Shown here: positions 1 to 64,000 of the stretch, piece by piece | How positions within the stretch are numbered: position 1 is the first letter of the stretch | How the letters are laid out: every line of letters starts with the position of its first letter | Notes under the pieces: model-generated | Databases searched by the model: none | What the model was told of the DNA's origin: nothing | The model's input: only the letters and a program-made list of their open reading frames with translations | Program-made: the position numbers and the translations under genes | Source: Shigella phage JK23 | Sequence record: MK962752 | Strand: one strand, 5' to 3' | Length of the DNA stretch: 64,000 nt

Positions 1-659
1 ACCGCGAAGTTGTTGATTGGATTAACTACTCCGCTCAGGTTGGTAAATCTGGTATGACCCTGACTCCGGGTTCTAAAGCTGGTGTATTTGACTTCCAGGA
101 CCCAATCGATATTCGTGGTGCTCGCTGGGCAGGTGAATCCTTTAAAGCTCTGTTGTTCCAGATTGACAAAGAAGCAGTTGAAATTGCTCGTCAGACTGGT
201 CGCGGCGAAGGTAACTTCATTATCGCTTCCCGTAACGTAGTTAACGTTCTGGCTTCAGTTGATACCGGCATTTCTTATGCTGCACAAGGTCTGGCTACTG
301 GCTTTAACACTGATACTACCAAGTCAGTATTTGCTGGTGTTCTGGGTGGTAAATACCGTGTATATATCGACCAGTATGCTAAACAGGATTATTTCACCGT
401 AGGTTATAAAGGTCCGAACGAAATGGATGCTGGTATTTACTATGCTCCATATGTAGCTCTGACTCCGCTGCGTGGTTCTGATCCGAAGAACTTCCAACCG
501 GTAATGGGATTCAAAACTCGTTACGGTATCGGTATCAACCCATTTGCAGAATCCGCTGCTCAGGCTCCGGCTTCTCGCATCCAGAGCGGTATGCCTTCTA
601 TTCTGAATAGCCTTGGTAAAAACGCTTACTTCCGCCGTGTATATGTTAAAGGTATCTAA
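1..659 (+). CDS. 23: major capsid protein gp23, C-terminal part (5' end lies outside window)
   Basis: Open frame from window edge, in frame with ORF 54..659; C-terminal ~200 aa match T4 gp23 from memory; followed by hairpin terminator. Confidence 0.85.
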   Translation, partial: REVVDWINYSAQVGKSGMTLTPGSKAGVFDFQDPIDIRGARWAGESFKALLFQIDKEAVEIARQTGRGEGNFIIASRNVVNVLASVDTGISYAAQGLATGFNTDTTKSVFAGVLGGKYRVYIDQYAKQDYFTVGYKGPNEMDAGIYYAPYVALTPLRGSDPKNFQPVMGFKTRYGIGINPFAESAAQAPASRIQSGMPSILNSLGKNAYFRRVYVKGI

Positions 660-672
660 TCTTTGACGATTT

Positions 673-705
673 AAGGGACCTTCGGGTCCCTTTAGTTGTT
701 TTTAT
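673..705 (+). terminator. rho-independent terminator after gene 23
   Basis: agggacc-ttcg-ggtccct hairpin followed by T-rich run. Confidence 0.7.
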
Positions 706-707
706 GG

Positions 708-715
708 TATAAATA
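708..715 (+). promoter_or_regulatory. T4-type late promoter (TATAAATA) for gene 24
   Basis: Exact TATAAATA ~28 nt upstream of the gene 24 ATG, then AGGAAAG Shine-Dalgarno. Confidence 0.7.
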
Positions 716-742
716 AATCATATAAACTGAAAGGAAAGCGCA

Positions 743-2026
743 ATGGCTAAAATCAACGAACTTCTGCGCGAATCAACCACAACGAATAGCAACTCAATCG
801 GTCGCCCAAATCTCGTTGCTTTGACTCGCGCTACCACTAAATTAATATATTCTGACATTGTAGCAACGCAAAGAACTAATCAACCTGTTGCTGCTTTTTA
901 TGGTATCAAATACCTTAACCCGGATAACGAATTTACATTTAAAACTGGTGCTACTTACGCCGGCGAAGCTGGATATGTAGACCGAGAACAAATCACAGAA
1001 TTAACAGAAGAGTCTAAATTAACTCTCAATAAGGGCGATTTATTCAAATATAATAATATCGTTTATAAAGTATTAGAAGATACACCATTTGCTGATATTG
1101 AAGAAAGCGATTTAGAATTAGCTCTTCAGATTGCAATTGTTCTTTTAAAGGTTCGTCTATTTTCTGACGCAGCGTCAACAAGCAAATTTGAAAGCTCTGA
1201 TAGTGAAATTGCGGATGCTAGATTCCAGATTAATAAATGGCAAACCGCAGTTAAATCTCGTAAACTTAAAACTGGTATCACAGTTGAATTAGCACAAGAT
1301 TTAGAAGCAAATGGATTCGATGCTCCTAATTTCTTGGAAGATTTGCTTGCAACTGAAATGGCAGATGAAATCAATAAAGATATTCTGCAGTCTTTGATTA
1401 CAGTGTCAAAACGCTATAAAGTTACAGGAATTACTGATACTGGATTCATCGATTTGAGTTATGCATCTGCACCTGAAGCTGGTCGTTCATTATACCGAAT
1501 GGTATGTGAAATGGTTTCGCATATCCAAAAAGAATCAACTTATACAGCAACGTTCTGTGTTGCTTCAGCTCGTGCTGCTGCGATTCTTGCTGCATCAGGT
1601 TGGTTAAAACATAAACCAGAAGATGATAAATATCTTTCACAAAATGCCTATGGGTTCTTAGCTAATGGTTTACCGCTTTATTGCGATACTAACAGCCCAT
1701 TAGATTATGTAATCGTTGGTGTAGTAGAAAATATCGGTGAAAAAGAAATTGTTGGATCAATTTTCTATGCTCCGTATACAGAAGGTCTTGACTTAGATGA
1801 CCCTGAACATGTAGGTGCATTTAAAGTTGTAGTTGACCCAGAAAGTTTGCAGCCATCTATCGGTTTATTAGTTAGATATGCTTTATCAGCAAATCCTTAC
1901 ACTGTAGCAAAAGATGAAAAAGAAGCAAGAATAATTGATGGTGGAGACATGGATAAAATGGCGGGTCGTTCAGATTTGTCTGTTTTATTAGGTGTTAAGC
2001 TACCAAAAATTATCGTTGATGAATAA
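743..2026 (+). CDS. 24: head vertex protein gp24
   Basis: 427-aa ORF directly after gene 23; capsid-fold paralog of gp23, matches T4 gp24 from memory. Confidence 0.9.
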   Translation: MAKINELLRESTTTNSNSIGRPNLVALTRATTKLIYSDIVATQRTNQPVAAFYGIKYLNPDNEFTFKTGATYAGEAGYVDREQITELTEESKLTLNKGDLFKYNNIVYKVLEDTPFADIEESDLELALQIAIVLLKVRLFSDAASTSKFESSDSEIADARFQINKWQTAVKSRKLKTGITVELAQDLEANGFDAPNFLEDLLATEMADEINKDILQSLITVSKRYKVTGITDTGFIDLSYASAPEAGRSLYRMVCEMVSHIQKESTYTATFCVASARAAAILAASGWLKHKPEDDKYLSQNAYGFLANGLPLYCDTNSPLDYVIVGVVENIGEKEIVGSIFYAPYTEGLDLDDPEHVGAFKVVVDPESLQPSIGLLVRYALSANPYTVAKDEKEARIIDGGDMDKMAGRSDLSVLLGVKLPKIIVDE

Positions 2027-2028
2027 AA

Positions 2029-2056
2029 CAAAGGGACCTTTCGGTCCCTTTTTATT
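2029..2056. terminator. bidirectional hairpin terminator between convergent genes 24 and rnlB
   Basis: aagggacc-tttc-ggtccctt hairpin flanked by A/T runs on both sides. Confidence 0.65.
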
Positions 2057-3060
2057 TAACTTACCAATTCAATCCAAGCCGGACGAAGTACATCTTGTAC
2101 CATTTTAACTAATTCCTTTTTAACCAAAGAAGGATTATCTGCTTGAGTTAGAGTAATACCTTCACGAGAAGTTTCTTCCAAAATATCTTGAACAGTTAGT
2201 CCCATCACCTTTCCAAAATCCTTCGTACCAATTTCACCAATTTTAGAAATAACGTTATTTACTCGGTTCAGTGTAACGTAGCAAGCTAAAATTCCCACCA
2301 ATTTGTTATCAGCTTCTGATAGTTCAACTTTAGCTTTAATAGGCTTATCAGACTTTTTCTTTTCACTAAATTTGGAATTCTTGCATTTGATGGCTACACG
2401 ATTTCCATTATGAAGCCAAGAAGGATAACAAGGTTTCAATACATATCCTTCAGCGGTAAATACTTCGCCTTTGGCTTCAGCTTTCCAAACACATTTGTTA
2501 GCGTCAACTAATCCAGCATGGTCTACTGTAAAATTATAATCTTGGACGACAGAATCTAAATCATTTGGCAATTTAATAAGTTCTTCAAATTTACCACGAC
2601 CTAAAAGTGGAGCCATTTTAAATTTAAATGTATTACAAAATGATTCCATCATATAATCATCGACATAAGTCACATCACCACTTTCTGTAGTGACAATAAT
2701 GTCAAATACATAAAAATCTTTATCGCCATAATCGACATTCTTCTGAATGCCAGGTCCAGCGAATTCGCCAAAGACTTGATAAGATACAACCGCTGAGGTT
2801 TCCATAATATCTTGTACTGCTTTAATAGAATCTTCGTAATTCTTTAGAATAATTTCATACCCAAAGAAATCTTCAGCAGGAAGAATCGGTCCAGTACGTT
2901 TAGCGCAAGTTACTTTATCACGCTCAATAATCAATGAGAAATTTGTGCCGTGAATCTTTTCACGAGCTACCCACTCCCCACCAGTCAATCCCAAGCTATA
3001 AAGTTTTTCAATAAATTTAGAGTTGTAATGATTTTCAAGACTGCTATACTTTTTAAACAT
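2056..3060 (-). CDS. rnlB: RNA ligase 2 (Rnl2)
   Basis: 334 aa; near-identical to T4 Rnl2 as remembered, including N-terminal [16 protein letters not shown] and KIHGTN ligase motif I. Confidence 0.92.
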
Positions 3061-3069
3061 AATTAATCC

Positions 3070-3348
3070 TCAAAATGTAATTTCTAACCAATCACCATCA
3101 CGCTGATCACTATTGACTTTAAAGCTGAATCCTTCTTTTCTCAGCCAATCACCAATTTCTTCAGTAATCAATTTATCACGAGCAATACAATAATAACTAA
3201 AATGTGTTTTACCTTGTTCAGCTGCTTTATTAGCAAGTTCCGAAAAATCTTTAATAAAACACTCTAGCTTAAACTGTTTACTTTTAAGTGCTTTTTCGCG
3301 CAATTGATTAGCAAAAGATTCATTTTCATAAAGATCATACTGTTCCAT
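3070..3348 (-). CDS. hypothetical protein (T4 24.2 position)
   Basis: 92-aa ATG ORF in conserved position between rnlB and hoc. Confidence 0.6.
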   Translation of the reverse strand: MEQYDLYENESFANQLREKALKSKQFKLECFIKDFSELANKAAEQGKTHFSYYCIARDKLITEEIGDWLRKEGFSFKVNSDQRDGDWLEITF

Positions 3349-3550
3349 TTTTCACCTTTTTATTGATATGTCTTTTTCTATAGACGACTTTTTCTCGAGT
3401 TTCAAATTTATTTTTAGCAGTCATAGCTCGAGCCCATAATACAGCCACTTCTTTTGCCTGTAAGTTTAATTCACGAGCAATTTCAATGAATGACTTTCCA
3501 GACTCATGAAGAGTAAACACCACAACCTCAGTTCTCATAATCAATCTCAT
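3335..3550 (-). CDS. hypothetical protein (T4 24.3 position)
   Basis: 71-aa ATG ORF overlapping upstream gene by a few codons. Confidence 0.55.
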   Translation of the reverse strand: MRLIMRTEVVVFTLHESGKSFIEIARELNLQAKEVAVLWARAMTAKNKFETREKVVYRKRHINKKVKNGTV

Positions 3551-3639
3551 GTTATCGAGTTGGTGCCATTATATACATCATTTTCTGATTGTGTTTTGTG
3601 TGCTTTCAAAATGAAGAAAGGGGCCGAAGCCCCTTATGA

Positions 3640-5058
3640 TTATGGATAGGTATAGATGATACCAGTTTCTAAAGCAGTTTTATGAATGATGTATCCATTA
3701 CGCGATTCTTGAACATCAACTTCTGGATAGTCTTTCATCATCTTCTGAAGAGTGTAACGATGTAGGTAATATTTACTATCTGGGTCGTCAGTTTTCCAAT
3801 CTTTACCTTCTTCGGTCATTTTTTGGATTTCATCCATAACCCACCAACCGCACCAGATATAAGCTGAAGTACGATGTGGAAGAGGATGAACATAAGGTAG
3901 TTCACCTTCTGGTTCTGGAGCAACTTTATCAGTTACCTGAACTTGACCTTCTGCTGTAATAGTTTTGCTATCGTAATCAGTTGCAGTAACGACAGCAGTA
4001 ACTTCAATAGTTTGACTTCCAACAGATGAGGTATCGACAGTATATACGTTAGTTGACCCTTCTACAGGAGAAGAATCTTTCTTCCATGAGTAAGTAATTT
4101 GTGCTTCTTCTGGAGCACCCGTAACATTAGCCGTAAATGTAGCCGAAGCATCTTGCTGAACATTAATAGAAGGAGGAGTCAATGTAACCTGTGGATTCAT
4201 TGTCTTCTTATTAACTGTCAATGATACTTCATTAGAAGTAACTTCCTTTTCATTGTAATTTTCAGCAGTTACTTGAGCTACGCATTTAATTCTTTTTACT
4301 CCACTTGTAGTTGGAGTATAGTTAAATGTAGAGTTAGTTTCTCCACCAATTTGTGAATCATCTACATACCACTGATACGTAGCAGACGCTCCATCAGGTT
4401 GAGAAGCTAAGGCAGCAGTAAATTGAACTGGGGTTCCGATTACTCCCGCTGGAGGACTATCAGGAGTTACTGCCAAAGTAGTTGTCTGCGTCTTTTTATT
4501 AACAGTCAGTGACACTTCATTGGAAGTAACTTCCTTTGTATCATAATCTGTCGCGGTTACTTGAGCTACGCACTTAATTGTTTTAACTCCGCTTGCGTCA
4601 GGAGTGTAATTGAATGTAGTGCTAGTTGCTTCGCCCACAGGAGAACCGTCAACGTACCATTGATACGTAGCGTTTGCACCTGATGGCTGTGAAGCTAAGG
4701 CAGCGGTAAATTCAATTGGAGTTCCAATCACTCCAGCATCAGGGCTACCAGGAGTTACTGCCAAAGTAGTTGTTTGTGTCTTATTTTGAACTGTGATAGT
4801 TGTACTAATTTCAGCTGTTTCAGGTTCAGATTCTGCAACTTGATTGGTTGCAACTACTTTAATAGTCTTTTGACCGGCAGGTCCTTTTAGTACATAACTA
4901 AAAGTTGCTGACGTTTCTTCCTGTGGAGCGTCGTCTACAGTCCAAGCATATGTAATAGTTCCGCCTCCAGTTTCACCACTGGGTGTAGCAGTAAACTGCT
5001 TAGTTTCATCAATAACCCCTGTCGGTGTTTTAGGAGTTATATCAACTGTAAAAGTCAT
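3640..5058 (-). CDS. hoc: highly immunogenic outer capsid protein Hoc with four Ig-like domains
   Basis: 472 aa; N-terminus MTFTVDITPKTPTGVIDETKQF and C-terminal capsid-binding domain as in T4 Hoc; two adjacent ~96-aa Ig-like units nearly identical. Confidence 0.9.
   Translation of the reverse strand: MTFTVDITPKTPTGVIDETKQFTATPSGETGGGTITYAWTVDDAPQEETSATFSYVLKGPAGQKTIKVVATNQVAESEPETAEISTTITVQNKTQTTTLAVTPGSPDAGVIGTPIEFTAALASQPSGANATYQWYVDGSPVGEATSTTFNYTPDASGVKTIKCVAQVTATDYDTKEVTSNEVSLTVNKKTQTTTLAVTPDSPPAGVIGTPVQFTAALASQPDGASATYQWYVDDSQIGGETNSTFNYTPTTSGVKRIKCVAQVTAENYNEKEVTSNEVSLTVNKKTMNPQVTLTPPSINVQQDASATFTANVTGAPEEAQITYSWKKDSSPVEGSTNVYTVDTSSVGSQTIEVTAVVTATDYDSKTITAEGQVQVTDKVAPEPEGELPYVHPLPHRTSAYIWCGWWVMDEIQKMTEEGKDWKTDDPDSKYYLHRYTLQKMMKDYPEVDVQESRNGYIIHKTALETGIIYTYP
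4208..4783 (-). repeat. in-frame tandem repeat (2 x 288 bp, diverged copies) inside hoc
   Basis: Unit at 4208-4495 aligns with 4496-4783; encodes duplicated Ig-like domain. Confidence 0.8.
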
Positions 5059-5067
5059 AAGTTATCC

Positions 5068-5748
5068 TTATTTTAATGTTACGAAAGAAGAATTACGTGT
5101 TTCACGAATTAGAACTGATCCGTCACGATTAATGTAGTAAATTAAGCTAAATAAAGTTTGGTGTGCCGACGCATGTTCAAAACTAGTTGGGTGAGATTTC
5201 CAATCTGGGGTTTCAGCAATCCATTGATAAATCCACCAAGGAACAGTGCAGAATCCTGGATTTTTTCCAATCAGCTGAAGATTCGGACTAAAGTTTTCCG
5301 GAAGAGTAAATACAGACGGCTTTTCAGATTCAATAATCTCAGCTACAGCCTGTTCGAATTTTTCTTCAACAAAAGGAGTATCTTCAATTAAAACAGTGGT
5401 ATTTTCAGGAATTTTATCCGTTTCTACTACTTCAATTTTAATGTCAGATTTAACCGGAGAATCAATCAAAAGTGCTGCCTCTGGATTGACTTCTTCATCG
5501 TCATATTTTAATCCGTCTGCGGCATCAGCAGCATCAATTAAGTCTTTAATAGATAACCCATCAGTCTCTGGCATAGGTTCACTAGCGAGCTTCTGGAGAG
5601 CTTCTTCAATATCATTAACGATATTATCAAAAGATTTATTCTTTTTGACCTTTATACCAAACTGTTCAGCATATTCAGCTAATTTAGCTTTAGCTTCTTT
5701 ATTATCATCAAGAGCCTTCAGCTCTGCAATATAATCTTTATCTATCAT
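5068..5748 (-). CDS. inh: inhibitor of prohead protease (Inh)
   Basis: 226-aa acidic ORF immediately downstream of hoc, as in T4. Confidence 0.75.
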   Translation of the reverse strand: MIDKDYIAELKALDDNKEAKAKLAEYAEQFGIKVKKNKSFDNIVNDIEEALQKLASEPMPETDGLSIKDLIDAADAADGLKYDDEEVNPEAALLIDSPVKSDIKIEVVETDKIPENTTVLIEDTPFVEEKFEQAVAEIIESEKPSVFTLPENFSPNLQLIGKNPGFCTVPWWIYQWIAETPDWKSHPTSFEHASAHQTLFSLIYYINRDGSVLIRETRNSSFVTLK

Positions 5749-5761
5749 AATATTTCCTCAG

Positions 5762-5769
5762 TATAAATA
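5762..5769 (+). promoter_or_regulatory. T4-type late promoter (TATAAATA) for uvsW
   Basis: Exact TATAAATA ~30 nt upstream of uvsW ATG. Confidence 0.6.
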
Positions 5770-5798
5770 TAGATATATTTATTACATGGTATTTAGAC

Positions 5799-7310
5799 AT
5801 GACTGACATTAAAGTACATTTTTATGATTTTAGTCACGTGAGAATTGATTGCGAAGAAAGTACATTTCATGAACTCCGTGATTTCTTTAGCTTTGAAGCT
5901 GATGGGTATCGTTTTAATCCGAAGTACAAATATGGCCACTGGGATGGACGAATTCGTCTTTTAGATTATAATCGCCTTCTTCCATTCGGTTTAGTCGGGC
6001 AAATTAAAAAGTTCTGCGATAACTTTGGCTATAAAGCCTGGATTGACCCACAGATTAACGAAAAAGAAGAATTATCAAGAAAAGATTTTGATGAATGGCT
6101 TTCTAAATTAGAAATCTATTCAGGAAATAAAAGAATTGAACCGCATTGGTATCAAAAAGATGCAGTGTTCGAAGGATTAGTTAATCGTCGTAGAATTCTT
6201 AATCTTCCAACATCCGCAGGTAAATCTTTAATTCAAGCTTTGCTTGCTCGGTATTATTTGGAAAATTATGAAGGCAAAATTCTTATCATTGTTCCAACAA
6301 CTGCTCTAACAACTCAGATGGCTGATGACTTCGTTGACTATCGTTTATTCAGTCATGCAATGATAAAGAAAATTGGTGGCGGAGCATCAAAAGATGATAA
6401 ATATAAAAATGATGCACCAGTCGTTGTTGGTACATGGCAAACTGTAGTAAAACAACCGAAAGAATGGTTCTCACAGTTTGGAATGATGATGAATGATGAA
6501 TGCCATCTTGCTACAGGAAAAAGTATTTCATCTATCATATCAGGTTTAAATAACTGCATGTTCAAATTTGGTCTATCTGGTTCATTACGTGATGGCAAAG
6601 CCAATATCATGCAGTATGTTGGAATGTTTGGTGAAATATTTAAGCCAGTAACGACTTCTAAGTTAATGGAAGATGGACAAGTAACTGAGCTAAAAATTAA
6701 TAGTATTTTTCTTCGCTATCCCGATGAGTTCACTACTAAATTAAAGGGAAAAACTTATCAAGAAGAAATAAAAATTATTACGGGGCTTAGTAAAAGAAAT
6801 AAATGGATCGCTAAATTGGCTATTAAGCTTGCACAAAAAGATGAAAACGCTTTTGTCATGTTTAAACATGTATCACATGGTAAAGCTATTTTCGATTTAA
6901 TTAAAAATGAATACGATAAAGTTTATTACGTATCAGGGGAAGTTGATACCGAAACCCGCAATATAATGAAAACCTTAGCTGAAAATGGTAAAGGAATAAT
7001 TATAGTAGCTAGTTATGGTGTATTTTCTACTGGTATTTCAGTTAAAAATCTGCATCACGTTGTTTTAGCACACGGTGTTAAATCTAAAATTATTGTATTG
7101 CAAACAATAGGTCGCGTATTACGTAAACATGGTTCTAAAACAATCGCAACAGTCTGGGACCTCATAGATGACTGTGGTGTCAAGCCAAAATCTGCTAATA
7201 CTAAAAAGAAATATGTTCACTTGAACTATCTTTTAAAACACGGCATTGATCGTATTCAGCGCTACGCAGATGAAAAATTTAATTACGTAATGAAAACAGT
7301 TAATTTATAA
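5799..7310 (+). CDS. uvsW: UvsW RNA-DNA and DNA-DNA helicase
   Basis: 503 aa; SF2 helicase motifs (PTSAGKS Walker A, DECH box); matches T4 UvsW. Confidence 0.92.
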   Translation: MTDIKVHFYDFSHVRIDCEESTFHELRDFFSFEADGYRFNPKYKYGHWDGRIRLLDYNRLLPFGLVGQIKKFCDNFGYKAWIDPQINEKEELSRKDFDEWLSKLEIYSGNKRIEPHWYQKDAVFEGLVNRRRILNLPTSAGKSLIQALLARYYLENYEGKILIIVPTTALTTQMADDFVDYRLFSHAMIKKIGGGASKDDKYKNDAPVVVGTWQTVVKQPKEWFSQFGMMMNDECHLATGKSISSIISGLNNCMFKFGLSGSLRDGKANIMQYVGMFGEIFKPVTTSKLMEDGQVTELKINSIFLRYPDEFTTKLKGKTYQEEIKIITGLSKRNKWIAKLAIKLAQKDENAFVMFKHVSHGKAIFDLIKNEYDKVYYVSGEVDTETRNIMKTLAENGKGIIIVASYGVFSTGISVKNLHHVVLAHGVKSKIIVLQTIGRVLRKHGSKTIATVWDLIDDCGVKPKSANTKKKYVHLNYLLKHGIDRIQRYADEKFNYVMKTVNL

Positions 7311-7335
7311 GGGCTTCGGCCCTTTGGAGAAAAAG

Positions 7336-7566
7336 ATGTTACTAGAATTTAAACAATTTCTTTATGAAGCTTCTATTGATGAATTTATGGGTAAAATTGC
7401 CTCTTGTCAAACATTAGAAGGTTTAGAAGAACTTGAAGCTTATTATAAGAAAAGAGTTAAAGAAACTGAATTAAAAGATACTGATGACATCTCAGTCAGA
7501 GATGCTTTGGCAGGAAAAAGAGCTGAATTAGAAGATTCAGACGATGAAGTAGAAGAAAGCTTTTAA
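7336..7566 (+). CDS. uvsW.1: UvsW.1 small acidic protein
   Basis: Track ORF begins with TTG at 7324; first ATG with GGAGAAAAAG Shine-Dalgarno at 7336 gives 76 aa. Confidence 0.7.
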   Translation: MLLEFKQFLYEASIDEFMGKIASCQTLEGLEELEAYYKKRVKETELKDTDDISVRDALAGKRAELEDSDDEVEESF

Positions 7567-7621
7567 ATTAAAAAAGGCCCAACCAAAAAGGAAGGGCCAA
7601 AACTATAGACTAAAGGTCACA

Positions 7622-7789
7622 CTATAGCAAAAGTTGCGTTTCATTTAATTGTTCTTCCGAACTTTCTGAAACTGGTAGTTCTTTAATGTAATTATAGCAA
7701 GGCCCAGGATGTACAGGACCTTTGTCTGTTTCAACAACCAATGCAGAATCGATTGGAGTTTTACAGACAACACAAATCTTATCTGACAT
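7622..7789 (-). CDS. small Cys-containing protein (T4 uvsY.-2 position), 55 aa
   Basis: ATG preceded by GAGGAG Shine-Dalgarno; below the 60-aa track threshold; CxxC...C pattern. Confidence 0.55.
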   Translation of the reverse strand: MSDKICVVCKTPIDSALVVETDKGPVHPGPCYNYIKELPVSESSEEQLNETQLLL

Positions 7790-7817
7790 GATTGTCTCCT
7801 CTGAATTATATATCTAT

Positions 7818-8042
7818 TTATACAACTCTCATATGCATATCAATGCCCATATCTTTAGAATAAAAATATTCATCAAGATATCCGGCAAATTTTCCTTTAA
7901 TATAAAGAACATCTTCACCGCACGGGTGGTCGGCCAGGATACGAATATCCTGACGCTTAAGATTATGCTTTTTCATTAAGAATTGAATTTCCGTTTCAAA
8001 TTCTTCTTCATAATTAAAAGCATCATCAATGTTATATCTCAT
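7818..8042 (-). CDS. hypothetical protein (T4 uvsY.-1 position)
   Basis: 74-aa ATG ORF; start overlaps uvsY stop. Confidence 0.7.
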   Translation of the reverse strand: MRYNIDDAFNYEEEFETEIQFLMKKHNLKRQDIRILADHPCGEDVLYIKGKFAGYLDEYFYSKDMGIDMHMRVV

Positions 8043-8455
8043 TATTTTCCAGCCTCAAATGCTCGCATGTCTTGAATATGCTTAATAGCAAATCCACGTG
8101 ATTTAATAGCATCAAGAGCTCCGCTACAGAAATCTAATAAAATCCCCCAATACTGTAACGAGGTATCAACTTTTAAAACATCCTTATCAGCTGATAGAAC
8201 TGTCTTCATTTCTGATTTCTCGTAACGATCCATACTAAATTCATCACCATCTCCTCGTCCCGAGTAGTAGTCTAATTTAGCTTTAAGAGCAACTTTTTTC
8301 TGTGCATCAATTCTAAGCATTTCCTTTTTAATACTTGAATGCTTATTAAGCCATTTACTATATAACATCACATTATTAGCTGCTTCATACTGTAATTTAG
8401 TCGAATCTATAAACACATCTTTCTTCAATTCTTCTTGAAGATCTTCTAATCTCAT
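8042..8455 (-). CDS. uvsY: UvsY recombination mediator
   Basis: 137 aa; matches T4 UvsY. Confidence 0.9.
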   Translation of the reverse strand: MRLEDLQEELKKDVFIDSTKLQYEAANNVMLYSKWLNKHSSIKKEMLRIDAQKKVALKAKLDYYSGRGDGDEFSMDRYEKSEMKTVLSADKDVLKVDTSLQYWGILLDFCSGALDAIKSRGFAIKHIQDMRAFEAGK

Positions 8456-8495
8456 ATTGTTCTCTATTCAATTGTTATTGGATGGACTTAGATTC

Positions 8496-8523
8496 ATTAT
8501 ACCACGTTTATACGTGAAGCATT
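8496..8523 (-). promoter_or_regulatory. MotA-dependent middle promoter for uvsY
   Basis: On minus strand: MotA box aaTGCTTCA, 13-nt spacer, TATAAT; ~40 nt upstream of uvsY ATG. Confidence 0.6.
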
Positions 8524-8920
8524 ATACTCTATTACTGGAAGCCAGTTGTAGTTTTATCTGCTCAATATCATCAGGGTTATCGATGACTGAAAAGCGTATT
8601 TCTACTATCAAAGTATAATCATCATAAACCGGTATTACATTAACTGCTAATTTATCAATACGTGGCTCATAGTTTCTTACTGCGCTTTCGATATTACGCT
8701 CAACCGTGTCAGCAGTAAGAGGAGTCATATTCTCAAAAAGTTGGTCAGATAAATCACATCCAAATTCAGGGTCAAACGGTCTTGAACCTTTTCTTGTTGT
8801 AATAATTCCTAAAAGACTATTTTTAATTGACCTTAATCCAAGTGATCTTGAAACGTCTTTGTTCCAATCCATTTTCATCTCTGGGTCAATATCAGAATAA
8901 AGCTTATTAATATTTGCCAT
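8522..8920 (-). CDS. 25: baseplate wedge protein gp25
   Basis: 132 aa; conserved position and sequence. Confidence 0.88.
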   Translation of the reverse strand: MANINKLYSDIDPEMKMDWNKDVSRSLGLRSIKNSLLGIITTRKGSRPFDPEFGCDLSDQLFENMTPLTADTVERNIESAVRNYEPRIDKLAVNVIPVYDDYTLIVEIRFSVIDNPDDIEQIKLQLASSNRV

Positions 8921-9546
8921 TACAATAGCTCAAAGAATTCTTTGAGTCCTCTTATTACATGAGCGTGAGTTTTTCCACACTCTGGACACTTAATTGGAAC
9001 AGCCAAATAAACAGTAGGCTTTAAAAGCATATCTTTTATAGCTACAATATCTGACTCTGTGATGATAGAATATAAATCTTCCAATTCTTTTTCATTTAAG
9101 TCTTCAACTGGAATGCTTTCACCGTTAGCATGAATCGTTTCTATACATGATACTATCATGTGGGCTATATTTTTATCATCAAAAATTTTAGGGTAATGGA
9201 ATTTAATTTTAATGTCACCCAGTGTATACCAGAGGTCTTCTGGTGCATCTATTTGTGCATGTAATAGATTTATATGGGTTGGTATTTCAGTTCCACAGGT
9301 GCACTTCCAGGAGTTTTCGTGATTAACTTCTCCAAGAGAATGTGCCCATAAATGAATCAACAATAGTTCTGATTCTTGGCGGTTTAAATCTTTTGCATTT
9401 GTGCAGTCTTTGATTAGCTTTTTAACAATTACTTCTACAGAACCATTATTTTTGGCAGTAATAAGTTCTAGATATTCTTTAAGCGTGAATGCGCGACAAT
9501 TGATTATTTTAGAACCAACTCTCACATCAAATTTGTATTCATACAT
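8920..9546 (-). CDS. 26: baseplate hub protein gp26
   Basis: 208 aa; adjacent to 25, divergent from 51. Confidence 0.85.
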
Positions 9547-9567
9547 ATTTAGCTCCTTTATTTATCA

Positions 9568-9579
9568 TATTTATAAATA
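9568..9579. promoter_or_regulatory. overlapping divergent late promoters for genes 26 and 51
   Basis: tatttataaata reads TATAAATA on both strands (9568-9575 minus, 9572-9579 plus). Confidence 0.6.
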
Positions 9580-9596
9580 GAATAAAAGGAGCATCT

Positions 9597-10346
9597 ATGG
9601 CAAACATTATTCGTTGTAAATTACCAGATGGTGTTCATCGTTTTAAACCATTTACGGTAGAAGATTATCGAGATTTTTTGTTAGTTCGAAACGATATAGA
9701 ACATCGGTCACCGCAAGAACAAAAAGAAATAATTACTGATTTAATTGATGATTATTTTGGAGACTATCCGAAGACTTGGCAACCATTTATATTTTTGCAG
9801 GTATTTGTAGGGTCGATAGGTAAAACTAAAGTACCGGTCACATTTGTATGTCCAAAATGTAAAAAAGAAAAGACAGTTCCATTTGAAATATATCAAAAAG
9901 AATTAAAGGAACCTGTTTTTGATGTAGCTAATGTTAAAATTAAATTAAAGTTTCCTTCTGAGTTTTATGAAAATAAAGCAAAGATGATTACTGAAAATAT
10001 TCATTCCGTCCAAGTAGATGAAATTTGGTATGATTGGAAGGAAATTAGTGAATCAAGTCAAATAGAACTTGTTGATGCTATCGAGATAGAAACATTAGAA
10101 AAAATTCTCGATGCAATGAATCCTATTAATTTAACTCTACATATGTCATGCTGTAATAAGTACATTAAAAAATACACTGATATAGTAGACGTGTTTAAGC
10201 TATTAGTTAACCCAGATGAGATATTTACTTTTTATCAAATTAATCACACACTCGTAAAAAGTAATTATAGCTTAAATTCAATAATGAAAATGATTCCTGC
10301 CGAGCGCGGATTCGTATTAAAACTGATTGAGAAGGATAAACAATAA
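9597..10346 (+). CDS. 51: baseplate hub assembly catalyst gp51
   Basis: 249 aa; conserved position. Confidence 0.85.
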
Positions 10347-11521
10347 TGAGTATGTTGCAACGCCCCGGATATCCAAATCTCAGCGTTAAATTATTTGATA
10401 GCTACGACGCTTGGAGTAATAATAGATTTGTTGAATTAGCTGCTACTATTACTACATTAACTATGCGGGATTCTCTTTATGGCCGAAATGAAGGAATGCT
10501 GCAATTTTATGATTCTAAAAACATCCATACAAAAATGGATGGAAATGAAATAATTCAGATTTCTGTAGCTAATGCAAATGATATTAATAATGTTAAAACA
10601 CGAATTTATGGATGTAAGCATTTTTCCGTGTCAGTAGATTCAAAAGGTGATAACATCATTGCTATTGAATTGGGAACTATTCATTCTATAGAAAATCTTA
10701 AATTTGGTAGACCATTTTTCCCTGATGCAGGTGAATCTATAAAAGAAATGCTTGGTGTCATTTATCAGGATCGCACATTATTAACTCCAGCAATAAATGC
10801 TATAAATGCTTATGTTCCTGATATTCCATGGACTAGCACATTTGAAAACTATTTGTCATATGTAAGAGAAGTTGCTCTAGCTGTAGGAAGCGACAAATTT
10901 GTATTTGTATGGCAAGACATCATGGGAGTTAACATGATGGACTATGATATGATGATAAATCAAGAACCATATCCAATGATTGTCGGTGAGCCATCTTTAA
11001 TAGGTCAATTTGTCCAAGAATTAAAATATCCATTAGCATATGATTTCGTTTGGTTGACTAAATCGAATCCTCACAAACGTGATCCAATGAAAAACGCTAC
11101 TATCTATGCGCATTCATTTTTAGATTCTTCATTACCAATGATTACTACAGGAAAGGGTGAAAACTCTATTGTAGTGTCAAGGTCAGGTGCTTATTCTGAA
11201 ATGACTTATAGGAATGGATATGAAGAAGCTATTCGTCTTCAAACTATGGCACAATATGACGGCTATGCTAAATGTTCTACTGTCGGTAATTTTAACTTGA
11301 CTCCTGGCGTTAAAATTATTTTTAATGATAGTAAAAACCAATTTAAAACAGAATTTTACGTTGATGAAGTTATCCATGAATTATCCAATAATAATTCAGT
11401 AACTCATCTATATATGTTCACTAATGCAACGAAACTGGAAACAATAGACCCAGTTAAGGTTAAAAATGAATTTAAATCTGATACTACCACTGAAGAAAGT
11501 AGTTCTTCCAATAAGCAATAA
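10346..11521 (+). CDS. 27: baseplate hub protein gp27
   Basis: 391 aa; conserved position and size. Confidence 0.9.
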
Positions 11522-11999
11522 AGAAGTTTCTATTCCTAAAATGGGTCTTAAGCATTATAACATTTTAAAAGATGTTAAAGGTCCTGATGAAAATTTAAAA
11601 CTTCTTATTGATTCTATTTGTCCGAATTTATCACCGGCAGAAGTTGATTTCGTTTCTATTCATTTATTGGAATTTAATGGAAAGATTAAATCTCGTAAAG
11701 AAATAGATGGCTATACTTATGACATTAATGATGTTTATGTGTGCCAAAGATTAGAATTTCAATACCAAGGAAATACATTTTATTTTAGACCTCCTGGAAA
11801 ATTTGAACAATTTTTAACGGTGAGCGATATGTTGTCTAAATGCTTGCTTAAGGTCAATGATGAAGTTAAAGAAATTAATTTTCTTGAGATGCCAGCATTC
11901 GTTTTAAAATGGGCAAATGATATTTTTACAACTTTAGCAATTCCTGGCCCTAATGGTCCAATAACTGGAATTGGCAATATTATTGGATTATTTGAATGA
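11466..11999 (+). CDS. 28: baseplate hub distal protein gp28
   Basis: 177 aa; overlaps 3' end of gene 27. Confidence 0.8.
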
Positions 12000-13768
12000 A
12001 AAAGCCACAAGAAATGCAAACGATGCGTAGAAAAGTTATTTCAGATAATAAACCAACGCAGGAAGCGGCTAAATCCGCTTCCAACACTTTATCTGGACTT
12101 AATGATATATCTACGAAATTGGATGATGCCCAAGCTGCTTCTGAATTAATAGCTCAAACTGTCGAAGAAAAATCGAATGAAATAGTTGGAGCAATTGGTA
12201 ACGTAGAAAGCGCAGTGAGTGATACTACTGCCGGTTCTGAGTTAATTGCTGAAACTGTCGAAATTGGCAACAATATTAATAAAGAAATCGGTGAATCGCT
12301 CGGAAGCAAATTAGATAAATTAACAAGTTTACTAGAGCAAAAAATTCAGACAGCTGGAATTCAACAGACTGGAACTAGTTTAGCCACGGTTGAAAGCGCT
12401 ATTCCTGTTAAAGTCGTTGAGGATGATACCGCTGAATCTGTGGGTCCTTTATTACCGGCTCCCGAAGCAGTTAATAATGATCCTGACGCTGATTTTTTCC
12501 CTACCCCTCAACCAGTTGAACCCAAACAAGAATCGCCAGAAGAAAAACAGAAAAAAGAAGCATTTAACTTAAAATTATCTCAAGCTTTAGATAAATTAAC
12601 AAAGACTGTTGATTTTGGATTTAAGAAATCCATTTCAATTAGTGATAAAATATCAAGCATGTTATTTAAGTACACCATAAGTGCTGCTATTGAAGCTGCT
12701 AAAATGACTGCAATGATATTGGCTGTTGTTGTTGGAATAGATCTGCTGATGGTTCACTTTAAATATTGGTCAGATAAATTTTCAAAAGCCTGGGATTTAT
12801 TTAATACTGATTTTACTAAATTCTCTAGCGAAACCGGAACTTGGGGTCCTTTATTACAGAGCATCTTTGATTCTATTGATAAAATTAAACAACTTTGGGA
12901 AGCGGGAGATTGGGGTGGATTGACAGCAGCTATCGTAGAAGGACTCGGAAGTGTTCTTTTTAATTTAGGAGAGCTTATTCAATTAGGTATGGCTAAATTA
13001 TCTGCTGCAATTCTTCGAGTCATTCCTGGTATGAAGGATACCGCTGATGAAGTAGAAGGAAGAGCATTGGAAAATTTCCAAAATTCTACTGGAGCATCTC
13101 TCAATAAAGAAGACCAAGAAAAAGTTGCAAATTATCAAGATAAACGAATGAATGGAGACCTTGGTCCGATAGCAAAAGGATTAGATAAAATTGCTAATTG
13201 GAAAACTCGTGCATCTAATTGGATTCGTGGGGTTGATAATAAAGAAGCACTAACTACCGACGAAGAACGTGCAGCAGAAGAAGAAAAATTAAAGCAACTT
13301 TCACCTGAAGAAAGAAAAAATGCTTTAATGAAGGCTAATGAAGCACGTGCCGCGATGATTCGTTTTGAAAAATATGCTGATTCAGCTGATATGAGTAAAG
13401 ACTCAACGGTTAAATCAGTTGAAGCTGCCTATGAAGACCTTAAAAAACGGATGGATGACCCGGATTTAAATAATTCACCGGCAGTTAAAAAAGAACTTGC
13501 TGCTAGATTTTCTAAAATTGATGCTACTTATCAAGAGCTCAAGAAAAATCAGCCTAATGCCAAACCTGAAACTTCTGCTAAATCACCAGAAGCGAAACAA
13601 GTCCAGGTGATTGAAAAGAATAAAGCACAGCAAGCTCCTGTTCAACAAGCATCTCCTTCGATCAATAATACTAATAATGTTATTAAGAAAAATACTGTCG
13701 TTCATAATATGACACCCGTAACGAGCACGACTGCTCCTGGTGTATTTGGCGCGACTGGAGTTAATTAA
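11996..13768 (+). CDS. 29: tail tube length determinator (tape measure) gp29
   Basis: 590 aa; coiled-coil-rich, internal short duplications. Confidence 0.88.
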   Translation: MKKPQEMQTMRRKVISDNKPTQEAAKSASNTLSGLNDISTKLDDAQAASELIAQTVEEKSNEIVGAIGNVESAVSDTTAGSELIAETVEIGNNINKEIGESLGSKLDKLTSLLEQKIQTAGIQQTGTSLATVESAIPVKVVEDDTAESVGPLLPAPEAVNNDPDADFFPTPQPVEPKQESPEEKQKKEAFNLKLSQALDKLTKTVDFGFKKSISISDKISSMLFKYTISAAIEAAKMTAMILAVVVGIDLLMVHFKYWSDKFSKAWDLFNTDFTKFSSETGTWGPLLQSIFDSIDKIKQLWEAGDWGGLTAAIVEGLGSVLFNLGELIQLGMAKLSAAILRVIPGMKDTADEVEGRALENFQNSTGASLNKEDQEKVANYQDKRMNGDLGPIAKGLDKIANWKTRASNWIRGVDNKEALTTDEERAAEEEKLKQLSPEERKNALMKANEARAAMIRFEKYADSADMSKDSTVKSVEAAYEDLKKRMDDPDLNNSPAVKKELAARFSKIDATYQELKKNQPNAKPETSAKSPEAKQVQVIEKNKAQQAPVQQASPSINNTNNVIKKNTVVHNMTPVTSTTAPGVFGATGVN

Positions 13769-13776
13769 GGAATAAT

Positions 13777-14871
13777 ATGGCAATTGTTAAAGAAATAACT
13801 GCTGATTTAATTAAAAAGTCCGGTGAGAAAATTTCAGCCGGACAGAGTACTAAATCAGAAGTAGGAACTAAAACATACACTGCCCAGTTTCCAACTGGGC
13901 GTGCTAGTGGTAATGACACTACAGGGGACTTCCAGGTAACAGATCTATATAAGAATGGATTATTATTTACTGCATACAATATGTCATCTAGGGATTCTGG
14001 AAGTCTTAGATCGATGAGATCTAACTACTCTTCTTCATCTTCGAGTATTTTACGTACAGCTAGAAACACTATTAGTAGTACAGTATCAAAACTATCAAAT
14101 GGATTAATATCAAATAATAATTCAGGAACAATAAGTAAATCTCCTATCGCAAACATTCTTTTACCGAGATCTAAATCTGATGTTGATACATCATCACATA
14201 GATTTAATGATGTTCAAGAAAGCCTTATCAGTAGAGGCGGAGGTACTGCTACTGGTGTGCTAAGTAATATTGCTTCAACCGCAGTATTTGGGGCGCTGGA
14301 AAGTATAACACAAGGTATAATGGCTGATAATAATGAACAGATTTATACGACAGCCAGAAGTATGTATGGTGGTGCTGAAAATAGAACTAAAGTGTTTACA
14401 TGGGATTTGACTCCACGTTCAACAGAAGATTTAATGGCTATTATTAATATCTATCAATATTTTAACTATTTTTCTTATGGTGAAACGGGTAAATCTCAAT
14501 ATGCTGCTGAAATAAAGGGGTATTTAGATGATTGGTATCGTTCTACGTTAATTGAACCTTTATCTCCGGAAGACGCAGCTAAAAATAAAACACTATTTGA
14601 GAAAATGACATCGAGTTTAACTAACGTTCTAGTAGTTTCAAACCCGACAGTTTGGATGGTGAAAAACTTTGGTGCAACATCTAAGTTTGATGGAAAAACG
14701 GAAATATTTGGTCCATGCCAAATACAGAGCATCAGATTTGATAAAACACCTAATGGTAACTTTAACGGATTAGCTATTGCTCCAAACCTCCCTAGTACAT
14801 TTACTCTCGAGATTACTATGAGAGAAATTATCACGTTAAACCGTGCTTCTTTATATGCGGGGACTTTTTAA
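13777..14871 (+). CDS. 48: baseplate-tail tube junction protein gp48
   Basis: 364 aa; conserved position. Confidence 0.88.
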   Translation: MAIVKEITADLIKKSGEKISAGQSTKSEVGTKTYTAQFPTGRASGNDTTGDFQVTDLYKNGLLFTAYNMSSRDSGSLRSMRSNYSSSSSSILRTARNTISSTVSKLSNGLISNNNSGTISKSPIANILLPRSKSDVDTSSHRFNDVQESLISRGGGTATGVLSNIASTAVFGALESITQGIMADNNEQIYTTARSMYGGAENRTKVFTWDLTPRSTEDLMAIINIYQYFNYFSYGETGKSQYAAEIKGYLDDWYRSTLIEPLSPEDAAKNKTLFEKMTSSLTNVLVVSNPTVWMVKNFGATSKFDGKTEIFGPCQIQSIRFDKTPNGNFNGLAIAPNLPSTFTLEITMREIITLNRASLYAGTF

Positions 14872-15836
14872 TGTATTCTTTAGAGGAATTTAATAATCAA
14901 GCAATAAACGCAGATTTCCAACGTAATAATATGTTTAGCTGCGTTTTTGCAACAACTCCATCAACTAAAAGCTCTTCGTTGATAAGTTCAATTAGCAACT
15001 TTTCTTATAATAACTTGGGCCTAAATTCAGATTGGTTAGGATTAACTCAAGGTGATATTAATCAGGGAATTACCACGCTAATTACAGCTGGCACACAAAA
15101 ACTGATAAGAAAATCAGGGGTTAGTAAATATCTTATTGGTGCCATGAGTCAACGTACAGTTCAAAGTTTATTAGGCTCATTTACAGTTGGTACATATTTA
15201 ATTGACTTCTTTAACATGGCATATAACTCATCTGGATTGATGATATATTCTGTAAAAATGCCAGAGAACAGATTATCCTATGAAACTGACTGGAACTATA
15301 ATTCTCCTAATATTCGTATAACTGGGAGAGAATTAGACCCTTTGGTTATTTCATTTAGAATGGATTCAGAAGCTTGTAACTATCGTGCAATGCAAGACTG
15401 GGTTAACGCTGTTCAAGACCCAGTAACTGGATTACGTGCTTTGCCGCAAGATGTCGAGGCAGATATTCAGGTTAATCTTCATTCTCGCAATGGATTACCT
15501 CACACTGCGGTGATGTTCACCGGATGCATTCCAGTGTCAGTGAGCGCTCCTGAGTTATCATATGATGGAGATAACCAAATAACTACATTTGATGTTACTT
15601 TTGCGTACAGAGTGATGCAGGCTGGAGCAGTTGATAGGCAAGCTGCGCTTGAATGGCTTGAATCTGCTGCTATAAATGGTATTCAAAGCGTTCTCGGAAA
15701 TAGTGGAGGTGTTACTGGACTATCTAATTCGCTTTCACGACTCAGTAGATTAGGAGGAACTGCAGGAAGCATTTCAAACATTAATACTATGACAGGAATT
15801 GTCAATTCGCAAAGTAAAATATTAGGAGCAATATAA
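14871..15836 (+). CDS. 54: baseplate-tail tube initiator gp54
   Basis: 321 aa; conserved position. Confidence 0.88.
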   Translation: MYSLEEFNNQAINADFQRNNMFSCVFATTPSTKSSSLISSISNFSYNNLGLNSDWLGLTQGDINQGITTLITAGTQKLIRKSGVSKYLIGAMSQRTVQSLLGSFTVGTYLIDFFNMAYNSSGLMIYSVKMPENRLSYETDWNYNSPNIRITGRELDPLVISFRMDSEACNYRAMQDWVNAVQDPVTGLRALPQDVEADIQVNLHSRNGLPHTAVMFTGCIPVSVSAPELSYDGDNQITTFDVTFAYRVMQAGAVDRQAALEWLESAAINGIQSVLGNSGGVTGLSNSLSRLSRLGGTAGSISNINTMTGIVNSQSKILGAI

Positions 15837-15840
15837 CAAT

Positions 15841-15870
15841 GGGGACCGAAAGGTCCCCATATTTTTATTT
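15841..15870 (+). terminator. rho-independent terminator after gene 54
   Basis: ggggacc-gaaa-ggtcccc hairpin followed by atatttttattt. Confidence 0.75.
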
Positions 15871-16155
15871 ACGGAATGAAATGAAAGCAGAAACTGAAGC
15901 AACTAAACTGTCTTCAATATAAACTTCAATTTTTACCGGAGCTTCTGACTCAAATTTACCTGTTACTACACCTTGGAAAATGCTTTCAGTCTGTTCTGGT
16001 TTTGAAAAATTTTCAGAAGGAAAAATTCCGAACTTTTTATCTGTTCCAAAAATTTTAATAAATTCATCGTAAACTGCTTCATTAAAAGCATTATCAGCAG
16101 GAATAACGCCTTCAACGACGAGCTCTTGGCCTAAAAAGCGTAAAGAAGATTTCAT
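15865..16155 (-). CDS. hypothetical protein (T4 alt.-3 position)
   Basis: 96-aa ATG ORF downstream of an early promoter. Confidence 0.6.
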   Translation of the reverse strand: MKSSLRFLGQELVVEGVIPADNAFNEAVYDEFIKIFGTDKKFGIFPSENFSKPEQTESIFQGVVTGKFESEAPVKIEVYIEDSLVASVSAFISFRK

Positions 16156-16162
16156 TTTGTGT

Positions 16163-16216
16163 TCCTCATGTTATGTCAGTAAGACTACTATAACACAACA
16201 CGAGGGACTTGTAAAC
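16163..16216 (-). promoter_or_regulatory. T4-type early promoter (54-bp element, copy A)
   Basis: Minus strand: GTTTAC, 18-nt spacer, TATAGT; identical 54-bp element recurs at 32133-32186. Confidence 0.65.
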
Positions 16217-18273
16217 TACATTTTGAACTTTTTAGACATTCCGTTGATGTTAACCAAAGAAGCTAATATTTGAGAAACTTCGTTTTCCTCTTCTTTTGAT
16301 TCTTCTACAAGGAATTGATTAAATCCAGCCATTGGACGAACTTCACCAGTTTCCATTAAATGGTCGCCATCATATACTGATTCTTCTAATTGGTCAGAAG
16401 GAGGAACGATTGTACCTTCGATTAGATACTTGTTATAAGCAGTTTCTTTCATAAAGTACGTACTTACTTTATTAATCTTTAGTAAAATTCCGCGCGGTAG
16501 AATAACTTCAGCTTCTGATGGAAATCCTGATAAATGACCCGGAACGATAACTTTGATTCGCTCAGCTCCTTTAATTACCATACCCACGCTAGTTTCAGCA
16601 TCTTCATTAGCATATGTAGAATGACTACCCATATGCATCAAATCTTCTGCATCAACAGAACCTTCTCCTTCGCCAGAAAATACTGCACCGGAATCATCTA
16701 GAGCCATATAGTTTTTACCATGCTCACCGAAGATATTTGGTTTAAGCGATGTCGATACGAAGTTCTTGAAATAGAACATTTTGTTTTCAATGTTATGACG
16801 CAAAGTTTTAAAGGTAACTTCTTGTCCACGATAAAGCGTAGTTCCTGGAGGAAGAACTGAACCTTTAGCGAATGCAGAATCCAACGTCTCAATGTGCTTA
16901 ATAGCTCGTTCCATATATTCTTCACGGGTAGAATCTGGTTTACCCAAAAGGAACGAGTTCATTTCAACATATGAATCTGCACAATAATCTTCAATTACAT
17001 CAGACTCAGCCTGAGTCAGTCCTTTTGGAGTTACTTCAGTGCTTGCGTATTCATATGCCTGAGCAGCAGATTCATTAATCAATTTATAAATGCCATTCAT
17101 GACAAATTGAATAATAGCTGTCTTTTCATCTGGCGTAGCTTTAGAACCTTTAACCAAATCATTGATAATTTTCTTAATAACATCAAAGCTATTAGAAATA
17201 TTAATATCAGCAAGATCGCTTAAAATTTTATCAGTTTTATAATCAAAGAATTCTTTATTCTTTAAATATTCTTGAGAACCTTGATATGTTATATCGCTCT
17301 GCAACTTGATAGATGGATCACGTAAACGTGCATGGGCCAATGCAATATGATTTCGGAAGTTTTCTAGTTCATAATCGCTAGATTTAAAACGAGAAGCACT
17401 TCTCATACCACCGATAGCTCCTTTGCCGAAGTTTGAACCAATCTGGATAACGCCAGAGTTCATCGGACCTTCTGCTTTATATACCGGAACTTTAGATTCA
17501 AACTCTTGATATTTCTTGGCAGCGAAGCCATCACCCTGAAGTGAAGCATCGACAGTAGAATATTGAGCTTGTGCTGCTAATCGACGACTAATTTTAGTTT
17601 TTTGAATAACAGCTTGATCCGTGCGCTTATCATTTTCTAAAGCAATAGAAGCAGCAACAGCGACAGCTTTAGGAACAGCATTACCTGTTTTAACATCTAC
17701 ATAAACATCACCGACCTTTGATTCAACTTTTGTGAATAACTCGGTTGAAATAGGAGGTACACCTGGAATGTCTTCTAAATTGGCATTTTTACGGTAAACC
17801 ATAATATATGCGTACTTTTTATCATAGTCCCAGATTTCCTTTAAAAGAACATATCGACCTGCTCCTTTAGTACGTACTAAACGGTCAGCAATAACTTGCA
17901 TTTGACGAGCTGCGCCATTTGTTTTACTTTTTAGTACGCGGAATAGACATGCGTCGATTTTATACTGTTTCATTGTTTGAAGAGCAGTATCAAAAACGGC
18001 ATTAATGACACCAATTGGATTTCCACCCAAGTTTTTAAGCTTAACTAATGATAGTTTCTCATTAACACCTATCATTACGATATGCATCATTTTATCGCCT
18101 GGTTTAACGTTTTTATTCGTATCACCACCAGAGGTGTATGTACAAAATCTAAATCCAGGAAGCACGCTTTCTTCGCCGGCTTGAATAGCAAAAATTTGTG
18201 GTATTTTATGCTTAGGATTTAAGTTAACAACCGGCGCCGAAGCGCCGTCAAATAATTCTGTAATAAGTTCCAT
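16216..18273 (-). CDS. Alt-like ADP-ribosyltransferase paralog, packaged internal head protein
   Basis: 685 aa; N-terminal MELITELFD capsid-targeting-like sequence; ART R-S-E pattern (YRGQ ... FVSTSL ... EAEVILPRG). Confidence 0.8.
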   Translation of the reverse strand: MELITELFDGASAPVVNLNPKHKIPQIFAIQAGEESVLPGFRFCTYTSGGDTNKNVKPGDKMMHIVMIGVNEKLSLVKLKNLGGNPIGVINAVFDTALQTMKQYKIDACLFRVLKSKTNGAARQMQVIADRLVRTKGAGRYVLLKEIWDYDKKYAYIMVYRKNANLEDIPGVPPISTELFTKVESKVGDVYVDVKTGNAVPKAVAVAASIALENDKRTDQAVIQKTKISRRLAAQAQYSTVDASLQGDGFAAKKYQEFESKVPVYKAEGPMNSGVIQIGSNFGKGAIGGMRSASRFKSSDYELENFRNHIALAHARLRDPSIKLQSDITYQGSQEYLKNKEFFDYKTDKILSDLADINISNSFDVIKKIINDLVKGSKATPDEKTAIIQFVMNGIYKLINESAAQAYEYASTEVTPKGLTQAESDVIEDYCADSYVEMNSFLLGKPDSTREEYMERAIKHIETLDSAFAKGSVLPPGTTLYRGQEVTFKTLRHNIENKMFYFKNFVSTSLKPNIFGEHGKNYMALDDSGAVFSGEGEGSVDAEDLMHMGSHSTYANEDAETSVGMVIKGAERIKVIVPGHLSGFPSEAEVILPRGILLKINKVSTYFMKETAYNKYLIEGTIVPPSDQLEESVYDGDHLMETGEVRPMAGFNQFLVEESKEEENEVSQILASLVNINGMSKKFKM

Positions 18274-18276
18274 GAT

Positions 18277-20373
18277 TTATCCTTGAACGAACTTGTAAGG
18301 CATGTTTGTAATATCTATGCAAGACGCAATAATTCCAAGAGATGATTCTACTTTCTGTTTAACATTTGATGAAACAAATGATGCAAAGTCAACTCTGTCT
18401 TCTACTTCAATATCACCTGTCATTGCAACTACTTCGCCGGTTTCCATTAGATGGTCACCGTCATAAATTACCGATTCGGTGAGTTCTTCTGTGGTCATAA
18501 CTTCAGCTTGAATAAGTTTTGTATTATTAGATGTTGTTCCGTCATTATTAGAAGCATCAGTTATTTTATTAACTTTAACCATCAATCCGCGCGGTAGAAT
18601 AACTTCAGCTTCTGTTGCTATTCCGAGACTTCCTGGATATACAACATTAACTTTATGAGCTCCATCAATTGCCCATCCTATTTGAACTTTAACGTATTCA
18701 GGATTTTCTTTATACGCTCTTATTTCGTTTGGATTAATAGTTATTCCTTCTTCATTTTTATCAACTGTTAATTCATTGCGAGCTTCTGGTTCTAAAAGAC
18801 CAATACCAGCATGTGTAATTCCAAAACGTCCAAAAATGATAGGAGTTAAAGAAGTAGATACAAAATTTCTGAAATAGAACACTTTATTTTTAACTAGTGC
18901 TTCGTATATAGGAGCAGTCATACTTTGAGCACGATAAACTGTAATGCCTTCTGGTATACGGTCACCATTTTCAAAAGCTGAATCTAAATTATTTATAGCA
19001 GATTCAATTTCTTTTTCACTCATTATATCATATCGTTCTGGATTGTAACGACCTAAAAGAAGATTATTGATGTCTGTATATCCTGAACCACAATACTCTC
19101 TAATGCCGCGCTTTTGTGATGGAGTATATTTAGAACCATCACGGGCAATAGTAATATCAATCATTGGACCTGCACCAATTCCGGAAAAGCTATAAATCAT
19201 TCGTTTGAGGAATTTAGTTTTTGCTGCATTCCAGGCATTTTTAGTTATTTCTCCCCAGACTTCATCTGGCTGCCCTTTACGAGTTTTATTATGTTTATCA
19301 AGCCAATTATCTTTATATTCTTCAAATAATTGATTAACAGCTGCTGCGTATTTCTCTAAACATTTTATTGAAGTAGTTGGTTCATTTTTAATCGCATTAA
19401 GAATTACATCTTTAATTTTTTCTGAAACTTCACCGACTTGACTCATTGGAAAGAATTTATAATCATAGTGAAGTTCATCTGCCGTTCCTTCAGCAATAAT
19501 TTTTGCTGCCTTAGTTTTAGAAGCTAATGAATTAATTCCAAGCTTCATTTCTTCTGCTTCGGGAATTAAAGGTGCAGTAGCAGGTTTATTGAAATTAGCT
19601 GCGGTAGATTCATACTTCTGGAATAATTCACTTTCAAATCTAGAAGATTCCAATGACTGACTTTGTGCAATTGCTCTACGGGAAATTTTAACTTTAACGA
19701 TTACGGCTTGGTCAGAACGTTTATCGTTTTCTTGTGCAATAGATGCAGCAATTGCCTCATTTTTGGTTACTTGAGCTCCAGTATCTTTATTAATATAAAC
19801 ATCACCGACCTTCGATTCAACTTTAGTAAAGAGCTCGGTACTAATTTCCGGAACTCCTGGAATGTCTTCTAGTGATACATTTTTGCGATGTATAAGAATA
19901 TATGCATACTTTTTATCATAATCCCAGAGTTCCTTAAGAAGGACGTATCTGCCACCTGAACGACTACGGATAAGTCTATCAGCAATAACTTGAATTTGTC
20001 GAGCTTGGCCAGCAGTTTTAGACTTAAGAATACGAAGCATACAAGCATCAATTTTATACTGACGCATTGTTTGCATTGCAACAGTAAAAACTGAATTGAT
20101 ATAATTAATTGGGCTTGGACCAAGACCTTTTAATTTAGCAATTGAACCTTTAGCAGTTAATGTAAAAGGAACAATATGCATCATTTTATCGCCCATTTTT
20201 AAATCACGATTAGTATCACCTCCAGATGTATAGGTACATAAACGAAAGCCTGGTTGTTCAATTGCATCATCAACATGAACTGAAAAAATTTGTGGTATTT
20301 TCTTCTTTGGATTTAAGTTTGTAATCGGAAGAGTAGTATCTTCGTCAAATAATTCTGTAATGAGTTCCATCAT
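18277..20373 (-). CDS. alt: Alt ADP-ribosyltransferase (internal head protein)
   Basis: 698 aa; N-terminal MMELITELFDEDTTLPITNLNPKKKIPQIF; ART motifs YRAQ ... FVSTSL ... EAEVILPRG; adjacent to gene 30 as in T4. Confidence 0.85.
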   Translation of the reverse strand: MMELITELFDEDTTLPITNLNPKKKIPQIFSVHVDDAIEQPGFRLCTYTSGGDTNRDLKMGDKMMHIVPFTLTAKGSIAKLKGLGPSPINYINSVFTVAMQTMRQYKIDACMLRILKSKTAGQARQIQVIADRLIRSRSGGRYVLLKELWDYDKKYAYILIHRKNVSLEDIPGVPEISTELFTKVESKVGDVYINKDTGAQVTKNEAIAASIAQENDKRSDQAVIVKVKISRRAIAQSQSLESSRFESELFQKYESTAANFNKPATAPLIPEAEEMKLGINSLASKTKAAKIIAEGTADELHYDYKFFPMSQVGEVSEKIKDVILNAIKNEPTTSIKCLEKYAAAVNQLFEEYKDNWLDKHNKTRKGQPDEVWGEITKNAWNAAKTKFLKRMIYSFSGIGAGPMIDITIARDGSKYTPSQKRGIREYCGSGYTDINNLLLGRYNPERYDIMSEKEIESAINNLDSAFENGDRIPEGITVYRAQSMTAPIYEALVKNKVFYFRNFVSTSLTPIIFGRFGITHAGIGLLEPEARNELTVDKNEEGITINPNEIRAYKENPEYVKVQIGWAIDGAHKVNVVYPGSLGIATEAEVILPRGLMVKVNKITDASNNDGTTSNNTKLIQAEVMTTEELTESVIYDGDHLMETGEVVAMTGDIEVEDRVDFASFVSSNVKQKVESSLGIIASCIDITNMPYKFVQG

Positions 20374-20422
20374 ATCCTCTCTAGTGTTTATTCTATTTAT
20401 AAAATTAAAGGCCCGAAGGCCT

Positions 20423-20611
20423 TTAATAATCTATTGGTAAGAGAGTACGATATATTTCAAACTTTGGACCTTTTTCATAGGCATCAAAAGTTTCTGTGAA
20501 TTTATTATAAGCATATGCATCTATAAATTCAATCATGATTTGTGATACAGAAGTAGAAACATCTCCACCTTCTTTTTGAGCCACGACAATTGTTTCTAAG
20601 TAAGCTTTCAT
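20423..20611 (-). CDS. hypothetical small protein
   Basis: 62-aa ATG ORF; start overlaps gene 30 stop (ATGA). Confidence 0.55.
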   Translation of the reverse strand: MKAYLETIVVAQKEGGDVSTSVSQIMIEFIDAYAYNKFTETFDAYEKGPKFEIYRTLLPIDY

Positions 20612-22071
20612 AAACCAGTTACCTCATGAAAATCACCAAATACATCTTCGAATGTATTAGCTTTAGTTTTATCTTCACGTAAACGAATCGCAATCGGAAG
20701 AAATAATTTAACGTAATCAGTGCGGCCATCAGATTTTAACCAACCGTTGCATTCGCACTCTAGAATTTTTCCAATATAATAATTTTGGTTTTCCATAATG
20801 CGAGTACGGTCAAGTTCATGCGATTTTACACCGGCTTTATCTTTTAAGCCTGAACCAGCATTTACTTTAATTTTTCCACACTCTGATTCAAGAATAAATC
20901 CACCCGCTTTAGTAGGGTCTTTACGGTGAGGATAAATTCCTACAATTTTTAAATCAACATCAATTACTTCTTTAAATTTATAGAGATTTTTTGAACGAGC
21001 ATTTTCCCATAATCCATCGATATTTTTGAGAATAATACCTTCAAGACCTTGGTCAATATATTTTTTATAAATTACCTTAGCTTCATTTAGGTTATTTACT
21101 ACCTGGTTTTCAATTAAAATTACTTTATCATAGCCTGATGTCATTTGTTCTAGTTTAGAAAAACGTACATCATACTTTAAACGAAATGCAGGAAGACCAT
21201 ATATTTCTACTAATGGAACATAGTCCCAGACCTGAAACTTCATGCATTGAGCTTCTTTTTCGGAAATGGTTCCCTTTAAAGATTTATTAGCGATTCCATT
21301 AGAAGCAGTACGTGATTCAGCTACTTCGGCGAATTCTTTAGCTTTACTAATTTCAGGATAAGCATCAAAAAGAAAATCTAGGCCTTCTGGTTCCTTTTCA
21401 ACTTGCTCATGGTATACCAATTCGCCATCAATTAACACACCTTCTGGATGAATCTGGCGGGCTTCAGCGGTCATTTTGATTAACTCTTCCTTAAGAAGGT
21501 CTAATCCTAGATATTCATTACCAGCTCGTGATAAAAGACGAACATCATCTAATTCATCACCTCTAACTTCAGCAAAACACCGAGCTCCATCAGCTTTTAA
21601 CTGGGCAAAGGCTGGAAATTTGATATTCTTATTAATGCCTTTTTCATCATAAGAACTTGCCAGCATTTGAGGTTGTTCAGGAATTAAACCTGGCCAAACT
21701 TTGTTTGCAATAGATACTGAAGCACCACATTCAAGGTCTCGCATCATCACTCGACGCAAAACTTCAACATCATCTTTTTTACCATCGGTGATGTATCCAG
21801 TTAATTCCTCAATTGCCGCATTTCCAGTCAATTTCCGAGTAGCTAACGTGAATTCAATGAAGTCAAGCATATCGGTAAGAGTCAACATTCCAAAACTCTG
21901 GGTAGCAATACCAGGTTTAGGCCATTTCTTGATATAATACTGTAACCCACGAGAATAAGTCAGACGATATACTCGTTTAAGCAATTCATTATCTTTATTC
22001 TTTTCAAGAATTGCTTGCTTCTGTTTAGTTGAACCAATAGATGCTATTTCGTTCAGAATTTTAAGAATCAT
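20608..22071 (-). CDS. 30: ATP-dependent DNA ligase gp30
   Basis: 487 aa; adenylation motif KADGAR; conserved position. Confidence 0.92.
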   Translation of the reverse strand: MILKILNEIASIGSTKQKQAILEKNKDNELLKRVYRLTYSRGLQYYIKKWPKPGIATQSFGMLTLTDMLDFIEFTLATRKLTGNAAIEELTGYITDGKKDDVEVLRRVMMRDLECGASVSIANKVWPGLIPEQPQMLASSYDEKGINKNIKFPAFAQLKADGARCFAEVRGDELDDVRLLSRAGNEYLGLDLLKEELIKMTAEARQIHPEGVLIDGELVYHEQVEKEPEGLDFLFDAYPEISKAKEFAEVAESRTASNGIANKSLKGTISEKEAQCMKFQVWDYVPLVEIYGLPAFRLKYDVRFSKLEQMTSGYDKVILIENQVVNNLNEAKVIYKKYIDQGLEGIILKNIDGLWENARSKNLYKFKEVIDVDLKIVGIYPHRKDPTKAGGFILESECGKIKVNAGSGLKDKAGVKSHELDRTRIMENQNYYIGKILECECNGWLKSDGRTDYVKLFLPIAIRLREDKTKANTFEDVFGDFHEVTGL

Positions 22072-22337
22072 TGTTCATCCTTTAGAGTTTGGTTTACAGC
22101 TCTATTATAAATCAATTCATCATTAAGCTCAGTCAAAGACCTGTGGTACGTGGTTCTAACTTTATTTCCTTGCATCCAGTGCTTGACGTAAATGAAACCT
22201 TGCTCTACACATTTTTTAAAAATTCGTTCGTCTTTTTGAGCTCGGAATTCTGGATTGCATCTAAAAAATTGATTTACGTGACCGTAATCACGTGTAGTAT
22301 TACCTTCATTTTCATAAATAGTGTGAACAACAAACAT
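22068..22337 (-). CDS. hypothetical protein (30.1 position)
   Basis: 89-aa ATG ORF; translationally coupled. Confidence 0.6.
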   Translation of the reverse strand: MFVVHTIYENEGNTTRDYGHVNQFFRCNPEFRAQKDERIFKKCVEQGFIYVKHWMQGNKVRTTYHRSLTELNDELIYNRAVNQTLKDEQ

Positions 22338-23176
22338 TAGAATGCTCCTTGGAAAATATTATCACCACTAGTAGGTCTATTATACAAATACTCTATGCCA
22401 CCAGGTTTAATATAGTTCCATGTCTGAAACGGATGTGTCTGATATGGATGATATAGATGATTATAAGGATTAAATCCAGGAGTTCTCCAGGTAGTGTTCC
22501 AAGGAAAAGAATCGTTTTTGATCATCTTCTCGATTGCATCTTTTATAGCTTTTTCACTATCAAAGCTTTCTTTATTTTCCTTTGGTGAAAAAAGCTTATT
22601 CTCTACATCGTTCCATGTATAAACTCGCTGAGCAGTTTTTGGAATATTGTCACGCTCTCCTCGAGCCATCCAATAAACAGGAACATTTAATATTTCACTC
22701 GCGTGATCGCAGTGGTGAGCGAGATCGTCAATATAACAAATTACGTTATATTTCTCTTTTGCCTTTTTGAACAACTCTTCTTTTGAAGAATCATGACCAC
22801 ACATCAATACTTCTGAGAAGGCACCAGGAAAAAGAGCATTCAAATTAAATTGACGATTCAGCAGAGCGTCAATAGAATCACCCAATGCTGTAACAGCTAC
22901 AAAATTATAATCTTCTTTTAATTTGTTAATTACACACAGGGCATCTTTATATGGAGACAAGTAACGAATAAAATCTGAACGATTGTATTTTTCAATTAAC
23001 TTGACGCCAAGTTCTTCATCACAATTAAAGAGTTTACCAGGAGAAATAAATTTCTCATCTTGGATCATTTTTAAAATATGTTCTAACGGAAGATTATATT
23101 TCTGAGCAAAATAAGGAAGGCCTGATTGCCAGCTTAAACATACTCCATCAATATCAGTTAAAATAGTAGGCTTCAT
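22337..23176 (-). CDS. hypothetical protein (30.2 position)
   Basis: 279-aa ATG ORF. Confidence 0.7.
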   Translation of the reverse strand: MKPTILTDIDGVCLSWQSGLPYFAQKYNLPLEHILKMIQDEKFISPGKLFNCDEELGVKLIEKYNRSDFIRYLSPYKDALCVINKLKEDYNFVAVTALGDSIDALLNRQFNLNALFPGAFSEVLMCGHDSSKEELFKKAKEKYNVICYIDDLAHHCDHASEILNVPVYWMARGERDNIPKTAQRVYTWNDVENKLFSPKENKESFDSEKAIKDAIEKMIKNDSFPWNTTWRTPGFNPYNHLYHPYQTHPFQTWNYIKPGGIEYLYNRPTSGDNIFQGAF

Positions 23177-23631
23177 AGAGAGTCTCTTAATAGGTTTAAC
23201 ACATCAATAAATTCAGCTTCGGTTAATATTGTATCATCTTTTGTTAGACCACTAGCCATGCTGTGCTTCAAAACTTTTCCTTTCGAGGCGTGTAATGCAT
23301 CACGAAAGCCCTTGTTTTGGATCGCTGCTTCAAAATATGCATTTGTGTATAATTCTTTCCATGCTGGGGAGTATCTTGAAAACGGAACTCCAAGCCAGAA
23401 GAGGGTCCCACGGTCCTGAGCTCTAGCATAAGACCTTCCAGCTTGTTGGGCGGCAAGCCCGGATAACCCAAATATACGACGTTGTTGTTCAGCATTTTTC
23501 ACCTTGCATCCTTGGAGGAATCCTTCAAGACCTCCGAATTGAATACCATCCATGACGAAAGGCCATTGGGCGAAATTACTTAATGCACACGATGGCCATC
23601 TAAAATTGCTTCTAATCTCTAACTCAGACAT
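23173..23631 (-). CDS. hypothetical protein (30.3 position)
   Basis: Track start is TTG at 23637; first ATG at 23631 gives 152 aa. Confidence 0.6.
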   Translation of the reverse strand: MSELEIRSNFRWPSCALSNFAQWPFVMDGIQFGGLEGFLQGCKVKNAEQQRRIFGLSGLAAQQAGRSYARAQDRGTLFWLGVPFSRYSPAWKELYTNAYFEAAIQNKGFRDALHASKGKVLKHSMASGLTKDDTILTEAEFIDVLNLLRDSL

Positions 23632-23830
23632 TTTCAATACTTATAATTTCAACATCAGCCCAATGACCATAGCAAGGAAGACGAAATTCAACTGGCCAGT
23701 TAGGGTCCTTTTCTAATATAATAGACTTAACTTGTGGTTCTTCATGTTCATCAGTATATGGATTTTTATCTGTTACTTTATATGTGACCTTAATGTACTG
23801 AATTCCAAAAATCTTATTAATTATATTCAT
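23624..23830 (-). CDS. hypothetical small protein
   Basis: 68-aa ATG ORF. Confidence 0.55.
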   Translation of the reverse strand: MNIINKIFGIQYIKVTYKVTDKNPYTDEHEEPQVKSIILEKDPNWPVEFRLPCYGHWADVEIISIENV

Positions 23831-24024
23831 ACTAATTCCTTTAATCCGTAGATAGGAGATAATTCATCGCCCATACGAAGGTCTTCATTTCCATCTACCC
23901 AAGAAACAATATAAGCCTCTTTTATTTGAATACCACTCCATTTAAACGGAGGTAGAACCTTAAAAATTAATCCAGGTATACCAACTCCCTTTAATTCAAC
24001 AGTTTGACCTAAAAAAAATTTCAT
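23827..24024 (-). CDS. hypothetical small protein
   Basis: 65-aa ATG ORF; overlapping stop/start. Confidence 0.55.
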   Translation of the reverse strand: MKFFLGQTVELKGVGIPGLIFKVLPPFKWSGIQIKEAYIVSWVDGNEDLRMGDELSPIYGLKELV

Positions 24025-24311
24025 TAAAACCTCATCTGAAAACCGTGCGATTTAACATTACCGCCATTAATATCAGAACTATTAATTTCACGTGCAATTG
24101 AGGGATCAATGTCAATTTCGCGATTGAGTTTAGTGATAGCTAAAGTATCGCGCCCATTTACAGTACGGAACTCTAAAGGGCAGACTACATTAACGTAGTT
24201 TTTAATCGATTCACTGGTAGGTTGCAAATGTGCAGGAAGGTCTTTAGGCGCCTTTGAGAAAACTACTTCGCAGAAGTTTTTACGGGTATCAAAATAAGTA
24301 GTCATAAACAT
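24024..24311 (-). CDS. hypothetical protein
   Basis: Track ORF starts at TTG 24362 and would include a hairpin; ATG at 24311 with GAGGAAAAT Shine-Dalgarno gives 95 aa. Confidence 0.55.
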   Translation of the reverse strand: MFMTTYFDTRKNFCEVVFSKAPKDLPAHLQPTSESIKNYVNVVCPLEFRTVNGRDTLAITKLNREIDIDPSIAREINSSDINGGNVKSHGFQMRF

Positions 24312-24351
24312 AACATTTTCCTCAGTAAGGGGCCAAAGCCCCTCATTTATT

Positions 24352-24717
24352 TTAAATATCAAATTCGTTAAGAACTACATCAAAGATTGCTTCAAGATGC
24401 TCAGGTTTAGCTCTGTTACTCAGAATATGACGAATCCAAGTTTTAACCAAAAGCTTGCGATTAACGCCATTCCAGCAAGGATGAGTCCCTAAATCGCGTT
24501 CACGGAAATCATCATCCAGAGCGATTTTAAAGTTGGAACCTTCCATCGTGATTGAAACCGTGATACCGTTTTCAAATCGCATATAAACGTAATTAGGAGT
24601 CATATACTGCTCAATTTCGCATACTGATCCATTTTGATGTTTCCAAAGGCAAATAGTATCAATAGAACCTGCAATACCATTAGAAACATATTTACGTTCA
24701 AAGTTGATGTAGTTCAT
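24352..24717 (-). CDS. hypothetical protein
   Basis: Track start is TTG; ATG at 24717 with GGAGAATAAA Shine-Dalgarno gives 121 aa. Confidence 0.6.
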   Translation of the reverse strand: MNYINFERKYVSNGIAGSIDTICLWKHQNGSVCEIEQYMTPNYVYMRFENGITVSITMEGSNFKIALDDDFRERDLGTHPCWNGVNRKLLVKTWIRHILSNRAKPEHLEAIFDVVLNEFDI

Positions 24718-24784
24718 TTTATTCTCCAAGATGTTTAATTGCGGTACAGGTATATAATATCATATCCTGTACCAAAGTAAACAA

Positions 24785-25117
24785 TTATTTTACTACTTTC
24801 CAATGCTGCATGTCAAGTTTACCAACTTTTTTCATCTTCTCAATTAAGCGTTCGGCACGTTGGCGAGCTGTAACATAATACCATTCACCTAATTCATTTT
24901 GTTCAATTTTTCCAACGATTACTGTATTCAATTCATAAATCCAACCAGTAAAGAAATTATGAACTTGAATTGTAAAGGTGAAATCTGTTCCCATACCTTC
25001 TGTTGTTTCTACTTCAATAATATCACCTTCAACTGCCATTAAGAACCACATAGTTTCATCATATTTACCATTGAAGCATTTAGTTTTAACTGCAGCGTTC
25101 AGATTAATCGTTTTCAT
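24785..25117 (-). CDS. hypothetical protein
   Basis: 110-aa ATG ORF. Confidence 0.6.
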   Translation of the reverse strand: MKTINLNAAVKTKCFNGKYDETMWFLMAVEGDIIEVETTEGMGTDFTFTIQVHNFFTGWIYELNTVIVGKIEQNELGEWYYVTARQRAERLIEKMKKVGKLDMQHWKVVK

Positions 25118-25187
25118 TTTATTCTCCTTTGTTTGTGTAAGATAATACTATCACAAAGGAACCATACTGTAAACAACTTTATGCAAT

Positions 25188-25221
25188 CTTTGGAAAATAA
25201 AAAAGGACTCCCGAAGGAGTC
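25188..25221 (-). terminator. rho-independent terminator downstream of basic small protein gene
   Basis: ggactcc-cgaa-ggagtcc hairpin followed on minus strand by a T7-run. Confidence 0.7.
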
Positions 25222-25227
25222 CTCAAC

Positions 25228-25446
25228 TTATGCTTTCTGCTTACCAAAACGAGAAGCATCATCTCGAAGAACCGCACGTGCTCGGCGCATGATCTTCTCA
25301 ACAGTTTGATTGATACGAGAGTTCGACCCACGCTTGTAGCCAGCGCGTTTAGAATCACCAACTTTCTTTTCAACTGCTTTCTTTGCTTTAGCTTGTTTTG
25401 CCATTATAAATTCTCTTTTAAATGAAAATGCAGGACTTATTGGCAT
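25228..25446 (-). CDS. small highly basic protein (Lys/Arg-rich)
   Basis: 72-aa ATG ORF; alternative internal ATG at 25404 (MAKQAKAKK..., 58 aa). Confidence 0.5.
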   Translation of the reverse strand: MPISPAFSFKREFIMAKQAKAKKAVEKKVGDSKRAGYKRGSNSRINQTVEKIMRRARAVLRDDASRFGKQKA

Positions 25447-25802
25447 TGCCTGCGCAAGCCCTCAAGGGGAACATAGGTTTTTTGATATTTAACGACCAGG
25501 ATAACCATAAACCCGTCATCATACCTTATAGCTCTTATCTGTTGCACACCGTTAGCTTAAAGGTTCCGGGTTCGATTTCTCGAGGATAAGATATATACTG
25601 ATGGATATATAGGCCTTGAGGCGTACTCCCGATTGGCCATCACCTCGGGGTAGCATGCACTTGCCGCTATAAGAATAACATTCAAGAGGTACACCGTAAA
25701 ACTGCCGGGGTCTTAAAACTATAATGATTCGCAAATCATTAATCAGACAGTTCGACGGCTCCTCGTTTTAACTTCACACTAAGGCAGTGAATCTCCAATA
25801 AA
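25447..25802 (-). other. ORF-poor, G+C-richer structured intergenic region (candidate non-coding RNA or regulatory element)
   Basis: 356 bp without a convincing ORF in a densely packed genome; perfect 7-bp hairpin aatgatt-cgca-aatcatt (25721-25738), cccga/tcggg stem, GGTTCGATT motif. Confidence 0.35.
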
Positions 25803-26051
25803 TTACTTCAGTGTTACCACAAAGTGACGAACTGCTTTTCGTGCAGCAGAAGCCAGAGGCTTAGCATATTTAAGTTCATCTTTTTCCTGAAGCTCAGCAG
25901 CTAATGCAGTTTGAGCAGGATTCAGATGTTTGAAATAACGCAGGATTTCAAGAGCTTCGGCTTCAACATCAATAGATGCGCCATAGTTTTCGTGACCATT
26001 ATTCCATGCGTTTCGTTGCAGTTCAAGAGCGTGTTGTAATTGTTTAATCAT
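25803..26051 (-). CDS. rIII: rIII lysis-inhibition accessory protein
   Basis: 82 aa; size and position (upstream of 31 block) as in T4. Confidence 0.8.
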   Translation of the reverse strand: MIKQLQHALELQRNAWNNGHENYGASIDVEAEALEILRYFKHLNPAQTALAAELQEKDELKYAKPLASAARKAVRHFVVTLK

Positions 26052-26198
26052 TTAAAAATTCTCGTTAGAGATTAAAACTCGGTAGTCACGTTCTTCTGAA
26101 TTTCATCTTCTTTCGACAGATCTCTCAGTTGTAGACTACCACATAGAATTGTTCGGTTAACTTATTATTCCGACACCAAATTCATATTATTATTTATA

Positions 26199-26534
26199 TC
26201 ACTTATAAAGACACGGAATAGCTTTATAGTGACAGGTAACGAATTTTTGTTTAATTTCTTTTGGCTGCTTAAGACCCAGAGCTACAAAAGGGTGTGGAAC
26301 GTTTCGAATTTGACCAACTGGAAGAGAAGTCAAATCACCAACTTCACAGAAACCTTCAGGAACATCAGGACCGACAGAGTGAACTACACACAGTTCAGGA
26401 ACTTCACCTTGAACACGTTTACCGATAATAAGTCCTGATTCTGTAACTTCTTCATCACCGGCTTGTGCAGGTTCAGAAACTAAAATAACATATTCACCGA
26501 CAGCACGAATTGGTAGCTGTTGTACTTCAGACAT
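26199..26534 (-). CDS. 31: gp31 co-chaperonin (GroES analogue for capsid folding)
   Basis: 111 aa; matches T4 gp31 size and sequence. Confidence 0.9.
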
Positions 26535-26590
26535 CGTTTTTCCTTTTTGTTAACAGATGAATTAATAATAACAAATAATTCTTAAAGCAT

Positions 26591-26899
26591 TTATTTACCA
26601 ATAAATTGGAGCAAATGCTCAACTTTCATACCATTAACGGAAATCAATTTGTCAATAGAAAAACCTCGCCATGCACCAAGTTCAACATCAAATACTGGAA
26701 TCATATCAGTAGATTCTTTCCGAGTAGATTCAGTCAATTTACCAGTTTGCATGGTTGGCATAAAGTCAGCATCGCGAGTACCTTTCATAACACGAATAGT
26801 ACCATCAGACTTTTCAAAAACTACGTTTGAAACACCCATGGACAATTTAGTTTTCAAAATTTCACGAATTGCTACTTTTTGTTCAGTCGTCAGTTTCAT
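26591..26899 (-). CDS. hypothetical protein (31.1 position)
   Basis: 102-aa ATG ORF. Confidence 0.7.
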   Translation of the reverse strand: MKLTTEQKVAIREILKTKLSMGVSNVVFEKSDGTIRVMKGTRDADFMPTMQTGKLTESTRKESTDMIPVFDVELGAWRGFSIDKLISVNGMKVEHLLQFIGK

Positions 26900-27136
26900 T
26901 TATTTACCTATTACAGTTTTAATATGAGTTGTTCCACGTTCTTTAAGAGTGGAAAGTAATTTTTGGCATTTTTCTAAATCAGATTTCCAACTATGTGGTC
27001 TATCAATACAAACCCAGTTTGACTTATAATACTGCTTCCATTTAGAGAAAAAATACTTCTTATACTCTACAGCAAATGAAATGTTCTCGTTGGAATAAGA
27101 ACTAATTGCTGTGAGCTGTACCAAACGAAATTTCAT
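26900..27136 (-). CDS. hypothetical protein (31.2 position)
   Basis: 78-aa ATG ORF. Confidence 0.6.
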   Translation of the reverse strand: MKFRLVQLTAISSYSNENISFAVEYKKYFFSKWKQYYKSNWVCIDRPHSWKSDLEKCQKLLSTLKERGTTHIKTVIGK

Positions 27137-27717
27137 TATTCACCACAGAATTCGTTGATATTTTCCCAGTTTAACTTATTTAAGTTTTTCTTAGGAACAT
27201 TAAACACTTCAATACCTGCATTTCGCAGAATATCATCCCAGCCAGGTTTATTTTTATCGTATGTTTCACAATAAACCAGCTTTTTAATTCCAGATTGAGC
27301 TATTGCTTTTGCACAATCTGGGCAAGGAGAAAGTGTTACATACATAGTAGCACCTTCAATTGAAGAACCGTTTCGTGCAGCAAACAAAATCGCATTTAGT
27401 TCAGCATGAATTTCATTTTTAGACGACCATTCAGAGTGCGCGCTACGATGTTCTTTCGCCAATACAAAACGATCAGTTGAACCAAACGATACACATTCAG
27501 GCTTATGACCTTGAATGATAGTATGTTTAGGCTTATTCAGCAACCAACCTTGCTCAGCAGCATAATCACAGCAGTTCACACCACCTGCAGGTGAACCATT
27601 ATATCCAGTAGAAATAATACGTCCATTCTTTTCAATTACTGCTCCTACTTTCCAGGAGCAACATTTTGATTCTTGTGATACTAAATATGCAATTTGAAGT
27701 ACTGTACTCGCTTTCAT
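27136..27717 (-). CDS. cd: dCMP deaminase
   Basis: 193 aa; zinc-binding HAE ... PCxxC cytidine/dCMP deaminase motifs. Confidence 0.92.
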   Translation of the reverse strand: MKASTVLQIAYLVSQESKCCSWKVGAVIEKNGRIISTGYNGSPAGGVNCCDYAAEQGWLLNKPKHTIIQGHKPECVSFGSTDRFVLAKEHRSAHSEWSSKNEIHAELNAILFAARNGSSIEGATMYVTLSPCPDCAKAIAQSGIKKLVYCETYDKNKPGWDDILRNAGIEVFNVPKKNLNKLNWENINEFCGE

Positions 27718-28052
27718 TTCATAATCACCAGATAAGCAGATTTAGCAGTTTCAACACGATAAATTTCGTGACGAAGTTTAGTTATACTTTTAATAACAGA
27801 ACTAATTATATTCTGCCCATCTTTAAAGCGGTTTTTCTTATCAATAAAAATTGCACCAGCCATCTTTTTGTGAAGCTCAACTGGATACTTCGTCACAATA
27901 ATAGCATCATACACAGAAGGATGAATACTATTCACTAGAGTATCGTTCATTAAAGTTATTCTAATGAACTGTGCTGTTTCAGAGTCAAGCGCTCTATGAT
28001 CGCCAGTATCATTTTCAAGACAATTATCAATTATATCAGTTAAATTCATCAT
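27714..28052 (-). CDS. hypothetical protein (cd.1 position)
   Basis: 112-aa ATG ORF. Confidence 0.6.
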   Translation of the reverse strand: MMNLTDIIDNCLENDTGDHRALDSETAQFIRITLMNDTLVNSIHPSVYDAIIVTKYPVELHKKMAGAIFIDKKNRFKDGQNIISSVIKSITKLRHEIYRVETAKSAYLVIMK

Positions 28053-28285
28053 AGTACGCCATACACCCTTTGTGCTTCAACTAATCCATCAAAATCCAAT
28101 TTGAGATGTGTTATTTGGTCACCATCACCTGGATTCACAATTACTAATACCGAACGAGGAGTTTCGGTAATAACACGAACCGACGTTTCAGGAAATCGTT
28201 CAGAAACCTTATTTACCAATTCTTGAGCAAATAGTTTAACTTTTTCTTGGAATTCTTTAACAGTAATTGGTTTTTCGCTTAGCAT
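28049..28285 (-). CDS. hypothetical protein (cd.2 position)
   Basis: 78-aa ATG ORF. Confidence 0.6.
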   Translation of the reverse strand: MLSEKPITVKEFQEKVKLFAQELVNKVSERFPETSVRVITETPRSVLVIVNPGDGDQITHLKLDFDGLVEAQRVYGVL

Positions 28286-28806
28286 GTTGATCCTAGCTCC
28301 TTACTTTCAACATTTTTAACTAATTTGACAGAAACTAATTCAGCATCTTGGGTAATCATTACCGGACCTTCTTCATGCTCTTCAAGATATTCTAGAGCTT
28401 TCTTTTTAGCTTCTTCCTTCGTATCAGTTTGAGCATAGATATAGAACATACAACCAGTAATACCTACTACTTTCCACTTAATTTCTTTATCAGTTTTAAT
28501 TTCAAATTTACTTACAGAATCATCTTTTTGAACTTCTTCGAAAAAAGAATATTCTAACATATAAGCAATTGAAAATAACGGGCTAACTTTATAGGATTCA
28601 CCCATTACATCAACAGCTTTATACCAACAATCATCAATTTCACGTTTAATGCTAATAACATTTTTCGCAGGATCTATTTTTACTTTAAATGAATTTTCCC
28701 CAATAAACTGGGCAATTCGTTTATTAGCCTCGCAAGTTTCATTAAAAATATCTTTATATCCAGCTTTAAAGCGATAAACCTTATCTTCTTCAAACCATTC
28801 GCTCAT
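28279..28806 (-). CDS. hypothetical protein (cd.3 position)
   Basis: 175-aa ATG ORF. Confidence 0.65.
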   Translation of the reverse strand: MSEWFEEDKVYRFKAGYKDIFNETCEANKRIAQFIGENSFKVKIDPAKNVISIKREIDDCWYKAVDVMGESYKVSPLFSIAYMLEYSFFEEVQKDDSVSKFEIKTDKEIKWKVVGITGCMFYIYAQTDTKEEAKKKALEYLEEHEEGPVMITQDAELVSVKLVKNVESKELGSTC

Positions 28807-28868
28807 TTCAATTTCCTCATTTGTTTTGGTAGAGCTATAATATCACAACTCTACCGTAAAGTAAACTA

Positions 28869-29144
28869 TTAAATTGCTTTGAATTCTGATGTCTGTGATT
28901 CAAAGCGAATGTCGCCTTTGATAACTAGCTCAGCATCAAGACCAAATACAACAATGATATGCGCGGAACCTGGATACAACGTAATGGCAATAGAATCCAC
29001 CTGGTCTGGAAGCAAAGCGTTCAATACATGAGTCACTTGAGCGTGGATTCGAAGTTCAGCTGCATTATCAAGCTTTTCAAACATGTTATTAGCGATAATT
29101 TGGCTAAACACTACTTCTACGATTTTAGAGTAAGTCGGAAACAT
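28869..29144 (-). CDS. hypothetical protein (cd.4 position)
   Basis: Track start is TTG; ATG at 29144 with GAGG Shine-Dalgarno gives 91 aa and removes overlap with upstream ORF. Confidence 0.55.
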   Translation of the reverse strand: MFPTYSKIVEVVFSQIIANNMFEKLDNAAELRIHAQVTHVLNALLPDQVDSIAITLYPGSAHIIVVFGLDAELVIKGDIRFESQTSEFKAI

Positions 29145-29146
29145 AT

Positions 29147-29347
29147 TTACCTCACATAATTTTCTTCGAGCCAATCAATAACATCCAAAGCGTTATCAAA
29201 AGTTGCGCCATCTACTTTGTCTTCTGTTTCATAATCAAGAACATCTAGGCCTACTCTTCCGTCAACAATAGGCCATAGACAAAATAGATATTTCTTTTCT
29301 TTTTCAATTTTATCACAAAGACGATAAATCTTTTCTAGGTTATTCAT
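29147..29347 (-). CDS. hypothetical protein (cd.5 position)
   Basis: 66-aa ATG ORF. Confidence 0.55.
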   Translation of the reverse strand: MNNLEKIYRLCDKIEKEKKYLFCLWPIVDGRVGLDVLDYETEDKVDGATFDNALDVIDWLEENYVR

Positions 29348-29535
29348 ACGTTTTCCATGGTAAAGGCAGTTTAGTTTTCTTTACTACTAGTTCAACATCA
29401 GGATTCTTTTCTCTTAATTTAAGGCATTCCTCCCATGCTCTATTTTCACTAGTAAATACACAAAATTGCCCATTACTAGTACCAACTAAACCGCTATTTA
29501 CAATAACAAAGCCCAAGTTTCATGGTGCCAAGCCA

Positions 29536-30754
<1,219 letters not shown>

Positions 30755-30758
<4 letters not shown>

Positions 30759-30985
30759 TTATTTTTCTCAACTAATGATTGAATATAATCATGCAAGTCT
30801 TTAGATGCTTTACCCCACTTATTTTGATATTCATTTTTGAGATTAGCACGTGATTGAGCTAATAAAACATCATTAGTTGGAGGTAAAGATTCTAACCGCT
30901 GAATCTGGCGTCCATAAATCATTGCAGCCATCTCGGATTCATAAATCAATCCTTTGAGATGTTCAAATTGATGCCATGAAATCAT
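30755..30985 (-). CDS. hypothetical protein
   Basis: 76-aa ATG ORF. Confidence 0.55.
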
Positions 30986-31281
30986 TTACATTTATCCTCT
31001 TTTAACTCTTGACGATAATAACATATCATAGTTTTTTGGTCATGTACATATCGTTTTACATCATTAAGCCAAATACGAAATTCCTGGGAATCTTCAAATG
31101 GCATACCGACCCAAGCTTTACCATCAATAACTTTAACTTGCCAAGATAGTTTAGCTTCATCATATGACTTTATCTGTACAGGCCAATTAGGATGAACTGT
31201 TTCTTTCTTTACTTCTAGAGGCTTTGTCGAACAACCAGCTAGAAGACCGATAGATAATATTACTGCTGATAGTCTAATCAT
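30982..31281 (-). CDS. pseT.2: o-spanin (outer-membrane lipoprotein lysis component)
   Basis: 99 aa; signal peptide with lipobox LLAGC; directly downstream of and overlapping i-spanin. Confidence 0.75.
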   Translation of the reverse strand: MIRLSAVILSIGLLAGCSTKPLEVKKETVHPNWPVQIKSYDEAKLSWQVKVIDGKAWVGMPFEDSQEFRIWLNDVKRYVHDQKTMICYYRQELKEDKCK

Positions 31282-31631
31282 TTAGAAAGGTCCTGGATGT
31301 CTTCTGCGAACTTGTTGAAGGAGTTGTTGATTTGTTTTTCAACCAATCCTGGCTTACGAGCCACCACATCCGCCTTCTTTGCATCTTTGCGCAGTTTTTC
31401 ATTTTCACGCTCAATAGCAGCAATCGCCTCACGATTTTTATTATTCATCGCATCAATATAATTATACTGAATTCGCAAATTATTTAATGCTAAGGCGTTT
31501 TCATTGGCTGTTTTTGTAATTTCAGTAACTGATGTTTCTAATCTTTCTACCTTATTTTTTAAAATAATAGATGTTCCGCCAAATGCTATTACAAGTAATA
31601 GCAATCCAGCTGTAAAATTACTTAATTGCAT
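31278..31631 (-). CDS. pseT.3: i-spanin (inner-membrane coiled-coil lysis component)
   Basis: 117 aa; N-terminal transmembrane helix then coiled-coil-like periplasmic region. Confidence 0.75.
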   Translation of the reverse strand: MQLSNFTAGLLLLVIAFGGTSIILKNKVERLETSVTEITKTANENALALNNLRIQYNYIDAMNNKNREAIAAIERENEKLRKDAKKADVVARKPGLVEKQINNSFNKFAEDIQDLSK

Positions 31632-32128
31632 AAAGTTTTAATAACCTCTATAATATCGTCTTGAGAAAGACCGTTAATTAAAATATGATGTTCAGCCGGA
31701 GATTTAGAAATTTTAAAGCATGCCTCAACATCTTCTGCCATATCCGATGCGCTACGATTTGGATTACTAATTCCAAGACGATGTTTTCCCGTTAAAGGAT
31801 TAACGATGATATAGCATTTACAGTTGTTAATATGAACATTAGGTTGAGTCTGATTAATGAACACATCGCAATCATATTTCGCAAGCTGATTTTCTAAAAA
31901 GACTTTCATCTCTTCAACCGCATCAGGAAGCATATCACGGGCTTGCTCAAGACGACGATTTCGATATTCTTTAATGGTCGTTTTCCGCTTGACTTGCTTA
32001 GCTAAATCTTTCTTAAGATCGGTGATATATCCAACTCGACGGTTTCCTTTAAATACAGAAATCCCATCTGTAGTATCACCGTATGCTTCAACGACCATTT
32101 CAGTAGTAATGAGCTGCAAATCCATCAT
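31622..32128 (-). CDS. alc: Alc, inhibitor of host transcription
   Basis: 168 aa; size and position between spanins and rnlA as in T4. Confidence 0.75.
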   Translation of the reverse strand: MMDLQLITTEMVVEAYGDTTDGISVFKGNRRVGYITDLKKDLAKQVKRKTTIKEYRNRRLEQARDMLPDAVEEMKVFLENQLAKYDCDVFINQTQPNVHINNCKCYIIVNPLTGKHRLGISNPNRSASDMAEDVEACFKISKSPAEHHILINGLSQDDIIEVIKTLCN

Positions 32129-32132
32129 AAAG

Positions 32133-32186
32133 TCCTCATGTTATGTCAGTAAGACTACTATAACACAACACGAGGGACTTGTAAAC
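32133..32186 (-). promoter_or_regulatory. T4-type early promoter (54-bp element, copy B) upstream of alc
   Basis: Identical to 16163-16216; GTTTAC, 18 nt, TATAGT on minus strand. Confidence 0.65.
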
Positions 32187-32189
32187 AGC

Positions 32190-33777
<1,588 letters not shown>

Positions 33778-33804
33778 AATAAAATGGGCCTTGCGGCCCA
33801 CTCC

Positions 33805-34983
33805 TTAAAAGTATTTTTTAAAACTCATCATAACTTTATCATCAACATCATTATCAATCTGTGCAACAAGATAAGATGACAGTTCTACTTCTTGTGGCGC
33901 TGATTGAACATTATCAGAATTAAGATATTCACGAATCCAAGGATATGGATGTTTAACCGGAGCATCGGTAATTGGGCATGGAAGACCGCACTGTTTCATA
34001 CGAGATACAGTTAAGTAATCAATAAAGCTCCACATGCTATTTGTATTTAATCCAGGAACATCGCCATCTTTAAATAAATGAACTGCCCAATCTTTTTCTT
34101 GGCGGTTAACTTCCATGAAAATATCAACTGCTTCTTGTTCACACTCTTGAGCAATTTTAACCCATTGATCGCCATCAGTACCAGATTGAAGTTGACGAAT
34201 AATATATTGTGTACCTTTAAGATGAAGCTGCTCATCACGTGCAATGAACTTCATAATCTTGGCATTACCTTCCATGATTTCCATGTTTTTATGGAAGTTA
34301 AAGGTACACGCAAAAGATACATAAAAACGAATAGCTTCTAATGCATTAATAACGTGCAAACAGAGGTAAAGAGATTTCATTAGCTCACGCTTCCAATATG
34401 TCTCATGCTCAATAGCATCTTCAATAACGTCTTTGTCTGCATTAATTTCTTTTTGGTATTCGATATCAGCTTTAGCGTTTTCCCAATAACGAGTTTTAAT
34501 CAGAACATCATCATAATAACGTCCAATGGATTCAGCACGTTTCATAATAGCTTCATCTAATACAATTTCATCAAATACCTTCGATGGATCAGTATAAAGA
34601 TTTCGCATGATATGAGTATATGAACGACTGTGAATAGTTTCACTAAAAGTCCATGTAGCAACCCATGTATCAAGGCTTGGGTCTGAAATTAATGACATAA
34701 GTACAGCAGATGGCGCGCGACCCTGAATGCTATCTAAAAGTGATTGATACTTCAAGTTGTTAGTAAAAATATTTTGCTGATACTGAGGAAGCTTATTAAA
34801 CTGTGCAGCATCCATCATCAAGTTTACTTCTTCAGGACGCCAGAAAAATGATAATTGCTTTTCGGTTAAATCTTCAAAAACTTTATGACGTTGAATATCA
34901 TAACGCGCAATACCAAGACCTGAACCAAAAAACATAGGTTCTTTTAAAACATCAACTGGATTTGTATTAAAAACTGTGCTCAT
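33805..34983 (-). CDS. nrdB: ribonucleotide reductase small subunit (intronless)
   Basis: 392-aa uninterrupted ORF; di-iron/tyrosyl radical R2 family; no intron unlike T4. Confidence 0.92.
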   Translation of the reverse strand: MSTVFNTNPVDVLKEPMFFGSGLGIARYDIQRHKVFEDLTEKQLSFFWRPEEVNLMMDAAQFNKLPQYQQNIFTNNLKYQSLLDSIQGRAPSAVLMSLISDPSLDTWVATWTFSETIHSRSYTHIMRNLYTDPSKVFDEIVLDEAIMKRAESIGRYYDDVLIKTRYWENAKADIEYQKEINADKDVIEDAIEHETYWKRELMKSLYLCLHVINALEAIRFYVSFACTFNFHKNMEIMEGNAKIMKFIARDEQLHLKGTQYIIRQLQSGTDGDQWVKIAQECEQEAVDIFMEVNRQEKDWAVHLFKDGDVPGLNTNSMWSFIDYLTVSRMKQCGLPCPITDAPVKHPYPWIREYLNSDNVQSAPQEVELSSYLVAQIDNDVDDKVMMSFKKYF

Positions 34984-35034
34984 AAATTTTCCGCTTAGTT
35001 AATAGTTGGTGACTCGTCCGTGAGTCAAATTATA

Positions 35035-37299
35035 TCATAATTTACAGGATGAACAATCTTCAGCTTTTGGAGTTTCTATTTCATAATCATCAGTACCAGA
35101 ACCATCGCGGGTATTATGATAATAGAAATTTTTTCCGCCAAAATACCAAAAATACAAAAGGTCATCAATCATTATTGACATTGGAACCTTGCCTTTAGGG
35201 AAGATTTGGGGGTCATAGTATGTATTCGCCGAAGCTGATTGACAAACCCATTTCAGCATAATAGCTACTTGCGTAAGATAAGGTTTATTACCTTTCTTAG
35301 CTAATTTCCATGTATAATCATATAGGTCTATGTTATGTTCAATATTGGGCACGACTTGATTAAAGGAACCCTCTTTTGATTCTTTAACAGAGACTGGTCC
35401 ACGTGGAGGCTCGATACCGTTTGTACTGTTAGAAACTTGGGAAGATGACTCACATGGCATAAGTGCTGATAGTGTGCTATTACGGATGCCAAAGAGCTTA
35501 AGGTCTTCCCGCAGCGACGACCAGTCACAAACGTATTTTGGAGCTGCGATTTGGTCAATCTTTTTATTGTACCAGTCGATAGGTAATTCGCCTCGAGACC
35601 AACGAGTGTCTGAATAATATTCGCAAGGTCCTTTTTCTTTGGCGAGCTTAATGGATGCTTTAATGAGTCCATACTGTAATCTCTCAAATAGTTCATGTGT
35701 TAAATCGTTAGCATCTTCATAAGAAGCAAAGTTACTTGCCAGCCAAGCTGCATAGTTGGTAACACCTACACCGAGGTTACGACGCTTTTTAGCTTTTTCT
35801 GCTTCAGGAACTGGATATCCTTGGTAATCCAAAAGATTATCAAGAGCACGAACTTGAACTTCTGCCAATTCATTAATTTTATCTTGGTCTTGCCAGTCAA
35901 AATTATCTAGTACGAATGCAGAGAGAGTACACAATCCAATTTCAGCATCAGGACTATTCACATCATTTGTTGGAATAGCAATTTCACAGCACAAGTTACT
36001 CTGACGAATAGGTGCCTTTTCACGAATAAACGGAGTATAGTTATTCGTATTATCAATGAACTGTACATAAATTCTTGCTGTTCCTGAACGTTCAGTCATG
36101 AGCAATTCAAATAGTTCACGGGCTTTAATACGCTTTTTACGAATATTAGGGTCTTTTTCTGCTGCTTCGTATAATTCACGGAAACGGTCTTGGTCTTTAA
36201 AATAAGAATAATAAAGCTCTCCACCCATTTCATGCGGACTGAACAAAGTAATGTAATCGTTCTTTCCGAATCGTTCCATCATCAAATCATTCAGTTGAAC
36301 ACCATAATCCATATGACGAATGCGGTTTTCTTCTACGCCTTTGTTATTTTTCAAAACGAGAAGATTTTCAACTTCCAAATGCCAAATAGGATAATAAGCA
36401 GTAGCAGCGCCGCCACGAATTCCACCCTGTGAACATGATTTAACTGCAGTCTGAAAATGTTTCCAAAAAGGAATAACACCAGTATGGCGTACTTCACCCA
36501 TGCCAATCTTAGAACCTTCGGCACGAATCATACCAACGTTAATACCAATTCCAGCGCGTTTAGAGATATATTCAACAATCGAAGCGGAAGCCTTATTGAT
36601 AGACTTCAGCGAATCACCTGCCTCAATAACAACACATGAACTAAACTGTCGAGTCGGAGTACGACAACCAGCCATAATAGGAGTTGGTAATGAAATCTGT
36701 CGAGTAGATACTGCTTCATAAAAACGAATAACATGTTTTAATCTATCAACAGGTTCATCTTGATGCAATGCCATTCCAATAGTCATAAATGCAAACTGCG
36801 GAGTTTCATAAATTTGACCAGTGGTTTTATCTTTAACGAGATATTTTTCTTTTAATTGCATCGCCCCGGAATAAGTAAATTCCATATCCCGTTCGTGCTT
36901 AATTTTTGATTCTAAAAATGTAATTTCTTCTGCTGAATATTTTGACAACAATTCAGGGTCATATTTACCTTCATTTACACAGTAAGAAATATGGTCAATA
37001 AATGAACGCGGTTCATACTGCCCATAAACATGCTTACGAAGAGCGAACATTAGACAACGTGCAGCTACATATTGATAATCAGGCTCTTCAACCGAAATAG
37101 AATTCGCAGCGGCCTTAATGACAATAGTCTGAATATCATCAGTTGTCATTCCATCACGGAGATAAGATTTAATATTTTCATATAATTCATAAGGATCTAC
37201 TGATGTTCCCTCAGCTGCCCAAGATAAAACTTTAATAATTTTTTGTGGGTCAAAGCTCTGAGAAACACCACTACTTTTGATAACATTAATTAATTGCAT
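35035..37299 (-). CDS. nrdA: ribonucleotide reductase large subunit
   Basis: 754 aa; class Ia R1 with C-terminal CxxC tail. Confidence 0.93.
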   Translation of the reverse strand: MQLINVIKSSGVSQSFDPQKIIKVLSWAAEGTSVDPYELYENIKSYLRDGMTTDDIQTIVIKAAANSISVEEPDYQYVAARCLMFALRKHVYGQYEPRSFIDHISYCVNEGKYDPELLSKYSAEEITFLESKIKHERDMEFTYSGAMQLKEKYLVKDKTTGQIYETPQFAFMTIGMALHQDEPVDRLKHVIRFYEAVSTRQISLPTPIMAGCRTPTRQFSSCVVIEAGDSLKSINKASASIVEYISKRAGIGINVGMIRAEGSKIGMGEVRHTGVIPFWKHFQTAVKSCSQGGIRGGAATAYYPIWHLEVENLLVLKNNKGVEENRIRHMDYGVQLNDLMMERFGKNDYITLFSPHEMGGELYYSYFKDQDRFRELYEAAEKDPNIRKKRIKARELFELLMTERSGTARIYVQFIDNTNNYTPFIREKAPIRQSNLCCEIAIPTNDVNSPDAEIGLCTLSAFVLDNFDWQDQDKINELAEVQVRALDNLLDYQGYPVPEAEKAKKRRNLGVGVTNYAAWLASNFASYEDANDLTHELFERLQYGLIKASIKLAKEKGPCEYYSDTRWSRGELPIDWYNKKIDQIAAPKYVCDWSSLREDLKLFGIRNSTLSALMPCESSSQVSNSTNGIEPPRGPVSVKESKEGSFNQVVPNIEHNIDLYDYTWKLAKKGNKPYLTQVAIMLKWVCQSASANTYYDPQIFPKGKVPMSIMIDDLLYFWYFGGKNFYYHNTRDGSGTDDYEIETPKAEDCSSCKL

Positions 37300-37616
37300 A
37301 AGTCCTCAACTTGAAAATCGTCTTTAAACAATCGGTTAACTATATGAGCTATTATATCACCATGACACGGCTTTGGTTTACATGTGCATCCTAGCCTCAT
37401 TCCACGTAAAGGCTCTAAATGTGCTTTAGTTATTTCTCCGGATTTAATTCGACGTATAAAATCTTTTTTGAATAATTCAATGGCAGCCTCCCGGCTGCCA
37501 GCATCTTTACCGACGTAATTTCCCCAAAATGTACCACGGTGAATATTAACATCAAAGTCGGATTTGTATTTATTCACTACCCGACATAGACGGCCCGCGC
37601 GGTGATAATTCGGCAT
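37290..37616 (-). CDS. hypothetical protein (nrdA.1 position)
   Basis: 108-aa ATG ORF; 47-nt out-of-frame overlap with upstream ORF. Confidence 0.55.
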
Positions 37617-37833
37617 ATTGTTTTTCCGTTAAAACAGTAATATCGTAGTAACAGTCAGAAGAAGTTTTAACTGTGGAAATTTTATTATCAAAATACTCAC
37701 GAGTCATTTTATGAGTATAATATTTTTTGCCATAAATGATAATAGGCTGATTTGGTCCTGGAACTTCTAGCTCACTTGGATTAGGAAGTGTAAAAAGAAC
37801 TACACCAGAAGTATCTTTAAATCGTAAAATCAT
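37570..37833 (-). CDS. hypothetical protein (nrdA.2 position)
   Basis: 87-aa ATG ORF. Confidence 0.55.
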
Positions 37834-38690
37834 ATTGCCATTTTCCCTTTAATTGCTGGATGCGATTCATAATTTTCAAGGATAAAATCTTTCGGTTTCA
37901 TGTATTCAGTTAACCAGTAAAGCTGTGTTTCGGTGTCACAATTTCCAAACTCTATAGGCCAATCAATTTTAAGTTCACATAGTTCTTTAGGCTCACGACG
38001 TAAAATTTCTTTACATTGCTCAGTATGATTCATATAGATGTGAGTATTACCACCAGAAAATATCAAATCTCCTGGGATAAGATTACACATCTTAGCCACA
38101 ATATGCGTCAAGGCAGCGTACGAGGCAATGTTGAATGGCAATCCCAAGAAAACATCTACACTTCTTTGGTACCATTGTAAATCAAGATAACCATTACGCA
38201 CATTAAACTGATAGAACATATGACAGGGCGGTAATGCCATTTGATTGATTTCAGCTGGATTCCATGCTGAAACGATTTGACGTCGATCAGTTGGTAATTT
38301 TTTAATACGATCAATAGTTTCAACTAATTGATCCACACCGCCGAAATCACGCCATTGTTTACCGTATATAGGACCAAGTTCACCACTATGATATCCTAGG
38401 TCTTTAGCCTGGTTTTCATAGTTATCGTCCCAAATAGTTTTACCTTGAATAAGACTACCATGTGTGCGAAGACGTAAATCATTAACATTGGTAGAACCGG
38501 AAATAAACCATAGAAGCTCAGCAATGCATGCATTCCACGCAAGCTTCTTAGTTGTTACCGCAGGAAAACCTTTAGTTAAATCCCAACGTAATTTAGTACC
38601 GAACAAAGCAATTGTTCCTGTGCCTGTTCGGTCATCGGTTTCATAGCCATTTTCAAAAATGTCTTTAATTAAATCTTGGTATTGTTTCAT
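37830..38690 (-). CDS. td: thymidylate synthase (intronless)
   Basis: 286-aa uninterrupted ORF with ThyA motifs; no intron unlike T4. Confidence 0.93.
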
Positions 38691-38735
38691 TTAGTACCTT
38701 ATATAAATTATAATACATTTTATGAAGCTAAATAA

Positions 38736-39083
38736 TCAATACGGTTTAGCATCAAATTTTCTCTCAATTTCAGGCGTGAAATATAATTCTTTACCGCGTT
38801 TGGAAAAGCGACCAATAATATGATAATTATTCTCATCAAACGTGATATTACCAATATCCATAGCTTTCAACCAAATATCGATATTTCTATCCAGCTTTAT
38901 GTCAAAATTCCAATACGGAGAACTATTACCGAAAATACTGCAAGCGGATTCAGTGAAACAACTGCTATAAATCTTGTCTTTAGGAACTACTAATTGATAG
39001 ACACCTTTAATAAACTGAGGACCCTGCCACTTTGGCTGTTTCGTGTCTTTTTCTAATAGAATAGGGTAATAATTAAAATTCAT
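38736..39083 (-). CDS. hypothetical protein encoded by an insertion at the frd/td junction
   Basis: 115-aa ATG ORF with own ribosome-binding site; sits where frd stop and td start overlap in T4; no recognisable motif. Confidence 0.6.
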   Translation of the reverse strand: MNFNYYPILLEKDTKQPKWQGPQFIKGVYQLVVPKDKIYSSCFTESACSIFGNSSPYWNFDIKLDRNIDIWLKAMDIGNITFDENNYHIIGRFSKRGKELYFTPEIERKFDAKPY

Positions 39084-39102
39084 ATTTCCGCCACGCGTTA
39101 TT

Positions 39103-39929
<827 letters not shown>

Positions 39930-39940
39930 ATTGCCTCCTA

Positions 39941-40273
39941 TTAAAAAGGATCAGTAACATATCCGCTAGCTTTAATCATTTTAATTAACGTTAACATTCC
40001 TTTGTTAACTGCTCGTGAGATTTCATCAAAAACTTCATCACTAAAAAGTTCTAACACGCCCTTCTGAACTTTTAATTTACAGCCAACAATTTCGTCATCT
40101 CCTATAGTAAATTCGCTTCCGCCAATTCCGCCGAAAAACTTAATTACGCCAGTTAACTGTCTTCCACGAGAATATGGGTCGTGTGATAAAGTAATATGAG
40201 TCACCCCAGGTACAGTTTTAAATTGGCAGCGGATGTTTACTTGAGCAATTCCAGTTACATGAATGTCAGACAT
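39941..40273 (-). CDS. hypothetical protein (frd.2 position)
   Basis: 110-aa ATG ORF. Confidence 0.65.
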   Translation of the reverse strand: MSDIHVTGIAQVNIRCQFKTVPGVTHITLSHDPYSRGRQLTGVIKFFGGIGGSEFTIGDDEIVGCKLKVQKGVLELFSDEVFDEISRAVNKGMLTLIKMIKASGYVTDPF

Positions 40274-40283
40274 ATTATTTTCC

Positions 40284-40526
40284 TCAAACAGACTTTTTCA
40301 CAATTTTCCAATCAGCTTTAAACTGATCAACATCAGAATGATAAATCCAGAATCCTGCGCTTTCTCCGTCTTCATAAAGAGGACATCCATCACATTCATC
40401 TTCCCATCCCATGTCACGTAAAAGATGTTCAGCTTTTTCAACAAGTTCAGAATCTTTACCGATGATATTAAAATACCATTTACCTCTAACTTCTGAATCT
40501 TTGATGCTCTGGCGTTGTAATCTCAT
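40284..40526 (-). CDS. hypothetical protein (frd.3 position)
   Basis: 80-aa ATG ORF. Confidence 0.6.
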   Translation of the reverse strand: MRLQRQSIKDSEVRGKWYFNIIGKDSELVEKAEHLLRDMGWEDECDGCPLYEDGESAGFWIYHSDVDQFKADWKIVKKSV

Positions 40527-40664
40527 TTTATTCTCCTTAGCAAGCTTTAATCAAAAGATATAAACAGACCAACATAACTGCTGCCATAATATAAGGTGCG
40601 AACATTTTCTTTTCTCCATTAGTTTTGATAGGGTAATAGTATCACACTACTACCCTGTTGTAAA

Positions 40665-41030
40665 CTACTTTTTGAAAGTTTTTCGCAAAAGTTCAATGAT
40701 TTCATCTACATTATTTTCGTCAACAATGCAGTGAATTTTTGTTACGCCAGAAACTATGTCTTCGGCTCCATCTTCTTCAGAAGTCGGTTCTTTATACTCA
40801 CGAAAACAATGAAATTCGTCTTCACAAACGTTAAAGTAAAAATGCTTTCCATTTGCGCATTCAATGTGTTTTATTACTCTAAATCCATCAACAAAGAAAG
40901 CTTCTTTAACTTCAAACCATCCACCATTTTCTTGAATAATTTTAACTATCGATGAATTAGAACGTGGGCGATAATTAATAAATGTATCAATAAGTCTTGG
41001 AACAAGCTCATACTTTTTGCCAATATACAT
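40665..41030 (-). CDS. hypothetical protein
   Basis: 121-aa ATG ORF downstream of an early promoter. Confidence 0.6.
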   Translation of the reverse strand: MYIGKKYELVPRLIDTFINYRPRSNSSIVKIIQENGGWFEVKEAFFVDGFRVIKHIECANGKHFYFNVCEDEFHCFREYKEPTSEEDGAEDIVSGVTKIHCIVDENNVDEIIELLRKTFKK

Positions 41031-41075
41031 TACGTTTTCCTCATTTTAACGGGGCTTGTAATAGCCCCTTGATAA

Positions 41076-41306
41076 TTATTGTTCAATCAATCCCATGTAA
41101 AATTCTGCGTCTTCAGAATCCATACCATCACAATATTCATTAGCCATAAAGCGGGTGAGGTCTTCAAGAGGACCTTCAATGACAATAGAAAAATTGCAAT
41201 AATTGGGATCATCGTGAATACTTGTGATACTAAGTTCAGGATAACGATTACGAATAATTTCTTCAATATATTCAAAATCAACGATGTCAATATCAACTTT
41301 AGCCAT
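41076..41306 (-). CDS. hypothetical acidic protein
   Basis: Track ORF extends through the promoter; ATG at 41306 with AAGAGGAAAAT Shine-Dalgarno gives 76 aa. Confidence 0.55.
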
Positions 41307-41349
41307 ATTATTTTCCTCTTTAATTATCAGCAGTATTGCCGATAGTTGT

Positions 41350-41379
41350 ATAGTACCATGGAAGGACAAGGATGTAAAC
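41350..41379 (-). promoter_or_regulatory. T4-type early promoter with A/T-rich UP element
   Basis: Minus strand GTTTAC, 18 nt, TACTAT; same module recurs at 57889-57918 and 61924-61953. Confidence 0.6.
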
Positions 41380-41397
41380 AGTTTTGTGAAAAAATTT

Positions 41398-41429
41398 TTG
41401 AAATAAAAAAGGGGACCTCTAGGGTCCCC
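41398..41429 (-). terminator. rho-independent terminator downstream of gene 32
   Basis: ggggacc-tcta-gggtcccc hairpin followed on minus strand by a T-run. Confidence 0.75.
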
Positions 41430-41451
41430 AATTAATTAGTAATATAATCTG

Positions 41452-42360
41452 TTAAAGGTCATTCAAAAGGTCATCTAGATCCGTGTCATCAGCACTAGAT
41501 GAACTGCCAGAGCTTGAGCTCATAAAATCATCTTCAGTTTTTGTTTTGAAGTCATCAACATTGAATGCATCCAAATCATCAGCAACTTTATCAGCTTTCT
41601 TAGCGGCAGTTGCAGCGGCACCACCCATTGCAGCAGTTCCCATAACTTGACTGAACTTAGTGCTCAGTTCTTCAAATGATTTGAATTTATCTTTAGAAGT
41701 CATTTCAGAAAGGTCAACCATTTGTTCGAACAGTTCTTTCTGGAAAGATTCATCGTCAATGTTTGGAATCGCAGATTGATTCAGGAATTTAGATTCGTCG
41801 TAGTTACTAAAACCAGAAACTTGTTTAACTTTCAGTACAAAGTTAGCACCTTCCCACGGACAAGTTACATCAACCGGAGTTTCACCCATTTCAACATCAA
41901 CCGCAATCATCGCGTTGATTTTATCCCAGATTTTCTTACCGAAACGATATTTAAATACTTTACCTTCGTTTTCTGGAGCAGCTGGGTCTTTTACAACAAG
42001 AATGTTAGCCCAGTAAGAAGTTTTACGTTTAACAAGACTGTACTCTTTATTGTCAGTGTTGTACAAATCATTTTTACTGATGTACTGACATACTGGACAA
42101 GAATCGTAATCACCGTAGGTAGATGAGCATGTTTCGATATACCATTTACCATTTTTCTTGAAACCGTGATTTACAAGAAGTGCGAATGGTGCTTGTTCAT
42201 CATTTTTAGACGGAAGAAAACGAATTACTGCTTGGCCGTTACCCGCATTGTCGAGTTTCAGTTTCCACTCGCCTTTATCTTCAGAAGAAAAACCACCTTT
42301 ATTTCCAGCCAGTTTAGCCATTTGCGCAGCGAGTTCAGCAGTAGATTTACGTTTAAACAT
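41452..42360 (-). CDS. 32: single-stranded DNA-binding protein gp32
   Basis: 302 aa; matches T4 gp32 including acidic serine-rich C-terminus. Confidence 0.95.
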
Positions 42361-42427
42361 TTTTATTTCCTTTTTAATTTAATTAACAGTTGGTGCTATG
42401 ACGATGTATGACCTCATAGCTGGTCAG
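42361..42427 (-). promoter_or_regulatory. gene 32 translational operator (A/U-rich leader plus 5' pseudoknot)
   Basis: Leader reads TGACCAGCTATGAGGTCATACATCGTCATAGCACC then A/T-rich tract to the ATG; stems TGACC/GGTCA and CTATGA/TCATAG as in the T4 autoregulatory pseudoknot. Confidence 0.7.
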
Positions 42428-42460
42428 TGAGATAATTATAATCTTATTTATAATAAGCAA

Positions 42461-43114
42461 TTAATACTTGCAAGATTTCACAGTTTCAATGAAAACATTT
42501 TTAGCTTTCTGTGAATCAATATTTAAAATTTTTCTATAAGCCTTTAACTTTATAGAATAATTATTCCAGACTAAATTATCAGTCTGTTCATCATGTTTAT
42601 CAATTATATTTAAAAACGAATCAAGCAAGATAAACGTTTCAAACGAAATTATATTCGATTGAAGTAGTTTAAAAATATAACTTGATTGAACTTTTGGATT
42701 ATACTCAAAGATTTCTTTAAAAGCAGAAACTTCAACTTTTTTACTAAAATAGTAAATATTGCGAATATCTTCTTCAAACTTAAATTTAATTTGCTTTAAG
42801 CGTCCGATATATTCACGATAAAACACAAGTGCATCAGCGTCAGAGATGTCACCAATCCAAGCATCTTGGTTAGCAACCAAATTACTTATAAAAATTAAAG
42901 CAAGTTCCTTTAATTTATATTTTTCTGATAACTTCTGGAAAAAATACTTATCCCTTCGCTTTTGATAAGCGGCATCAGACACCCGCATGCACCAATTATA
43001 CTTAATTACATCATACTTTCCATTCATATGCTGTTTTATCATTAAGTATAATTTATAAACTGATTTACCATCAATGTATCTTTCACCACCAGCAGGCATG
43101 CGGAGTTTAATCAT
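42461..43114 (-). CDS. 59: helicase loader gp59
   Basis: 217 aa; follows gene 32 directly, no intervening ORF. Confidence 0.88.
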   Translation of the reverse strand: MIKLRMPAGGERYIDGKSVYKLYLMIKQHMNGKYDVIKYNWCMRVSDAAYQKRRDKYFFQKLSEKYKLKELALIFISNLVANQDAWIGDISDADALVFYREYIGRLKQIKFKFEEDIRNIYYFSKKVEVSAFKEIFEYNPKVQSSYIFKLLQSNIISFETFILLDSFLNIIDKHDEQTDNLVWNNYSIKLKAYRKILNIDSQKAKNVFIETVKSCKY

Positions 43115-43449
43115 AGTAGAAAATCTAATGTATTAGTTTTTTCACAACGAACAACAGAAGGACGTAAAAGATTTTCGTCAATGGCTTCTGACTGAATTTT
43201 TTCAATTATACCCGAAGGAATAAATTTAGCAAATTGAGTTTCAGGAATAGAGTTTTCTTCCAAGAATGCTGTCGTAGCTTCAAGATAACTCATTCCAAAC
43301 TCTTCTACCATTTTTTCAATGATAAATCCATTTTCTTGACGATCGAGAAGCTTTGCTATTTCATCCTTTTCTTTCTTGATTGAAAGTTCTTTTTCTGAAA
43401 GACCGGTCTCATCGACCGGACGAATATCATTTAGAGAAAACTGTGTCAT
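43111..43449 (-). CDS. 33: late transcription co-activator gp33
   Basis: Track start is TTG; ATG at 43449 gives 112 aa. Confidence 0.8.
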   Translation of the reverse strand: MTQFSLNDIRPVDETGLSEKELSIKKEKDEIAKLLDRQENGFIIEKMVEEFGMSYLEATTAFLEENSIPETQFAKFIPSGIIEKIQSEAIDENLLRPSVVRCEKTNTLDFLL

Positions 43450-43696
43450 AAAGTTCAACTACCTCTTCAGTTTCAGCTTCAAACACATCACGATTATCTT
43501 TATGATACAAAGCTAATAGACGATTAAACATCTTACCATCAACGCCAAGTTCATCTTTAGCACGAATTCGAATATCTTTAATCAGTTCATTATAACCGGA
43601 AATTTTCAGTTTATGATCAGATGCTTCTTTAATAAATTTAGCCAAGTCTTCGCCATGGATAGCTTCATCAAATTCAACCATTTCTTTTTTAGCCAT
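43427..43696 (-). CDS. dsbA: dsDNA-binding protein DsbA
   Basis: 89 aa; conserved position between rnh and 33. Confidence 0.8.
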   Translation of the reverse strand: MAKKEMVEFDEAIHGEDLAKFIKEASDHKLKISGYNELIKDIRIRAKDELGVDGKMFNRLLALYHKDNRDVFEAETEEVVELYDTVFSK

Positions 43697-43704
43697 TATT
43701 CACC

Positions 43705-44622
43705 TCAAAATTCATTAATGCTATTAGTTAATTTAGAAAGACCCGCTTTTACAAAATATGAATAAATTTTGCCACGCGGTGGTAATTTATATGAATTATA
43801 GTAATTCACAATGTTTGAAGCAATATTATCAGGAATATAATCAAAATCAATTAGAACTAAATTTTCTTTATAACGATTATATTCAGATTCTGTGAGAAGC
43901 ACCTTAGCTTGCTCACGGTCATTAGCAATAGCTTCAACGATTGAAGTTTTCATTGAAGGAGTTCGTTCACCTTCAACTCTGGTAAACCAAAAGTCAGATC
44001 GTACTTTAACTGAAGCAACGTTATCCTTTTTGTCGCCTTTAAGGATTTTAGTCATACAGTCAATTTCAGCAGAACCGCTTTTAATTTTAACCCATTTCTT
44101 ATGCATCGGTGACCATTGCTTAACATTTGGATATTTGTGAAGCTGTGTAAAGTCACCATCCGATGAAATGATTAAAATCTTATGTCCTTCTAAAGAGAAC
44201 TTTTTAACAAGAACAGCAATGTGGTCATCTGCTTCATACTTATCAATATCCATAACAATGTATGGCATATAAGCTTTCAATTCATCTATAACTTTATGGC
44301 TGGATTCAAAATAACCTTCCCAGTCCCAAGTAGATTCTTCTCGTGCTTTTCCACGGTTTTTCTTGTAATAGTAAGCGAAATCACGACGCCAGTATCCAGA
44401 TTTCGCGTTATCAATACATAGTACAATTTTAGTGTATCCAAGCGTTTTTGCTTTTTTGACATTAAACTTAATTGAGTTCAATATCAAATGACGAACCATC
44501 GATAAATTAATTTTTTCTTTATCTGGGAAGTTTACCAGAGCAGTTGAAAGAGCAATTTGACTAAAGTCAATAAAGCAAATTCCTTCTTTGTAATCTTCAT
44601 CCAGCATCATTTCTAAATCCAT
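43705..44622 (-). CDS. rnh: RNase H / 5'-3' flap exonuclease
   Basis: Track start is TTG; ATG at 44622 with GAGG Shine-Dalgarno gives 305 aa starting MDLEMMLDEDYKEG. Confidence 0.9.
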   Translation of the reverse strand: MDLEMMLDEDYKEGICFIDFSQIALSTALVNFPDKEKINLSMVRHLILNSIKFNVKKAKTLGYTKIVLCIDNAKSGYWRRDFAYYYKKNRGKAREESTWDWEGYFESSHKVIDELKAYMPYIVMDIDKYEADDHIAVLVKKFSLEGHKILIISSDGDFTQLHKYPNVKQWSPMHKKWVKIKSGSAEIDCMTKILKGDKKDNVASVKVRSDFWFTRVEGERTPSMKTSIVEAIANDREQAKVLLTESEYNRYKENLVLIDFDYIPDNIASNIVNYYNSYKLPPRGKIYSYFVKAGLSKLTNSINEF

Positions 44623-44684
44623 ATGAACCTCGTTCAATTAGTGAGATTTCTATTATATACTATCTAAATCTTAAAGTAAACAGG

Positions 44685-44692
44685 TATAAATA
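44685..44692 (+). promoter_or_regulatory. T4-type late promoter (TATAAATA) for gene 34
   Basis: Exact TATAAATA ~35 nt upstream of gene 34 ATG. Confidence 0.65.
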
Positions 44693-44726
44693 CTTATTAT
44701 TGAAAACACAATAGGAGCCCGGGAGA

Positions 44727-47700
44727 ATGGCCGAGATTAAAAGAAAGTTCAGAGCAGAAGATGGTCTGGACGCAGGTGGCGATAAAATAATCAACGTAGC
44801 TTTAGCTGACCGTACCGTAGGAACTGACGGTGTTAACGTTGATTACTTAATTCAAGAAAACACAGTTCAGCAATATGATCCAACTCGTGGATATTTAAAA
44901 GATTTTGTAATCATTTATAATAATCGTTTTTGGGCAGCAACGGATAATATTCCAAAACCTGCTGGAAATTTTAATAGAATTCGTTGGAAAGCATTACGTA
45001 CTGATGCCGTATATACAACCGTATCATCTGGACCATATCAATTAAAATCCGGAGAAGCAATTTCAGTAGATACATCAGTTGGCAATGACATTGAGTTTAC
45101 TTTACCACCTTCTCCGCTTGATGGAGAAACCGTAATAATTCAAGATATCGGTGGAAAACCTGGCATAAATCAGGTTAAAATAAATTCTTCAAATCAGAGT
45201 ATTGTCAATTTTAGAGGTGAACAGGTACGTTCAGTTTTAATGACTCATCCAAAGTCACAGATGATATTCATTTTTAATAATCGTTTGTGGCAAATGTATG
45301 TTGCTGATTATAGCAGAGAAGCTGCGATTGTTACTCCATCGACTGCGTATCAAGCACAATCTAATGATTTTATCGTACGTAGATTTACTTCTGCTGCACC
45401 AATTAATGTTAAACTTCCGAGATTTGCTAATCATGGCGATATTATTAATTTCGTTGATTTAGATAAACTGAATCCACTTTATCATACAATTGTTACTACA
45501 TACGATGAAACGACTTCAGTACAAGAAGTTGGAACTCATTCCATTGAAGGCCGTACATCGATTGACGGTTTCTTGATGTTTGACGATAATGAGAAATTGT
45601 GGAGATTGTTTGACGGGGATAGTAAAGCACGTTTACGCATTATAACAACTAATTCAAATATTCGTCCAAATGAAGAAGTCATGGTATTTGGCGCGAATAA
45701 TGGAACAACCCAAACAATTGAACTTCAGCTTCCGACTGATATTTCTGTTGGTGATACTGTTAAAATTTCCATGAATTACATGAGAAAAGGACAAACAGTT
45801 AAAATCAAAGCTGCTGGTGAAGATAAAATTGCTTCTTCAGTTCAATTGCTGCAATTCCCAAAACGTTCAGAATATCCGCCTGAAGCTGAATGGGTAACAG
45901 TTCAAGAATTAGTTTTTAATGGTGAAACTAATTATGTACCAGTTTTGCAACTTGCTTATATAGAAGATTCTGATGGAAAATACTGGGTTGTACAGCAAAA
46001 CGTTCCAACAGTTGAAAGAGTCGATTCTTTAAATAATTCTACTAGAGCAAGATTAGGCGTAATTGCTTTAGCTACACAAGCTCAAGCAAATGCTGATTTA
46101 GAAAATTCTCCACAAAAAGAATTAGCAATTACTCCAGAAACGTTAGCTAATCGTACTGCTACTGAAACTCGCAGAGGTATTGCAAGAATAGCAACTACTG
46201 CTCAAGTAAATCAGAACACCACATTCTCTTTTGCAGATGACCTTATCATCACTCCTAAAAAGCTGAATGAAAGAACTGCTACAGAAACTCGCAGAGGTGT
46301 TGCTGAAATTGCTACGCAGCAGGAAACTAATACAGGTATCGATGATACTACAATCATCACTCCTAAAAAGCTTCAAGCTCGTCAAGGTTCTGAAACATTA
46401 TCGGGTATTGTAACTTTTGTATCTACTGCAGGAGCTACTCCAGCTTCTAGTCGTGAATTAAATGGTACAAATGTTTATAATAAAAACACTAATAATTTAG
46501 TTGTTTCACCTAAAGCTTTGGATCAGTATAAAGCTACTCCAACGCAACAAGGCGCAGTAATTTTAGCAGTTGAAAGTGAAGTAATTGCTGGACAAAGCCA
46601 AGAAGGATGGGCAAATGCGGTTGTAACACCAGAAACGTTACATAAAAAGACATCAACTGATGGAAGAATTGGTTTAATTGAAATTGCTACGCAAAGCGAA
46701 GTTAATACAGGAACTGATTATACTCGCGCAGTCACTCCTAAAACTTTAAATGACCGTAGAGCAACTGAAAGTTTAAGTGGTATAGCTGAAATTGCTACGC
46801 AAGTTGAATTCGACGCAGGCGTCGACGATACTCGTATCTCTACACCATTAAAAATTAAAACCAGATTTAATAGTACTGATCGTACTTCTGTTGTTGCTCT
46901 ATCTGGATTAGTTGAATCAGGAACTCTCTGGGACCATTATACCCTTAATATTCTTGAAGCAAATGAGACACAGCGTGGTACACTTCGTGTAGCTACACAA
47001 GTTGAAGCTGCTGCAGGAACATTGGATAATGTTCTAATAACTCCTAAAAAGCTTTTAGGTACTAAATCTACTGAAGCACAGGAAGGCGTTATTAAAGTTG
47101 CAACTCGGTCTGAAACTGTAGCTGGAACGTCAGCAAATACTGCTGTATCTCCAAAAAATTTAAAATGGATTGTGCAGAGTGAACCTACTTGGGCAGCGAC
47201 TACTGCGATAAGAGGTTTTGTTAAAACTTCGTCTGGTTCAATTACATTCGTTGGTAATGATACAGCTGGTTCAACACAGCCATTAGAATCATATGAGAAA
47301 AATGGTTATGCAGTATCACCATATGAATTAAATCGCGTATTAGCAAATTATTTGCCATTAAAAGCAAAAGCCGTAGATAGTAATTTATTAGATGGTCTAG
47401 ATTCGCTCCAGTTCATTCGTAGGGACATTGCACAAACAGTTAATGGTTCACTAACCTTAACCCAACAAACGAATCTGGGTGCCCCTCTTGTATCATCTAG
47501 TACTGCTACATTCGGTGGATCAGTTTCAGCAAATAGTACATTAACTATTTCTAATACTGGAACGGCAACTCGTCTGATTTTTGAGAAAGGACCTCAAACT
47601 GGAACAAACCCGGCTCAAACGATGACAGTCAGAGTGTGGGGAAATCAATTTAGCGGGGAATCAGACACAACACGTTCTACCGTATTTGAAGTTAGTGATG

Positions 47701-48596
47701 AAACGTCTAGTCATTTTTATTCTCAGCGTAATAAAGCTGGAAATATAACATTTAATATCAACGGTACAGTAACACCGATAAATGTTAATGCTTCAGGAAC
47801 ATTGAATGCAAATGGTGTAGCAACATTTGGTAATTCAGTCACTGCAACTGGTGAAATTATTTCTCGAAGCGCAAATGCTTTCCGTGCTATTAACGGAAAT
47901 TATGGTTTCATTGTTCGCAATGATGGATCAGTAACGAATTTTATGCTTACTGCATCAGGCAATCAGACTGGTGGATTTAATGGATTACGTCCATTGTCCA
48001 TTAATAATCAATCTGGGCAGGTCACAATTGGTGAAAGCTTGATCATTGCTAAAGGTGCTACTATAAATTCAGGTGGTTTAACTGTTAACTCGAGAATTCG
48101 TTCTCAAGGTGTTAAAACATCTGATTTATATACCCGTGCGCCGACATCTGATACTGTAGGATTCTGGTCAATCGATATTAATGATTCAGCCACTTATAAC
48201 CAGTTCCCGGGTTATTTTAAAATGGTTGAAAAAACTAATGAAGTTACTGGACTTCCATACTTAGAACGTGGTGAAGAAGTTAAATCTCCTGGTACATTGA
48301 CTCAGTTTGGTAACACACTTGATTCACTTTACCAAGATTGGATTACTTATCCAACGACCCCAGAAGCACGTACCACTCGCTGGACACGTACATGGCAGAA
48401 AACCAAAAACTCTTGGTCAAGTTTTGTTCAGGTATTTGACGGAGGTAACCCTCCTCAACCTTCAGATATAGGAGCGATCCCATCTGATAATGGAATAATA
48501 GGTAATCTTACTATTCGCGATTTCTTACGAATTGGTAATGTTCGCATTATTCCTGACCCAGTGAATAAAACTGTTAAATTTGAATGGGTTGAATAA
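44727..48596 (+). CDS. 34: long tail fiber proximal subunit gp34
   Basis: 1289 aa; internal ~24-aa repeats (TPKKL ... TETRRGIA/VAxIAT). Confidence 0.92.
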   Translation: MAEIKRKFRAEDGLDAGGDKIINVALADRTVGTDGVNVDYLIQENTVQQYDPTRGYLKDFVIIYNNRFWAATDNIPKPAGNFNRIRWKALRTDAVYTTVSSGPYQLKSGEAISVDTSVGNDIEFTLPPSPLDGETVIIQDIGGKPGINQVKINSSNQSIVNFRGEQVRSVLMTHPKSQMIFIFNNRLWQMYVADYSREAAIVTPSTAYQAQSNDFIVRRFTSAAPINVKLPRFANHGDIINFVDLDKLNPLYHTIVTTYDETTSVQEVGTHSIEGRTSIDGFLMFDDNEKLWRLFDGDSKARLRIITTNSNIRPNEEVMVFGANNGTTQTIELQLPTDISVGDTVKISMNYMRKGQTVKIKAAGEDKIASSVQLLQFPKRSEYPPEAEWVTVQELVFNGETNYVPVLQLAYIEDSDGKYWVVQQNVPTVERVDSLNNSTRARLGVIALATQAQANADLENSPQKELAITPETLANRTATETRRGIARIATTAQVNQNTTFSFADDLIITPKKLNERTATETRRGVAEIATQQETNTGIDDTTIITPKKLQARQGSETLSGIVTFVSTAGATPASSRELNGTNVYNKNTNNLVVSPKALDQYKATPTQQGAVILAVESEVIAGQSQEGWANAVVTPETLHKKTSTDGRIGLIEIATQSEVNTGTDYTRAVTPKTLNDRRATESLSGIAEIATQVEFDAGVDDTRISTPLKIKTRFNSTDRTSVVALSGLVESGTLWDHYTLNILEANETQRGTLRVATQVEAAAGTLDNVLITPKKLLGTKSTEAQEGVIKVATRSETVAGTSANTAVSPKNLKWIVQSEPTWAATTAIRGFVKTSSGSITFVGNDTAGSTQPLESYEKNGYAVSPYELNRVLANYLPLKAKAVDSNLLDGLDSLQFIRRDIAQTVNGSLTLTQQTNLGAPLVSSSTATFGGSVSANSTLTISNTGTATRLIFEKGPQTGTNPAQTMTVRVWGNQFSGESDTTRSTVFEVSDETSSHFYSQRNKAGNITFNINGTVTPINVNASGTLNANGVATFGNSVTATGEIISRSANAFRAINGNYGFIVRNDGSVTNFMLTASGNQTGGFNGLRPLSINNQSGQVTIGESLIIAKGATINSGGLTVNSRIRSQGVKTSDLYTRAPTSDTVGFWSIDINDSATYNQFPGYFKMVEKTNEVTGLPYLERGEEVKSPGTLTQFGNTLDSLYQDWITYPTTPEARTTRWTRTWQKTKNSWSSFVQVFDGGNPPQPSDIGAIPSDNGIIGNLTIRDFLRIGNVRIIPDPVNKTVKFEWVE

Positions 48597-48604
48597 GAGG
48601 TATT

Positions 48605-49720
48605 ATGGAAAAATTTATGGCAGAGTTTGGACAAGGATATGTCCAAACGCCATTTTTATCGGAAAGCAATTCAGTAAGATATAAAATAAGTATAGCGGGT
48701 TCTTGCCCGCTTTCTACAGCAGGACCATATGTTAAATTTCAAGATAATCCTGTAGGAAGTCAAACATTTAGCGCAGGTCTTCATTTAAAAGTTTTTGACC
48801 CTTCTACAGGAGCATTAGTTGACAGTAAATCATATGCTTTTTCTACTTCAAATAATACTACATCAGCTGCTTTTGTTAGTTTCATGAATTCTTTGTCAAA
48901 CAATAGACTTGTTGCTATATTAACTAGCGGAAAGGTTAATTTTCCTCCTGAAGTGGTATCTTGGTTAAGGGGAGCAGGAACTTCAGTTTTTCCATCAGAT
49001 TCAGTATTGTCAAGATTTGACGTATCATATGCTGCTTTTTATACTTCTTCTAAAAGAGCTATTGCATTAGAGCATGTTAAACTAAGTAATAGAAAAAGCA
49101 CAGATGATTATCAAACTATTTTAGATGTTGTATTTGATAGTTTAGAAGACGTCGGAGCGACAGGATTTCCAAAAAGAACTTATGAAAGTGTCGAGCAATT
49201 CATGTCAGCAGTTGGTGGAACTAATAACGAAATTGCGCGATTGCCAACTTCAGCTGCTATAAGTAAACTTTCTGACTATAATTTAATTCCTGGTGATGTT
49301 CTTTATCTTAAAGCACAGTTATATGCTGATGCTGATTTACTTGATCTTGGAACTACAAACATATCCATTCGTTTTTATGATGCATCAAATGGATATATTT
49401 CCTCTACCCAAGCTGAGTTTACTGGGCAAGCTGGGTCTTGGGAATTAAAAGAAGATTATGTAGTTGTTCCTGAAAATGCAGTAGGATTTACGATATATGC
49501 ACAAAGAACTGCCCAAGCAGGTCAAGGCGGCATGAGAAATTTAAGCTTTTCTGAAGTATCAAGAAATGGCGGCATTTCAAAACCTGCCGAATTTGGCGTC
49601 AACGGTATTCGCGTTAATTATGTCTGCGAATCGGCTTCACCTCCAGATATAATGGTACTTCCTACACAAGCCTCTTCTAAAACTGGCAAAGTGTTTGGGC
49701 AAGAATTTAGAGAAGTTTAA
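48605..49720 (+). CDS. 35: long tail fiber hinge (knee) protein gp35
   Basis: 371 aa; between 34 and 36. Confidence 0.88.
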   Translation: MEKFMAEFGQGYVQTPFLSESNSVRYKISIAGSCPLSTAGPYVKFQDNPVGSQTFSAGLHLKVFDPSTGALVDSKSYAFSTSNNTTSAAFVSFMNSLSNNRLVAILTSGKVNFPPEVVSWLRGAGTSVFPSDSVLSRFDVSYAAFYTSSKRAIALEHVKLSNRKSTDDYQTILDVVFDSLEDVGATGFPKRTYESVEQFMSAVGGTNNEIARLPTSAAISKLSDYNLIPGDVLYLKAQLYADADLLDLGTTNISIRFYDASNGYISSTQAEFTGQAGSWELKEDYVVVPENAVGFTIYAQRTAQAGQGGMRNLSFSEVSRNGGISKPAEFGVNGIRVNYVCESASPPDIMVLPTQASSKTGKVFGQEFREV

Positions 49721-49724
49721 ACTA

Positions 49725-49751
49725 AGGGAGCCTTTGGGTTCCCTTTTTCTT
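49725..49751 (+). terminator. hairpin terminator after gene 35
   Basis: gggagcc-tttg-ggttccc hairpin followed by a T-run. Confidence 0.65.
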
Positions 49752-49759
49752 TATAAATA
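49752..49759 (+). promoter_or_regulatory. T4-type late promoter (TATAAATA) for genes 36-37-38
   Basis: Exact TATAAATA ~24 nt upstream of gene 36 ATG. Confidence 0.65.
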
Positions 49760-49782
49760 ATATTAAAATAAAGGGGCATATA

Positions 49783-50433
49783 ATGGCTGATTTAAAAGTA
49801 GGTTCAACTGTTGGTGGATCTGTCATTTGGCATCAAGGAAATTTTCCATTGAATTCAGCCGGTGACGATGTACTCTACAAATCATTTAAAATATATTCAG
49901 AATATAATAAACCGCAGGCAGCTGATAACGATTTCGTTTCTAAAGCTAATGGTGGTACTTACACCGGTCCAATTACTATTAATTACGGGGTAAATAGTTA
50001 TCTTCAATTAAGTAATAATGAAACCCCCATCCGAATTCGTTCTGGTGGCGGCACTGGTAATACTCTTGTAGTTGGTGGCTCTTCTGGCGGTATTAGTTTT
50101 AGACCAGCAGGTAGTGAAATCACTACTGGACAAATTACTATTACGCCAGAAGGTTTGACAACATTTACCAAAGCTGTAACGGCTCCATCTGTAACTGTCA
50201 CATCTACTCCTTCCGCAGCATCTGATGCTACTCGTAAAGATTATGTTGATGGAGCAATAAATACTGTTACAGCAAATGCAAACTCTAGGGTATTACGCTC
50301 TGGAGACACTATGACAGGAAATTTAACTGCGCCAAACCTTTTTTCACAGAATCCTGCATCTCAACCTTCACACGTTCCACGATTTGACCAAATCGTAATT
50401 AAGGATTCTGTTCAAGATTTCGGCTATTATTAA
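49783..50433 (+). CDS. 36: long tail fiber distal connector gp36
   Basis: 216 aa; shares GDTMTG motif with gp37. Confidence 0.88.
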
Positions 50434-50441
50434 GAGGACTT

Positions 50442-52361
50442 ATGGCTACTTTAAAACAAATACAATTTAAAAGAAGCAAAACTGCAGGTCAACGTCCTGC
50501 TGCTTCAGTATTAGCCGAAGGTGAATTGGCTATAAACTTAAAAGATAAAACAATTTTCACAAAAGATGACTCAGGTAGTGTTATAGAATTAGGTTTAAAA
50601 TATGGAGGAACAATTGATGGTTCTTTAACTGTTAATGGAAATATAATTGGAAATTTAACAGGTAACGCTGCAACTGCAACGAAATTAAAAACAGCACGAA
50701 AAATTAATGGTATATCCTTTGATGGGTCAAAGGATATCACGCTAACTCCATCTGACATAAATGTCAATAGCACAACATTTATAAAAAATAATGGCGAATT
50801 ACCTGTTGATGCTAATTTAGATGAGTATGGGCCTGTTGAAGAATATCTTGGTGTTTGGTCGAAAGCAACTTCAACCAACGCTCAACCAGCAAATAAATTT
50901 CCAGAAGAAAATGCTGTAGGTGTGCTAGAAGTATTTGTGGCCGGTCAATTTGCTGGTACTCAGAGATATACAACTAGATACGGAAATGTTTATATTCGTT
51001 CCTTGACTGCTACATGGAACGGAGTAAATGGTCCGTGGAGTGTGTGGCGAAATATTCAATCCGGTACTCGTCCACTGTCAACAACAATTGATCTTAATGA
51101 TCTAGGAGGCGCTGAACACTTTGGTTTGTGGCGAAATAGTTCAAATTCCATTGCTACCTTTGACAGAAATTTCCCAGAAGAGGGGTCGTCAGCTCAAGGT
51201 CTTTTGGAAGTATATGAAGGTGGAAACTATTCTCGTACACAAAGATATACAACCAGATTTGGTGTTGTATATACTCGTTGTCTTGCTGCCGCGTGGGATG
51301 CTTCCGCGCCTAAATGGGGACCGTGGCAACAAGTCGGTAATGTCACACCAGCGACTTTCTATGACGGAGATCTGAATGATTTTAAAACCCCTGGGTTATA
51401 TAATATTTTAGGCACTGATGCCGTTATTAACTGTCCTACAGGTGAAGGTTTGCCGACTGTTATTGTTGGTTTGCTGGAAGTTAAACAACGTGCTTCTGGC
51501 GGTGCTATTTTCCAAAAATTTACTACTGCCGGAACGGGTGCAACTACTCGCGATCGTATTTTTGAGCGTGCATATACTGGTGGTGTGTGGGGTGCATGGA
51601 ACGAAGTATATACATCTTACTCTCTGCCAATTACTTTAGGTATGGGTGGTATTAAAACTCAATTAGCGGAGCTAGATTGGCAAACATTTGATTTTGTTCC
51701 TGGTAGTATGTTTAGCGTTCCTTTGAACAAAATAAAGAACATGCCAGCTAATATGAATTGGGGCACGATTGACGGAAACTTAATTATGTTTTCTGTTGGT
51801 CCTAGCGAGCACACCAGCACAGGACGTACTGTTCAGGTTTGGCGTGGAACTGTATCCCAGACAAACTATCGTTATTTTGTCGTTCGTGTGTTCGGTAATT
51901 CTGGAAATAGAACTTGCACAGTTCGCCGTGTTGTTCTTGAAGACGGATCACATACTTGGACTGCTCAACAAAACTTTAGGGGATTGCTGAATATCACTGC
52001 TGCTGTTAATCTTGGTGCTAATCAGAAAATTTCACTTGCTCCAGGAGCATATATTCAAGCCCCTGCTAGCGGTTCTGGTTCTAATACTTACGCAAATCAG
52101 AATACTACCATTGCGCCATTATATCAGGCTATTGACGATTCAAATAAAAACCAGTTTGCGCCAATTGTTAAACAGAAAAATACTGTAAGTAATATCACCT
52201 TTGCCACTGGTATGGCTATAGGTACATCCGAATATAAGATCATTGCTCAGGGTGATTTATCCGCTGATGGAACAGCAGATGGGTTAAAACAGTGGACTTT
52301 CATGCCGTCAGGTTATTTTAAATCTCCAGGGCGTGTATATGTCATTATATCAGGCTATTGA
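50442..52361 (+). CDS. 37: long tail fiber distal subunit gp37, 5' part; frame broken by a 226-bp tandem duplication
   Basis: N-terminus [13 protein letters not shown] as in T-even gp37; frame ends at TGA 52359-52361 inside the second repeat copy. Confidence 0.75.
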
Positions 52362-52569
52362 CGATTCAAATAAAAACCAGTTTGCGCCAATTGTTAAACA
52401 GAAAAATACTGTAAGTAATATCACCTTTGCCACTGGTATGGCTATAGGTACATCCGAATATAAGATCATTGCTCAGGGTGATTTATCCGCTGATGGAACA
52501 GCAGATGGGTTAAAACAGTGGACTTTCATGCCGTCAGGTTATTTTAAATCTCCAGGGCGTGTATATGTC
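52118..52569 (+). repeat. perfect direct tandem duplication, 2 x 226 bp, inside gene 37
   Basis: 52118-52343 is identical to 52344-52569; 226 is not divisible by 3. Confidence 0.9.
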
Positions 52570-53613
52570 GGTGATGCGTTCCTTAATACAGATGGTAATA
52601 TTGCCGGTTCAATCTGGAAGAAATATAACAATGCGACAAATTTAGATGCTGCCTTGAATACTCGCGTAGGTAAAGGCGGTGATACGATGACAGGTCGGTT
52701 AACAATCAATGCACCTAATGATTCTATTGTATTATCAACGACTGCTAGTAATTCTTTGCATATTCGTGGTGACATAGACGGGACTGGTAACTGGTATATT
52801 GGTAAGGGTGGTGCTGATAATTCGCTAGCATTTTATAGCTATGCTTCTCAGGCGGCAGTACATATCACAAACAATGGTGAGATTGCGTTAAACCCGCAAA
52901 ATACCGCAATGGTTAACGTTAACCGTGACCGTGTACACATTAACGGTTCTGGATGGATTGCTAGACAACCGGGTGATTGGGGCAACCAATGGCGAGTAGA
53001 AGCTCCATTATTCGTTGATCATGGTTATGTTTCACAGGATTGTTATTATCCTATTCTTAAAGCAAGAAGCGTTATAACCAATCAAGGATATAGCACCGCT
53101 GTTGACTTTGGTATGCGTCGTATTCCATCACAGTGGGGGCAAGCAATCATTCGTGTCGGATCCACGGAGGCTTCTCCTGATGCTGGACACCCACAAGCTA
53201 TATTTGAATTCCATCATGATGGATTCTTTTATACACCAGGAAATGGTAGCTTTAGCGATGTGTATATTCGTTCTGACTCCCGTCTCAAGATTAATAAAGA
53301 AGAATTAGAATATGGAGCGGTCGAAAAAGTTTGCCGACTGAAAGTTTATATTTACGATAAAGTTAAGTCTATTAAAGACCGTAGTGTTATTAAACGTGAA
53401 GTTGGTATTATTGCTCAGGACCTTGAAAAGGAATTACCGGAAGCTGTATCTAAAGTTGAAGTTGATGGATCTGATGTTCTGACAATTTCTAACTCTGCTG
53501 TGAATGCTCTTTTAATTAAGGCTATTCAGGAAATGAGTGAAGAAATTAAAGAATTGAAAACGCCTCTCTTTACTAAAATTGCTCGCAAAATTAGTAAATA
53601 TTTTAAATTCTAA
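52333..53613 (+). CDS. 37: long tail fiber distal subunit gp37, 3' part (in frame only downstream of the duplication)
   Basis: Track ORF (GTG start) resumes gp37 frame; C-terminal domain carries an SDxRxK motif like intramolecular-chaperone autoproteolysis sites. Confidence 0.65.
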
Positions 53614-53649
53614 CAACAAGGGGGAAATGCCCCCTTTGGAGTATAAATT

Positions 53650-54432
53650 ATGGCAGTAGTTGGTGTTCCTGGTTGGATTGGAAGTTCAGCCGCAAATGAA
53701 ACAGGACAGCGCTGGATGAGTCAAGCGGCTGGTCAATTAAGATTGGGTGTTCCTTGCTGGATGAGTCAATTTGCAGGTCGCTCACGAGAAATTATTCACA
53801 CGCTTGGAGCAGACCATAACTTCAATGGTCAATGGTTCCGAGATAGATGTTTTGAGGCAGGTAGTGCACCTATAGTGTTTAATATTACAGGTGATTTAGT
53901 ATCATATTCTAAAGATGTTCCTTTATTCTTCATGTACGGAGATACACCAAATGAATATGTTCAGTTAAATATACATGGCGTAACGATGTATGGACGTGGC
54001 GGTAATGGTGGTAGCAATAGTCCTGGCTCAGCTGGAGGTCATTGTATTCAAAACGATATTGGTGGGAGACTAAGAATTAATAATGGTGGAGCTATTGCTG
54101 GCGGCGGTGGCGGCGGTGGCGGCGGATATTATTCTCCTTTTTCACAAATGAGATTAACCTTTGGCGGTGGTGGTGGGCGTCCGTTTGGTGCACCTGGCGG
54201 ATCTATTGATATGCAATCAGGCGCAACTGCTGGTACTATTTCTGCACCTGGCTCAGGATCCGTGAATGGTATCTATAATGGTGGAAACGGTGGTGAAGTA
54301 GGTTCCGCGGGAGGTAGATGCAATATTCGCGGTCAAGGATCTGAATATAATGGCGGCGCTGCTGGTTATGCTGTCATAGGGTCTGCTCCAACGTGGCAAA
54401 ATGTTGGAGCAATATATGGTCCAAGAGTATAA
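53650..54432 (+). CDS. 38: gp38 receptor-binding adhesin (T2-type) with glycine-rich motifs
   Basis: 260 aa; poly-Gly/Gly-rich blocks separated by variable segments; follows gene 37. Confidence 0.85.
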
Positions 54433-54462
54433 TGTGAATAAATACCCTTAAAAGGAGGGTCT

Positions 54463-55119
54463 ATGGCAGCACCTAGAATATCATTTTCGCCCTCTGATAT
54501 TCTATTTGGTGTTCTAGATCGCTTGTTCAAAGATAACGCTACCGGGAAGGTTCTTGCTTCCCGGGTAGCTGTCGTAATTCTTTTATTTATGATGGCGATT
54601 GTTTGGTATAGGGGAGATAGTTTCTTTGAGTACTATAAGCAATCAAAGTATGAAACATACAGTGAAATTATTGAAAAGGAAAGAAATGCACGCTTTGAAT
54701 CTGTCGCCCTGGAACAACTCCAGATAGTTCATATATCATCTGAGGCAGACTTTAGTGCGGTGTATTCTTTCCGCCCTAAAAACTTAAACTATTTTGTTGA
54801 TATTATAGCATATGAAGGAAGATTACCTTCAACAATAACTGAAAAATCACTTGGAGGATATCCTGTTGATAAAACTATGGATGAATATACAGTTCATTTA
54901 AATGGACGTCATTATTATTCCGACTCAAAATTTGCTTTTTTACCAACTAAAAAGCCTACTCCCGAAATAAACTACATGTACAGTTGTCCATATTTTAATT
55001 TGGATAATATCTATGCTGGAACAATAACCATGTACTGGTATAGAAATGATCATATAAGTAATGACCGCCTTGAATCAATATGTGCTCAGGCGGCCAGAAT
55101 ATTAGGAAGGGCTAAATAA
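54463..55119 (+). CDS. t: holin T
   Basis: 218 aa; single N-terminal transmembrane segment and large periplasmic domain. Confidence 0.9.
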   Translation: MAAPRISFSPSDILFGVLDRLFKDNATGKVLASRVAVVILLFMMAIVWYRGDSFFEYYKQSKYETYSEIIEKERNARFESVALEQLQIVHISSEADFSAVYSFRPKNLNYFVDIIAYEGRLPSTITEKSLGGYPVDKTMDEYTVHLNGRHYYSDSKFAFLPTKKPTPEINYMYSCPYFNLDNIYAGTITMYWYRNDHISNDRLESICAQAARILGRAK

Positions 55120-55392
55120 TTATTTGTTTGTATACATCTCTAGATATCGATATACACCCTCAAAACCCTCGTTGAATTCGTCGATGAGGGTTTTCTTATC
55201 TTCTTGGGTTAATTCAGAAACAATTTTACGAAATGAATTCTGATTTAACTTTCTACCTTCATGCGTTACTCCAATCTCATTCAGAAATGCAATAAAATTA
55301 GCACGATTCTCAACAATATCTTCTCTGGAAAATTTAATCAAAATAGATGCAACAGTAATAATTTCACGAACTGTATCAATGTTTTTATTCAT
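55120..55392 (-). CDS. asiA: anti-sigma-70 factor AsiA
   Basis: 90 aa; N-terminus MNKNIDTVREIITVASILIKF as in T4 AsiA. Confidence 0.92.
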   Translation of the reverse strand: MNKNIDTVREIITVASILIKFSREDIVENRANFIAFLNEIGVTHEGRKLNQNSFRKIVSELTQEDKKTLIDEFNEGFEGVYRYLEMYTNK

Positions 55393-55404
55393 TAACTATA
55401 CCAC

Positions 55405-55557
55405 TCAATTAGTTGACTTTGTTATAATATCATCAGACGCTTGATTTGTAAACTGGTCTGTGTTATTTTCTTCAAAAATTTTTTCTACGAATTCCTTGAA
55501 CGACTCGCGTTCCTGAGCTACATTATGCTCGATTACCTTTTCAAGATTATAACTCAT
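55405..55557 (-). CDS. hypothetical small acidic protein
   Basis: 50-aa ATG ORF below track threshold; start overlaps arn stop (ATGA). Confidence 0.5.
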   Translation of the reverse strand: MSYNLEKVIEHNVAQERESFKEFVEKIFEENNTDQFTNQASDDIITKSTN

Positions 55558-55832
55558 TCGAAATAATCTTCAATTTCGTAATCATGGACATAAATCATTA
55601 TAGTTTTTAATACATCATCAATGCTTTTTCCTGGGGCTGGAATTACGTAGAAATATCCTGCTTTTGAGAGGTCTTTATAAGTTCCAATTAAGAAATCGTT
55701 ATTCTCAAGATGTAGTTCTTCAACTAATTCATTAATAATTGAATGGTATAAATTTGGTAGAAACTTATATAGCTTTTCTAGAATATCAATTTTGATTGTA
55801 TATTGAACCACAGACTGAGAATCAATAATCAT
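55554..55832 (-). CDS. arn: Arn anti-restriction protein (McrBC inhibitor)
   Basis: 92-aa acidic protein; position between asiA and motA. Confidence 0.75.
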   Translation of the reverse strand: MIIDSQSVVQYTIKIDILEKLYKFLPNLYHSIINELVEELHLENNDFLIGTYKDLSKAGYFYVIPAPGKSIDDVLKTIMIYVHDYEIEDYFE

Positions 55833-55915
55833 AGACCTTCCCCTTATGTTTCTGTTTGCGATTAGATTCTTTAAACGCTTTCTTCTTATCCTTATGAACA
55901 GAAGCTTTATTAAAA

Positions 55916-56134
55916 TTATGCTTTGCGACTAAATTGTTCATAGTGCTGAATTACCTCTCTCAAACATTTGCATGTGAATGAAAACTTTTTAGCTACACCA
56001 CATTCAAATATGTGTTCTCTTAAATCACGTGTATCAGTATATCCCATCTCAACAATAAAATGCCGTATTAGATTTTTATCTTTATCATTGAGAGAATTAA
56101 AATAATCAGATTTTGAATTAATTTCCCTGGCCAA
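55916..56134 (-). CDS. hypothetical Cys-containing protein (arn.1 position)
   Basis: 72-aa ORF with TTG start preceded by GAAGGTGA Shine-Dalgarno. Confidence 0.5.
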   Translation of the reverse strand: MAREINSKSDYFNSLNDKDKNLIRHFIVEMGYTDTRDLREHIFECGVAKKFSFTCKCLREVIQHYEQFSRKA

Positions 56135-56414
56135 ATTGAATCACCTTCAGTTGACGTTTTAATTCTTTTATCATTTCTTCGTTCATCGCAATATAAAGAT
56201 CGCGTAAAGCAGGTTTTAGCATTCCATTTACTGGAGAACTAAATGGACATACATAATCTTTTCCTACAAGCTTTTTGGCAAATTCCATATCACAAAATTT
56301 AAATGCCGGCTCATTCGCATAAATTCCCCAATTAGTTGACATCATTTTATTGGCATATTCCAGTGCCTGAATTTGATTCATAATTCCATCAATTTGAAAC
56401 TTTTTAATATTCAT
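56118..56414 (-). CDS. hypothetical protein (arn.2 position)
   Basis: 98-aa ATG ORF. Confidence 0.6.
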   Translation of the reverse strand: MNIKKFQIDGIMNQIQALEYANKMMSTNWGIYANEPAFKFCDMEFAKKLVGKDYVCPFSSPVNGMLKPALRDLYIAMNEEMIKELKRQLKVIQFGQGN

Positions 56415-56875
56415 TAGTAAAGGTCCTCAGAGTAAAGTTCTTTTTCACTACCACCACGTTCAATACGTACTTGTCCAGCGTAAGTTGCAATAATCATTGC
56501 TTCTTCACGTGTCCAATAATTACTATATTGGTCAATAAACCCTTGGTCATCATCACAAACTTGTTGAGTAACTAATTGAGGTTTAACTATATCTAAAACT
56601 TCGGCCATATCTTTAGAATAATGACGAGCACCTGGAATAATAAGAGTTCGTCCATCTTTTAATTTAAAACGGTTGGCTGCACAGACAATTCGTCGTTGAT
56701 ACTTTTGGTTTTTATCCCAGTACGCAGTCTGCCAACAGATTTCAGGAACTTCATCTAAAACATTTTGTTCTGTATATTCACCGCCGTAAGAAGCTAATTT
56801 AGCAGCCAGACTTTCCGGAGTCTCACGTAACAAAGCTTTATCTAACAGAGCTAAACGTTCTTTAAAAGTTTTCAT
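56414..56875 (-). CDS. hypothetical protein (arn.3 position)
   Basis: 153-aa ATG ORF. Confidence 0.65.
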
Positions 56876-57201
56876 TTAAACCATCCTTTAATACGTTGCC
56901 ACAAAGTTTTCTGTTGAGCTTTGTTAACACCAATTGAACGAATAACTGGTTGAGATTCCTGGAATTCTTTATAATCGGCAAGGTAAATTTCGTAAGCTGT
57001 ATCAGTAAATGAACTTATCGCTGCCATGAAATTATTGCGAATACCTACCGGAGCATCCTTATTTTCACGAATAATCATGTATTTACCAGTCTTAATCTTT
57101 ACAATAGTTCCAAGATAAGCTCCGTGGTACCAAATATCCCAACCCTCTTGAGTAGGTTCTGCACAACGACGAAGTTCATTAATAATTTCTAACTTGTTCA
57201 T
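56872..57201 (-). CDS. hypothetical protein (arn.4/motA.1 position)
   Basis: 109-aa ATG ORF. Confidence 0.6.
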
Positions 57202-57211
57202 TATTTATTCC

Positions 57212-57847
57212 TCACAGTTCAGATGCTACAGCGATTACTGCTTCAATGTTTTCTGCTGAGCGTTTAATGTCAAGATACACATTACCGTTTTTAGCGATTT
57301 TACATGACATTCCGATATCAGTAAATTTCTGAATATGATGTTCCATCATTTTGTATCCAAAAATTCGCATATTTCCATTATTGTTAATTTCAAAATTACG
57401 AATTCCGTGAGTACGTTTTTCTAAAATAGCGAGATAGTTACTGCGGTAAGTTTCAACCTTTTTAAGAACAAATCCATTTTCATCTAAAAGTTTTAACATG
57501 AGGTCTTTATCTTCTTCCATATCAGAAGTAATCTCACGAGCTTTACGAGTTGCTCGTTTTTTCAGTAGTTCCGGAGCATTTTCCTGTGCGTATAAAGTTG
57601 CTGCGTTTGAAATAATATCCTGGGCTTCACCTGTAATGATTAATCCATCACCAGATTTCTCCACCAGGCCTTTTTTAATCAATACCCCAATATTACTATT
57701 AACTACTGCGTTACCTAAATCTGGATGCACCTCACGAACTTCTGCAGCTGTAATGAAATCTTTCTTAGCAATAGTAATTAAAATCGCAGCAGTTTTTTCA
57801 TTCAGAACATCGTTAGAAGCTTTGATGATGTAAGTTACTTTAGACAT
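57212..57847 (-). CDS. motA: MotA activator of middle transcription
   Basis: 211 aa; matches T4 MotA size and sequence. Confidence 0.92.
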   Translation of the reverse strand: MSKVTYIIKASNDVLNEKTAAILITIAKKDFITAAEVREVHPDLGNAVVNSNIGVLIKKGLVEKSGDGLIITGEAQDIISNAATLYAQENAPELLKKRATRKAREITSDMEEDKDLMLKLLDENGFVLKKVETYRSNYLAILEKRTHGIRNFEINNNGNMRIFGYKMMEHHIQKFTDIGMSCKIAKNGNVYLDIKRSAENIEAVIAVASEL

Positions 57848-57888
57848 TTTCTAATCTCCGTAATTCTGTATCAGTAGTTGATAGTTGT

Positions 57889-57918
57889 ATAGTACCACAG
57901 TATGCTTTGGTTGTAAAC
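57889..57918 (-). promoter_or_regulatory. T4-type early promoter for motA
   Basis: Minus strand GTTTAC, 18 nt, TACTAT, with A/T-rich UP element upstream. Confidence 0.65.
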
Positions 57919-57937
57919 CGTTTTGTGAAAAAATTTT

Positions 57938-57969
57938 TAAAATAAAAAAGGGAGAGCCTCGGCTCTCCC
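57938..57969 (-). terminator. rho-independent terminator upstream of motA promoter
   Basis: gggagagcc-tc-ggctctccc hairpin followed on minus strand by a T-run. Confidence 0.75.
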
Positions 57970-57974
57970 TAAAA

Positions 57975-58124
57975 TTACTGCATGACTGTGATAACTGTCA
58001 TGATAACACGTTGAATTCCGAACGCAAGAAGACCTCCTGCTACGGCTGGAACAACGCCTAAACCCGCCAGTAAAATGCTACCAGATACTAATGCAGCGCT
58101 TGTAATACCTATGAATGGACTCAT
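57975..58124 (-). CDS. small hydrophobic membrane peptide, 49 aa
   Basis: ATG overlapping gene 52 stop (ATGA); almost entirely hydrophobic; below track threshold. Confidence 0.5.
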   Translation of the reverse strand: MSPFIGITSAALVSGSILLAGLGVVPAVAGGLLAFGIQRVIMTVITVMQ

Positions 58125-59449
58125 TTGATTTCCTCTAAATCTTTGGTGTATTCTGTAACTACATCAGTAGTTTTCCAATATTCGTTTTCTTCTTTTTTAG
58201 CTTTAGCTTCTTCAGCAAGTTTCTTCGCTTCATCGGAAGTCATATGAAAAATATTCATTCCAACTAGTTTATCAACATAAGAAGAATACATATCGATTTT
58301 CGAAAGTTCTTCGGTCAGTTCTTTACGAGTTTTACCCTGTACAACAATTTCACCTGAAATTACTTTCTTAATGAAATGTGCCTTGGCAAAGGCTAAACGA
58401 AAAGCGGACTCAGTTTCTTTGATTTTGTTATCAATTCGTTTTTGGACATAAGTTTTACGAACTTCAACGAAGTCTTTGATTAAATCAACTACATTATCGT
58501 AAACTTGCAGCTTTCCTTTCTCATTAATGACGGTAATATTCTGAGAACGACGCTCAATCAACCCGAAGTCTTTCATAATTTTTGCATGGCGTTCTTCTTC
58601 ATTATCGCTCAAAGAGTATTCTTTTCGGAATTTAACTTTGAAGCCAAAGCCATGCTCACCACAAGCATCATCCCATGTAATGAAGCCTTTATCTTCAAGC
58701 GGGTCTAAGATTTTACTCACATAAGTTTCACGATCATACTTATATGGAATCTCAGTGATATGCATTTGAGTTCGTGAAGTAAACTTATATGTTCCACGAA
58801 TTTCATATTGCCCATCAATTTCAACGACTTCACCACGAAATTCTGGGAATTCTACCTTCGGTTTAGTTACTTTCTTTCCTTGAAGAGCTTGCAGTACAGC
58901 TTTCTTGACAGAAGAAACACTATGAGGAAGAATGTAAGTTGCATAACCAGTTGCAATACCGGAAACGCCATTAAGAAGAACAGTAGGAATAATAGGCAAA
59001 TAGAAAGCAGGCGGAATGTGTTCTTTATCTTGATGTACTGGAGCATATTCAGTATCTTTATATACGTTATAGAAATTTTTACTTACACGAGCAAAAATAT
59101 AACGACTTGCTGCTGCCTTTTGGACAGTACGAGAACCAAAGTTTCCTTGACCGTCTAACAGAGGAAAGTTATTATTCCAAGTGTTAGCCATCAAAGCACC
59201 TGCGTCTTGCGCAGAGTTTTCACCATGATGATATCCAAGGTCCGCTACACCACCTGCAATAGAAGCAAGTTTGTGAAACTTATCTTTATTTCCTCGCGCC
59301 AAATCAAGAGCTCGAGCAATAACAAATCGTTGAACTGGCTTAAATCCATCAATCATATTTGGGATAGCACGATTTTCAACCGTGTACATAGCATAAGCCA
59401 ATGCTTCATTATCAATGATACTTTTTAAATCGCGATTATTCAGTTGCAT
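58121..59449 (-). CDS. 52: DNA topoisomerase II medium subunit gp52
   Basis: 442 aa; GyrA-like breakage-reunion domain. Confidence 0.92.
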   Translation of the reverse strand: MQLNNRDLKSIIDNEALAYAMYTVENRAIPNMIDGFKPVQRFVIARALDLARGNKDKFHKLASIAGGVADLGYHHGENSAQDAGALMANTWNNNFPLLDGQGNFGSRTVQKAAASRYIFARVSKNFYNVYKDTEYAPVHQDKEHIPPAFYLPIIPTVLLNGVSGIATGYATYILPHSVSSVKKAVLQALQGKKVTKPKVEFPEFRGEVVEIDGQYEIRGTYKFTSRTQMHITEIPYKYDRETYVSKILDPLEDKGFITWDDACGEHGFGFKVKFRKEYSLSDNEEERHAKIMKDFGLIERRSQNITVINEKGKLQVYDNVVDLIKDFVEVRKTYVQKRIDNKIKETESAFRLAFAKAHFIKKVISGEIVVQGKTRKELTEELSKIDMYSSYVDKLVGMNIFHMTSDEAKKLAEEAKAKKEENEYWKTTDVVTEYTKDLEEIK

Positions 59450-59453
59450 AAAT

Positions 59454-59594
59454 TTACCATACTAGTGAATGTAGTGCCATAATAACATCAGAAATGAAAA
59501 GCACGACTTGAATTAATCCGAACATTACTCCGTAATATAGTGCTACCAATAAAGCAGCAAGGGCTAATGAATAGCCCAAGATTTTCTTAATCAT
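59454..59594 (-). CDS. small hydrophobic membrane peptide, 46 aa
   Basis: ATG ORF MIKKILGYSLALAALLVALYYG...; below track threshold. Confidence 0.5.
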   Translation of the reverse strand: MIKKILGYSLALAALLVALYYGVMFGLIQVVLFISDVIMALHSLVW

Positions 59595-59742
59595 TAGATA
59601 ACAACACAAATGTTAAATATGCACACATACCCTGGGCTAAAGCCTGTGAAAACACACTACTGACATCGATACAGATAGTTAAAATACATGCTACTATCCA
59701 ACAAATAAATGAAATAATTCCAATAATTTTTGCAGTATTCAT
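59587..59742 (-). CDS. small membrane protein, 51 aa (possible Ac homologue)
   Basis: ATG with GAGGAG Shine-Dalgarno; 51 codons, the size of T4 ac in the same neighbourhood; identity not verified. Confidence 0.5.
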   Translation of the reverse strand: MNTAKIIGIISFICWIVACILTICIDVSSVFSQALAQGMCAYLTFVLLSND

Positions 59743-59752
59743 AGTATTCTCC

Positions 59753-59839
59753 TCAACTATTTTTAAAACCTAAAATACCGAAGTTTTTAAGATTGTTACG
59801 ATAGAACTGCATCACATGTTCGTTATGGAAATTACTCAT
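59753..59839 (-). CDS. stp: Stp peptide (activator of host PrrC anticodon nuclease)
   Basis: 28-aa [21 protein letters not shown]...; N-terminal 18 residues match remembered T4 Stp. Confidence 0.7.
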
Positions 59840-60005
59840 ATATACCACACATTTTGCATAAACGTTCAAAACAGATATATCCACCACCAAAACACATCAC
59901 TATAGCAACTTTATCATTAAATGGAGCACCAAAGGCCATAAAGGCTCCAACCATTGTGAATAAAACTAAAACAAATATATAACCCGTTACGAGTAGACGT
60001 TTCAT
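59832..60005 (-). CDS. small hydrophobic membrane protein, 57 aa
   Basis: ATG overlapping ndd stop; stop overlaps stp start; hydrophobic with Cys cluster. Confidence 0.5.
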
Positions 60006-60460
60006 TAGTAAGCCTGCAGGATGAATTTAAAGTTATCAGCCAAGATACGGTTCATTTCTTCAAGTGTTTGATACTCAGAATGATGGTTACGAGTAAACGC
60101 CAAAGCTAACTGACCTTTTCCAAATCCTGTCGTCAGAGGTTTCATCTTAGAAGCAGGAAGATAAAATACTGTGTATGGAACATTGTTATTTGCAATAGTA
60201 CGTGCAAGCTGAGACCGACGTTGACGAATATGACTTAGAACTGCACTGAATCCTTGCTTAGAACGCTGATTACCTACATAAAATCGTGCAGATACGCATG
60301 GACTACTAAATGGACCACCGAGTTTACTCACTAAAAAGTAAAATCCAGGTTTAGACAAAATGTCTTTGTGCGGAGTTCCCAAAAACCACTCACCACCCTT
60401 GATTGTACCAATAACAGTAGCGCCTGCATTATTCAGATCAGTAACAGTCATATATTTCAT
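60005..60460 (-). CDS. ndd: Ndd nucleoid disruption protein
   Basis: Track start is upstream non-ATG; ATG at 60460 with GAGGA Shine-Dalgarno gives 151 aa starting [16 protein letters not shown]. Confidence 0.88.
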
Positions 60461-60520
60461 ATTAATTTCCTCTAAATTATTTTCTACTCCAAGGCCGTAT
60501 GAATACACACGGCCGATAAA

Positions 60521-60736
60521 TTAATCGTCGCAGTCGACGCTCAATTCCCAGAATTCTTCTACGGTATAAGTTTCAGTATCATTTTCAATACAGAAACGTT
60601 CATTACTATTATTTTCTAAAGTAGCGTTAACTGTCATTTTCTCGCTGGTGCTCTTAAGAGGTGAAATACGAATTAACTGATCACCGTTATCTAAACAAAA
60701 AATTTCACCAACTTTTACATCTTTAAAACTTTTCAT
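60521..60736 (-). CDS. hypothetical protein
   Basis: 71-aa ATG ORF. Confidence 0.55.
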   Translation of the reverse strand: MKSFKDVKVGEIFCLDNGDQLIRISPLKSTSEKMTVNATLENNSNERFCIENDTETYTVEEFWELSVDCDD

Positions 60737-60851
60737 AATTCACCTCAAGGAGTATAAAATCCAAATGCAGTTGTTGACCATCCCATCCAATATGGGAAAT
60801 TTGCACCAATGTAAAACATAAGAATATAAAATCAACCGCTCAGCAAATTCA

Positions 60852-61049
60852 TCATTTTACACCATTCCAAATTATTTCAACCACGGATTTTAAACCGTTT
60901 TGATGAATATCCATTCCGACTACCGTCATCAAATAAATTCCAACTACAACTGAACCTAAGGCAAAAATCAGCATGAAAATGAATAAAGCCGGAAAAATAT
61001 TATCGAAAAACCATTCAATAAATGTAAAAGCACTGCGTTTACGCTTCAT
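60852..61049 (-). CDS. small membrane protein, 65 aa
   Basis: Track start is TTG; ATG at 61049 with GAGGAAAAT Shine-Dalgarno; hydrophobic core. Confidence 0.5.
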   Translation of the reverse strand: MKRKRSAFTFIEWFFDNIFPALFIFMLIFALGSVVVGIYLMTVVGMDIHQNGLKSVVEIIWNGVK

Positions 61050-61056
61050 ATTTTCC

Positions 61057-61170
61057 TCACATAAATCCAAAGTAAGCGTTTAATACATCAATCATTAAAA
61101 CGATTGGGAATATACTCAAAACTACTAGTATTATAACTACATTCCATATAGCTTTAACAATCTTTTTCAT
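61057..61170 (-). CDS. small membrane peptide, 37 aa
   Basis: ATG with GGAGG Shine-Dalgarno downstream of an early promoter; track ORF extends upstream through the promoter. Confidence 0.45.
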   Translation of the reverse strand: MKKIVKAIWNVVIILVVLSIFPIVLMIDVLNAYFGFM

Positions 61171-61235
61171 TTTCTGTTCCTCCGTAGTTGATAGAGTAAT
61201 AATACCACAGAGGAACAGTCTTGTAAACAACTTTT

Positions 61236-61334
61236 TTAAAAATATTCGTAATAAATGTGAATACCAACTACTACCGCTGAAACCTGTGCAACCCACCACG
61301 CACAAGCAATAAGTACAGAATTCAAAATTTTCAT
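61236..61334 (-). CDS. small hydrophobic peptide, 32 aa
   Basis: ATG with GAGG Shine-Dalgarno; hydrophobic with WW; below track threshold. Confidence 0.4.
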   Translation of the reverse strand: MKILNSVLIACAWWVAQVSAVVVGIHIYYEYF

Positions 61335-61413
61335 AATAACCTCATTACAAAAGTAAATGTTAAACAAATTACTGGAATACTAATTAACCAAACAAAACAC
61401 CACCATAATGAAC

Positions 61414-61677
61414 TCATAGTTCAATCTCAGCGATTTTCATTTCATTACTATTAATAGCCGCTTTAAGACTATCTGAAAGAATTACATTCCAATGGTCATT
61501 CATATGACCATTAACTAAACGTGTAATTTCTTCAGGAGTTGAAAAATAAGGCTGATCGGACTCCCAATGCGATAATCCTAAGCGAGTATAAATCATGCCT
61601 TCATCATCGCTAGAATATTCAACTGACACAAACTCATCAGTTATTTTATGCTTAGCATAATAAAATTTAAATTTCAT
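61414..61677 (-). CDS. hypothetical protein
   Basis: Track start is TTG; first ATG at 61677 gives 87 aa. Confidence 0.55.
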   Translation of the reverse strand: MKFKFYYAKHKITDEFVSVEYSSDDEGMIYTRLGLSHWESDQPYFSTPEEITRLVNGHMNDHWNVILSDSLKAAINSNEMKIAEIEL

Positions 61678-61682
61678 TTTAC

Positions 61683-61889
61683 TCAATAATCCGCTAAAAG
61701 ATCAACGATTGCATCACGAAGACACTTATTCGCAATACGTTTAAGAGCAATTTCAGTTTCTGGAGCATTTTGAATAATCATCGAATTCAACTCAGCCTCA
61801 GCAAATTGAAGTTCTTTAACTAGTTCAGCTTTATATTTCCCTTGCCCTTTCTTAGCTTTTGCTCGTTTTAATTCAGCTGTAGTAAACAT
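61683..61889 (-). CDS. hypothetical protein, 68 aa
   Basis: ATG at 61889 with GGAGAATAAA Shine-Dalgarno just downstream of an early promoter; track ORF extends through the promoter. Confidence 0.55.
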   Translation of the reverse strand: MFTTAELKRAKAKKGQGKYKAELVKELQFAEAELNSMIIQNAPETEIALKRIANKCLRDAIVDLLADY

Positions 61890-61923
61890 TTTATTCTCCA
61901 AATCCATATCAGTTGATAGTTGT

Positions 61924-61953
61924 ATAGTACCACGGTCCCTGTGGTATGTAAAC
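61924..61953 (-). promoter_or_regulatory. T4-type early promoter
   Basis: Minus strand GTTTAC, 18 nt, TACTAT with A/T-rich UP element. Confidence 0.6.
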
Positions 61954-61969
61954 TGTTTTGTGAAATTTT

Positions 61970-62527
61970 TTAAATGGAAAGATACCATCCATTGTAGTTG
62001 CTTTTTCTTACAACCTTACGAAGGTCTTCTCTGTCACCGATGAACTTCGGAGTGTACTGGATAACACCTGGATGAATTTCTTTAGTGTTGAATATAATTA
62101 TACAGTCAGCGACTTGATGATTTAGAATGGGCCCTAGATTTATTCCAGAACCGTATGGATACTCTCCGCTGCATCCTGTTGTTACAGAAATCCAACGTGA
62201 GCCAGTTTGATGTGTCTTAACTTCTACACGAAGCCCACAGTATTTTGGATGTGCTAAAACATCCCACGCGTATGTATATGGATCATCGACATCTTCTTGA
62301 CCTTTATTAACATACCCGCTTAGCCAATCTGCTACAAAAAACTCTGCGTATACAGCAATACGACATCTTTCAATAACTTCTGCTTTATCCTGGTTCGGGT
62401 TTTGTTTTAAAGAGTATCTTGCAGTATCAGCAATTTTGACCTTCATTTCACTAGTCAAGTCACTGTTCGATAGGGTAAATGTCGGAATCTGAAATAGTCT
62501 CTGTAAACCCGGATTCGTTTTCTGCAT
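61970..62527 (-). CDS. denB: endonuclease IV
   Basis: 185 aa, the size I recall for T4 DenB; ATG with AAGGAAAG Shine-Dalgarno; position between rIIB and ndd. Confidence 0.7.
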   Translation of the reverse strand: MQKTNPGLQRLFQIPTFTLSNSDLTSEMKVKIADTARYSLKQNPNQDKAEVIERCRIAVYAEFFVADWLSGYVNKGQEDVDDPYTYAWDVLAHPKYCGLRVEVKTHQTGSRWISVTTGCSGEYPYGSGINLGPILNHQVADCIIIFNTKEIHPGVIQYTPKFIGDREDLRKVVRKSNYNGWYLSI

Positions 62528-62789
62528 TTAGACTTTCCTTTTTACCACTGAGATAAGCGTTATATACTTTAAGAGTGCCGTAATAAATTCGGTCATTTTC
62601 ATCTAAAGACTCGCGGTCAAGTTCATCGAGCTCCTTTTTATCCATGACTATAACATCATTACAGTAAAGAAACCCAAGTTTTTCGTGACCAAACTCAAAT
62701 TTATTACAGTACACAATATTAGCGTGATGATTTCCGTGCAGTTTAATCTCTTTTATGTCGGAATCACCGATATTCATACAATAAATCAT
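62460..62789 (-). CDS. hypothetical protein (overlaps denB 5' end by 68 nt)
   Basis: 109-aa ATG ORF in a different frame from denB. Confidence 0.5.
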   Translation of the reverse strand: MIYCMNIGDSDIKEIKLHGNHHANIVYCNKFEFGHEKLGFLYCNDVIVMDKKELDELDRESLDENDRIYYGTLKVYNAYLSGKKESLNAENESGFTETISDSDIYPIEQ

Positions 62790-62827
62790 AATTTTTCCTT
62801 AAAACAAAAGGGCCGAAGCCCTTTATT

Positions 62828-63022
62828 TTACTTGAATTGTGCAATTCTTTTCTCTAGACATTCAGCATAAGATTTCATTGAGATGAACTGTGAAAGCAGC
62901 AGTTCTTGCTCAACTGCACTAACCGTTAGAAACTTCGTGCTTTCTAAAAATTTGCTCAGTGCATTAATTTTGAGCATTAATTGATCGTATTCTTCTTTTA
63001 CTCGTGCTTGATAACCTAACAT
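62828..63022 (-). CDS. hypothetical small protein
   Basis: 64-aa ATG ORF flanked by two aagggc-cgaa-gccctt hairpins. Confidence 0.55.
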   Translation of the reverse strand: MLGYQARVKEEYDQLMLKINALSKFLESTKFLTVSAVEQELLLSQFISMKSYAECLEKRIAQFK

Positions 63023-63050
63023 AATTTCCCTTAGTTAAGGGCCGAAGCCC

Positions 63051-63989
63051 TTATTTAAATTGCTCAGTAACGTCTTCAACTACTTCGTATTGGCAGGTAC
63101 GCATTTTAGCATCGTTGTAATCAATCGGAATTGATACTACATCGCGAGGATGAACTTTAACTTTTACAACTCGGCTGGTTGAACTGCCAAAGTGACGAAT
63201 ATAAGATTTAGAACACACATGCAGACCACGAGAACAAGTTTGTGTATCATCGTCATTCACACGAGTACGTGGCATTTTAACTACTTTACCCGGACTGTTA
63301 TCAAAGGTGTTTGAGTGACAGTCAAAGTAATTGCTGCGAACTACTTTCCAAGCATAGAAGTAGCCATCTTCTGTAATTTCAATATCGTTTGCTACCAAGA
63401 AATCAAAGAGTCGAGATACTGCTTTTTGGCTTGGGTTTTCCAGCAGATTTTCCAAGAACGGAAAATAAAATTCAAAGTTTTCGCCTTTTTCCATCGAGTC
63501 AAGAATACGATCAACCAAACCAGACCGCAATTCAATATTTTGATAGAACAAGCTTCCACCTTCAATTCGAACATCGCCGGAAATATATTTTTCAACAGCG
63601 CGACGAACATTAATTTTTTGTGCCGCTTCTTCCAACTTATCCGCTACAAGCAGATTAAGAATTTCCTGGAAGTTTGAATGAGTATTAGGAGTTGCGTTAT
63701 AAGTTACACCGTCAACAGTAATTGAAATGAATTTTTTAGATGCATTCCAAATAATGTCAGATTTAGCAACTGGAGCAATAACTGCATCGCTATTAACTTT
63801 AACTGTAATATCACCGCTAATAGTAACTTTAGGGCGTTTAGCTTCTTCAGCATTTTTCAAAACACGACGGATTGTGTCAACCGATACACCTTGCCAATCA
63901 GCCAATTCCTGTTGGGTGTAATTACCACTTGAATACAGCTTAACAATTTCAGCTTGTTCGTTTTTGGTCAGGCATTTAATATTGTACAT
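63051..63989 (-). CDS. rIIB: rIIB protein
   Basis: 312 aa; N-terminus MYNIKCLTKNEQAEIVKLYSSG as in T4 rIIB; a TAA at 63998-64000 may be the rIIA stop. Confidence 0.92.
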   Translation of the reverse strand: MYNIKCLTKNEQAEIVKLYSSGNYTQQELADWQGVSVDTIRRVLKNAEEAKRPKVTISGDITVKVNSDAVIAPVAKSDIIWNASKKFISITVDGVTYNATPNTHSNFQEILNLLVADKLEEAAQKINVRRAVEKYISGDVRIEGGSLFYQNIELRSGLVDRILDSMEKGENFEFYFPFLENLLENPSQKAVSRLFDFLVANDIEITEDGYFYAWKVVRSNYFDCHSNTFDNSPGKVVKMPRTRVNDDDTQTCSRGLHVCSKSYIRHFGSSTSRVVKVKVHPRDVVSIPIDYNDAKMRTCQYEVVEDVTEQFK

Positions 63990-64000
63990 AATTTTCCTTA

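Follow-up and report, generated by a model that had tools for sequence, protein, structure and literature searches.

The hoc gene in the window, by which we mean the whole stretch of 64,000 nucleotides from Shigella phage JK23 (record MK962752) that was analysed, contains an in-frame tandem repeat of its second Ig-like domain (D2). The repeat is probably one state, with two units, of an old D2 array which is polymorphic among the T4-like coliphages and the copy number of which is changed by unequal recombination. The three-Ig Hoc of T4 would then be, as judged by the relation between the units, the one-unit (B-type) state of a polymorphism with one, two or three units.

The open reading frame at positions 3640-5058 can be identified from its sequence as a Hoc of T4 type. 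The T4 Hoc chain 5vf3_Z (376 aa) aligns with its product in two pieces (HMMER), where query residues 1-114 match T4 residues 1-114 and query residues 189-472 match T4 residues 93-376. From this follows that the window Hoc has exactly one extra unit of 96 aa. The original prediction had put the protein at 472 aa against 376 aa in T4 and had proposed an extra Ig-like domain relative to T4; the length is borne out by the alignment and by the open reading frame, the product of which is one unit longer than T4 Hoc, and the hoc genes of T2 and T6 are also of single-unit length. Pfam gives a PKD match (8.8e-12) together with matches to Ig_2, Ig_3 and I-set. The gene order uvsW - inh - hoc - 24.3 - 24.2 - rnlB, read by comparing the open reading frames of the window with the T4 locus annotation and Pfam labels, keeps hoc in its T4 position. 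When the window Hoc is compared with T4 Hoc (PDB 5vf3 chain Z, 8t1x and 8t9r), domains D1, D3 and D4 are 88-97% identical at the nucleotide level, and the difference lies in D2, of which T4 Hoc has one unit, making three Ig-like domains, and the window Hoc two units, making four. The capsid-binding domain is nearly unchanged (query 377-472 on T4 281-376; 271 of 279 nucleotides identical, dN 0.005), and from this near identity each gp23 hexamer of the mature capsid would be expected to carry a single Hoc monomer at its centre. The positions of the gene, its parts and its neighbours are collected in the table below. A homing-endonuclease gene is situated between uvsW and inh in T4 and ESCO58 (L001 144-761; L006 144-761); the window (5749-5798), APTC-EC-2A and the Logan contig are without it, and there uvsW abuts inh.

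Features of the hoc locus in the window (nucleotide positions of the whole stretch)
Feature	Position	Strand	Remarks
hoc gene, 472 codons + stop	3640..5058	minus	T4 Hoc 5vf3_Z match, E=5e-222; Pfam PKD, Ig_2, Ig_3, I-set
Ig-like domain 1 (D1), aa 1-92	4783..5058	minus	aligns to T4 Hoc residues 1-92; beta strands, pLDDT about 90
Repeat copy A, first Ig-like domain 2 (D2), aa 93-188	4495..4782	minus	unit absent from T4
Repeat copy B, second Ig-like domain 2 (D2), aa 189-284	4207..4494	minus	orthologue of T4 Hoc domain 2
Ig-like domain 3 (D3), aa 285-380	3919..4206	minus	aligns to T4 Hoc about 189-284; Pfam Ig_3 / I-set at 289-373; pLDDT about 90
C-terminal capsid-binding domain (D4), aa 381-472, + stop codon	3640..3918	minus	near-identical to T4 Hoc 285-376
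25-nt stretch in the head of copy A (unit nt 10-34)	4749..4773	minus	identical in copy B; inferred crossover site
25-nt stretch in the head of copy B, same letters as in the head of copy A	4461..4485	minus	identity between copies
inh	5068-5748	minus	hoc neighbour, as in T4
uvsW	5799-7310	plus	hoc neighbour, as in T4
24.3 / 24.2 / rnlB homologues	2056-3550	minus	hoc neighbours, as in T4

With Tandem Repeats Finder one array is obtained, at 4202-4782 (period 288, 2.0 copies, 78% matches, score 715), and an ungapped repeat search pairs 4202-4489 with 4490-4777 at 77% identity. When the copies are set in codon phase, as in the table, the reading frame is kept through both, and copies A and B are identical in 222 of 288 nucleotides and 76 of 96 amino acids. 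The 66 nucleotide differences are distributed over the three codon positions as 14, 13 and 39, so that 39 of them are in third positions. The level expected by chance at an offset of 288 was obtained by shuffling the codons of hoc, which gave 100 +/- 6 matches with a maximum of 121 in 1000 shuffles, and elsewhere in the 64-kb window the same offset never gives more than 110 matches. Since the number of matches between the copies is far above both levels, the repeat is real. The repeated unit extends from the linker motif KTQTTTLAVTP to SLTVNK and is precisely Ig domain 2. The D2 units also have 35-37% identity with D1 and D3 (37% with D1), so that the whole of Hoc has arisen through earlier duplications of this sort. 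The original prediction had placed two adjacent, near-identical 96-aa Ig-like domains, generated by an in-frame 288-bp tandem repeat, at 4208-4495 and 4496-4783, which is right to within one nucleotide of the codon-phase copies, and had described the copies as diverged with the frame kept, in agreement with their 66 differences and a dN/dS of 0.15.

The age of the repeat can be judged by comparing the synonymous divergence of its copies with that of the other Hoc domains. Copies A and B of the window have a dS of 0.95 and a dN of 0.14, and when the window is set against T4 the values of dS are 0.21 in D1, 0.22 in D3 and 0.14 in D4. The synonymous divergence of the two neighbouring copies is, in other words, four to five times that of the window and T4 in the rest of Hoc, and copies A and B would on this measure have split long before the window phage and T4 parted. 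When the copies are compared one by one with the D2 units of other phages, copy B of the window has 89% nucleotide identity with T4 D2 (dS 0.29) and copy A has 78% (dS 0.89). Copy A is instead 91% identical to the sole D2 of Yersinia phage PYPS2T (dS 0.17) and also 91% identical to unit 1 of the 568-aa Hoc (dS 0.17). Copy B is thus the orthologue of T4 D2, and copy A the orthologue of the D2 of PYPS2T and of unit 1 of the 568-aa Hoc.

A regular order of the units is seen when 159 D2 units from 115 proteins, i.e., the window Hoc and 114 database proteins, are clustered. Type A is in the first position of 36 of the 37 multi-unit proteins, type B is usually second, and type C is last in the three-unit forms, which have 568 aa and the order A-B-C. 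The sole units of 376-aa Hocs are of type A in 42, of type B in 28 and of type C in 7 of 78 clusters, with the reservation that the three classes are blurred by mosaicism and have only 3 strictly diagnostic amino-acid positions. The D2 unit of T4 is itself mainly of B-type with A-like patches, and when the units of single-copy Hocs are painted at the protein level, chimeras in both directions occur with no consistent pattern of A-head and B-tail. From the mosaicism of the units follows that a history consisting of an ancestral array plus losses is a simplification.

The two-unit arrangement is shared with many other phages. Altogether, the hoc gene of the window matches 678 phage records. A BLAST census centred on the junction was rejected as a way of counting the forms, since BLAST joins non-colinear pieces and one- and two-copy genes are inseparable in its summary counts. 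The frequencies of the different lengths were instead estimated from two samples, each of about 50 records picked at regular intervals of rank and together less than a full census. Among 96 distinct classifiable records, 32 have the 1419-bp two-unit gene, 61 the 1131-bp T4-like gene, 1 a gene of approximately three units and 2 a gene of 852 bp. The two-unit hoc is accordingly present in about a third of the sampled Hoc-matching phage records, where it should be kept in mind that GenBank isolates are a biased sample of nature. In the top 120 clusters of a collection of 5.8 billion proteins the counts are 78 for 376 aa, 29 for 472 aa and 7 for 568 aa, and about 200 other GenBank records have a 472-aa Hoc, under the names 'PKD domain protein' or 'Hoc-like head decoration'. 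Degenerate junction patterns retrieved four contigs with this type of hoc from IMG/VR, one of the four with a unit-unit junction, and so few contigs give no usable frequency.

An identity of 99% or more with the window hoc is found in eight records, among them G4498, G9062, PYps5T, UAB_60 and Ptacy1496, and in these five the same 1419-bp gene is matched in one colinear piece with 99.7-99.8% identity. The Hocs of Escherichia phages vB_EcoM_G4498 and G9062, Yersinia phage PYps5T and Salmonella phage UAB_60 have the same length and the same A-B arrangement as that of the window, and differ from it in nothing essential. Read as a domain expansion peculiar to this lineage, the original prediction fails here, as close relatives with four Ig-like domains in the same arrangement are at hand, which is the very observation that it had named as its refutation. 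The window phage is nevertheless a distinct Tequatrovirus mosaic, with a best match of 97.5-97.6% over the 25 kb beside hoc.

Among close relatives the sizes of Hoc form a series of 283, 376, 472 and 568 aa. The two 852-bp matches, OR757453 (BYEP01) and OR352943 (AV113), have a length equal to that of the two-Ig, 283-aa Hoc of PhiPNJ-9. Phage moskry (MN850651; L002 625-1157), in which the depositors marked a repeat_region inside hoc, is classed as a Mosigvirus yet carries a Tequatrovirus-like A-B hoc with 90% identity, which suggests that hoc may be exchanged across genus boundaries. The records MK327940 (G29), MZ501066 (FriedrichMiescher), PP418986 (UPWr_E2), AP018813 (T2) and AP018814 (T6) either divide hoc into two or three CDS fragments or give it an unusual length (1474 bp, 1418 bp). 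This points to frameshifts or small indels, which may stem from errors in sequencing or from a true loss of function in a gene that is not essential. The 32-kb record MG010123, 'Staphylococcus phage SAJK-IND', holds a two-copy T4-type hoc that is 93% identical to that of the window, and with its Staphylococcus host label looks like a mislabelled or contaminated record. Hocs of 472 and 568 aa are also found under bacterial names in NCBI, such as a Shigella sonnei 'endonuclease' and an E. coli 'PKD domain-containing protein' (clusters P0014, P0021, P0006 and others), from which follows that T4-like phage contigs are present within bacterial assemblies, with the protein misnamed in one case.

Proteins with one, two and three D2 units often share D1, D3 and D4 with 99-100% identity, and such near-isogenic pairs reveal how the number of units may change. 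To exemplify, consider ESCO58 and APTC-EC-2A, the latter assigned to one species with G4498; both have a single unit. In comparison with the window, D1 is identical in 275-276 of 276 nucleotides, D3 in 288 of 288 and D4 in 279 of 279, and of the 1200 nucleotides downstream 1200 are identical in APTC-EC-2A and 1190 in ESCO58. Their single unit is chimeric: of the 66 sites where A and B differ, the first two (unit nt 6 and 9) are of A-type, and 63 of the remaining 64 are of B-type. The longest run of identity between copies A and B, 25 nt, is found at unit nt 10-34. Since the switch from A to B falls between unit nt 9 and 35, the crossover must lie inside this run. Duplication of a chimera, on the other hand, cannot generate two copies that differ at 66 sites, so that the direction of the change is from the A-B allele to one unit. 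The unit of APTC-EC-2A and ESCO58 thus reads as a direct footprint of the in-register collapse of an allele of the window type. An A-only unit is seen in the metagenomic contig SRR11808719_21, where the rest of hoc and the 1200 nucleotides downstream show no difference from the window. Here only about 5 nucleotides (AAGAC) beyond the end of the unit are shared at the junction, and for this reason the A-only contig is weaker evidence than the B-type chimera. The D2 array is not stable, with near-isogenic relatives back at one unit, and the description of the repeat in the original prediction as a fixed domain expansion has to be given up.

These observations can be confronted with other accounts of how the two copies came about. 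If a T4-like three-Ig Hoc had undergone a 288-bp duplication in the window phage's own lineage, and the copies had then diverged in place and become fixed, one would understand why they are adjacent, of equal length and in frame, and why T4, T2 and T6 carry one unit. Yet the copies would in that case be expected to be each other's closest relatives, and the dS of 0.95 between them, several times that between window and T4 in the rest of hoc, together with the closer kinship of B to T4 and of A to PYPS2T than of either to its neighbour, makes such a private origin very improbable. The A-B arrangement is moreover common to about a third of the related records and includes moskry, a Mosigvirus, and it has not become fixed, given the collapsed near-isogenic relatives. 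A tandem duplication private to the lineage was accordingly rejected. To an erroneously duplicated segment in hoc, introduced by sequencing or assembly, we give practically no probability. A perfect 226-bp repeat in the same window could be such an artefact, but the copies in hoc differ at 66 of 288 positions with the frame kept and under purifying selection, and the same gene recurs in dozens of independent genome assemblies and in metagenomic contigs; the 66 differences and the many independent assemblies rule it out for the hoc repeat.

Another possibility is that the single unit is ancestral, and that A, B and C are old alleles of one D2 which were joined later by unequal or illegitimate recombination at co-infection. 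Single-copy Hocs of A-, B- and C-type are all common, T4-like phages recombine heavily and their D2 units are mosaic, and the high divergence of neighbouring copies would be accounted for at once. The joining of an A-only with a B-only gene, however, requires that 'A tail / D3 head' recombine with 'D1 tail / B head', which have only few nucleotides in common, whereas collapse of the array through identical runs of 15-25 nt is directly documented. The near-invariant order A, B, C also fits the origin of a single array better than repeated assembly. From the near absence of homology for joining and the near-invariant order of the units follows that an old array with recurrent losses is favoured, and an ancestral single unit appears unlikely, if less so than a private duplication. 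It differs from the main explanation just in the direction of the first event, and the identity of the locus is the same in both.

According to the explanation that we prefer, the old and polymorphic D2 array, A and B are long-diverged paralogues, and purifying selection preserves both as functional Ig domains. The array occurs in three states in T4-like coliphages, namely 376 aa with a single unit (T4, T2, T6), 472 aa with two and 568 aa with three (A-B-C). The number of units would shift by in-register unequal homologous recombination or slippage, most readily in the conserved heads and tails of the units, so that the array may collapse and presumably also expand through unequal recombination. 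In addition, whole hoc alleles may be exchanged at co-infection, when ordinary recombination takes place in the domains on either side of the array.

An AlphaFold2 model of the window Hoc, built with 46 homologues, has four beta-sandwich domains, with pLDDT around 90 for residues 1-380, before the capsid-binding domain is reached, and together with the Pfam PKD and Ig families it supports the Ig-like domains expected beforehand. The C-terminal domain is modelled poorly (pLDDT <60), and its T4 counterpart is solved in 5vf3 and 8t1x. The top Foldseek matches in the PDB are ectodomains with four Ig domains, the N-terminal four Ig domains of Dscam1 and D1-D4 of ICAM-5, with E about 1e-12. When the differences between the copies are placed on the model, 15 of the 20 residues in which A and B differ are outside the beta strands, and over all D2 units the variable sites are enriched outside the strands (odds ratio 3.3, p=0.02). 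In terms of the predicted structure, the core fold of D2 would be conserved while the loops differ, and the dN/dS of 0.15 between copies A and B shows that they are under purifying selection.

T4 Hoc is described as a fibre of 180 A with four domains, and for the Hocs of T4, PhiPNJ-6 and PhiPNJ-9 it has been documented that the Ig domains adhere weakly to mucin glycans or to the surface of bacteria (PMC9271167, PMC11853027, PMC10385173). By analogy, the fibre formed by the 472-aa Hoc is predicted to be one Ig domain longer, i.e., by roughly 45 A or about a quarter, and a second D2 surface with differing loops would alter how far the weak adhesion reaches, its valency or its specificity. It is conceivable, although we regard it as unlikely, that D2 is a cassette system, in which A, B and C, diverged in their loops and with different ligand preferences, are reshuffled at conserved boundaries (A, B, C, A-B, A-C, A-B-C) and kept by balancing selection. 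Such cassettes would be compatible with the age of the units, the purifying selection, the loop variation and the recent changes in copy number on identical backgrounds. If they exist, then fibre length, valency and glycan specificity would be a rapidly switchable trait and not a neutral length polymorphism.

The number of Ig-like domains in Hoc is already known to vary (PMC10385173), and an "additional Ig-like domain" has been published (PMC13435897 on PMBT63). Fokine et al. (2023) described strings of Ig-like domains in variable number, up to ten, among 650 Hoc homologues, and the Hoc of Serratia phage Muldoon has 10 Ig domains in 1174 aa (PMC10385173), while that of PhiPNJ-9 has one domain missing, leaving two Ig domains and 283 aa (PMC11853027). 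The latter two Hocs differ from that of the window in having other domain numbers and other domains affected, and their published descriptions are without an analysis of D2 copy number or mechanism. The Hoc-like protein of Klebsiella phage PMBT63 (PMC13435897, 2026) belongs to a different genus and is only 46% identical to T4 Hoc; it likewise has an extra domain. The arrays of BACON domains in crAss-like phages (PMC6949934) are tandem domains of carbohydrate-binding type in a structural protein, and are treated as an evolutionary hotspot; they are an analogy only, in that their fold and protein are unrelated to Hoc. A variable Ig count in Hoc is accordingly an already known kind of finding, and the 472-aa protein is public many times over. 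In the papers searched, where 'Hoc' collides with 'post hoc', no explicit account was found of the 472-aa Tequatrovirus Hoc, the duplication of D2, the 1-2-3-unit polymorphism or the collapse footprint, and the latter two may be a small addition to the literature. As a discovery this is modest, in that the sequences are public, the repeat is annotated in one record and variable Ig number is in the literature.

Hoc underlies the model of 'bacteriophage adherence to mucus' and is a main scaffold for surface display on T4. That a third of the sampled relatives have a four-Ig Hoc matters when adhesion results obtained with T4 are generalised, and the number of units matters in the choice of therapeutic T4-like phages or display scaffolds. 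Nature offers a near-isogenic set, with G4498 or the window phage as A-B, APTC-EC-2A or ESCO58 as B-only and the metagenomic variant as A-only, which is ready for testing the effect of the extra Ig domain.

The other repeat in the window is a perfect tandem duplication on the plus strand at 52117-52569, with a unit of 226 bp, 2.0 copies and 100% matches. Its unit length is not a multiple of three, and it sits where a long open reading frame breaks into 50442..52361 and 52333..53613. It could be either a genuine frameshifting duplication or an artefact of assembly, and is presumably the 'gene 37 duplication' that was mentioned with the original prediction.

Follow-up and report, generated by a model that had tools for sequence, protein, structure and literature searches.

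Two full-length Alt-type ADP-ribosyltransferase genes in tandem in Shigella phage JK23, and the remnant of the second copy in T4

The alt locus of Shigella phage JK23 (record MK962752) raises a simple question: are two neighbouring genes that both resemble alt two working ADP-ribosyltransferases (ARTs), and if they are, do both act on the same host proteins? The window analysed here is a 64,000-nucleotide stretch of that record, in which a first-pass annotation had noticed the two genes and suggested two injected enzymes with different host targets. We consider it likely that they are an old tandem alt duplication with both copies functional, that is, packaged and injected ARTs with partly different targets.

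The two genes, here called AltA and AltB, lie on the minus strand with AltA upstream. The pair has gene 30/alt.1 on one side and alt.-3/gene 54 on the other, as expected for the family, and the DNA ligase gene (gene 30) is further upstream of alt.1. The main features of the locus are as follows:

20423..20611, minus strand: alt.1, upstream neighbour, 62 aa, Pfam Phage_blade
18277..20370, minus strand: AltA, T4 alt orthologue, 697 aa (N-domain 1-240; variable helical region 241-415; ART core about 416-632)
16216..18273, minus strand: AltB, 685 aa, complete version of the gene of which T4 retains only alt.-1/alt.-2 (N-domain 1-238; helical region 239-415; ART core 416-631)
17560..18255, minus strand: AltB N-terminal alpha/beta domain (aa 7-238), conserved with AltA
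16381..17028, minus strand: AltB ART catalytic domain (aa 416-631), with the PF03496 match at aa 416-620
15865..16155, minus strand: alt.-3, downstream neighbour, 96 aa, DUF5498, no ART

The open reading frames of 698 and 685 aa (18277..20373 and 16216..18273) are placed as the first-pass annotation had them. Its MELITELFD start was misread for the longer one, which begins MMELITELFD. The first ATG of this frame is absent in phage REP2 and the RefSeq homologues begin at the second, so the conserved AltA start is at 20370 and the protein has 697 aa.

Both proteins exceed the gathering score of PF03496 (ADPrib_exo_Tox; 23.4 bits), with 129.3 bits for AltA and 71.8 bits for AltB. They also match the Alt family profile PHROG 802 end to end (E 2.6e-273 and 1.5e-256, respectively), and PF26846 (Tevenvirinae_ADPRT) is listed, precomputed, for their 93-98% identical homologues. 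The R-S-E pattern described earlier for both copies holds, with the quoted motifs in place. In AltA these are YRAQ (479-482), VSTSL (504-508) and EAEVILPRG (587-595), giving the catalytic residues R480, S505-T506-S507 and E587-A-E589; in AltB they are YRGQ (481-484), VSTSL (506-510) and EAEVILPRG (587-595), giving R482, S507-T508-S509 and E587-A-E589. In AltB numbering, R482, S507, E587 and E589 are invariant in 54 of 54 diverse family members. Only T4 Alt is known to ADP-ribosylate host proteins, RNA polymerase alpha for example, in an NAD-dependent manner (PMC11404850, PMC9026906), and mutation of its catalytic Glu abolishes activity (PMC11404850).

The AlphaFold model of AltB has a pLDDT of 81.6 overall and above 90 in the strands of the ART core, with low-confidence stretches at residues 1-8, 518-554, 630-636 and 643-659. 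Compared with the PDB by Foldseek, it matches Vis, Certhrax, C3bot, CDTa and VIP2 (E 2e-7 to 1e-4, probability 1.00, TM to target about 0.6). The modelled catalytic domain of AltB is thus of the C3/VIP2-like ART fold. A sequence search for solved Alt structures gave no PDB match for AltB and only marginal ones for AltA, to CDTa and iota toxin. The C3-like and VIP2-like R-S-E toxins (C3bot, Vis, Certhrax, CDTa, iota Ia, VIP2) share the catalytic-domain fold of Alt and its Arg, Ser-Thr-Ser and Glu-x-Glu motifs at 13-20% sequence identity, but have no counterpart of the Tevenvirinae N-terminal domain, of the long helical region or of the gp21-cleaved propeptides. Their delivery is by secretion or through binary-toxin pores, whereas Alt comes from the phage head.

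How far have the two copies diverged? The pairwise alignment that had been proposed as a check, of the two copies and with T4 Alt, gives full-length homology with no loss of the AltB catalytic residues. AltA and AltB are 41% identical over their full length (BLASTP, E 1e-157), far beyond chance, and this identity is unevenly spread. It reaches 68% over residues 1-238, which bears out the conserved N-terminal stretch of about 200 aa reported earlier, and drops to 17% over 239-415. It is 43% in the first half of the ART core (416-512), 15% in the insert at 513-563, 39% over 564-631, and 44% in the C-terminal tail. The earlier description of markedly different C-terminal halves applies to residues about 239-415 and 513-563, but not to the catalytic core or to YDGDHLMETGEV, which are kept. 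The strong differences lie in the central helical region, in the insert after the STS motif, and in the residues just before the ExE motif. Synonymous sites are saturated between the paralogues, the N-terminal part included (pS 0.5-0.7), and recent gene conversion was rejected on this ground as the cause of the conserved N-termini.

The AltB N-domain is modelled well (pLDDT 87.6) and has kept its identity to AltA despite the saturated synonymous sites; we propose that it is a core-association and packaging module. Its structural matches to the GNAT acyl-CoA N-acyltransferase fold are weak but consistent, with no sequence support. The idea that this domain serves generally for delivery, fused to a variety of cargo, was dropped after a check of the distant N-domain-only matches: P0291 has a Pfam-detected ART, P0262 and P0288 have ART-like motifs by eye, and P0279 is without assignment.

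Sequence motifs for processing in the head are found in both copies. In T4 Alt the prohead protease gp21 cuts at ITE-6 and LTE-619, as seen by mass spectrometry (PMC5694885). The (L/I)xE leader that the first-pass annotation attributed to this protease is ITE-6 in both copies (MELITE|LFD), the documented T4 Alt site, and E6 is kept in at least 90% of the 54 members. The C-terminal site is predicted at LTE-632 in AltA and at LEE-631 in AltB, with E631 (AltB numbering) also kept in at least 90% of the 54. SV(I)YDGDHLMETGEV directly follows this LxE site in both copies; YDGDHLMETGEV is an acidic motif of the C-terminal propeptide, conserved between AltA and AltB, and the predicted propeptide has 65 aa in AltA and 54 aa in AltB. 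At both predicted AltB sites the model has low confidence (1-8 and 630-636), and these stretches are presumably exposed. Applied to the T4 Alt sequence, the T4 sites give 68.2 kDa, which is the published mass, and for AltB they give 69.1 kDa. For the MELITE peptide of T4 Alt only removal is documented (PMC5694885), and a capsid-targeting role of these six residues is an assumption carried over from internal proteins. No virion proteomics for AltB was found in the searchable literature.

Three signals at the edges of the pair suggest how it is expressed:

20408..20423, minus strand: terminator-like hairpin AAGGCC-TTCG-GGCCTT with a T-rich run, read from the sequence
20394..20401, minus strand: T4-type late promoter motif TATAAATA, 23 nt upstream of the AltA start codon
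16187..16215, minus strand: early-type sigma-70 promoter match (G)TTTACA-17 nt-TATAGT, directly after the AltB stop

The hairpin, which overlaps the first base after the alt.1 stop codon, appears to separate the upstream early transcription unit from alt. Phages fPS-65 and G50 have homologous sites with a terminator annotation, and a simple terminator scan did not list the JK23 hairpin. From its match to the T4 late-promoter consensus, TATAAATA is a putative late promoter; the motif is identical and in the same position in T4, T2, RB32, G50, REP2, ime09, Ac3, fPS-65 and SP1. The AltB start codon is 3 nt past the AltA stop, with AAGGA 6 nt upstream of the start, and this junction and the late-promoter motif are identical in all Tequatrovirus loci examined. 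This spacing makes it probable that AltB translation is coupled to that of AltA. No promoter of AltB's own was found. A second TATAAATA inside AltA (18990-18997) was rejected for this role, as it is missing in G50 and fPS-65; it sits in the codons of a conserved AINN motif, and one such match is expected by chance. The sigma-70 match after AltB would drive alt.-3 and mark the end of the late alt unit, and its fPS-65 homologue is annotated as a predicted early promoter.

AltA is the positional orthologue of T4 Alt (NP_049811, 682 aa), with the same late-promoter motif, cleavage motifs and R-S-E triad. The two are 70% identical overall and 100% identical over residues 1-240, but only 33% over 241-415 and 45% over 516-585, and AltA is therefore a different allelic cassette from T4 Alt. 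AltB has the whole architecture in common with T4 Alt at 41% identity, but it is a separate paralogue that T4 lacks. At its position T4 has small open reading frames, as the first-pass annotation had stated. These are alt.-1 (61 aa) and alt.-2 (67 aa; NP_049810 and NP_049809), which are 95-98% identical to AltB residues 1-56 and 62-116, and which a note in the T4 record traces to an old duplication of the beginning of alt. They are what is left of AltB after a 1.69-kb deletion between two 9-bp direct repeats:

17926..17934, minus strand: upstream copy of CTAAAAAGT, T4 deletion breakpoint on the 5' side of the gene
16227..16235, minus strand: downstream copy of CTAAAAAGT, 11 nt before the AltB end

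The segment between the two copies (16236..17925) is absent from T4. The deletion fuses the two halves out of frame, and an extra break separates alt.-1 from alt.-2. About 90 T4-related records also carry only the remnant, and since these and T4 have lost AltB, the gene is dispensable in laboratory hosts.

T4 is the exception here. Near-complete AltB-specific DNA (at least 80% covered) occurs at 94-98% DNA identity in 401 phage records, including T2, T6 and RB32, and in these three RefSeq already labels both genes "Alt-like RNA polymerase ADP-ribosyltransferase". Most of Tequatrovirus has the tandem pair, and the novelty first implied for it falls away: two intact Alt copies are the normal, already annotated state of the genus, from which T4 deviates by deletion. 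The AltB orthologues, such as RB32 alt.-2 (YP_803136), T2 T2_202 (YP_010073850) and the second Alt-like ARTs of T6, ime09, G50 and others, have 685 aa, 97-99% protein identity, and the same position and AltA junction. They show no difference of substance from AltB, and form a very uniform group; at 90% identity its largest cluster contains 772 sequences. Over eight phages, all with an intact AltB frame of 685 aa, dN/dS is 0.041 for AltB, 0.055 for AltA and 0.043 for gp54 (the baseplate-tail tube gene 54). AltB is under strong purifying selection and is not decaying.

The duplication itself is old. In a neighbour-joining tree AltB clusters with the downstream copy of the Dhakavirus pair (694 and 707 aa in IME341), which has the same 3-nt spacing, and the duplication is for this reason older than the Tequatrovirus/Dhakavirus split. 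A literature search on the function of the second copy returned only a 2006 note of alt duplications, in 44RR and RB49 (PMC1524935).

For AltB we infer late co-expression, packaging, cleavage, injection, activity and target divergence, in a course of events that can be proposed as follows. AltA and AltB would most likely be co-transcribed late from the TATAAATA upstream of AltA. Both precursors would enter the prohead core through their common N-terminal part, and gp21 would then trim them after Glu6 and at the LxE near 631/632, leaving mature proteins of about 69-70 kDa that would be ejected together with the DNA. Once in the next host, each would work as an NAD-dependent, arginine-specific (ExE-type) mono-ADP-ribosyltransferase. 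Because the central helical region, the post-STS insert and the pre-ExE residues are so different, partly different host targets are probable, a divergence read from sequence outside the catalytic core. It is possible, though less likely than not, that AltB is a second injected ART with a target set of its own, which might include other factors of transcription or translation, toxins, or proteins of host defence. As T4 grows well without AltB, what the gene contributes may be small or limited to certain hosts.

The same growth of T4 on one copy, together with the catalytic core, ExE (arginine-type) motif and whole N-terminal domain that the copies have in common, would also suit a functional but redundant AltB. 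It would then share the targets of AltA, above all Arg265 of RNA polymerase alpha along with the remaining known Alt substrates, and add dose or robustness. We find this unlikely: the copies parted before Tequatrovirus and Dhakavirus did and have remained distinct, their synonymous sites being saturated and gene conversion having left no trace; they retain little identity in the central region (17%) and the post-STS insert (15%); and simple dosage redundancy would not lead one to expect such strong purifying selection on both diverged forms.

Besides its role as an enzyme, Alt has been counted among the core proteins (PMC11404850), which leaves room for an AltB that is expressed but not packaged, acting late in the producing cell or serving mainly as structure in the prohead core with incidental ART activity. 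This is quite improbable for a protein that shares its N-terminal domain, both gp21 Glu residues and the acidic propeptide motif with a packaged paralogue, and whose gene is apparently co-transcribed and translationally coupled with that of a known head protein. That AltB is a decaying duplicate or pseudogene, as the remnant in T4 and the roughly 90 related records might suggest, is hardly credible. Its frame is intact in all eight phages (dN/dS 0.041), its catalytic triad is complete, and its near-complete DNA persists in the 401 records; selection and integrity refute this reading.

As a genomic object the pair is of little importance, since it is annotated in hundreds of genomes. The preferred reading, of two functional injected ARTs, has its interest elsewhere. 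T4 is a natural AltB-null phage, atypical at the alt locus, and work on ADP-ribosylation, RNAylation and related defence has been done almost wholly in T4. If AltB has its own targets, most natural T-even phages would inject two different ARTs at infection; together with ModA and ModB, four ARTs would be encoded rather than the textbook three, and the loss of AltB could add to what sets T4 apart from T2/T6 in host takeover or defence sensitivity. AltB is an easy and well-defined object of study, because it is as conserved as the essential tail-tube initiator gene, it keeps the catalytic and gp21 features, and no paper on its function was found.

The gp54-adjoining position and the two-copy layout recur elsewhere in Straboviridae, at 28-48% identity. 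Aeromonas phages 31.2 and 44RR have a tandem pair of 639 and 642 aa, Krischvirus GEC-3S/RB49 has a 683-aa Alt with a 274-aa ART, and Mosigvirus has a single Alt copy. The two Aeromonas copies cluster with each other in the tree, which suggests that this duplication was independent or that the copies have been homogenised.

The window carries two Alt-type ADP-ribosyltransferases (ARTs) in tandem, AltA, the orthologue of T4 alt, and AltB downstream of it. The source phage is a Tequatrovirus of the T2/T6/RB32 type; over the 4.9 kb around the alt pair it shares 98.6% identity with Shigella phage CM8 and 97-98% with T2, T6 and RB32. On the minus strand, DNA ligase (gene 30) is followed by alt.1, the two ORFs of 698 and 685 aa, and alt.-3; beyond it, past a bidirectional terminator, lie genes 54 and 48 in convergent orientation.

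Features of the alt locus, in the direction of transcription
20423..20611, minus strand: alt.1, a 62-aa ORF between ligase and AltA
3' of alt.1, before the late-promoter motif: GC-rich hairpin
23 nt 5' of the AltA start: T4 late-promoter consensus TATAAATA
18277..20373, minus strand: 698-aa ORF (AltA; from the second ATG, 18277-20370)
18277-18474: C-terminal propeptide of AltA, counterpart of the part removed from T4 Alt by the prohead protease gp21
16216..18273, minus strand: 685-aa ORF (AltB)
17926-17934 and 16227-16235, minus strand: 9-bp direct repeats CTAAAAAGT, exactly flanking the segment absent from T4
16216-16380: C-terminal propeptide of AltB, likewise
16187-16215, minus strand: early-type promoter match GTTTACA-17-TATAGT for alt.-3, directly after the AltB stop
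15865..16155, minus strand: alt.-3, 96 aa, DUF5498

The first-pass annotation gave the two proteins 698 and 685 aa and a common MELITELFD start. The shared N-terminus and the length of AltB hold, but AltA has 697 aa: two ATGs open its ORF, the first is missing in phage REP2, and the RefSeq homologues begin at the second. As to the neighbours, alt.1 (20423-20611) matches Pfam PF24647, “Phage blade protein” (E 7.5e-29), and the only mutations recovered in T4 escaping the CmdTAC defence are C-terminal extensions of Alt.-3 (PMC11618068).

The same annotation's view of the pair as Alt-type ARTs is borne out. AltA and AltB align over their full length with 41% identity (E 1e-157), Pfam PF03496 matches each well over its cut-off, PHROG 802 (the Alt family) matches both end to end, and the catalytic motifs that had been quoted are found in both. 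Across 54 aligned family members, taken from a search over 1.84 billion representative proteins, AltB residues R482, S507, E587 and E589 never vary, nor does the subsequent PRG. The AlphaFold2 model of AltB built on these 54 sequences (mean pLDDT 81.6, pTM 0.74) has three parts, namely an alpha/beta N-domain (~10-215), a long helical region (~230-470) and the ART domain. Foldseek against the PDB places it with Vis, Certhrax, the C3 exoenzymes, CDTa and VIP2, at probability 1.00 and a TM to target of ~0.6; sequence search detects no solved structure of any Alt protein. The two copies agree with the Alt family in every testable feature of sequence and fold. For the N-domain model (pLDDT 87.6) the structural matches are GNAT-like but weak, and lack sequence support.

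AltB is intact, at 685 aa, in all eight Tequatroviruses compared. Its dN/dS of 0.041 stands beside 0.055 for AltA, 0.043 for gp54 (the baseplate–tail tube initiator) and 0.072 for gp48. Identity between the two copies is very uneven: 68% over residues 1-238, 17% over 239-415, 43% in the ART core (416-512), 15% in the insert at 513-563, 39% over 564-631 and 44% in the C-terminal tail. The likeness of the N-terminal domains might have come from recent gene conversion, but synonymous differences are saturated over the whole length, this domain included (pS 0.5-0.7). This rules out such conversion and indicates that the domain has been kept by selection.

The stretch from the hairpin to AltA, with TATAAATA, is identical in all Tequatrovirus loci examined, including T4. 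AltB lacks a separate promoter; the ATG of the gene lies 3 nt past the AltA stop with AAGGA upstream, a junction that is invariant in these loci. A second TATAAATA inside AltA (18990-18997, minus strand, ~720 nt before AltB begins) is unlikely to act as a promoter, since it coincides with codons of the conserved AINN motif and is absent from G50 and fPS-65. In T4, mass spectrometry shows that gp21, which cuts after glutamate, trims 6 N-terminal residues (at ITE-6) and 63 C-terminal residues (at LTE-619) from Alt, leaving 68.2 kDa (PMC5694885; PMC9026906), and applying these sites to the T4 Alt sequence reproduces the 68.2 kDa. The motifs are kept as ITE-6 and LTE-632 in AltA and as ITE-6 and LEE-631 in AltB, and both glutamates are retained in at least 90% of the 54-member family alignment. 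The predicted mature AltB thus spans residues 7-631 (69.1 kDa). Segments 1-8 and 630-636 of the AltB model, which hold both predicted cleavage sites, are of low confidence, as are 518-554 and 643-659. Together, expression signals, cleavage motifs and model fit a scheme in which AltB would be packaged and processed like Alt. In both proteins the C-terminal site is followed by SV(I)YDGDHLMETGEV, inside an acidic propeptide (pI 4.2-4.6) whose opening motif, S-V-x-Y-D-G-D-x-L-x-E-T-G-E, is common to both paralogues and the family, and which ends in a conserved (M/I)PxKF. A propeptide that would be cut away yet is so well conserved may serve to bind the core, or to hold the enzyme inactive while it is still in the producing cell.

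Alignment with T4 Alt, as had been proposed, gives 70% identity for AltA and 41% for AltB. What T4 keeps of AltB is alt.-1, 95% identical to AltB residues 1-56, and alt.-2, 98% identical to residues 62-116. By DNA comparison the segment without a T4 counterpart is 16236..17925, and the T4 junction falls within CTAAAAAGT: the loss is a clean microhomology deletion of ~1.69 kb. The fusion runs from codon 116 into the gene's last codons in another frame, and this accounts for the unusual C-terminus of T4 alt.-2. A note in the T4 record itself traces alt.-1 and alt.-2 to an old duplication of the beginning of alt.

Phage records with AltB-specific DNA (the part absent from T4; 94-98% identity) number 401, and those with the T4-type deletion junction 91. 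AltA allele type and AltB state reassort without linkage, and all four combinations are exemplified.

Combinations of AltA allele and AltB state
T2-type AltA with AltB: the window, T2
T4-type AltA (684 aa) with intact AltB: Yersinia phage fPS-65 (locus L004)
T2-type AltA with the T4-type AltB deletion: Escherichia phage vB_EcoM_SP1 (locus L012, 3501-5983)
T4-type AltA with the AltB deletion: T4

SP1 and fPS-65 show that recombination within the locus is frequent. Identity of AltA to T4 Alt is complete (100%) for residues 1-240 and 95% for the last 65 aa (the tail), but drops to 33% for 241-415 and 45% for 516-585; AltA (18277-20370) is a mosaic relative to T4 Alt, its allelic cassettes lying within residues 241-585. 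At least two AltA cassettes circulate: ~340 records have the T2 type, and the remainder the T4 type or another. AltB, by contrast, hardly varies across the genus. Diversifying or balancing selection may act on AltA. Further afield, 1,221 phage records contain Alt relatives by tblastn. Dhakavirus and Aeromonas Biquartavirus have tandem pairs as in the window, while Krischvirus has one full copy and one short, and Mosigvirus a single copy. In a neighbour-joining tree AltB clusters with the downstream Dhakavirus copy, and AltA with the upstream one and the Mosigvirus gene, so that the duplication predates these genera.

The tandem pair itself is a known and routinely annotated object: alt duplications in T4-like phages have been on record since 2006 (PMC1524935), and RefSeq names both copies “Alt-like RNA polymerase ADP-ribosyltransferase” (T2, T6, RB32, ime09, G50 and others). 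The function of AltB has apparently gone unstudied because the model phage T4 lost it.

Both copies have E-x-E, the arrangement tied to arginine specificity in R-S-E ARTs (the C3/VIP2 group). They diverge most in the central helical region, in the insert that separates the STS motif from the last strands, and in the residues just before ExE (...HLSGFPSEAE in AltB, ...SLGIATEAE in AltA, ...SLAPSNEME in T4), where the equivalent turn of C3-like toxins contributes to substrate recognition. These differences make it plausible that AltA and AltB would choose different substrates. A tentative proposal, somewhat short of likely, is that AltB acts as a further injected ART on targets of its own, in which case T4 under-represents the T-even ART arsenal.

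A single hybrid gene may also occur. P0004, a 686-aa metagenomic protein (locus L014, 4001-6061, Logan assembly DRR277896) encoded directly after alt.1, is identical to AltA over its first ~105 residues and to AltB beyond, on a contig that ends 29 nt past the gene. It would stem from unequal crossing-over of the tandem copies, leaving one hybrid gene, or else from an assembly artefact.

Follow-up and report, generated by a model that had tools for sequence, protein, structure and literature searches.

A previously uncatalogued, very probably functional structured RNA between genes rIII and 30.9 of T4-like phages

The interval between genes rIII and 30.9 of Shigella phage JK23 consists of several units rather than one, the middle of which (25524–25674, minus strand) is a self-contained structured RNA that, on comparative sequence evidence, is very probably functional. 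The RNA is previously uncatalogued, lying outside Rfam 15, the GenBank annotations examined and the literature searched, where no description of an rIII–30.9 RNA was found. Few genomes have been studied as closely as those of T-even phages, yet this complex RNA fold escaped cataloguing. An earlier reading of the same window (the whole 64,000-nucleotide stretch analysed, record MK962752), here called the original prediction, had offered a structured non-coding RNA as its first option and proposed a comparison of the interval across T-even-like genomes; that comparison was run and revealed compensatory base changes, which bear the option out for the central ∼150 nt only. Its suggestion that the interval holds the remnant of a degraded element is rejected, since the RNA element has remained intact and is strongly constrained by purifying selection.

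Results and Discussion

Bounds and composition of the interval

The ORF-poor gap reported below rIII is genuine, although it spans 398 bp (25405–25802) rather than 356 bp, because T4 gene 30.9 encodes 58 amino acids, which places its ATG start at 25404. The gap is not devoid of ATG-initiated ORFs, as had been proposed for frames with a ribosome-binding site: one of 34 amino acids (25418–25522, minus strand) and one of 55 amino acids (25422–25589, plus strand) are present, the former not conserved, since a 1-nt indel disrupts the JS98 copy. The sole ORF of at least 60 amino acids in the interval is, as first described, TTG-initiated (25552–25734, minus strand), and it has no match in Pfam or PHROG. 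The reported rise in G+C content is also real (0.445–0.45 in 25500–25799 vs. 0.30–0.33 in the nearest A/T-rich flanks) but not unique to the interval, as the adjoining 30.9 gene likewise stands at 0.45 and 23400–23599 at 0.49. The features of the locus are as follows.

25803..26051, minus strand: gene rIII, lysis-inhibition accessory protein, the upstream neighbour (PHROG 1457, E 5e-44; T4 annotation)
25675..25802, minus strand: rIII-proximal intergenic module, outside the RNA (alignments)
25524..25674, minus strand: whole structured RNA element (covariance model, centroid fold, and T4, which lacks exactly that block)
25528–25670, minus strand: RNA core, 143 nt (covariance-model match)
25405..25523, minus strand: 30.9-proximal intergenic module, outside the RNA, common to T4 and RB32 (alignments)
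25228..25404, minus strand: gene 30.9, 58 amino acids, basic (T4 NP_049823; PHROG 1427, E 2e-31, unknown function)
25203–25224: intrinsic terminator after 30.9, the only strong terminator (terminator scan)

The rIII-proximal module is common to T4, T2 and JS98 and missing from RB32, and it contains the hairpin AAUGAUU-UGCG-AAUCAUU, a 7-bp stem noted in the original prediction that lies at 25723–25740 rather than 25721–25738. The 30.9-proximal module carries a hairpin with a GUUAAAUAUCAAAAAACC motif, a CCCCUUGAGGGCUUGCG motif, a GCAGG...CCUGC hairpin and the 30.9 ribosome-binding site; in other genera, these 30.9-proximal motifs stand upstream of the RNA.

Secondary structure and covariation

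A covariance model (R1) matches the 64-kb window only once, at 25528–25670 on the minus strand (170 bits, E 9e-38), and describes a four-way junction of P1, P2–P3, P4 and P5–P6–P7, in which one loop is of the GNRA type and the loops of P3 and P4 kiss through 6 bp. The parts of the RNA in JK23 are listed below, with the number of compensatory pairs over the number of pairs in each helix.

25666..25670, minus strand: P1 5′ strand AUAGC, pairing with GCUAU 25528–25532 (4/5); lengthened in JK23 to 9 bp by UCUU 25671–25674 with AAGG 25524–25527
25612..25665, minus strand: P2–P3 arm (covariation)
25663–25665 with 25612–25614, minus strand: P2, GGC with GCC
25655–25662 and 25615–25620, minus strand: P2/P3 internal loop (8×6), AAGUGCAU and CUCAAG, almost invariant
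25643–25654 with 25621–25636, minus strand: P3 (6/12)
25637–25642, minus strand: L3 loop UGAUGG
25592..25611, minus strand: P4 hairpin, stem 25605–25611 with 25592–25598 (3/7)
25599–25604, minus strand: L4 loop CCAUCA
25637–25642 with 25599–25604, minus strand: 6-bp kissing loop, L3 YGAUGG with L4 CCAUCR (mutual-information scan)
25533..25591, minus strand: P5–P6–P7 domain (covariation)
25585–25591 with 25533–25539, minus strand: P5 (3/7)
25580–25583 with 25572–25575, minus strand: P6, 5′ strand UCGA (3/4)
25576–25579, minus strand: P6 capping loop GAAA
25567–25571 with 25546–25551, minus strand: P7 (1/5)
25552–25566, minus strand: P7 loop, 15 nt, GAACCUUUAAGCUAA
25540–25545, minus strand: linker GCAACA, invariant

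An alignment of 25 distinct sequences, drawn from 10 or more T4-like genera, has 99.3% of its pair cells paired and compensatory changes at 23 of the 49 pairs, counts that derive partly from a model-fitted alignment and with which independent MAFFT and RNAalifold analyses concur; RNAalifold predicts 45 pairs, with compensatory changes in 19. Slid alignments used as controls score 2–3, and none of 500 shuffles reached the observed covariation score. The L3/L4 kissing interaction is paired in every one of the 25 sequences, three of its six pairs showing compensatory exchanges (CG 19/UA 6; GC 20/UA 3/AU 2; GC 23/AU 2), and the P6 loop reads GAAA in 18 sequences, GUAA in three, UAAA in three and UAAU in one. 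The cccga/tcggg stem recognised in the original prediction (25628–25632 / 25645–25649) proves to be part of helix P3.

The centroid fold of the single 151-nt sequence recovers the consensus helices. The folding-energy z-score is −0.6 when a 176-nt stretch is taken, whichever the strand, and −2.0 when the element is trimmed to its exact 151 nt; the predicted structure rests on covariation rather than on stability, folding energy alone being weak evidence.

G-U pairs and the GNRA loop of P6 assign the RNA to the minus strand: 54 pair cells are G-U and none A-C, and 99.3% are paired in the sense orientation vs. 94.9% in the antisense. This orientation is the same as that of all neighbouring genes. 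The TpsiC-like motif GGTTCGATT of the original prediction is present on the plus strand (25569–25577), where it is complementary to the P6/P7 strands in the minus-strand RNA; its resemblance to a tRNA is a coincidence on the opposite strand.

Several local motifs were considered and set aside. On inspection, the P2/P3 internal loop has a consensus unlike that of a K-turn; candidate pairings for a further pseudoknot, through the P7 loop or UGCA motifs, are unsupported by variants in columns too invariant to test; a tRNA-Lys anticodon mimic (CUUUAAG in L7) falls in the most variable part of its loop; and the positions of a Shine-Dalgarno mimic (GAGGUGAU in P3/L3) covary with L4.

Conservation and non-coding nature

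Nucleotide identity to JK23 is higher in the RNA than in rIII in JS98 (100 vs. 84%), CF1 (93 vs. 74%), PG7 (90 vs. 71%), 4S (84 vs. 70%) and Cronus (77 vs. 67%), and the RNA is usually better conserved than its flanking genes. As a separate observation, the 100% RNA identity between a Dhakavirus and JK23, a Tequatrovirus, may have come about not through constraint but through recent recombination that moved the intergenic cassette as a whole. Unpaired columns are the more constant part of the RNA (31 of 45 invariant vs. 46 of 98 paired columns), with GCUAACGGUG and GCAACAGAU invariant or near-invariant among homologues, and the single-stranded nucleotides of the junction and loops hardly change between genera, even where the flanking proteins have fallen to 45–89% identity.

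Hypothetical proteins have been annotated over the RNA in several GenBank records (vB_EcoM_G4498, TNG87, COW86c and Marfa), in differing frames and to differing extents, and the region is a recombination mosaic, so that a small ORF, or a DNA-level feature such as a recombination or homing site or an origin, had to be weighed. All six frames of all 10 homologues contain at least one stop, variable sites are spread evenly over the codon positions (23/23/21, no periodicity), element lengths of 140, 143, 144 and 152 nt entail indels that are not multiples of three, and 60- and 36-amino-acid ORFs over the RNA have no match in Pfam or PHROG. A conserved small coding frame, which the original prediction had named as a finding that would count against it, was thus looked for across homologues and none was found. 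The RNA element is not protein-coding, and the ORFs annotated over it are spurious. The excess of G-U over A-C cells, together with the GNRA loops, points to selection on one RNA strand and not on duplex DNA, leaving a DNA-level or coding explanation scarcely credible.

Distribution and genomic context

The RNA, a single-copy element, is present in about a third of the T4-like phages of Enterobacterales that bear rIII: it was found in 407 of 1116 rIII-bearing phage records from many genera (identity 80–100%), occupying 408 places in these records, and also in IMG/VR (18 contigs) and metagenomes (13 contigs); the covariance-model searches of viral and metagenome data covered pattern-seeded subsets. 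Among the carriers are Klebsiella, Enterobacter and E. coli phages of the therapeutic type. In four more distant T4-like phages, Tegunavirus phiR1-RT, Bragavirus phiP4-3, Acinetobacter phage PhT2 and Winklervirus X20, the model with filters off had no match past rIII. The 44 pattern matches in 185,579 bacterial species genomes, including three Serratia loci, all fail the covariance model; 60 of 73 metagenome pattern matches are chance, and looser patterns in IMG/VR gave only chance matches inside coding sequence.

T4, T2 and RB32 have lost the RNA. T4 differs from JK23 by the clean deletion of a block of ∼150 nt, with no duplication seen at the empty site. Since T4 and most Tequatroviruses do without the RNA, its function is dispensable in laboratory hosts. 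Such natural pairs with and without the RNA in one genus (JK23 vs. T4, T2 and RB32) provide ready-made deletion controls.

All 43 loci compared (JK23 and 11 annotated records, mapped, plus 31 extra) place the RNA in the rIII–30.9 gap in a fixed orientation, with rIII 7–133 nt upstream and 30.9 72–206 nt downstream (three loci cut at one end excepted). This locus-locking and fixed orientation would fit a cis role on either gene equally well. A dispersed, MITE-like mobile element was rejected on account of the 408 places in 407 records, the one match in the 64-kb window, and the same locus in 43/43 cases. In five genera (Moonvirus CF1, Karamvirus PG7, Erwinia phage COW86c, Roskildevirus Cronus and Kagamiyamavirus EcS1), the RNA begins 7–23 nt past the rIII stop and other modules separate it from 30.9. 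Homology between genera ends exactly at P1: sequences directly 3′ of it are unrelated between genera, and the side of the RNA on which the flanking intergenic motifs stand, upstream or downstream, differs from genus to genus. Neither a conserved expression platform following the RNA across the genera compared nor a dedicated promoter or terminator consistently flanking it was found.

The proximity to rIII in several genera, together with the compact, pseudoknotted fold, would suit a processing or stability element, either a new self-cleaving ribozyme or a nuclease-resistant fold at the 3′ end of gp31–rIII or the 5′ end of 30.9. Small ribozymes commonly reside in phage intergenic regions. T4 early mRNAs are heavily processed (PMC9409239), a further point for this account. 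Yet the gap to rIII reaches 115–133 nt in other genera, no known Rfam ribozyme family is matched even at E≤10, and simple hairpins suffice against bacterial 3′ exonucleases, which would leave the invariant loops unexplained; we regard a processing or stability role as improbable.

Comparison with known RNA classes

The covariance and tRNA searches proposed in the original prediction were run, and neither an RNA family nor a tRNA was matched in the interval: Rfam 15 cmscan of 25000–26300 at E≤10 has no match inside 25405–25802, a scan of four divergent homologous loci at E≤1 has none at the RNA element, and ARAGORN finds 0 tRNA genes in the whole 64-kb window. The only notable Rfam match, Atu_C8 at 31 bits (threshold 50), is the terminator hairpin of 30.9. 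Host mimicry was sought by blastn, with no match in 5,426 complete E. coli genomes; the only hits were two 30-nt chance matches in plasmids.

T4 rnaC and rnaD offer a superficial parallel, being phage-encoded RNAs of ∼120–140 nt in T-even genomes that are co-transcribed with their neighbours and are labelled in the T4 record as small, stable RNAs, with no assigned function. In contrast to the rIII–30.9 RNA, they lie within a tRNA cluster and have tRNA-like 3′ ends, and T4 has both of them while lacking the RNA described here. Identity with rnaC or rnaD is rejected for want of homology: with filters off, the covariance model scores nothing above 7.5 bits in T4 69500–74500 (rnaC/rnaD).

The architecture is closer to that of the lysine and purine aptamers, which share with it a closing P1, a multi-helix junction with near-invariant junction nucleotides, and Watson-Crick loop-loop pairs (6 bp in the phage RNA) that tie two adjacent arms together. 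In the lysine aptamer, the long P2 arm bends at a conserved internal loop to reach its partner arm, and the long arm of the phage RNA must likewise bend at a conserved internal loop. This likeness, the constant position of the RNA upstream of 30.9 on the same strand, and a terminator scan that finds none between the two are all compatible with a cis-acting, riboswitch-like leader, in which an aptamer in the 30.9 5′ UTR would sense a metabolite or protein and switch the transcription or translation of that gene accordingly. The phage RNA, however, resembles no Rfam riboswitch in sequence or by covariance model; it is carried by a lytic phage and precedes a gene whose function is unknown, and it has no expression platform, both the distance to the downstream gene (72–206 nt to the 30.9 start) and the content in between (unrelated or reshuffled modules) being variable. 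The 3′ strand of P1 is neither overlapped nor followed by any conserved sequence, which leaves it no partner for an alternative pairing; moreover, the five genera with the RNA close to the rIII stop interpose other modules before 30.9, and an identical 30.9 leader is kept in T4 and RB32, which lack the RNA. We therefore consider a riboswitch-like leader unlikely, and the long regulated leader entertained in the original prediction is disfavoured, there being no conserved expression platform after the RNA.

Self-contained structured RNAs that act in the transcript with no platform and independently of exact distance are exemplified by HK022 put and EAR, and a processive antitermination RNA of this type would bind polymerase while nascent and carry it past hairpins and terminators further downstream, into 30.9 and the 30.x genes. 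Such platform-free, distance-insensitive, orientation-dependent action would fit the modular, orientation-fixed, variable-distance layout, and this role would also suit the hairpins with U-rich tracts between the RNA and 30.9 and the strong terminator past 30.9. The argument is one of analogy alone, however: the phage RNA lacks sequence or structural similarity to put or EAR, none being apparent in Rfam, the hairpins before 30.9 fail the terminator scan, and 30.9 is expressed in T4, which has no such RNA. Antitermination accordingly ranks as a highly improbable role.

The rIII–30.9 gap as a whole behaves as a mosaic similar to the PeSL cassettes of T4-type phages, which are short modules conserved between genes of hyperplastic regions and tied to indels and reshuffling among close relatives (PMC2839356, PMC4122927). 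In a PeSL, one simple stem-loop precedes a sigma-70-like promoter, in contrast to the 143 nt, seven helices and pseudoknot of the phage RNA, and the RNA is not counted among them, as no early promoter lies inside the element. Just upstream of it, a PeSL-like unit is apparent at 25672–25740, in which the hairpin at 25723–25740 is followed by early-promoter-like hexamers in the rIII-proximal module (TTTACG 25700–25695, a 17-nt spacer, and TATTCT 25677–25672) that were spotted by eye and score below the sigma-70 scan threshold; the early-promoter consensus of the T4/PST group is TTTACW-N17-TAYWAT (PMC4122927).

Possible roles

A 143-nt four-way junction with a covarying kissing loop and unpaired nucleotides that hardly vary is the hallmark of RNAs that have a specific binding partner or catalyse a reaction. 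In the fold deduced here, the P2–P3 arm bends back and L3 pairs through six bases with L4 of the short P4 hairpin. The RNA would be made within the rIII-to-30.9 transcript; in T4, early, middle and late promoters all drive rIII (PMC9409239), and the only strong terminator of the JK23 locus follows 30.9. We propose that the RNA is an autonomous accessory domain that would bind one specific conserved partner, which may be a protein or RNA of the host or else a small molecule. An autonomous partner-binding domain is suggested because the unpaired nucleotides are near-invariant across diverged genera and no expression platform is attached; as a mechanism in its own right, it is put forward tentatively. 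When confidence in its two parts is blended, the combined reading, a functional structured RNA with such a domain, appears likely. The RNA would most likely be an early-expressed regulatory or decoy RNA, acting within the mRNA or excised from it, a classical riboswitch for 30.9 being less likely. A free, stable RNA would need processing, since no promoter or terminator consistently flanks it.

More speculatively, and with some doubt, the RNA might be the founding member of a new functional class, either a ligand-sensing or catalytic RNA or an early decoy against an Enterobacterales defence or RNA-turnover factor; on that reading, it would have been overlooked for decades because the reference phages T4 and T2 lost it. 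At a minimum, its recognition permits the re-annotation of ∼400 phage records, and at best it may yield a new riboswitch, ribozyme or anti-host RNA. The complementarity of L3 and L4 could also support kissing between molecules, giving multimers composed of RNA only.

A block in the rIII–30.9 gap without a counterpart in T4

All genes in this region of the window are encoded on the minus strand.

Gene neighborhood in the window
25203-25224: strong intrinsic terminator at the end of 30.9 (terminator scan)
25803-26051, minus strand: rIII
26199-26534, minus strand: gene 31
27136-27717, minus strand: cd

Since T4 gene 30.9 encodes 58 amino acids, its start in the window is the ATG at 25404, the start conserved among genera (58 amino acids); the non-coding gap therefore spans 25405-25802 (398 bp), vs. 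244 bp for its T4 counterpart. The 30.9 product is a small, very basic protein (PHROG 1427); a 72-amino-acid ATG-initiated ORF at 25228-25446 (minus strand), labeled ‘ORF 31.-2 / 30.9’ in older T4 and RB32 records, overextends the gene. The original prediction described 25447-25802 as an ORF-poor, G+C-richer interval that could hold a structured non-coding RNA, a regulated leader or a degraded remnant. An ORF listing of the window confirms that the gap is real and ORF-poor; its G+C content is elevated (0.445-0.45), although that of the neighboring 30.9 gene is just as high. The folding energy of the wider stretch is unremarkable by itself, and an Rfam search of the gap (E ≤ 10) returned zero matches. 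A hit to the Rhizobiales sRNA Atu_C8 at 25189-25272 (minus strand; 31 bits vs. a gathering score of 50) is not a homolog, but the GC-rich terminator hairpin and U-tract following 30.9.

The interval is 100% identical in the window (Tequatrovirus, T4-like) and Escherichia phage vB_EcoM_G4498, among others. Megablast with this 356-bp query matched 907 phage records, covering the whole query in only 179: T4 and many others align as two pieces with the middle absent, and Klebsiella and Enterobacter phages match in the middle part only (91-96% identity). Alignment of the window with T4, Klebsiella phage TNG87 and Enterobacter phage PG7 delimits a block of ∼150 nucleotides that lacks a counterpart in T4 and is near-identical in TNG87 and PG7, though the flanks of both are unalignable. 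Searched by itself at higher sensitivity, the block turned up in 407 records, with a single place in each.

A compact, pseudoknotted RNA

In an alignment of eleven diverse copies, homology starts and stops at a closing helix that varies in sequence while complementarity is kept. RNAalifold assigned 45 pairs, with compensatory changes in 19; with helices written out for 10 sequences, pairing holds in 97.3% of cells and 18/44 pairs are compensatory, vs. 2-5 with partners slid out of register. A covariance model (R1) retrieved 43 copies, 25 of them distinct, and a mutual-information scan of unpaired columns in the derived alignment revealed that the loops of helices P3 (YGAUGG) and P4 (CCAUCR) covary with perfect complementarity. 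Counting in this kissing loop, 99.3% of 1223 cells are paired and 23 of the 49 pairs compensatory (slid controls: 2-3), and none of 500 shuffles reached the observed values; the kissing helix alone is 100% paired, with three of its six pairs compensatory. The centroid fold of the window's 151 nucleotides recovers P1-P7 (z = -2.0). The asymmetry between G-U cells (54) and A-C cells (0), together with a P6 loop of GAAA or GUAA in 21/25 sequences, assigns the RNA to the minus strand, in the sense of the neighboring genes.

Anatomy of the RNA in the window (all minus strand)
25666-25670 / 25528-25532: P1 (9 bp with the extension 25671-25674 / 25524-25527)
25663-25665 / 25612-25614: P2
25655-25662 (AAGUGCAU) / 25615-25620 (CUCAAG): internal loop, near-invariant
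25643-25654 / 25621-25636: P3
25637-25642: L3, loop of P3 (UGAUGG)
25605-25611 / 25592-25598: P4
25599-25604: L4, loop of P4 (CCAUCA)
25585-25591 / 25533-25539: P5
25572-25583: P6 (GAAA loop)
25546-25571: P7 (15-nt loop)
25540-25545: linker (GCAACA)

Strong purifying selection acts on the helices of this compact, self-contained and pseudoknotted RNA domain as well as on its single-stranded nucleotides (invariant columns: 31/45 unpaired vs. 46/98 paired). That the block is instead a DNA-level or coding feature is scarcely credible: against coding, stops occur in every frame of every homolog, substitutions show no codon periodicity, and length differences are not multiples of three. Short ‘hypothetical protein’ CDSs annotated across the RNA in MK327939 (G4498_00221/00222), PV402692, PP597396 (COW86c_228) and MN044033 (Marfa_223), whose frame and extent vary by record, are almost certainly spurious.

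The proposal of a structured non-coding RNA is thus borne out by compensatory changes across T4-like genomes. The individual stems and motifs put forward with it are present, with coordinates 1-2 bases off; the cccga/tcggg stem is P3, while the RNA does not include the 25723-25740 hairpin. The supposed ‘TpsiC’ motif corresponds to the strand complementary to P6/P7, and a tRNA-like element was rejected, as ARAGORN finds no tRNA. Kinship with T4 rnaC/rnaD was likewise rejected, the RNA being unrelated (R1 vs. T4).

Distribution and conservation

The RNA occurs in 407 of 1116 phage records bearing rIII, from Tequatrovirus (a subset), Dhakavirus, Moonvirus, Marfavirus, Karamvirus, Kanagawavirus, Roskildevirus and Kagamiyamavirus, and from Klebsiella, Serratia and Erwinia phages without a genus in their records. 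With filters off, R1 matched Kanagawavirus Q7622, and found no match in T4, RB32, slur07, Tegunavirus phiR1-RT, Bragavirus phiP4-3, an Acinetobacter phage or Winklervirus X20. In all 43 loci, bar three cut at an end, the RNA is 7-133 nt from the upstream rIII and 72-206 nt from the downstream 30.9. It is usually better conserved than its neighbors; the only exception is EcS1, whose RNA carries two small insertions.

Nucleotide identity to the window
JS98: RNA 100%, rIII 84%
CF1: RNA 93%, rIII 74%
PG7: RNA 90%, rIII 71%
Serratia 4S: RNA 84%, rIII 70%
Cronus: RNA 77%, rIII 67%

Searches beyond the T4-like phages came up empty: pattern matches in bacterial genomes (44) and most of those in metagenomes (60/73) fail the covariance model, looser patterns in IMG/VR gave only chance matches inside genes, and blastn found none in E. 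coli genomes and nothing meaningful in plasmids. MG065639 (Campylobacter phage A150) and MG065689 (A110a) carry T4-like rIII-region DNA 97-100% identical to that of the window Tequatrovirus, which suggests mislabeling or contamination.

A literature search found no description of this RNA, and T4 and T2, the reference phages examined, both lack it; it is apparently an undescribed, well-supported family of structured RNAs in T4-like phages. The flagged finding is real, and of greater interest than sequence alone could show.

A modular gap and possible roles of the RNA

Short conserved modules form a mosaic in the rIII–30.9 gap, and genera differ in their order. Among these modules are a UUGCC-GNRA-GGCAA hairpin, a CCCCUUGAGGGCUUGCG motif, and a hairpin with GUUAAAUA...CAAAAC after it. 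The RNA follows the hairpin and GUUAAAUA motif (in Q7622, the GNRA hairpin too) and precedes the CCCCUUGAGGGCUUGCG motif in Marfavirus, TNG87, Serratia 4S and Q7622; it stands ahead of all these modules in the window, JS98, CF1, PG7 and Cronus; and it has a CCCCUUGAGGG-type motif upstream and the hairpin motif downstream in COW86c and EcS1. Nearly every genus has a different sequence directly 3' of P1.

Within Tequatrovirus, the gap has four states: the RNA (window), a 47-nt insert (T2, slur07), nothing (T4), or loss of the rIII-proximal module as well (RB32). The insert, unrelated or degenerate, sits at the exact junction of the RNA in the window (∼25524-25677); it faintly resembles both ends (5' and 3') of the RNA, a hint that it might be a deletion remnant. 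It also brings a T4-type early promoter to a perfect match (TTTACG-N17-TACTAT).

The gap as a whole behaves like the hyperplastic mosaics described for PeSL cassettes (PMC2839356, PMC4122927). The RNA itself was rejected as such a cassette (definition: PMC4122927); a PeSL-like unit lies just upstream, consisting of the 25723-25740 hairpin (AAUGAUU-UGCG-AAUCAUU; 7 bp, UNCG-type loop in the transcript sense) and an early-promoter-like TTTACG (25700-25695), 17-nt spacer and TATTCT (25677-25672) on the minus strand, below the sigma-70 scan threshold. In slur07 the hairpin loop is reverse-complemented (CGCA), as inversion of a palindromic hairpin would give. TATTCT ends at the 5' boundary of the RNA, where it overlaps the P1 extension, and a start site served by this promoter-like sequence would probably fall inside P1. 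T4 rIII has early, middle and late promoters (PMC9409239).

Loops and junctions are invariant across hosts from Escherichia to Erwinia, from which we infer one specific conserved partner; the shuffled neighbors and the lack of an attached expression platform argue for a self-acting domain rather than a classical 30.9 riboswitch. In purine and lysine aptamers, two arms are locked through a loop-loop interaction. The RNA is alike in architecture, a loop-loop contact joining two arms, but differs in having neither an Rfam match nor an expression platform, and on these grounds a cis-acting, riboswitch-like leader is doubtful. Our leading model, held tentatively, is a partner-binding RNA that would be expressed early and serve a regulatory or decoy role, either embedded in the rIII–30.9 transcript or processed from it. 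That it serves processing or stability, or is a new ribozyme, appears unlikely, and that it is a put/EAR-like antiterminator very unlikely. On the sense strand, the terminator scan found no strong terminator-like site ahead of the end of 30.9.

The 30.9 leader of Klebsiella, Enterobacter and Citrobacter phages (loci L003, L004, L010, L011 and L012) contains a long GGGAGC...GCUCCC hairpin enclosing three CGRAAGAA repeats (CCGAAAGAAC, GUCGAAAGAAG and CUCGGAAGAAC), a possible second element that is structured or binds protein; at the same place, the window and T4 have a shorter, different hairpin (GCAGG...CCUGC).

Follow-up and report, generated by a model that had tools for sequence, protein, structure and literature searches.

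Four genes of phage T4, e, soc, 49 and I-TevI, have their Shine-Dalgarno sequence and start region locked in a helix on long transcripts that come from upstream, and a promoter that lies within the hairpin DNA gives a translatable RNA without the 5' arm (PMC3014915). In these four genes, the 5' arm is located 5' of the start site, with the Shine-Dalgarno sequence as the 3' arm; the internal promoter belongs to the late class, and what the block prevents is premature early translation.

The PeSL cassettes of phages RB49 and phi1 are repeated and have been implicated in modular exchange (Arbiol et al. 2010, PMC2839356). A PeSL extends from an upstream stop codon to a downstream Shine-Dalgarno sequence and start codon, combines a strong sigma-70-like early promoter with a stem-loop, and flanks orphan ORFs in hyperplastic regions. 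The stem-loops often contain G-T pairs and commonly overlap the -10 or sit between -35 and -10; their stems are typically GGGG...CCCC, have been read as terminators or attenuators, and leave the Shine-Dalgarno sequence outside the stem at its 3' end.

Canonical T4 early promoters, the UP/-35/TGn/-10 'uber' promoters, have GTTTACA as their -35, a 17-nt spacer, TGn and TAnnnT as their -10 (PMC2988021). Here, we describe how a 54-nt repeat compares with these systems. The repeat lies in a window, i.e. the whole stretch of DNA that was analysed, of 64,000 nt from Shigella phage JK23 (MK962752), a T4-like phage of the genus Tequatrovirus with Shigella phage CM8 and Escherichia phage G4498 as its best matches (99.3-99.6% identity).

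A repeated promoter and ribosome-binding-site cassette

A preliminary description of this DNA had reported an identical 54-bp element that occurs twice, about 16 kb apart and in direct orientation. The exact repeat was found at both coordinates, with 54-nt matches at 16163-16216 and 32133-32186, both on the + strand in direct orientation and with a spacing of 15970 bp. No further matches with up to 3 mismatches were detected in the window (0 expected in 100 shuffles). All relevant genes are on the minus strand. We number the cassette in the sense direction: position 1 is 16216 and position 54 is 16163 in copy A, and position 1 is 32186 and position 54 is 32133 in copy B. The sense-strand sequence of positions 1-54 is GTTTACAAGTCCCTCGTGTTGTGTTATAGTAGTCTTACTGACATAACATGAGGA. 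The two copies and the genes around them are as follows:

16163..16216, minus strand: copy A of the 54-nt cassette, 5' of the alt.-3 homologue (exact repeat; predicted hairpin)
15865..16155, minus strand: alt.-3 homologue, 96 aa, DUF5498/phrog_1739, served by copy A, 99% identical to T4 Alt.-3
16216..20370, minus strand: two Alt-like ADP-ribosyltransferase genes directly 5' of copy A
32133..32186, minus strand: copy B of the 54-nt cassette, 5' of alc (exact repeat; predicted hairpin)
31622..32128, minus strand: alc, inhibitor of host transcription, served by copy B
32190..33350, minus strand: rnlA (gp63), which ends 3 nt before copy B

Each copy occupies nearly all of its 60-61-nt intergenic gap (60 nt for copy A). 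The second Alt-like ADP-ribosyltransferase ORF spans 16216-18273, and the G of its TAG stop codon is base 1 of the repeat (16216). For alc, the start homologous to the T4 annotation is at 32125, and the first in-frame AUG is at 32128. The -35 and the Shine-Dalgarno sequence mark the exact limits of the identity between the copies. In T4, alt.-3 is non-essential and uncharacterised (PMC11618068); the CmdTAC paper on alt.-3 deals with the coding sequence only.

The promoter elements of the two copies are:

16210..16215, minus strand: -35 hexamer TTTACA of copy A
16187..16192, minus strand: -10 hexamer TATAGT of copy A, with a TGn extended -10
32180..32185, minus strand: -35 hexamer TTTACA of copy B
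32157..32162, minus strand: -10 hexamer TATAGT of copy B, with TGn

In the sense direction, the -35 is at positions 2-7, the 17-nt spacer, which ends in TGn, at 8-24, and the -10 at 25-30. The minus strand had been described as GTTTAC, 18 nt, TATAGT; this reading was borne out and equals TTTACA, 17 nt, TATAGT with a TGn extended -10. Both copies match the promoter consensus at 10/12 positions plus TGn, and both have the GTTTACA, the 17±1-nt spacer, the TGn and the TAnnnT of T4 early sigma-70 promoters; the match of -35, TGn and -10 at both copies supports the earlier proposal of an early (sigma-70-type) promoter ahead of the two genes. While these features are shared with canonical T4 early promoters, the members of the pair differ from the latter in being identical through the spacer, the leader and the Shine-Dalgarno sequence. 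A/T-rich UP-like regions 5' of the copies lie outside the repeat and differ at the two loci.

Based on the spacing from the -10, transcription probably starts near position 37 (16180 in copy A; 32150 in copy B), giving a leader of ~13 nt between the presumed start and the Shine-Dalgarno sequence. The latter, GAGGA, is at positions 50-54, i.e. at 16163-16167 in copy A and 32133-32137 in copy B, and is separated from the AUG by 7 nt at alt.-3 and, at alc, by 7 nt (32125) or 4 nt (32128). We conclude that the 54-nt repeat is, with little doubt, a functional early promoter and ribosome-binding-site cassette. Both copies also contain a mini-ORF with an AUG inside CAUGAGGA and a UGA that overlaps the main AUG; it is not preceded by its own Shine-Dalgarno sequence and shows no conservation in other genera, and we treat it as incidental.

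A predicted hairpin between promoter spacer and Shine-Dalgarno sequence

In RNA that contains the whole cassette, positions 12-25 are predicted to pair with positions 40-53 (leader and GAGG) and positions 28-31 with positions 36-39, giving an 18-bp hairpin. Its arms, all from the predicted fold, are:

16192..16205, minus strand: 5' (anti-Shine-Dalgarno) arm of copy A, spacer CCCUCGUGUUGUGU plus U25
16164..16181, minus strand: 3' arm of copy A, leader plus Shine-Dalgarno sequence, sense 36-53
32162..32175, minus strand: 5' (anti-Shine-Dalgarno) arm of copy B
32134..32151, minus strand: 3' arm of copy B

The hairpin has a predicted energy of -23.0 kcal/mol (z -4.67) at copy A and of -24.4 kcal/mol (z -4.38) at copy B, and at each copy 0/200 dinucleotide shuffles fold as well. 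The -10 of copy A lies within the hairpin, at the top of the lower stem, in the internal loop and in the upper stem. Three of the pairs are G.U pairs, which are C.A mismatches on the opposite strand; thus, the structure fits sense-strand RNA rather than a DNA cruciform. No Rfam family matched at gathering thresholds anywhere in the window.

Because the 5' arm consists of the spacer and the -10, it is absent from any RNA that is started at the cassette's own promoter. We compared the predicted accessibility of the ribosome-binding site in the two kinds of RNA. In read-through RNA, the probability that the Shine-Dalgarno sequence is paired with the spacer arm is 0.80 at copy A (4/5 bases) and 0.97-1.0 at copy B, and opening the stretch from the Shine-Dalgarno sequence to the AUG costs 10.0 kcal/mol for alc and 12.3 kcal/mol for alt.-3; in own-promoter RNA, the cost is 2.3 kcal/mol for alc and 4.5 kcal/mol for alt.-3. 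Opening energy was used in place of unpaired probability alone, which is misleading for the own-promoter RNA of alt.-3: there, the Shine-Dalgarno sequence is weakly paired with UCUUC of codons 3-4 in a 5-bp local helix and has an unpaired probability of 0.02-0.2, but the structure of this RNA amounts in total to only -2 to -3.5 kcal/mol.

These predictions suggest a mechanism in which the 17-nt spacer doubles as an anti-Shine-Dalgarno sequence. In RNA that enters from the 5' side, spacer and -10 would pair with the leader and the Shine-Dalgarno sequence and mask the ribosome-binding site; RNA from the own promoter would start ~7 nt past the -10, in the hairpin loop or the 3' arm, and its ribosome-binding site would be accessible. 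As the outcome, synthesis of Alc and Alt.-3 would depend solely on the immediate-early transcripts of each gene, and later read-through RNA would not contribute. Alc is needed in the first minutes of infection, and alt.-3 is the last gene of a late transcription unit. We consider it probable, although well short of certain, that the modelled hairpin restricts translation to own-promoter RNA. The preliminary description had raised a shared regulatory input beyond sigma-70 recognition; the identical leader and Shine-Dalgarno sequence, together with the predicted anti-Shine-Dalgarno hairpin that is encoded in the spacer, support this suggestion.

RNA from upstream is expected to cross both cassettes. 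Two elements in the window bear on its origin and its end at copy A:

20394..20401, minus strand: late-promoter motif TATAAATA, just 5' of the alt genes
15839..15860, bidirectional: intrinsic terminator between gene 54 and alt.-3

The motif TATAAATA at 20401-20394 comes directly after a terminator hairpin (~20403-20426) and is the likely origin of late RNA crossing copy A; no such motif is present in or beside either cassette copy. A terminator scan identified no terminator between either upstream gene and its cassette, and the alt/alt.-3 transcription unit is closed by the terminator at 15839-15860. In T4, alt is a late gene (PMC9697503). Given the late promoter 5' of alt, the late expression of alt and the lack of an intervening terminator, alt mRNA should cross copy A into alt.-3. 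Similarly, since there is no terminator before copy B, rnlA RNA or RNA from farther-upstream promoters should reach alc.

In T4, alt.-3 and alc are of the early class for RNA and protein alike, while the RNAs of alt.-1 and alt.-2 are middle, and rnlA has an early RNA and a late protein (PMC9697503 supplements). The early class of alt.-3 and alc, compared with upstream neighbours that are middle or late, fits initiation at both copies. A genome-wide map of T4 start sites was not found in the literature, and Hinton's table of middle promoters has no entry for rnlA, alc or alt.-3.

In its architecture, the cassette resembles e, soc, 49 and I-TevI in that the 5' arm lies 5' of the start site and the Shine-Dalgarno sequence serves as the 3' arm: a sequestering helix is predicted, and the promoter excludes the 5' arm from its RNA. 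It departs from them in that the internal promoter is an early sigma-70 promoter and not a late one, and in that silencing would act on read-through RNA made at a later stage (late RNA at copy A). Moreover, the anti-Shine-Dalgarno sequence is the promoter's own spacer between -35 and -10, and the function proposed here is a prediction. As modelled, the cassette is a variant of the e/soc family that would work in the same way with the temporal logic reversed. In the review of that family, alc is mentioned 0 times, and alt.-3 is likewise not among its cases (PMC3014915).

Distribution and history of the cassette

The search of other T-even genomes that had been proposed for this element located two matching places in T4, T2 and T6 and in most of ~500 matching Tequatrovirus-like records. 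In T4, the pair lies 5' of alt.-3 and alc, 13.2 kb apart at about 123.06 kb and 136.30 kb, and is identical at 53/54 positions. The spacing in T4 is shorter because alt.-1 and alt.-2 are remnants of a second alt paralogue, which is intact here. As the pair also occurs in T4, T2, T6 and hundreds of records, chance or an assembly artefact is ruled out as the source of the repeat.

Six other genera, i.e. Dhakavirus (JS98), Gelderlandvirus, Karamvirus, Jiaodavirus, Bragavirus and Winklervirus, have this same layout 5' of alc, with stems that differ in sequence. In all six, GTTTACA is followed by a spacer that opens with the anti-Shine-Dalgarno sequence, then by the -10, and then by the complementary leader and the Shine-Dalgarno sequence; UCUCCGUUUAGUU/AACUAAACGGAGA, UCCUCAUCAG/CUGAUGAGGA and AACCUCUCAUUUU/AAAAUGAGAGGUU are examples of the stems. 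The alc hairpins of these genera have z values between -3.2 and -5.7, and the Shine-Dalgarno sequence has a predicted probability of being unpaired of <=0.03 in read-through RNA, compared with 0.36-0.78 when the RNA comes from the own promoter.

RNAalifold, applied to a plain MAFFT alignment, recovered the helix between spacer and Shine-Dalgarno sequence, with compensatory double changes in 7/11 pairs. In this alignment, a small sample of 8 sequences, pairing covers 85% of the alc helix cells; the figure is 71% for shuffles (0/500) and 40-56% when the partners are slid, and the covariation score of the helix is 0.52, compared with 0.24 in shuffles (0/500). Judged by these comparisons, the anti-Shine-Dalgarno design at alc is ancestral and conserved across seven Tevenvirinae genera, including Tequatrovirus. 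It is not indispensable, as there are exceptions: alc of Mosigvirus has only a short hairpin within the spacer, and alc of VR7, Ac42 and phiAS4 is without the element. IMG/VR scans with the Alc and Alt.-3 proteins returned 5-6 loci each and were of limited use.

At alt.-3, the situation is different. Mosigvirus (RB69), Dhakavirus, Marfavirus, Kanagawavirus and Moonvirus share with Tequatrovirus the ...ACATGAGGA ribosome-binding site of alt.-3 and the orthologous flanks of this gene, but their alt.-3 promoter belongs to another type: its spacer contains a small hairpin, and the Shine-Dalgarno sequence is free. The different promoter in other genera implies that Tequatrovirus gained the alc-type cassette at alt.-3, and the simplest history consistent with the sequences is that this cassette displaced the resident alt.-3 promoter in an ancestor of Tequatrovirus. 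The direction of this putative transplant would be from alc to alt.-3, and its junctions may have lain in motifs common to both loci beforehand, GTTTACA on the left and ATGAGGA on the right. This looks like one old transplant event. Moreover, the alt.-3 spacer of JS98 is similar to the alc spacer of Mosigvirus, and in one Mosigvirus the half of the element with the -10, the leader and the Shine-Dalgarno sequence is found ahead of an unrelated small ORF; exchange of cassettes between loci and genera thus looks general.

Within Tequatrovirus, we surveyed variation in 30 copies from 15 sources. Variable sites are confined to positions 11-34 and 40, and the -35 is invariant in 30/30 copies. There is almost no variation in the -35 or in the 3' arm, Shine-Dalgarno sequence included (pi 0 to 0.018), while pi is 0.03-0.09 in spacer, -10 and loop compared with 0.02-0.03 in flanking coding DNA. 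Conservation of all 54 bp as an unusual feature was therefore rejected, because spacer, -10 and loop vary like the flanks. The hairpins of the natural variants all have energies of -17 to -24 kcal/mol, and common changes in the 5' arm are from C-G to U.G and from G.U to A-U. Natural substitutions in the 5' arm mostly cost 2.7-3.6 kcal/mol, close to the average of 3.5 for random substitutions, so selection on stem stability within the genus is not demonstrable.

About 10 strong early promoters of the window were checked for pairing of the Shine-Dalgarno sequence with sequence that precedes the start site. The promoter with its -35 at 61227 has an unrelated anti-Shine-Dalgarno spacer and a 15-bp stem (-23.2 kcal/mol), and the promoter with its -35 at 25173 has another unrelated one (-12.1 kcal/mol). 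The remainder comprise one partial case and promoters that are without a hairpin or have one that excludes the Shine-Dalgarno sequence; in total, the Shine-Dalgarno sequence is not paired with pre-start sequence at 6 of the ~10 other strong early promoters. Over ~55 nt, other early promoters of the window are 64-82% alike, with different spacers.

These data bear on the possibility that the repeat is merely a duplicated strong early promoter with its ribosome-binding site and that its internal complementarity is incidental. The extended consensus of T4 early promoters, which makes partial similarity normal (PMC2988021), is compatible with this possibility, as is the finding that spacer, -10 and loop evolve at about the rate of the flanks or above it (pi 0.03-0.09 vs 0.02-0.03). 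However, the hairpin is far more stable than shuffled sequences at both copies, and the helix between spacer and Shine-Dalgarno sequence is found at alc in seven genera with different stems and significant covariation. Moreover, the lack of such pairing at 6 of the ~10 other strong early promoters indicates that the promoter consensus does not by itself bring about the pairing. We regard incidental complementarity as unlikely.

The anti-Shine-Dalgarno hairpin is our preferred reading, and its recurrence at unrelated spacers allows a broader proposal, which we put forward tentatively and with somewhat less than even confidence: Tevenvirinae may use early promoters with anti-Shine-Dalgarno spacers as early-only translational insulators that are ancient at alc, recur elsewhere and are mobile as a unit. 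A gene insulated in this way would be silent on middle or late read-through RNA and would be translated just from the RNA of its own promoter. Mobility could result from recombination within the GTTTACA and Shine-Dalgarno motifs that the loci have in common, which may be how the alt.-3 copy of Tequatrovirus arose.

Possible attenuation, recombination and processing

Similarly to PeSLs, the cassette reaches from an upstream stop codon to a downstream Shine-Dalgarno sequence and start codon and contains an early promoter and a stable stem-loop in one intergenic cassette, and its stem overlaps the -10. The transplant to alt.-3 and the cassette fragments at other genes in other genera are also consistent with PeSL behaviour. 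By contrast with PeSLs, the 3' arm of the hairpin is the Shine-Dalgarno sequence and is not followed by a U-tract, and copy B serves the conserved gene alc rather than an orphan ORF. The window contains two copies of the cassette, of which copy A serves the non-essential gene alt.-3 beside the variable alt region. There is no evidence for ORF shuffling by this repeat pair, despite the cassette exchange between loci and genera, and unlike for PeSLs, a mini-circle between the two copies would span 16 kb with essential genes.

The likeness to PeSLs raises the possibility that the stem-loop is mainly an attenuator or terminator of transcription that acts on upstream RNA and would insulate the downstream gene through transcription rather than translation, a function that would be compatible with the translational model. 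PeSL stem-loops overlapping the -10 are frequent in RB49 and phi1, and one stem-loop lowered lacZ expression to about the same extent as the rrnB T1 terminator (PMC2839356). At the cassettes described here, however, no U-run is present past the hairpin of copy A (AACACAAAAUG), and at copy B there is only UUUAU; the orthologous alc hairpins of other genera are followed by A-rich sequence. Moreover, a pure terminator would not require the Shine-Dalgarno sequence as its constant 3' arm. The terminator scan flagged neither copy, and with no U-tract the hairpins are unlikely to be intrinsic terminators. Attenuation as the main function is about as improbable as incidental complementarity.

The preliminary description had suggested recent gene conversion as a source of the perfect identity and deletion of the intervening 16 kb as a possible consequence of the repeat. 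In an extended form of this idea, ongoing conversion would keep the copies identical, and the repeats would be substrates for deletion, 16-kb circles and modular shuffling. Several observations are compatible with it: 54 bp is about the minimum homology for T4 recombination (Singer et al. 1982, cited in PMC2839356), PeSL pairs recombine into mini-circles in RB49 and phi1 (PMC2839356), G32A is present in both copies of T2, and parts of the cassette are found ahead of other genes in other genera.

However, the pair is genus-wide, and the copies within a genome are not closer to each other than copies from different genomes: the mean paralogue distance within genomes is 2.25, and the distance between genomes is 2.39 (12 genomes; permutation P=0.21). 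Across 13 genomes, 0-8 nt separate the two copies (none in JK23, 1 in T4, 5 each in T2 and T6 and 8 in ECO95), and between alt.-3 and alc copies there are no fixed locus differences and no sign of ongoing homogenisation. These data do not support recent gene conversion, and the exact identity in JK23 is one end of an ordinary distribution with low divergence since the transplant.

Deletion of the 16 kb fared no better as a biologically relevant event. The interval between the repeats contains genes 30 (DNA ligase), 31 (co-chaperonin), rIII, cd and pseT; genes 30 and 31 are essential, and a deletion product would not be viable alone. Furthermore, a 16-kb duplication is larger than the T4 terminal redundancy, which also counts against a role of the repeats in recombination. 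The 54-bp repeat may recombine at low frequency, but upkeep of its identity by conversion, or a role as a substrate for rearrangement, is quite improbable.

Finally, a role of the hairpin in mRNA processing or stability (an RNase III-type site, or a 3' stabiliser of the cleaved alt or rnlA message) or in translational coupling, with ribosomes that terminate at the upstream stop codon opening the hairpin, is the least probable. An 18-bp stem with an internal loop is near the size of RNase III substrates, and the upstream stop codons lie just 0-3 nt before the -35. However, cleavage has no direct evidence behind it, a terminating ribosome unwinds ~5-9 nt past the stop codon (as inferred from ribosome footprints) and would not free the Shine-Dalgarno sequence, whose pairing bases (positions 12-15) are 11-18 nt past the stop codons, and neither role accounts for the constant presence of the Shine-Dalgarno sequence in the helix.

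Measured against the literature other than the older T4 work, which includes the 2003 genome review, the combination of promoter spacer and anti-Shine-Dalgarno sequence is a variation on known kinds, and what is added here is the conserved anti-Shine-Dalgarno hairpin and the transplant of the cassette. The repeat is an old feature of the whole genus and neither a recent event nor a deletion hazard. If the translational model is correct, the cassette would be a compact way of tying translation to one class of promoter. It would explain why the 54 bp travel as a unit and would provide a design rule for the insulation of genes in engineered phages. Coverage of alt.-3 or alc in late RNA-seq data would not need to mean protein synthesis. 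In T4, the hairpin would add a post-transcriptional layer to the switch from early to middle to late expression; if Tevenvirinae use such insulators as a class, these would mirror the way in which late promoters in hairpins control e and soc and would represent a general answer to the problem of shutting off early genes that are embedded in later transcription units.

Sequence details of the two copies and their spacing

Both copies of the 54-bp element contain a mini-ORF of 4-5 codons, which is opened by an AUG within CAUGAGGA (16153-16169 and 32126-32139, minus strand) and whose UGA stop overlaps an AUG of the start region as AUGA. In the copy at 16163-16216, the overlapped AUG is the start codon of alt.-3, while in the copy at 32133-32186 it is the first in-frame AUG of alc (32128), which lies 3 nt upstream of the start annotated in T4. 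Because the mini-ORF lacks a Shine-Dalgarno sequence of its own in both copies and shows no conservation in other genera, it is probably incidental. Among the 30 copies of the element compared, the sole indel is a 1-nt insertion in the alc copy of phage ECO95 1-6-1, i.e. an extra T following GTTTACAAGT, which gives a promoter spacer of 18 nt.

The second Alt paralogue is intact in the window (16216-18273), and its N terminus is 95-98% identical to T4 alt.-1 and alt.-2 (6066-6451 of the T4 locus L001). Most of this gene is lost from T4, and this loss explains that the two copies of the element are spaced by 13.2 kb in T4 vs 16.0 kb in the window.

Other early promoters and a candidate middle promoter

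Two further early promoters in the window have a spacer complementary to the Shine-Dalgarno sequence of their own gene; their sequences are unrelated to the 54-bp element. These two promoters are listed together with a partial case, two promoters with a different hairpin arrangement and a candidate middle promoter.

Promoter features in the window
~61170-61228, minus strand: early promoter with anti-Shine-Dalgarno spacer, predicted 15-bp stem (-23.2 kcal/mol), upstream of a membrane-like ORF of 37 aa
~25117-25174, minus strand: early promoter with anti-Shine-Dalgarno spacer, predicted 9-bp stem (-12.1 kcal/mol), before a 110-aa ORF
-35 at 41378: early promoter, partial anti-Shine-Dalgarno case
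-35 at 28865 and -35 at 24781: early promoters, hairpins cover the -10 with the Shine-Dalgarno sequence outside the hairpin
33341-33366, minus strand: MotA-box-like candidate for a middle promoter (TGCTTCC separated by 13 nt from TACTAT with TGn)

The MotA-box-like candidate is placed at the end of denA, immediately upstream of rnlA; no middle promoter for rnlA is listed in Table 1 of Hinton 2010.

Tandem repeats elsewhere in the window

A perfect tandem duplication of 226 nt (52117-52568; copies 100% identical) lies within the gene for a gp37-like long tail-fibre distal subunit. As the repeat length of 226 nt is not divisible by 3, the gene is broken into two ORFs (50442-52361 and 52333-53613), which match positions 1-509 and 608-1000 of the phrog_1699 profile. 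The duplication could be an assembly artefact or reflect a genuinely disrupted or variant receptor-binding gene. Separately, two 288-nt units, 77% identical, are present in tandem at 4202-4777 within a minus-strand ORF of 472 aa (3640-5058), and probably represent repeated protein domains.

Half of the element and similar promoter spacers in other genera

In the Mosigvirus APCEc01 (~20008-20070 of locus L005), the half of the element comprising the -10, the leader and the Shine-Dalgarno sequence (TATAGTAGTCCTACTGAAACATGAGGAACACAAAATG) is present, including the flank after the Shine-Dalgarno sequence as at the alt.-3 copy. Downstream of this half-element, between ndd and denB, lies an unrelated ORF of 66 aa, and the same partial match is common to many Mosigvirus records. 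The spacer of the alt.-3 promoter in the Dhakavirus JS98 (ACACCACAAGGATGTGG; 20036-20092 of locus L004) is very similar to that of the alc promoter in two Mosigvirus loci, L026 and L027 (AACACCAAGGATGGTGA). The alt.-3 and alc loci appear to exchange promoter cassettes in different genera.

Follow-up and report, generated by a model that had tools for sequence, protein, structure and literature searches.

Gene 37 of the long tail fiber is interrupted by an exact 226-bp tandem duplication in the stretch of Shigella phage JK23 DNA analyzed here (record MK962752; 64,000 nucleotides, referred to below as the window). The duplication is most likely not a real biological feature. Based on the layout of the record and on comparison with related phages, we infer that it is probably a finishing artefact, which would have arisen when the end overlap of a circular assembly was joined without trimming. 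In the phage itself, it is almost certain that the duplicated unit is present once and that gp37 has its normal length of 981 aa.

The two copies of the 226-bp unit are directly adjacent, which was found with Tandem Repeats Finder (period 226, 2.0 copies, 100% matches, score 906) and was confirmed by direct string comparison, in agreement with the original prediction. The coordinates of the copies and the sequences at their borders are as follows.

52118..52343, plus strand: copy 1 of the 226-bp unit, corresponding to gp37 codons 559-634 plus 1 nt (Tandem Repeats Finder, string identity)
52344..52569, plus strand: copy 2 of the 226-bp unit, 100% identical (Tandem Repeats Finder, string identity)
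52343/52344: novel junction, gtatatgtC/ATTATATC
Junction-spanning sequence: ...GTATATGTCATTATATC...; junction 26-mer: GCGTGTATATGTCATTATATCAGGCT
The two normal unit boundaries: ...ACCATTGCGCCATTATATCAGG... and GCGTGTATATGTCGGTGATGCGTTCC

The boundary of the unit is ambiguous by 1 base, a shared C, and the copies can be placed either at 52117-52342 and 52343-52568 or at the coordinates listed above. Among long exact tandem repeats, this duplication is the sole example in the 64-kb window, and chance is impossible as the source of an exact tandem repeat of 226 bp. The shared C amounts to 1 bp of homology at the junction. This microhomology had been pointed out previously and is indeed present; however, its extent is at the level of chance, with random junctions in the window having exactly 1 bp of homology in 28% of cases and at least 1 bp in 46%. 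The junction would therefore fit a blunt join and lends no support to homology-guided recombination. The TATAT motifs at both ends of the unit (52120-52124 and 52336-52340) had also been pointed out. A role for them in the crossover was rejected, since they are 216 bp apart rather than 226 bp and are thus out of register with the junction as crossover homology.

The length of the unit is not a multiple of three (226 = 75 x 3 + 1), and the gp37 frame enters copy 2 out of frame. As a result, gp37 as written is split into two reading frames.

50442..52361, plus strand: gp37 frame as written, 639 aa, consisting of 634 native residues followed by IISGY, with a TGA stop at 52359-52361
52333..53613, plus strand: C-terminal gp37 frame, from GTG 52333 or ATG 52339 to the stop, which holds the trimerisation region and the Peptidase_S74 intramolecular chaperone

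The position of the premature stop is as originally predicted. The downstream frame had been thought to resume only inside copy 2, which is not the case: it is open already from 52288, inside the last 56 nt of copy 1, where the candidate starts GTG 52333 and ATG 52339 are located. When one copy is removed, a single gene of 2946 nt is restored (981 codons with a single terminal stop), consistent with the predicted gene of about 981 codons. The restored protein aligns gap-free over residues 1-981 with the gp37 of relatives, with 98.98% identity to that of APTC-EC-2A and 98.68% identity to that of Escherichia phage vB_EcoM_G4498 (G4498).

The consequences of the split for the protein were analyzed with Pfam. 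The downstream fragment contains PF20744 (2e-06), which covers the trimerisation region, and PF13884 (2.3e-10), the S74 chaperone. Both are confined to this fragment, and the 226-bp unit lies upstream of both. In the upstream 639-aa fragment, which bears the N-terminus that joins gp36, the Pfam search found no domain and no recognized folding domain. Exact look-ups of the 639-aa and 424-aa fragment proteins showed that both are absent from protein collections, and an exact look-up of gp34 likewise gave no hit. A sequence search of the PDB with the duplicated segment gave no match at E<=0.001. With the trimerisation and S74 regions severed from the gp36-joining N-terminus, the phage as written would lack a full distal fiber, as had been predicted. 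Such a fiber-defective phage is hard to reconcile with one that was propagated and sequenced.

The window corresponds to the right-hand 64 kb of a Tequatrovirus (T4-like) genome and is 99.0-99.1% identical to G4498 over tens of kb. The genes surrounding the duplication form the long-tail-fiber module, in agreement with the gp37/gp38 context described previously.

44727-48596: gp34
48605-49720: gp35
49783..50433, plus strand: gp36, intact
from 50442, plus strand: gp37 start
53650..54432, plus strand: gp38 adhesin (T2/T6 type), intact, 260 aa (Pfam GP38 3e-72, Gp38_N 6e-20)
54463-55119: holin

The T4 late-promoter consensus nearest to the junction, TATAAATA, is found at 49752-49759, ahead of gp36, and genes 36-37-38 would share one late transcript. 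The Pfam assignments, a Peptidase_S74 intramolecular-chaperone domain at the C-terminus of gp37 together with a gp38 adhesin, identify the fiber as T2/T6-type. In phages of this type, the C-terminus of gp37 is cleaved and then capped by gp38 (PMC3157838). The gp38 gene itself contains an exact 9-nt tandem repeat, (TGGCGGCGG)x3 at 54099-54125, which codes for a glycine-rich stretch of the adhesin.

Comparison with relatives revealed a single copy of the unit in all 57 phage records that cover gp37 over its full length (span 2946 bp each). When the junction was used as a query, every matching phage record aligned in two pieces that wrap one single unit, and the junction was not found in one piece in any of 50,697 phage records. 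It was likewise not found in IMG/VR, in complete E. coli genomes, or in E. coli plasmids. The junction was also not found in metagenome contigs, a result of low weight given that just one of these contigs has the normal boundary. At the protein level, restored gp37 was compared with 5.8 billion proteins. The best 120 homologues are 919-995 aa long, along with one fragment of 822 aa from a short contig, and neither a truncation near residue 639 nor an in-frame duplication of the segment was seen among these best 120. The closest gp37 in this collection differs by 8 residues and comes from another strain. In addition, a gp38 protein identical to that of JK23 is present on 38 blocks of contigs, and in 10 out of 10 places inspected it adjoins an intact gp37 of 981-1031 aa. 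The DNA identity of the contigs carrying this gp38 is at most 98%.

We considered whether the interruption of gp37 reflects poor overall quality of the assembly. The 83 genes of G4498 that overlap the window were translated and searched against it, and gp37 was the only one found to be interrupted. No frameshift was found in the remaining 82, which are either intact or missing altogether, and general poor quality was rejected on this basis. The 32.7 kb upstream of the junction align to G4498 with 99.1% identity and 3 gaps. The window thus appears otherwise clean, with the break in gp37 as a single isolated lesion. Elsewhere, at ~56860-57900, the window lacks two small ORFs of G4498, one of 51 aa and one of 75 aa; the alignment is broken and rearranged in this region, indicating a probable replacement of accessory genes.

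T4-type genomes are circularly permuted and are packaged by a headful mechanism, and by homology to T4 the same should hold for the phage of the window. Reads from such a genome would assemble as a circle, which the assembler would output as a linear contig with the same sequence at its first and last bases. In the case of JK23, the contig would have ended inside gene 37 with an overlap of 226 bp. Closure of this contig and its rotation to the T4 convention (end in rIIB, start in rIIA), with one copy of the overlap left untrimmed, would leave the middle of gene 37 with an exact tandem duplication that is blind to the reading frame, in which 52343/52344 would mark the old contig end joined to the old contig start. 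We infer that the JK23 record passed through these steps of closure and rotation without trimming.

The end of the record bears on this proposal. The conventional origin of the T4 genome is rIIB/rIIA, and rIIB is located at the end of the window.

63051-63989, minus strand: rIIB; the window end (64000) is 11 bp beyond the rIIB start codon

The last base of the window, 64000, corresponds to the last base of the G4498 record (position 167826; BLAST end-to-end). Since the two ends coincide to the base, the source genome was evidently re-linearized by its authors after assembly, and a rotation at that stage would turn an end overlap into an internal tandem repeat. The duplication sits ~11.4 kb from the record end and is hence internal, as would be expected of an overlap in a genome that was rotated to the T4 origin.

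Untrimmed end overlaps do occur in related records. Among related "complete genome" records, six in which the coordinates of gp37 are unusual were checked, a small and non-random sample, and exact end overlaps were kept in two of the six, or in two of the four with an arbitrary start.

Killian, OQ446694.1: 77-bp exact end overlap, which maps to window 50413-50489, at the gp36/gp37 boundary
HEMP5, OR424388.1: 127-bp exact end overlap, which maps to window 46675-46801, inside gp34 and on an internal repeat; flagged circular

Neither length is a multiple of three, and both overlaps fall within the long-tail-fiber gene cluster, as does the 226-bp duplication. Joining ends of this type would yield a frame-blind tandem duplication of the kind seen in JK23. 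Because HEMP5 is flagged as circular, a duplication of this type is formally present in it already. Contig ends with artificial overlaps, such as the 127-bp overlaps from SPAdes, are a recognized artefact that is to be removed (PMC5923482), and repeats misplaced in the middle of a record, together with frameshift assembly errors, are common faults of phage submissions (PMC8785237). The JK23 repeat resembles the untrimmed contig-end overlaps (PMC5923482; Killian and HEMP5) in that it is exact, in that the overlaps become tandem once joined, in its disregard of genes and frame, and in its absence from relatives. The overlaps differ in that they have standard k-mer lengths and lie at the ends of records, whereas the JK23 repeat is 226 bp long and internal.

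Taken together, several observations speak for an artefact: the copies are exact and adjacent, the length of the unit ignores the reading frame, the duplication falls in the middle of a gene, and the relatives are all single-copy. The gene that it breaks is also an indispensable one, in which the trimerisation region and the S74 chaperone remain only in the downstream fragment. Two observations speak against it. The length of 226 bp does not match any of the standard de Bruijn k-mer overlaps (55, 77, 99, or 127 for SPAdes), unlike the 77 and 127 bp of the two comparators, and therefore a different assembler, or the joining of two overlapping contigs, must be assumed. Moreover, T-even phages do form real tandem duplications, gene 37 included.

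The main rival to the finishing artefact builds on these last two points. It holds that the duplication is real DNA that arose by illegitimate recombination and was present in a defective subpopulation, or in a recently arisen majority of a high-titre stock, with co-infection by fiber-proficient genomes and with an assembler that traversed the loop. We consider this explanation possible but rather unlikely. The lack of any divergence between the two copies would fit a very recent event, T-even phages are known for unstable tandem duplications, with gene 37 among the affected genes, and 226 bp is atypical as an assembler overlap. However, the frameshift severs the N-terminus, which binds gp36, from the trimerisation and chaperone region at the C-terminus; particles made from genomes of this kind are non-infectious, and the genomes should remain a minority of the sort that does not normally appear in a consensus assembly. 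The junction is found nowhere else among phage records, IMG/VR, metagenome contigs, E. coli genomes, and plasmids, its homology is only at chance level, and the rotation of the record together with the overlaps documented in relatives offers a simpler route to the same sequence. The defective or mixed population put forward in the original prediction is possible but less likely than an artefact.

Known duplications in T-even phages differ from that in JK23 in several respects. Those described by Tetart, Repoila, Monod, and Krisch in 1996 are reportedly in frame and located in the C-terminal adhesin domain of T4-type gp37; they are said to form between short conserved motifs and to yield functional fibers with altered host range. 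JK23 shares with these T4 host-range duplications a tandem duplication within a T-even gene 37. In JK23, however, the duplication is out of frame (226 = 75 x 3 + 1), leads to the stop at 52359-52361, and leaves no full-length fiber; its position is in the shaft of a gp37 of the T2 type, ahead of the trimerisation region and S74, and its junction has chance-level homology. The classical unstable tandem duplications of T4 (rII region, 1960s-70s) were recovered under selection for the duplication and are not known to have inactivated an essential gene. The likeness to JK23 lies in exact direct repeats that are removable by homologous recombination; whereas the rII duplications were selected for, in JK23 no selection is apparent and an essential gene is broken. 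For tandem duplication within gene 37 of T-even phages, PMC3157838 cites Tetart et al. 1996 (J Mol Biol 258:726).

The window itself contains another tandem repeat within a coding sequence. An intact ORF at 3640..5058 (minus strand, 472 aa) has a 288-nt (96-codon) tandem repeat at 4202-4489 and 4490-4777, which is in frame and whose copies are 77% identical. The encoded protein consists of Ig/PKD-like repeats (Pfam PKD 8.8e-12, Ig_3, I-set) and resembles capsid decoration proteins of the Hoc type, with one Ig-like domain added, which would be a genuine, diverged duplication. This repeat, being in frame and diverged, has the look of an evolved, functional duplication, whereas the 226-bp repeat is exact and out of frame.

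Two further explanations would give the duplication a function or a means of being tolerated, and both are unlikely, with no positive support. One is a reversible off-switch, in which the tandem copies inactivate gp37 and homologous recombination restores it, resulting in phase-variable adsorption. It is true that gp37 is formally revertible, as the loss of one copy restores the gene exactly, and T4 recombination would in principle readily excise one of two 226-bp direct repeats. Against this, the relatives show neither the duplication nor a trace of one, and neither a repeat nor homology is present at the unit ends to regenerate the duplicated state at a useful frequency. Without end homology to re-form the duplication, the switch would run one way only. 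Moreover, a fiberless particle cannot infect a cell in order to revert there. The on/off switch raised in the original prediction was therefore not sustained, given the unconserved duplication, the absence of its junction from relatives, the lack of homology at the junction, and the lack of any signal for rescue of expression; we consider it very improbable.

The other explanation, which we rate lower still, is that the fiber is expressed despite the frameshift, either by +1 frameshifting at UAU UGA C (52356-52362) or by a restart at ATG 52339 with polypeptides that co-assemble. The site has a superficial resemblance to prfB-type programmed +1 frameshifting, in that +1 is the direction required, the stop in the 0 frame is UGA followed by C, and an AGG lies shortly upstream. 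As for the restart, ATG 52339 shares its frame with the C-terminal part and is preceded, at a distance of 7 nt, by a weak AGGG. However, tRNA-Tyr on UAU cannot re-pair on the +1-frame AUU, and a slippery codon is thus lacking. The local RNA folds no more stably than shuffled sequences (z -0.39), and the UAU-UGA-C site was created by the duplication itself and is conserved in no relative. Unlike the prfB type, the JK23 site therefore lacks a slippery P-site codon, is not conserved, and is not accompanied by a stimulatory structure. The N-terminal fragment would be without the C-terminal trimerisation region and the S74 chaperone, and the C-terminal polypeptide produced by a restart at ATG 52339 would be free, having no connection to gp36. 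No promoter or terminator signal was found near the junction. In the absence of a slippery codon, a structure, and an internal promoter or terminator, a programmed frameshift or restart was rejected. More broadly, there is a slim chance that the duplication is real and in the majority in an infectious stock, in which case the fiber would be rescued by low-level +1 recoding or by a restart that gives a split gp37, or the stock would be a helper-borne mixture that reverts by recombination.

The original prediction had set an artefact, a defective or mixed population, and a switch side by side and had made no choice among them. Its description of the duplication and its artefact option are supported, and the evidence, namely the single copy in 57 of 57 relatives, the rotation of the record, and the overlaps in relatives, favors the artefact over a defective or mixed population. 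Read collapse, which had been named alongside assembly as a source of the artefact, is the wrong mechanism, since collapse removes copies, and it is unsupported, as is the switch.

The value of the finding lies mainly in quality control, as the record as written denies the phage its distal long tail fiber. Gene callers would emit two fragment proteins that are absent from databases, and analyses of host range or receptor-binding proteins would misread the phage. The correction is to delete 52344-52569 (226 bp), which gives the normal 981-aa gp37. For those who mine genomes, the public "complete genomes" of Killian and HEMP5 likewise retain end overlaps, of 77 and 127 bp, in the tail-fiber cluster. 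If reads were to back the duplication, JK23 would represent a rare case in which a lethal tandem duplication was captured while it persisted in a T-even stock.

Several other repeats and paralogs were observed in the window. Within gp34, a 68-nt internal repeat is present in three copies (46128-46195, 46248-46315, and 46731-46798) that are 66-72% identical to the reference copy, reflecting repeated fiber motifs. The ends of the HEMP5 contig fall on the third of these copies, which suggests that internal repeats such as those of gp34 are break points in assemblies of these genomes. An exact 54-nt direct repeat, which ends in ...GGGACTTGTAAAC, occurs at 16163-16216 and 32133-32186, ~16 kb apart, and is identical in G4498. 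Its first copy (16163-16216) is just downstream of an Alt-like gene, and the repeat is probably a shared regulatory region. A further family has six 55-nt repeats, at 40623, 41337, 55411, 57876, 61186, and 61911, with identities of 64-82% to the reference copy. Their minus strand resembles T4 early promoters (GTTTAC ... TAxxAT), and they are located upstream of minus-strand early genes. Finally, two adjoining paralogous genes for Alt-like ADP-ribosyltransferases are found at 16219-20370. The first encodes a protein with 99% identity to its G4498 counterpart and the second a protein with ~71% identity, and the second gene thus appears to be a local patch of divergence from G4498.
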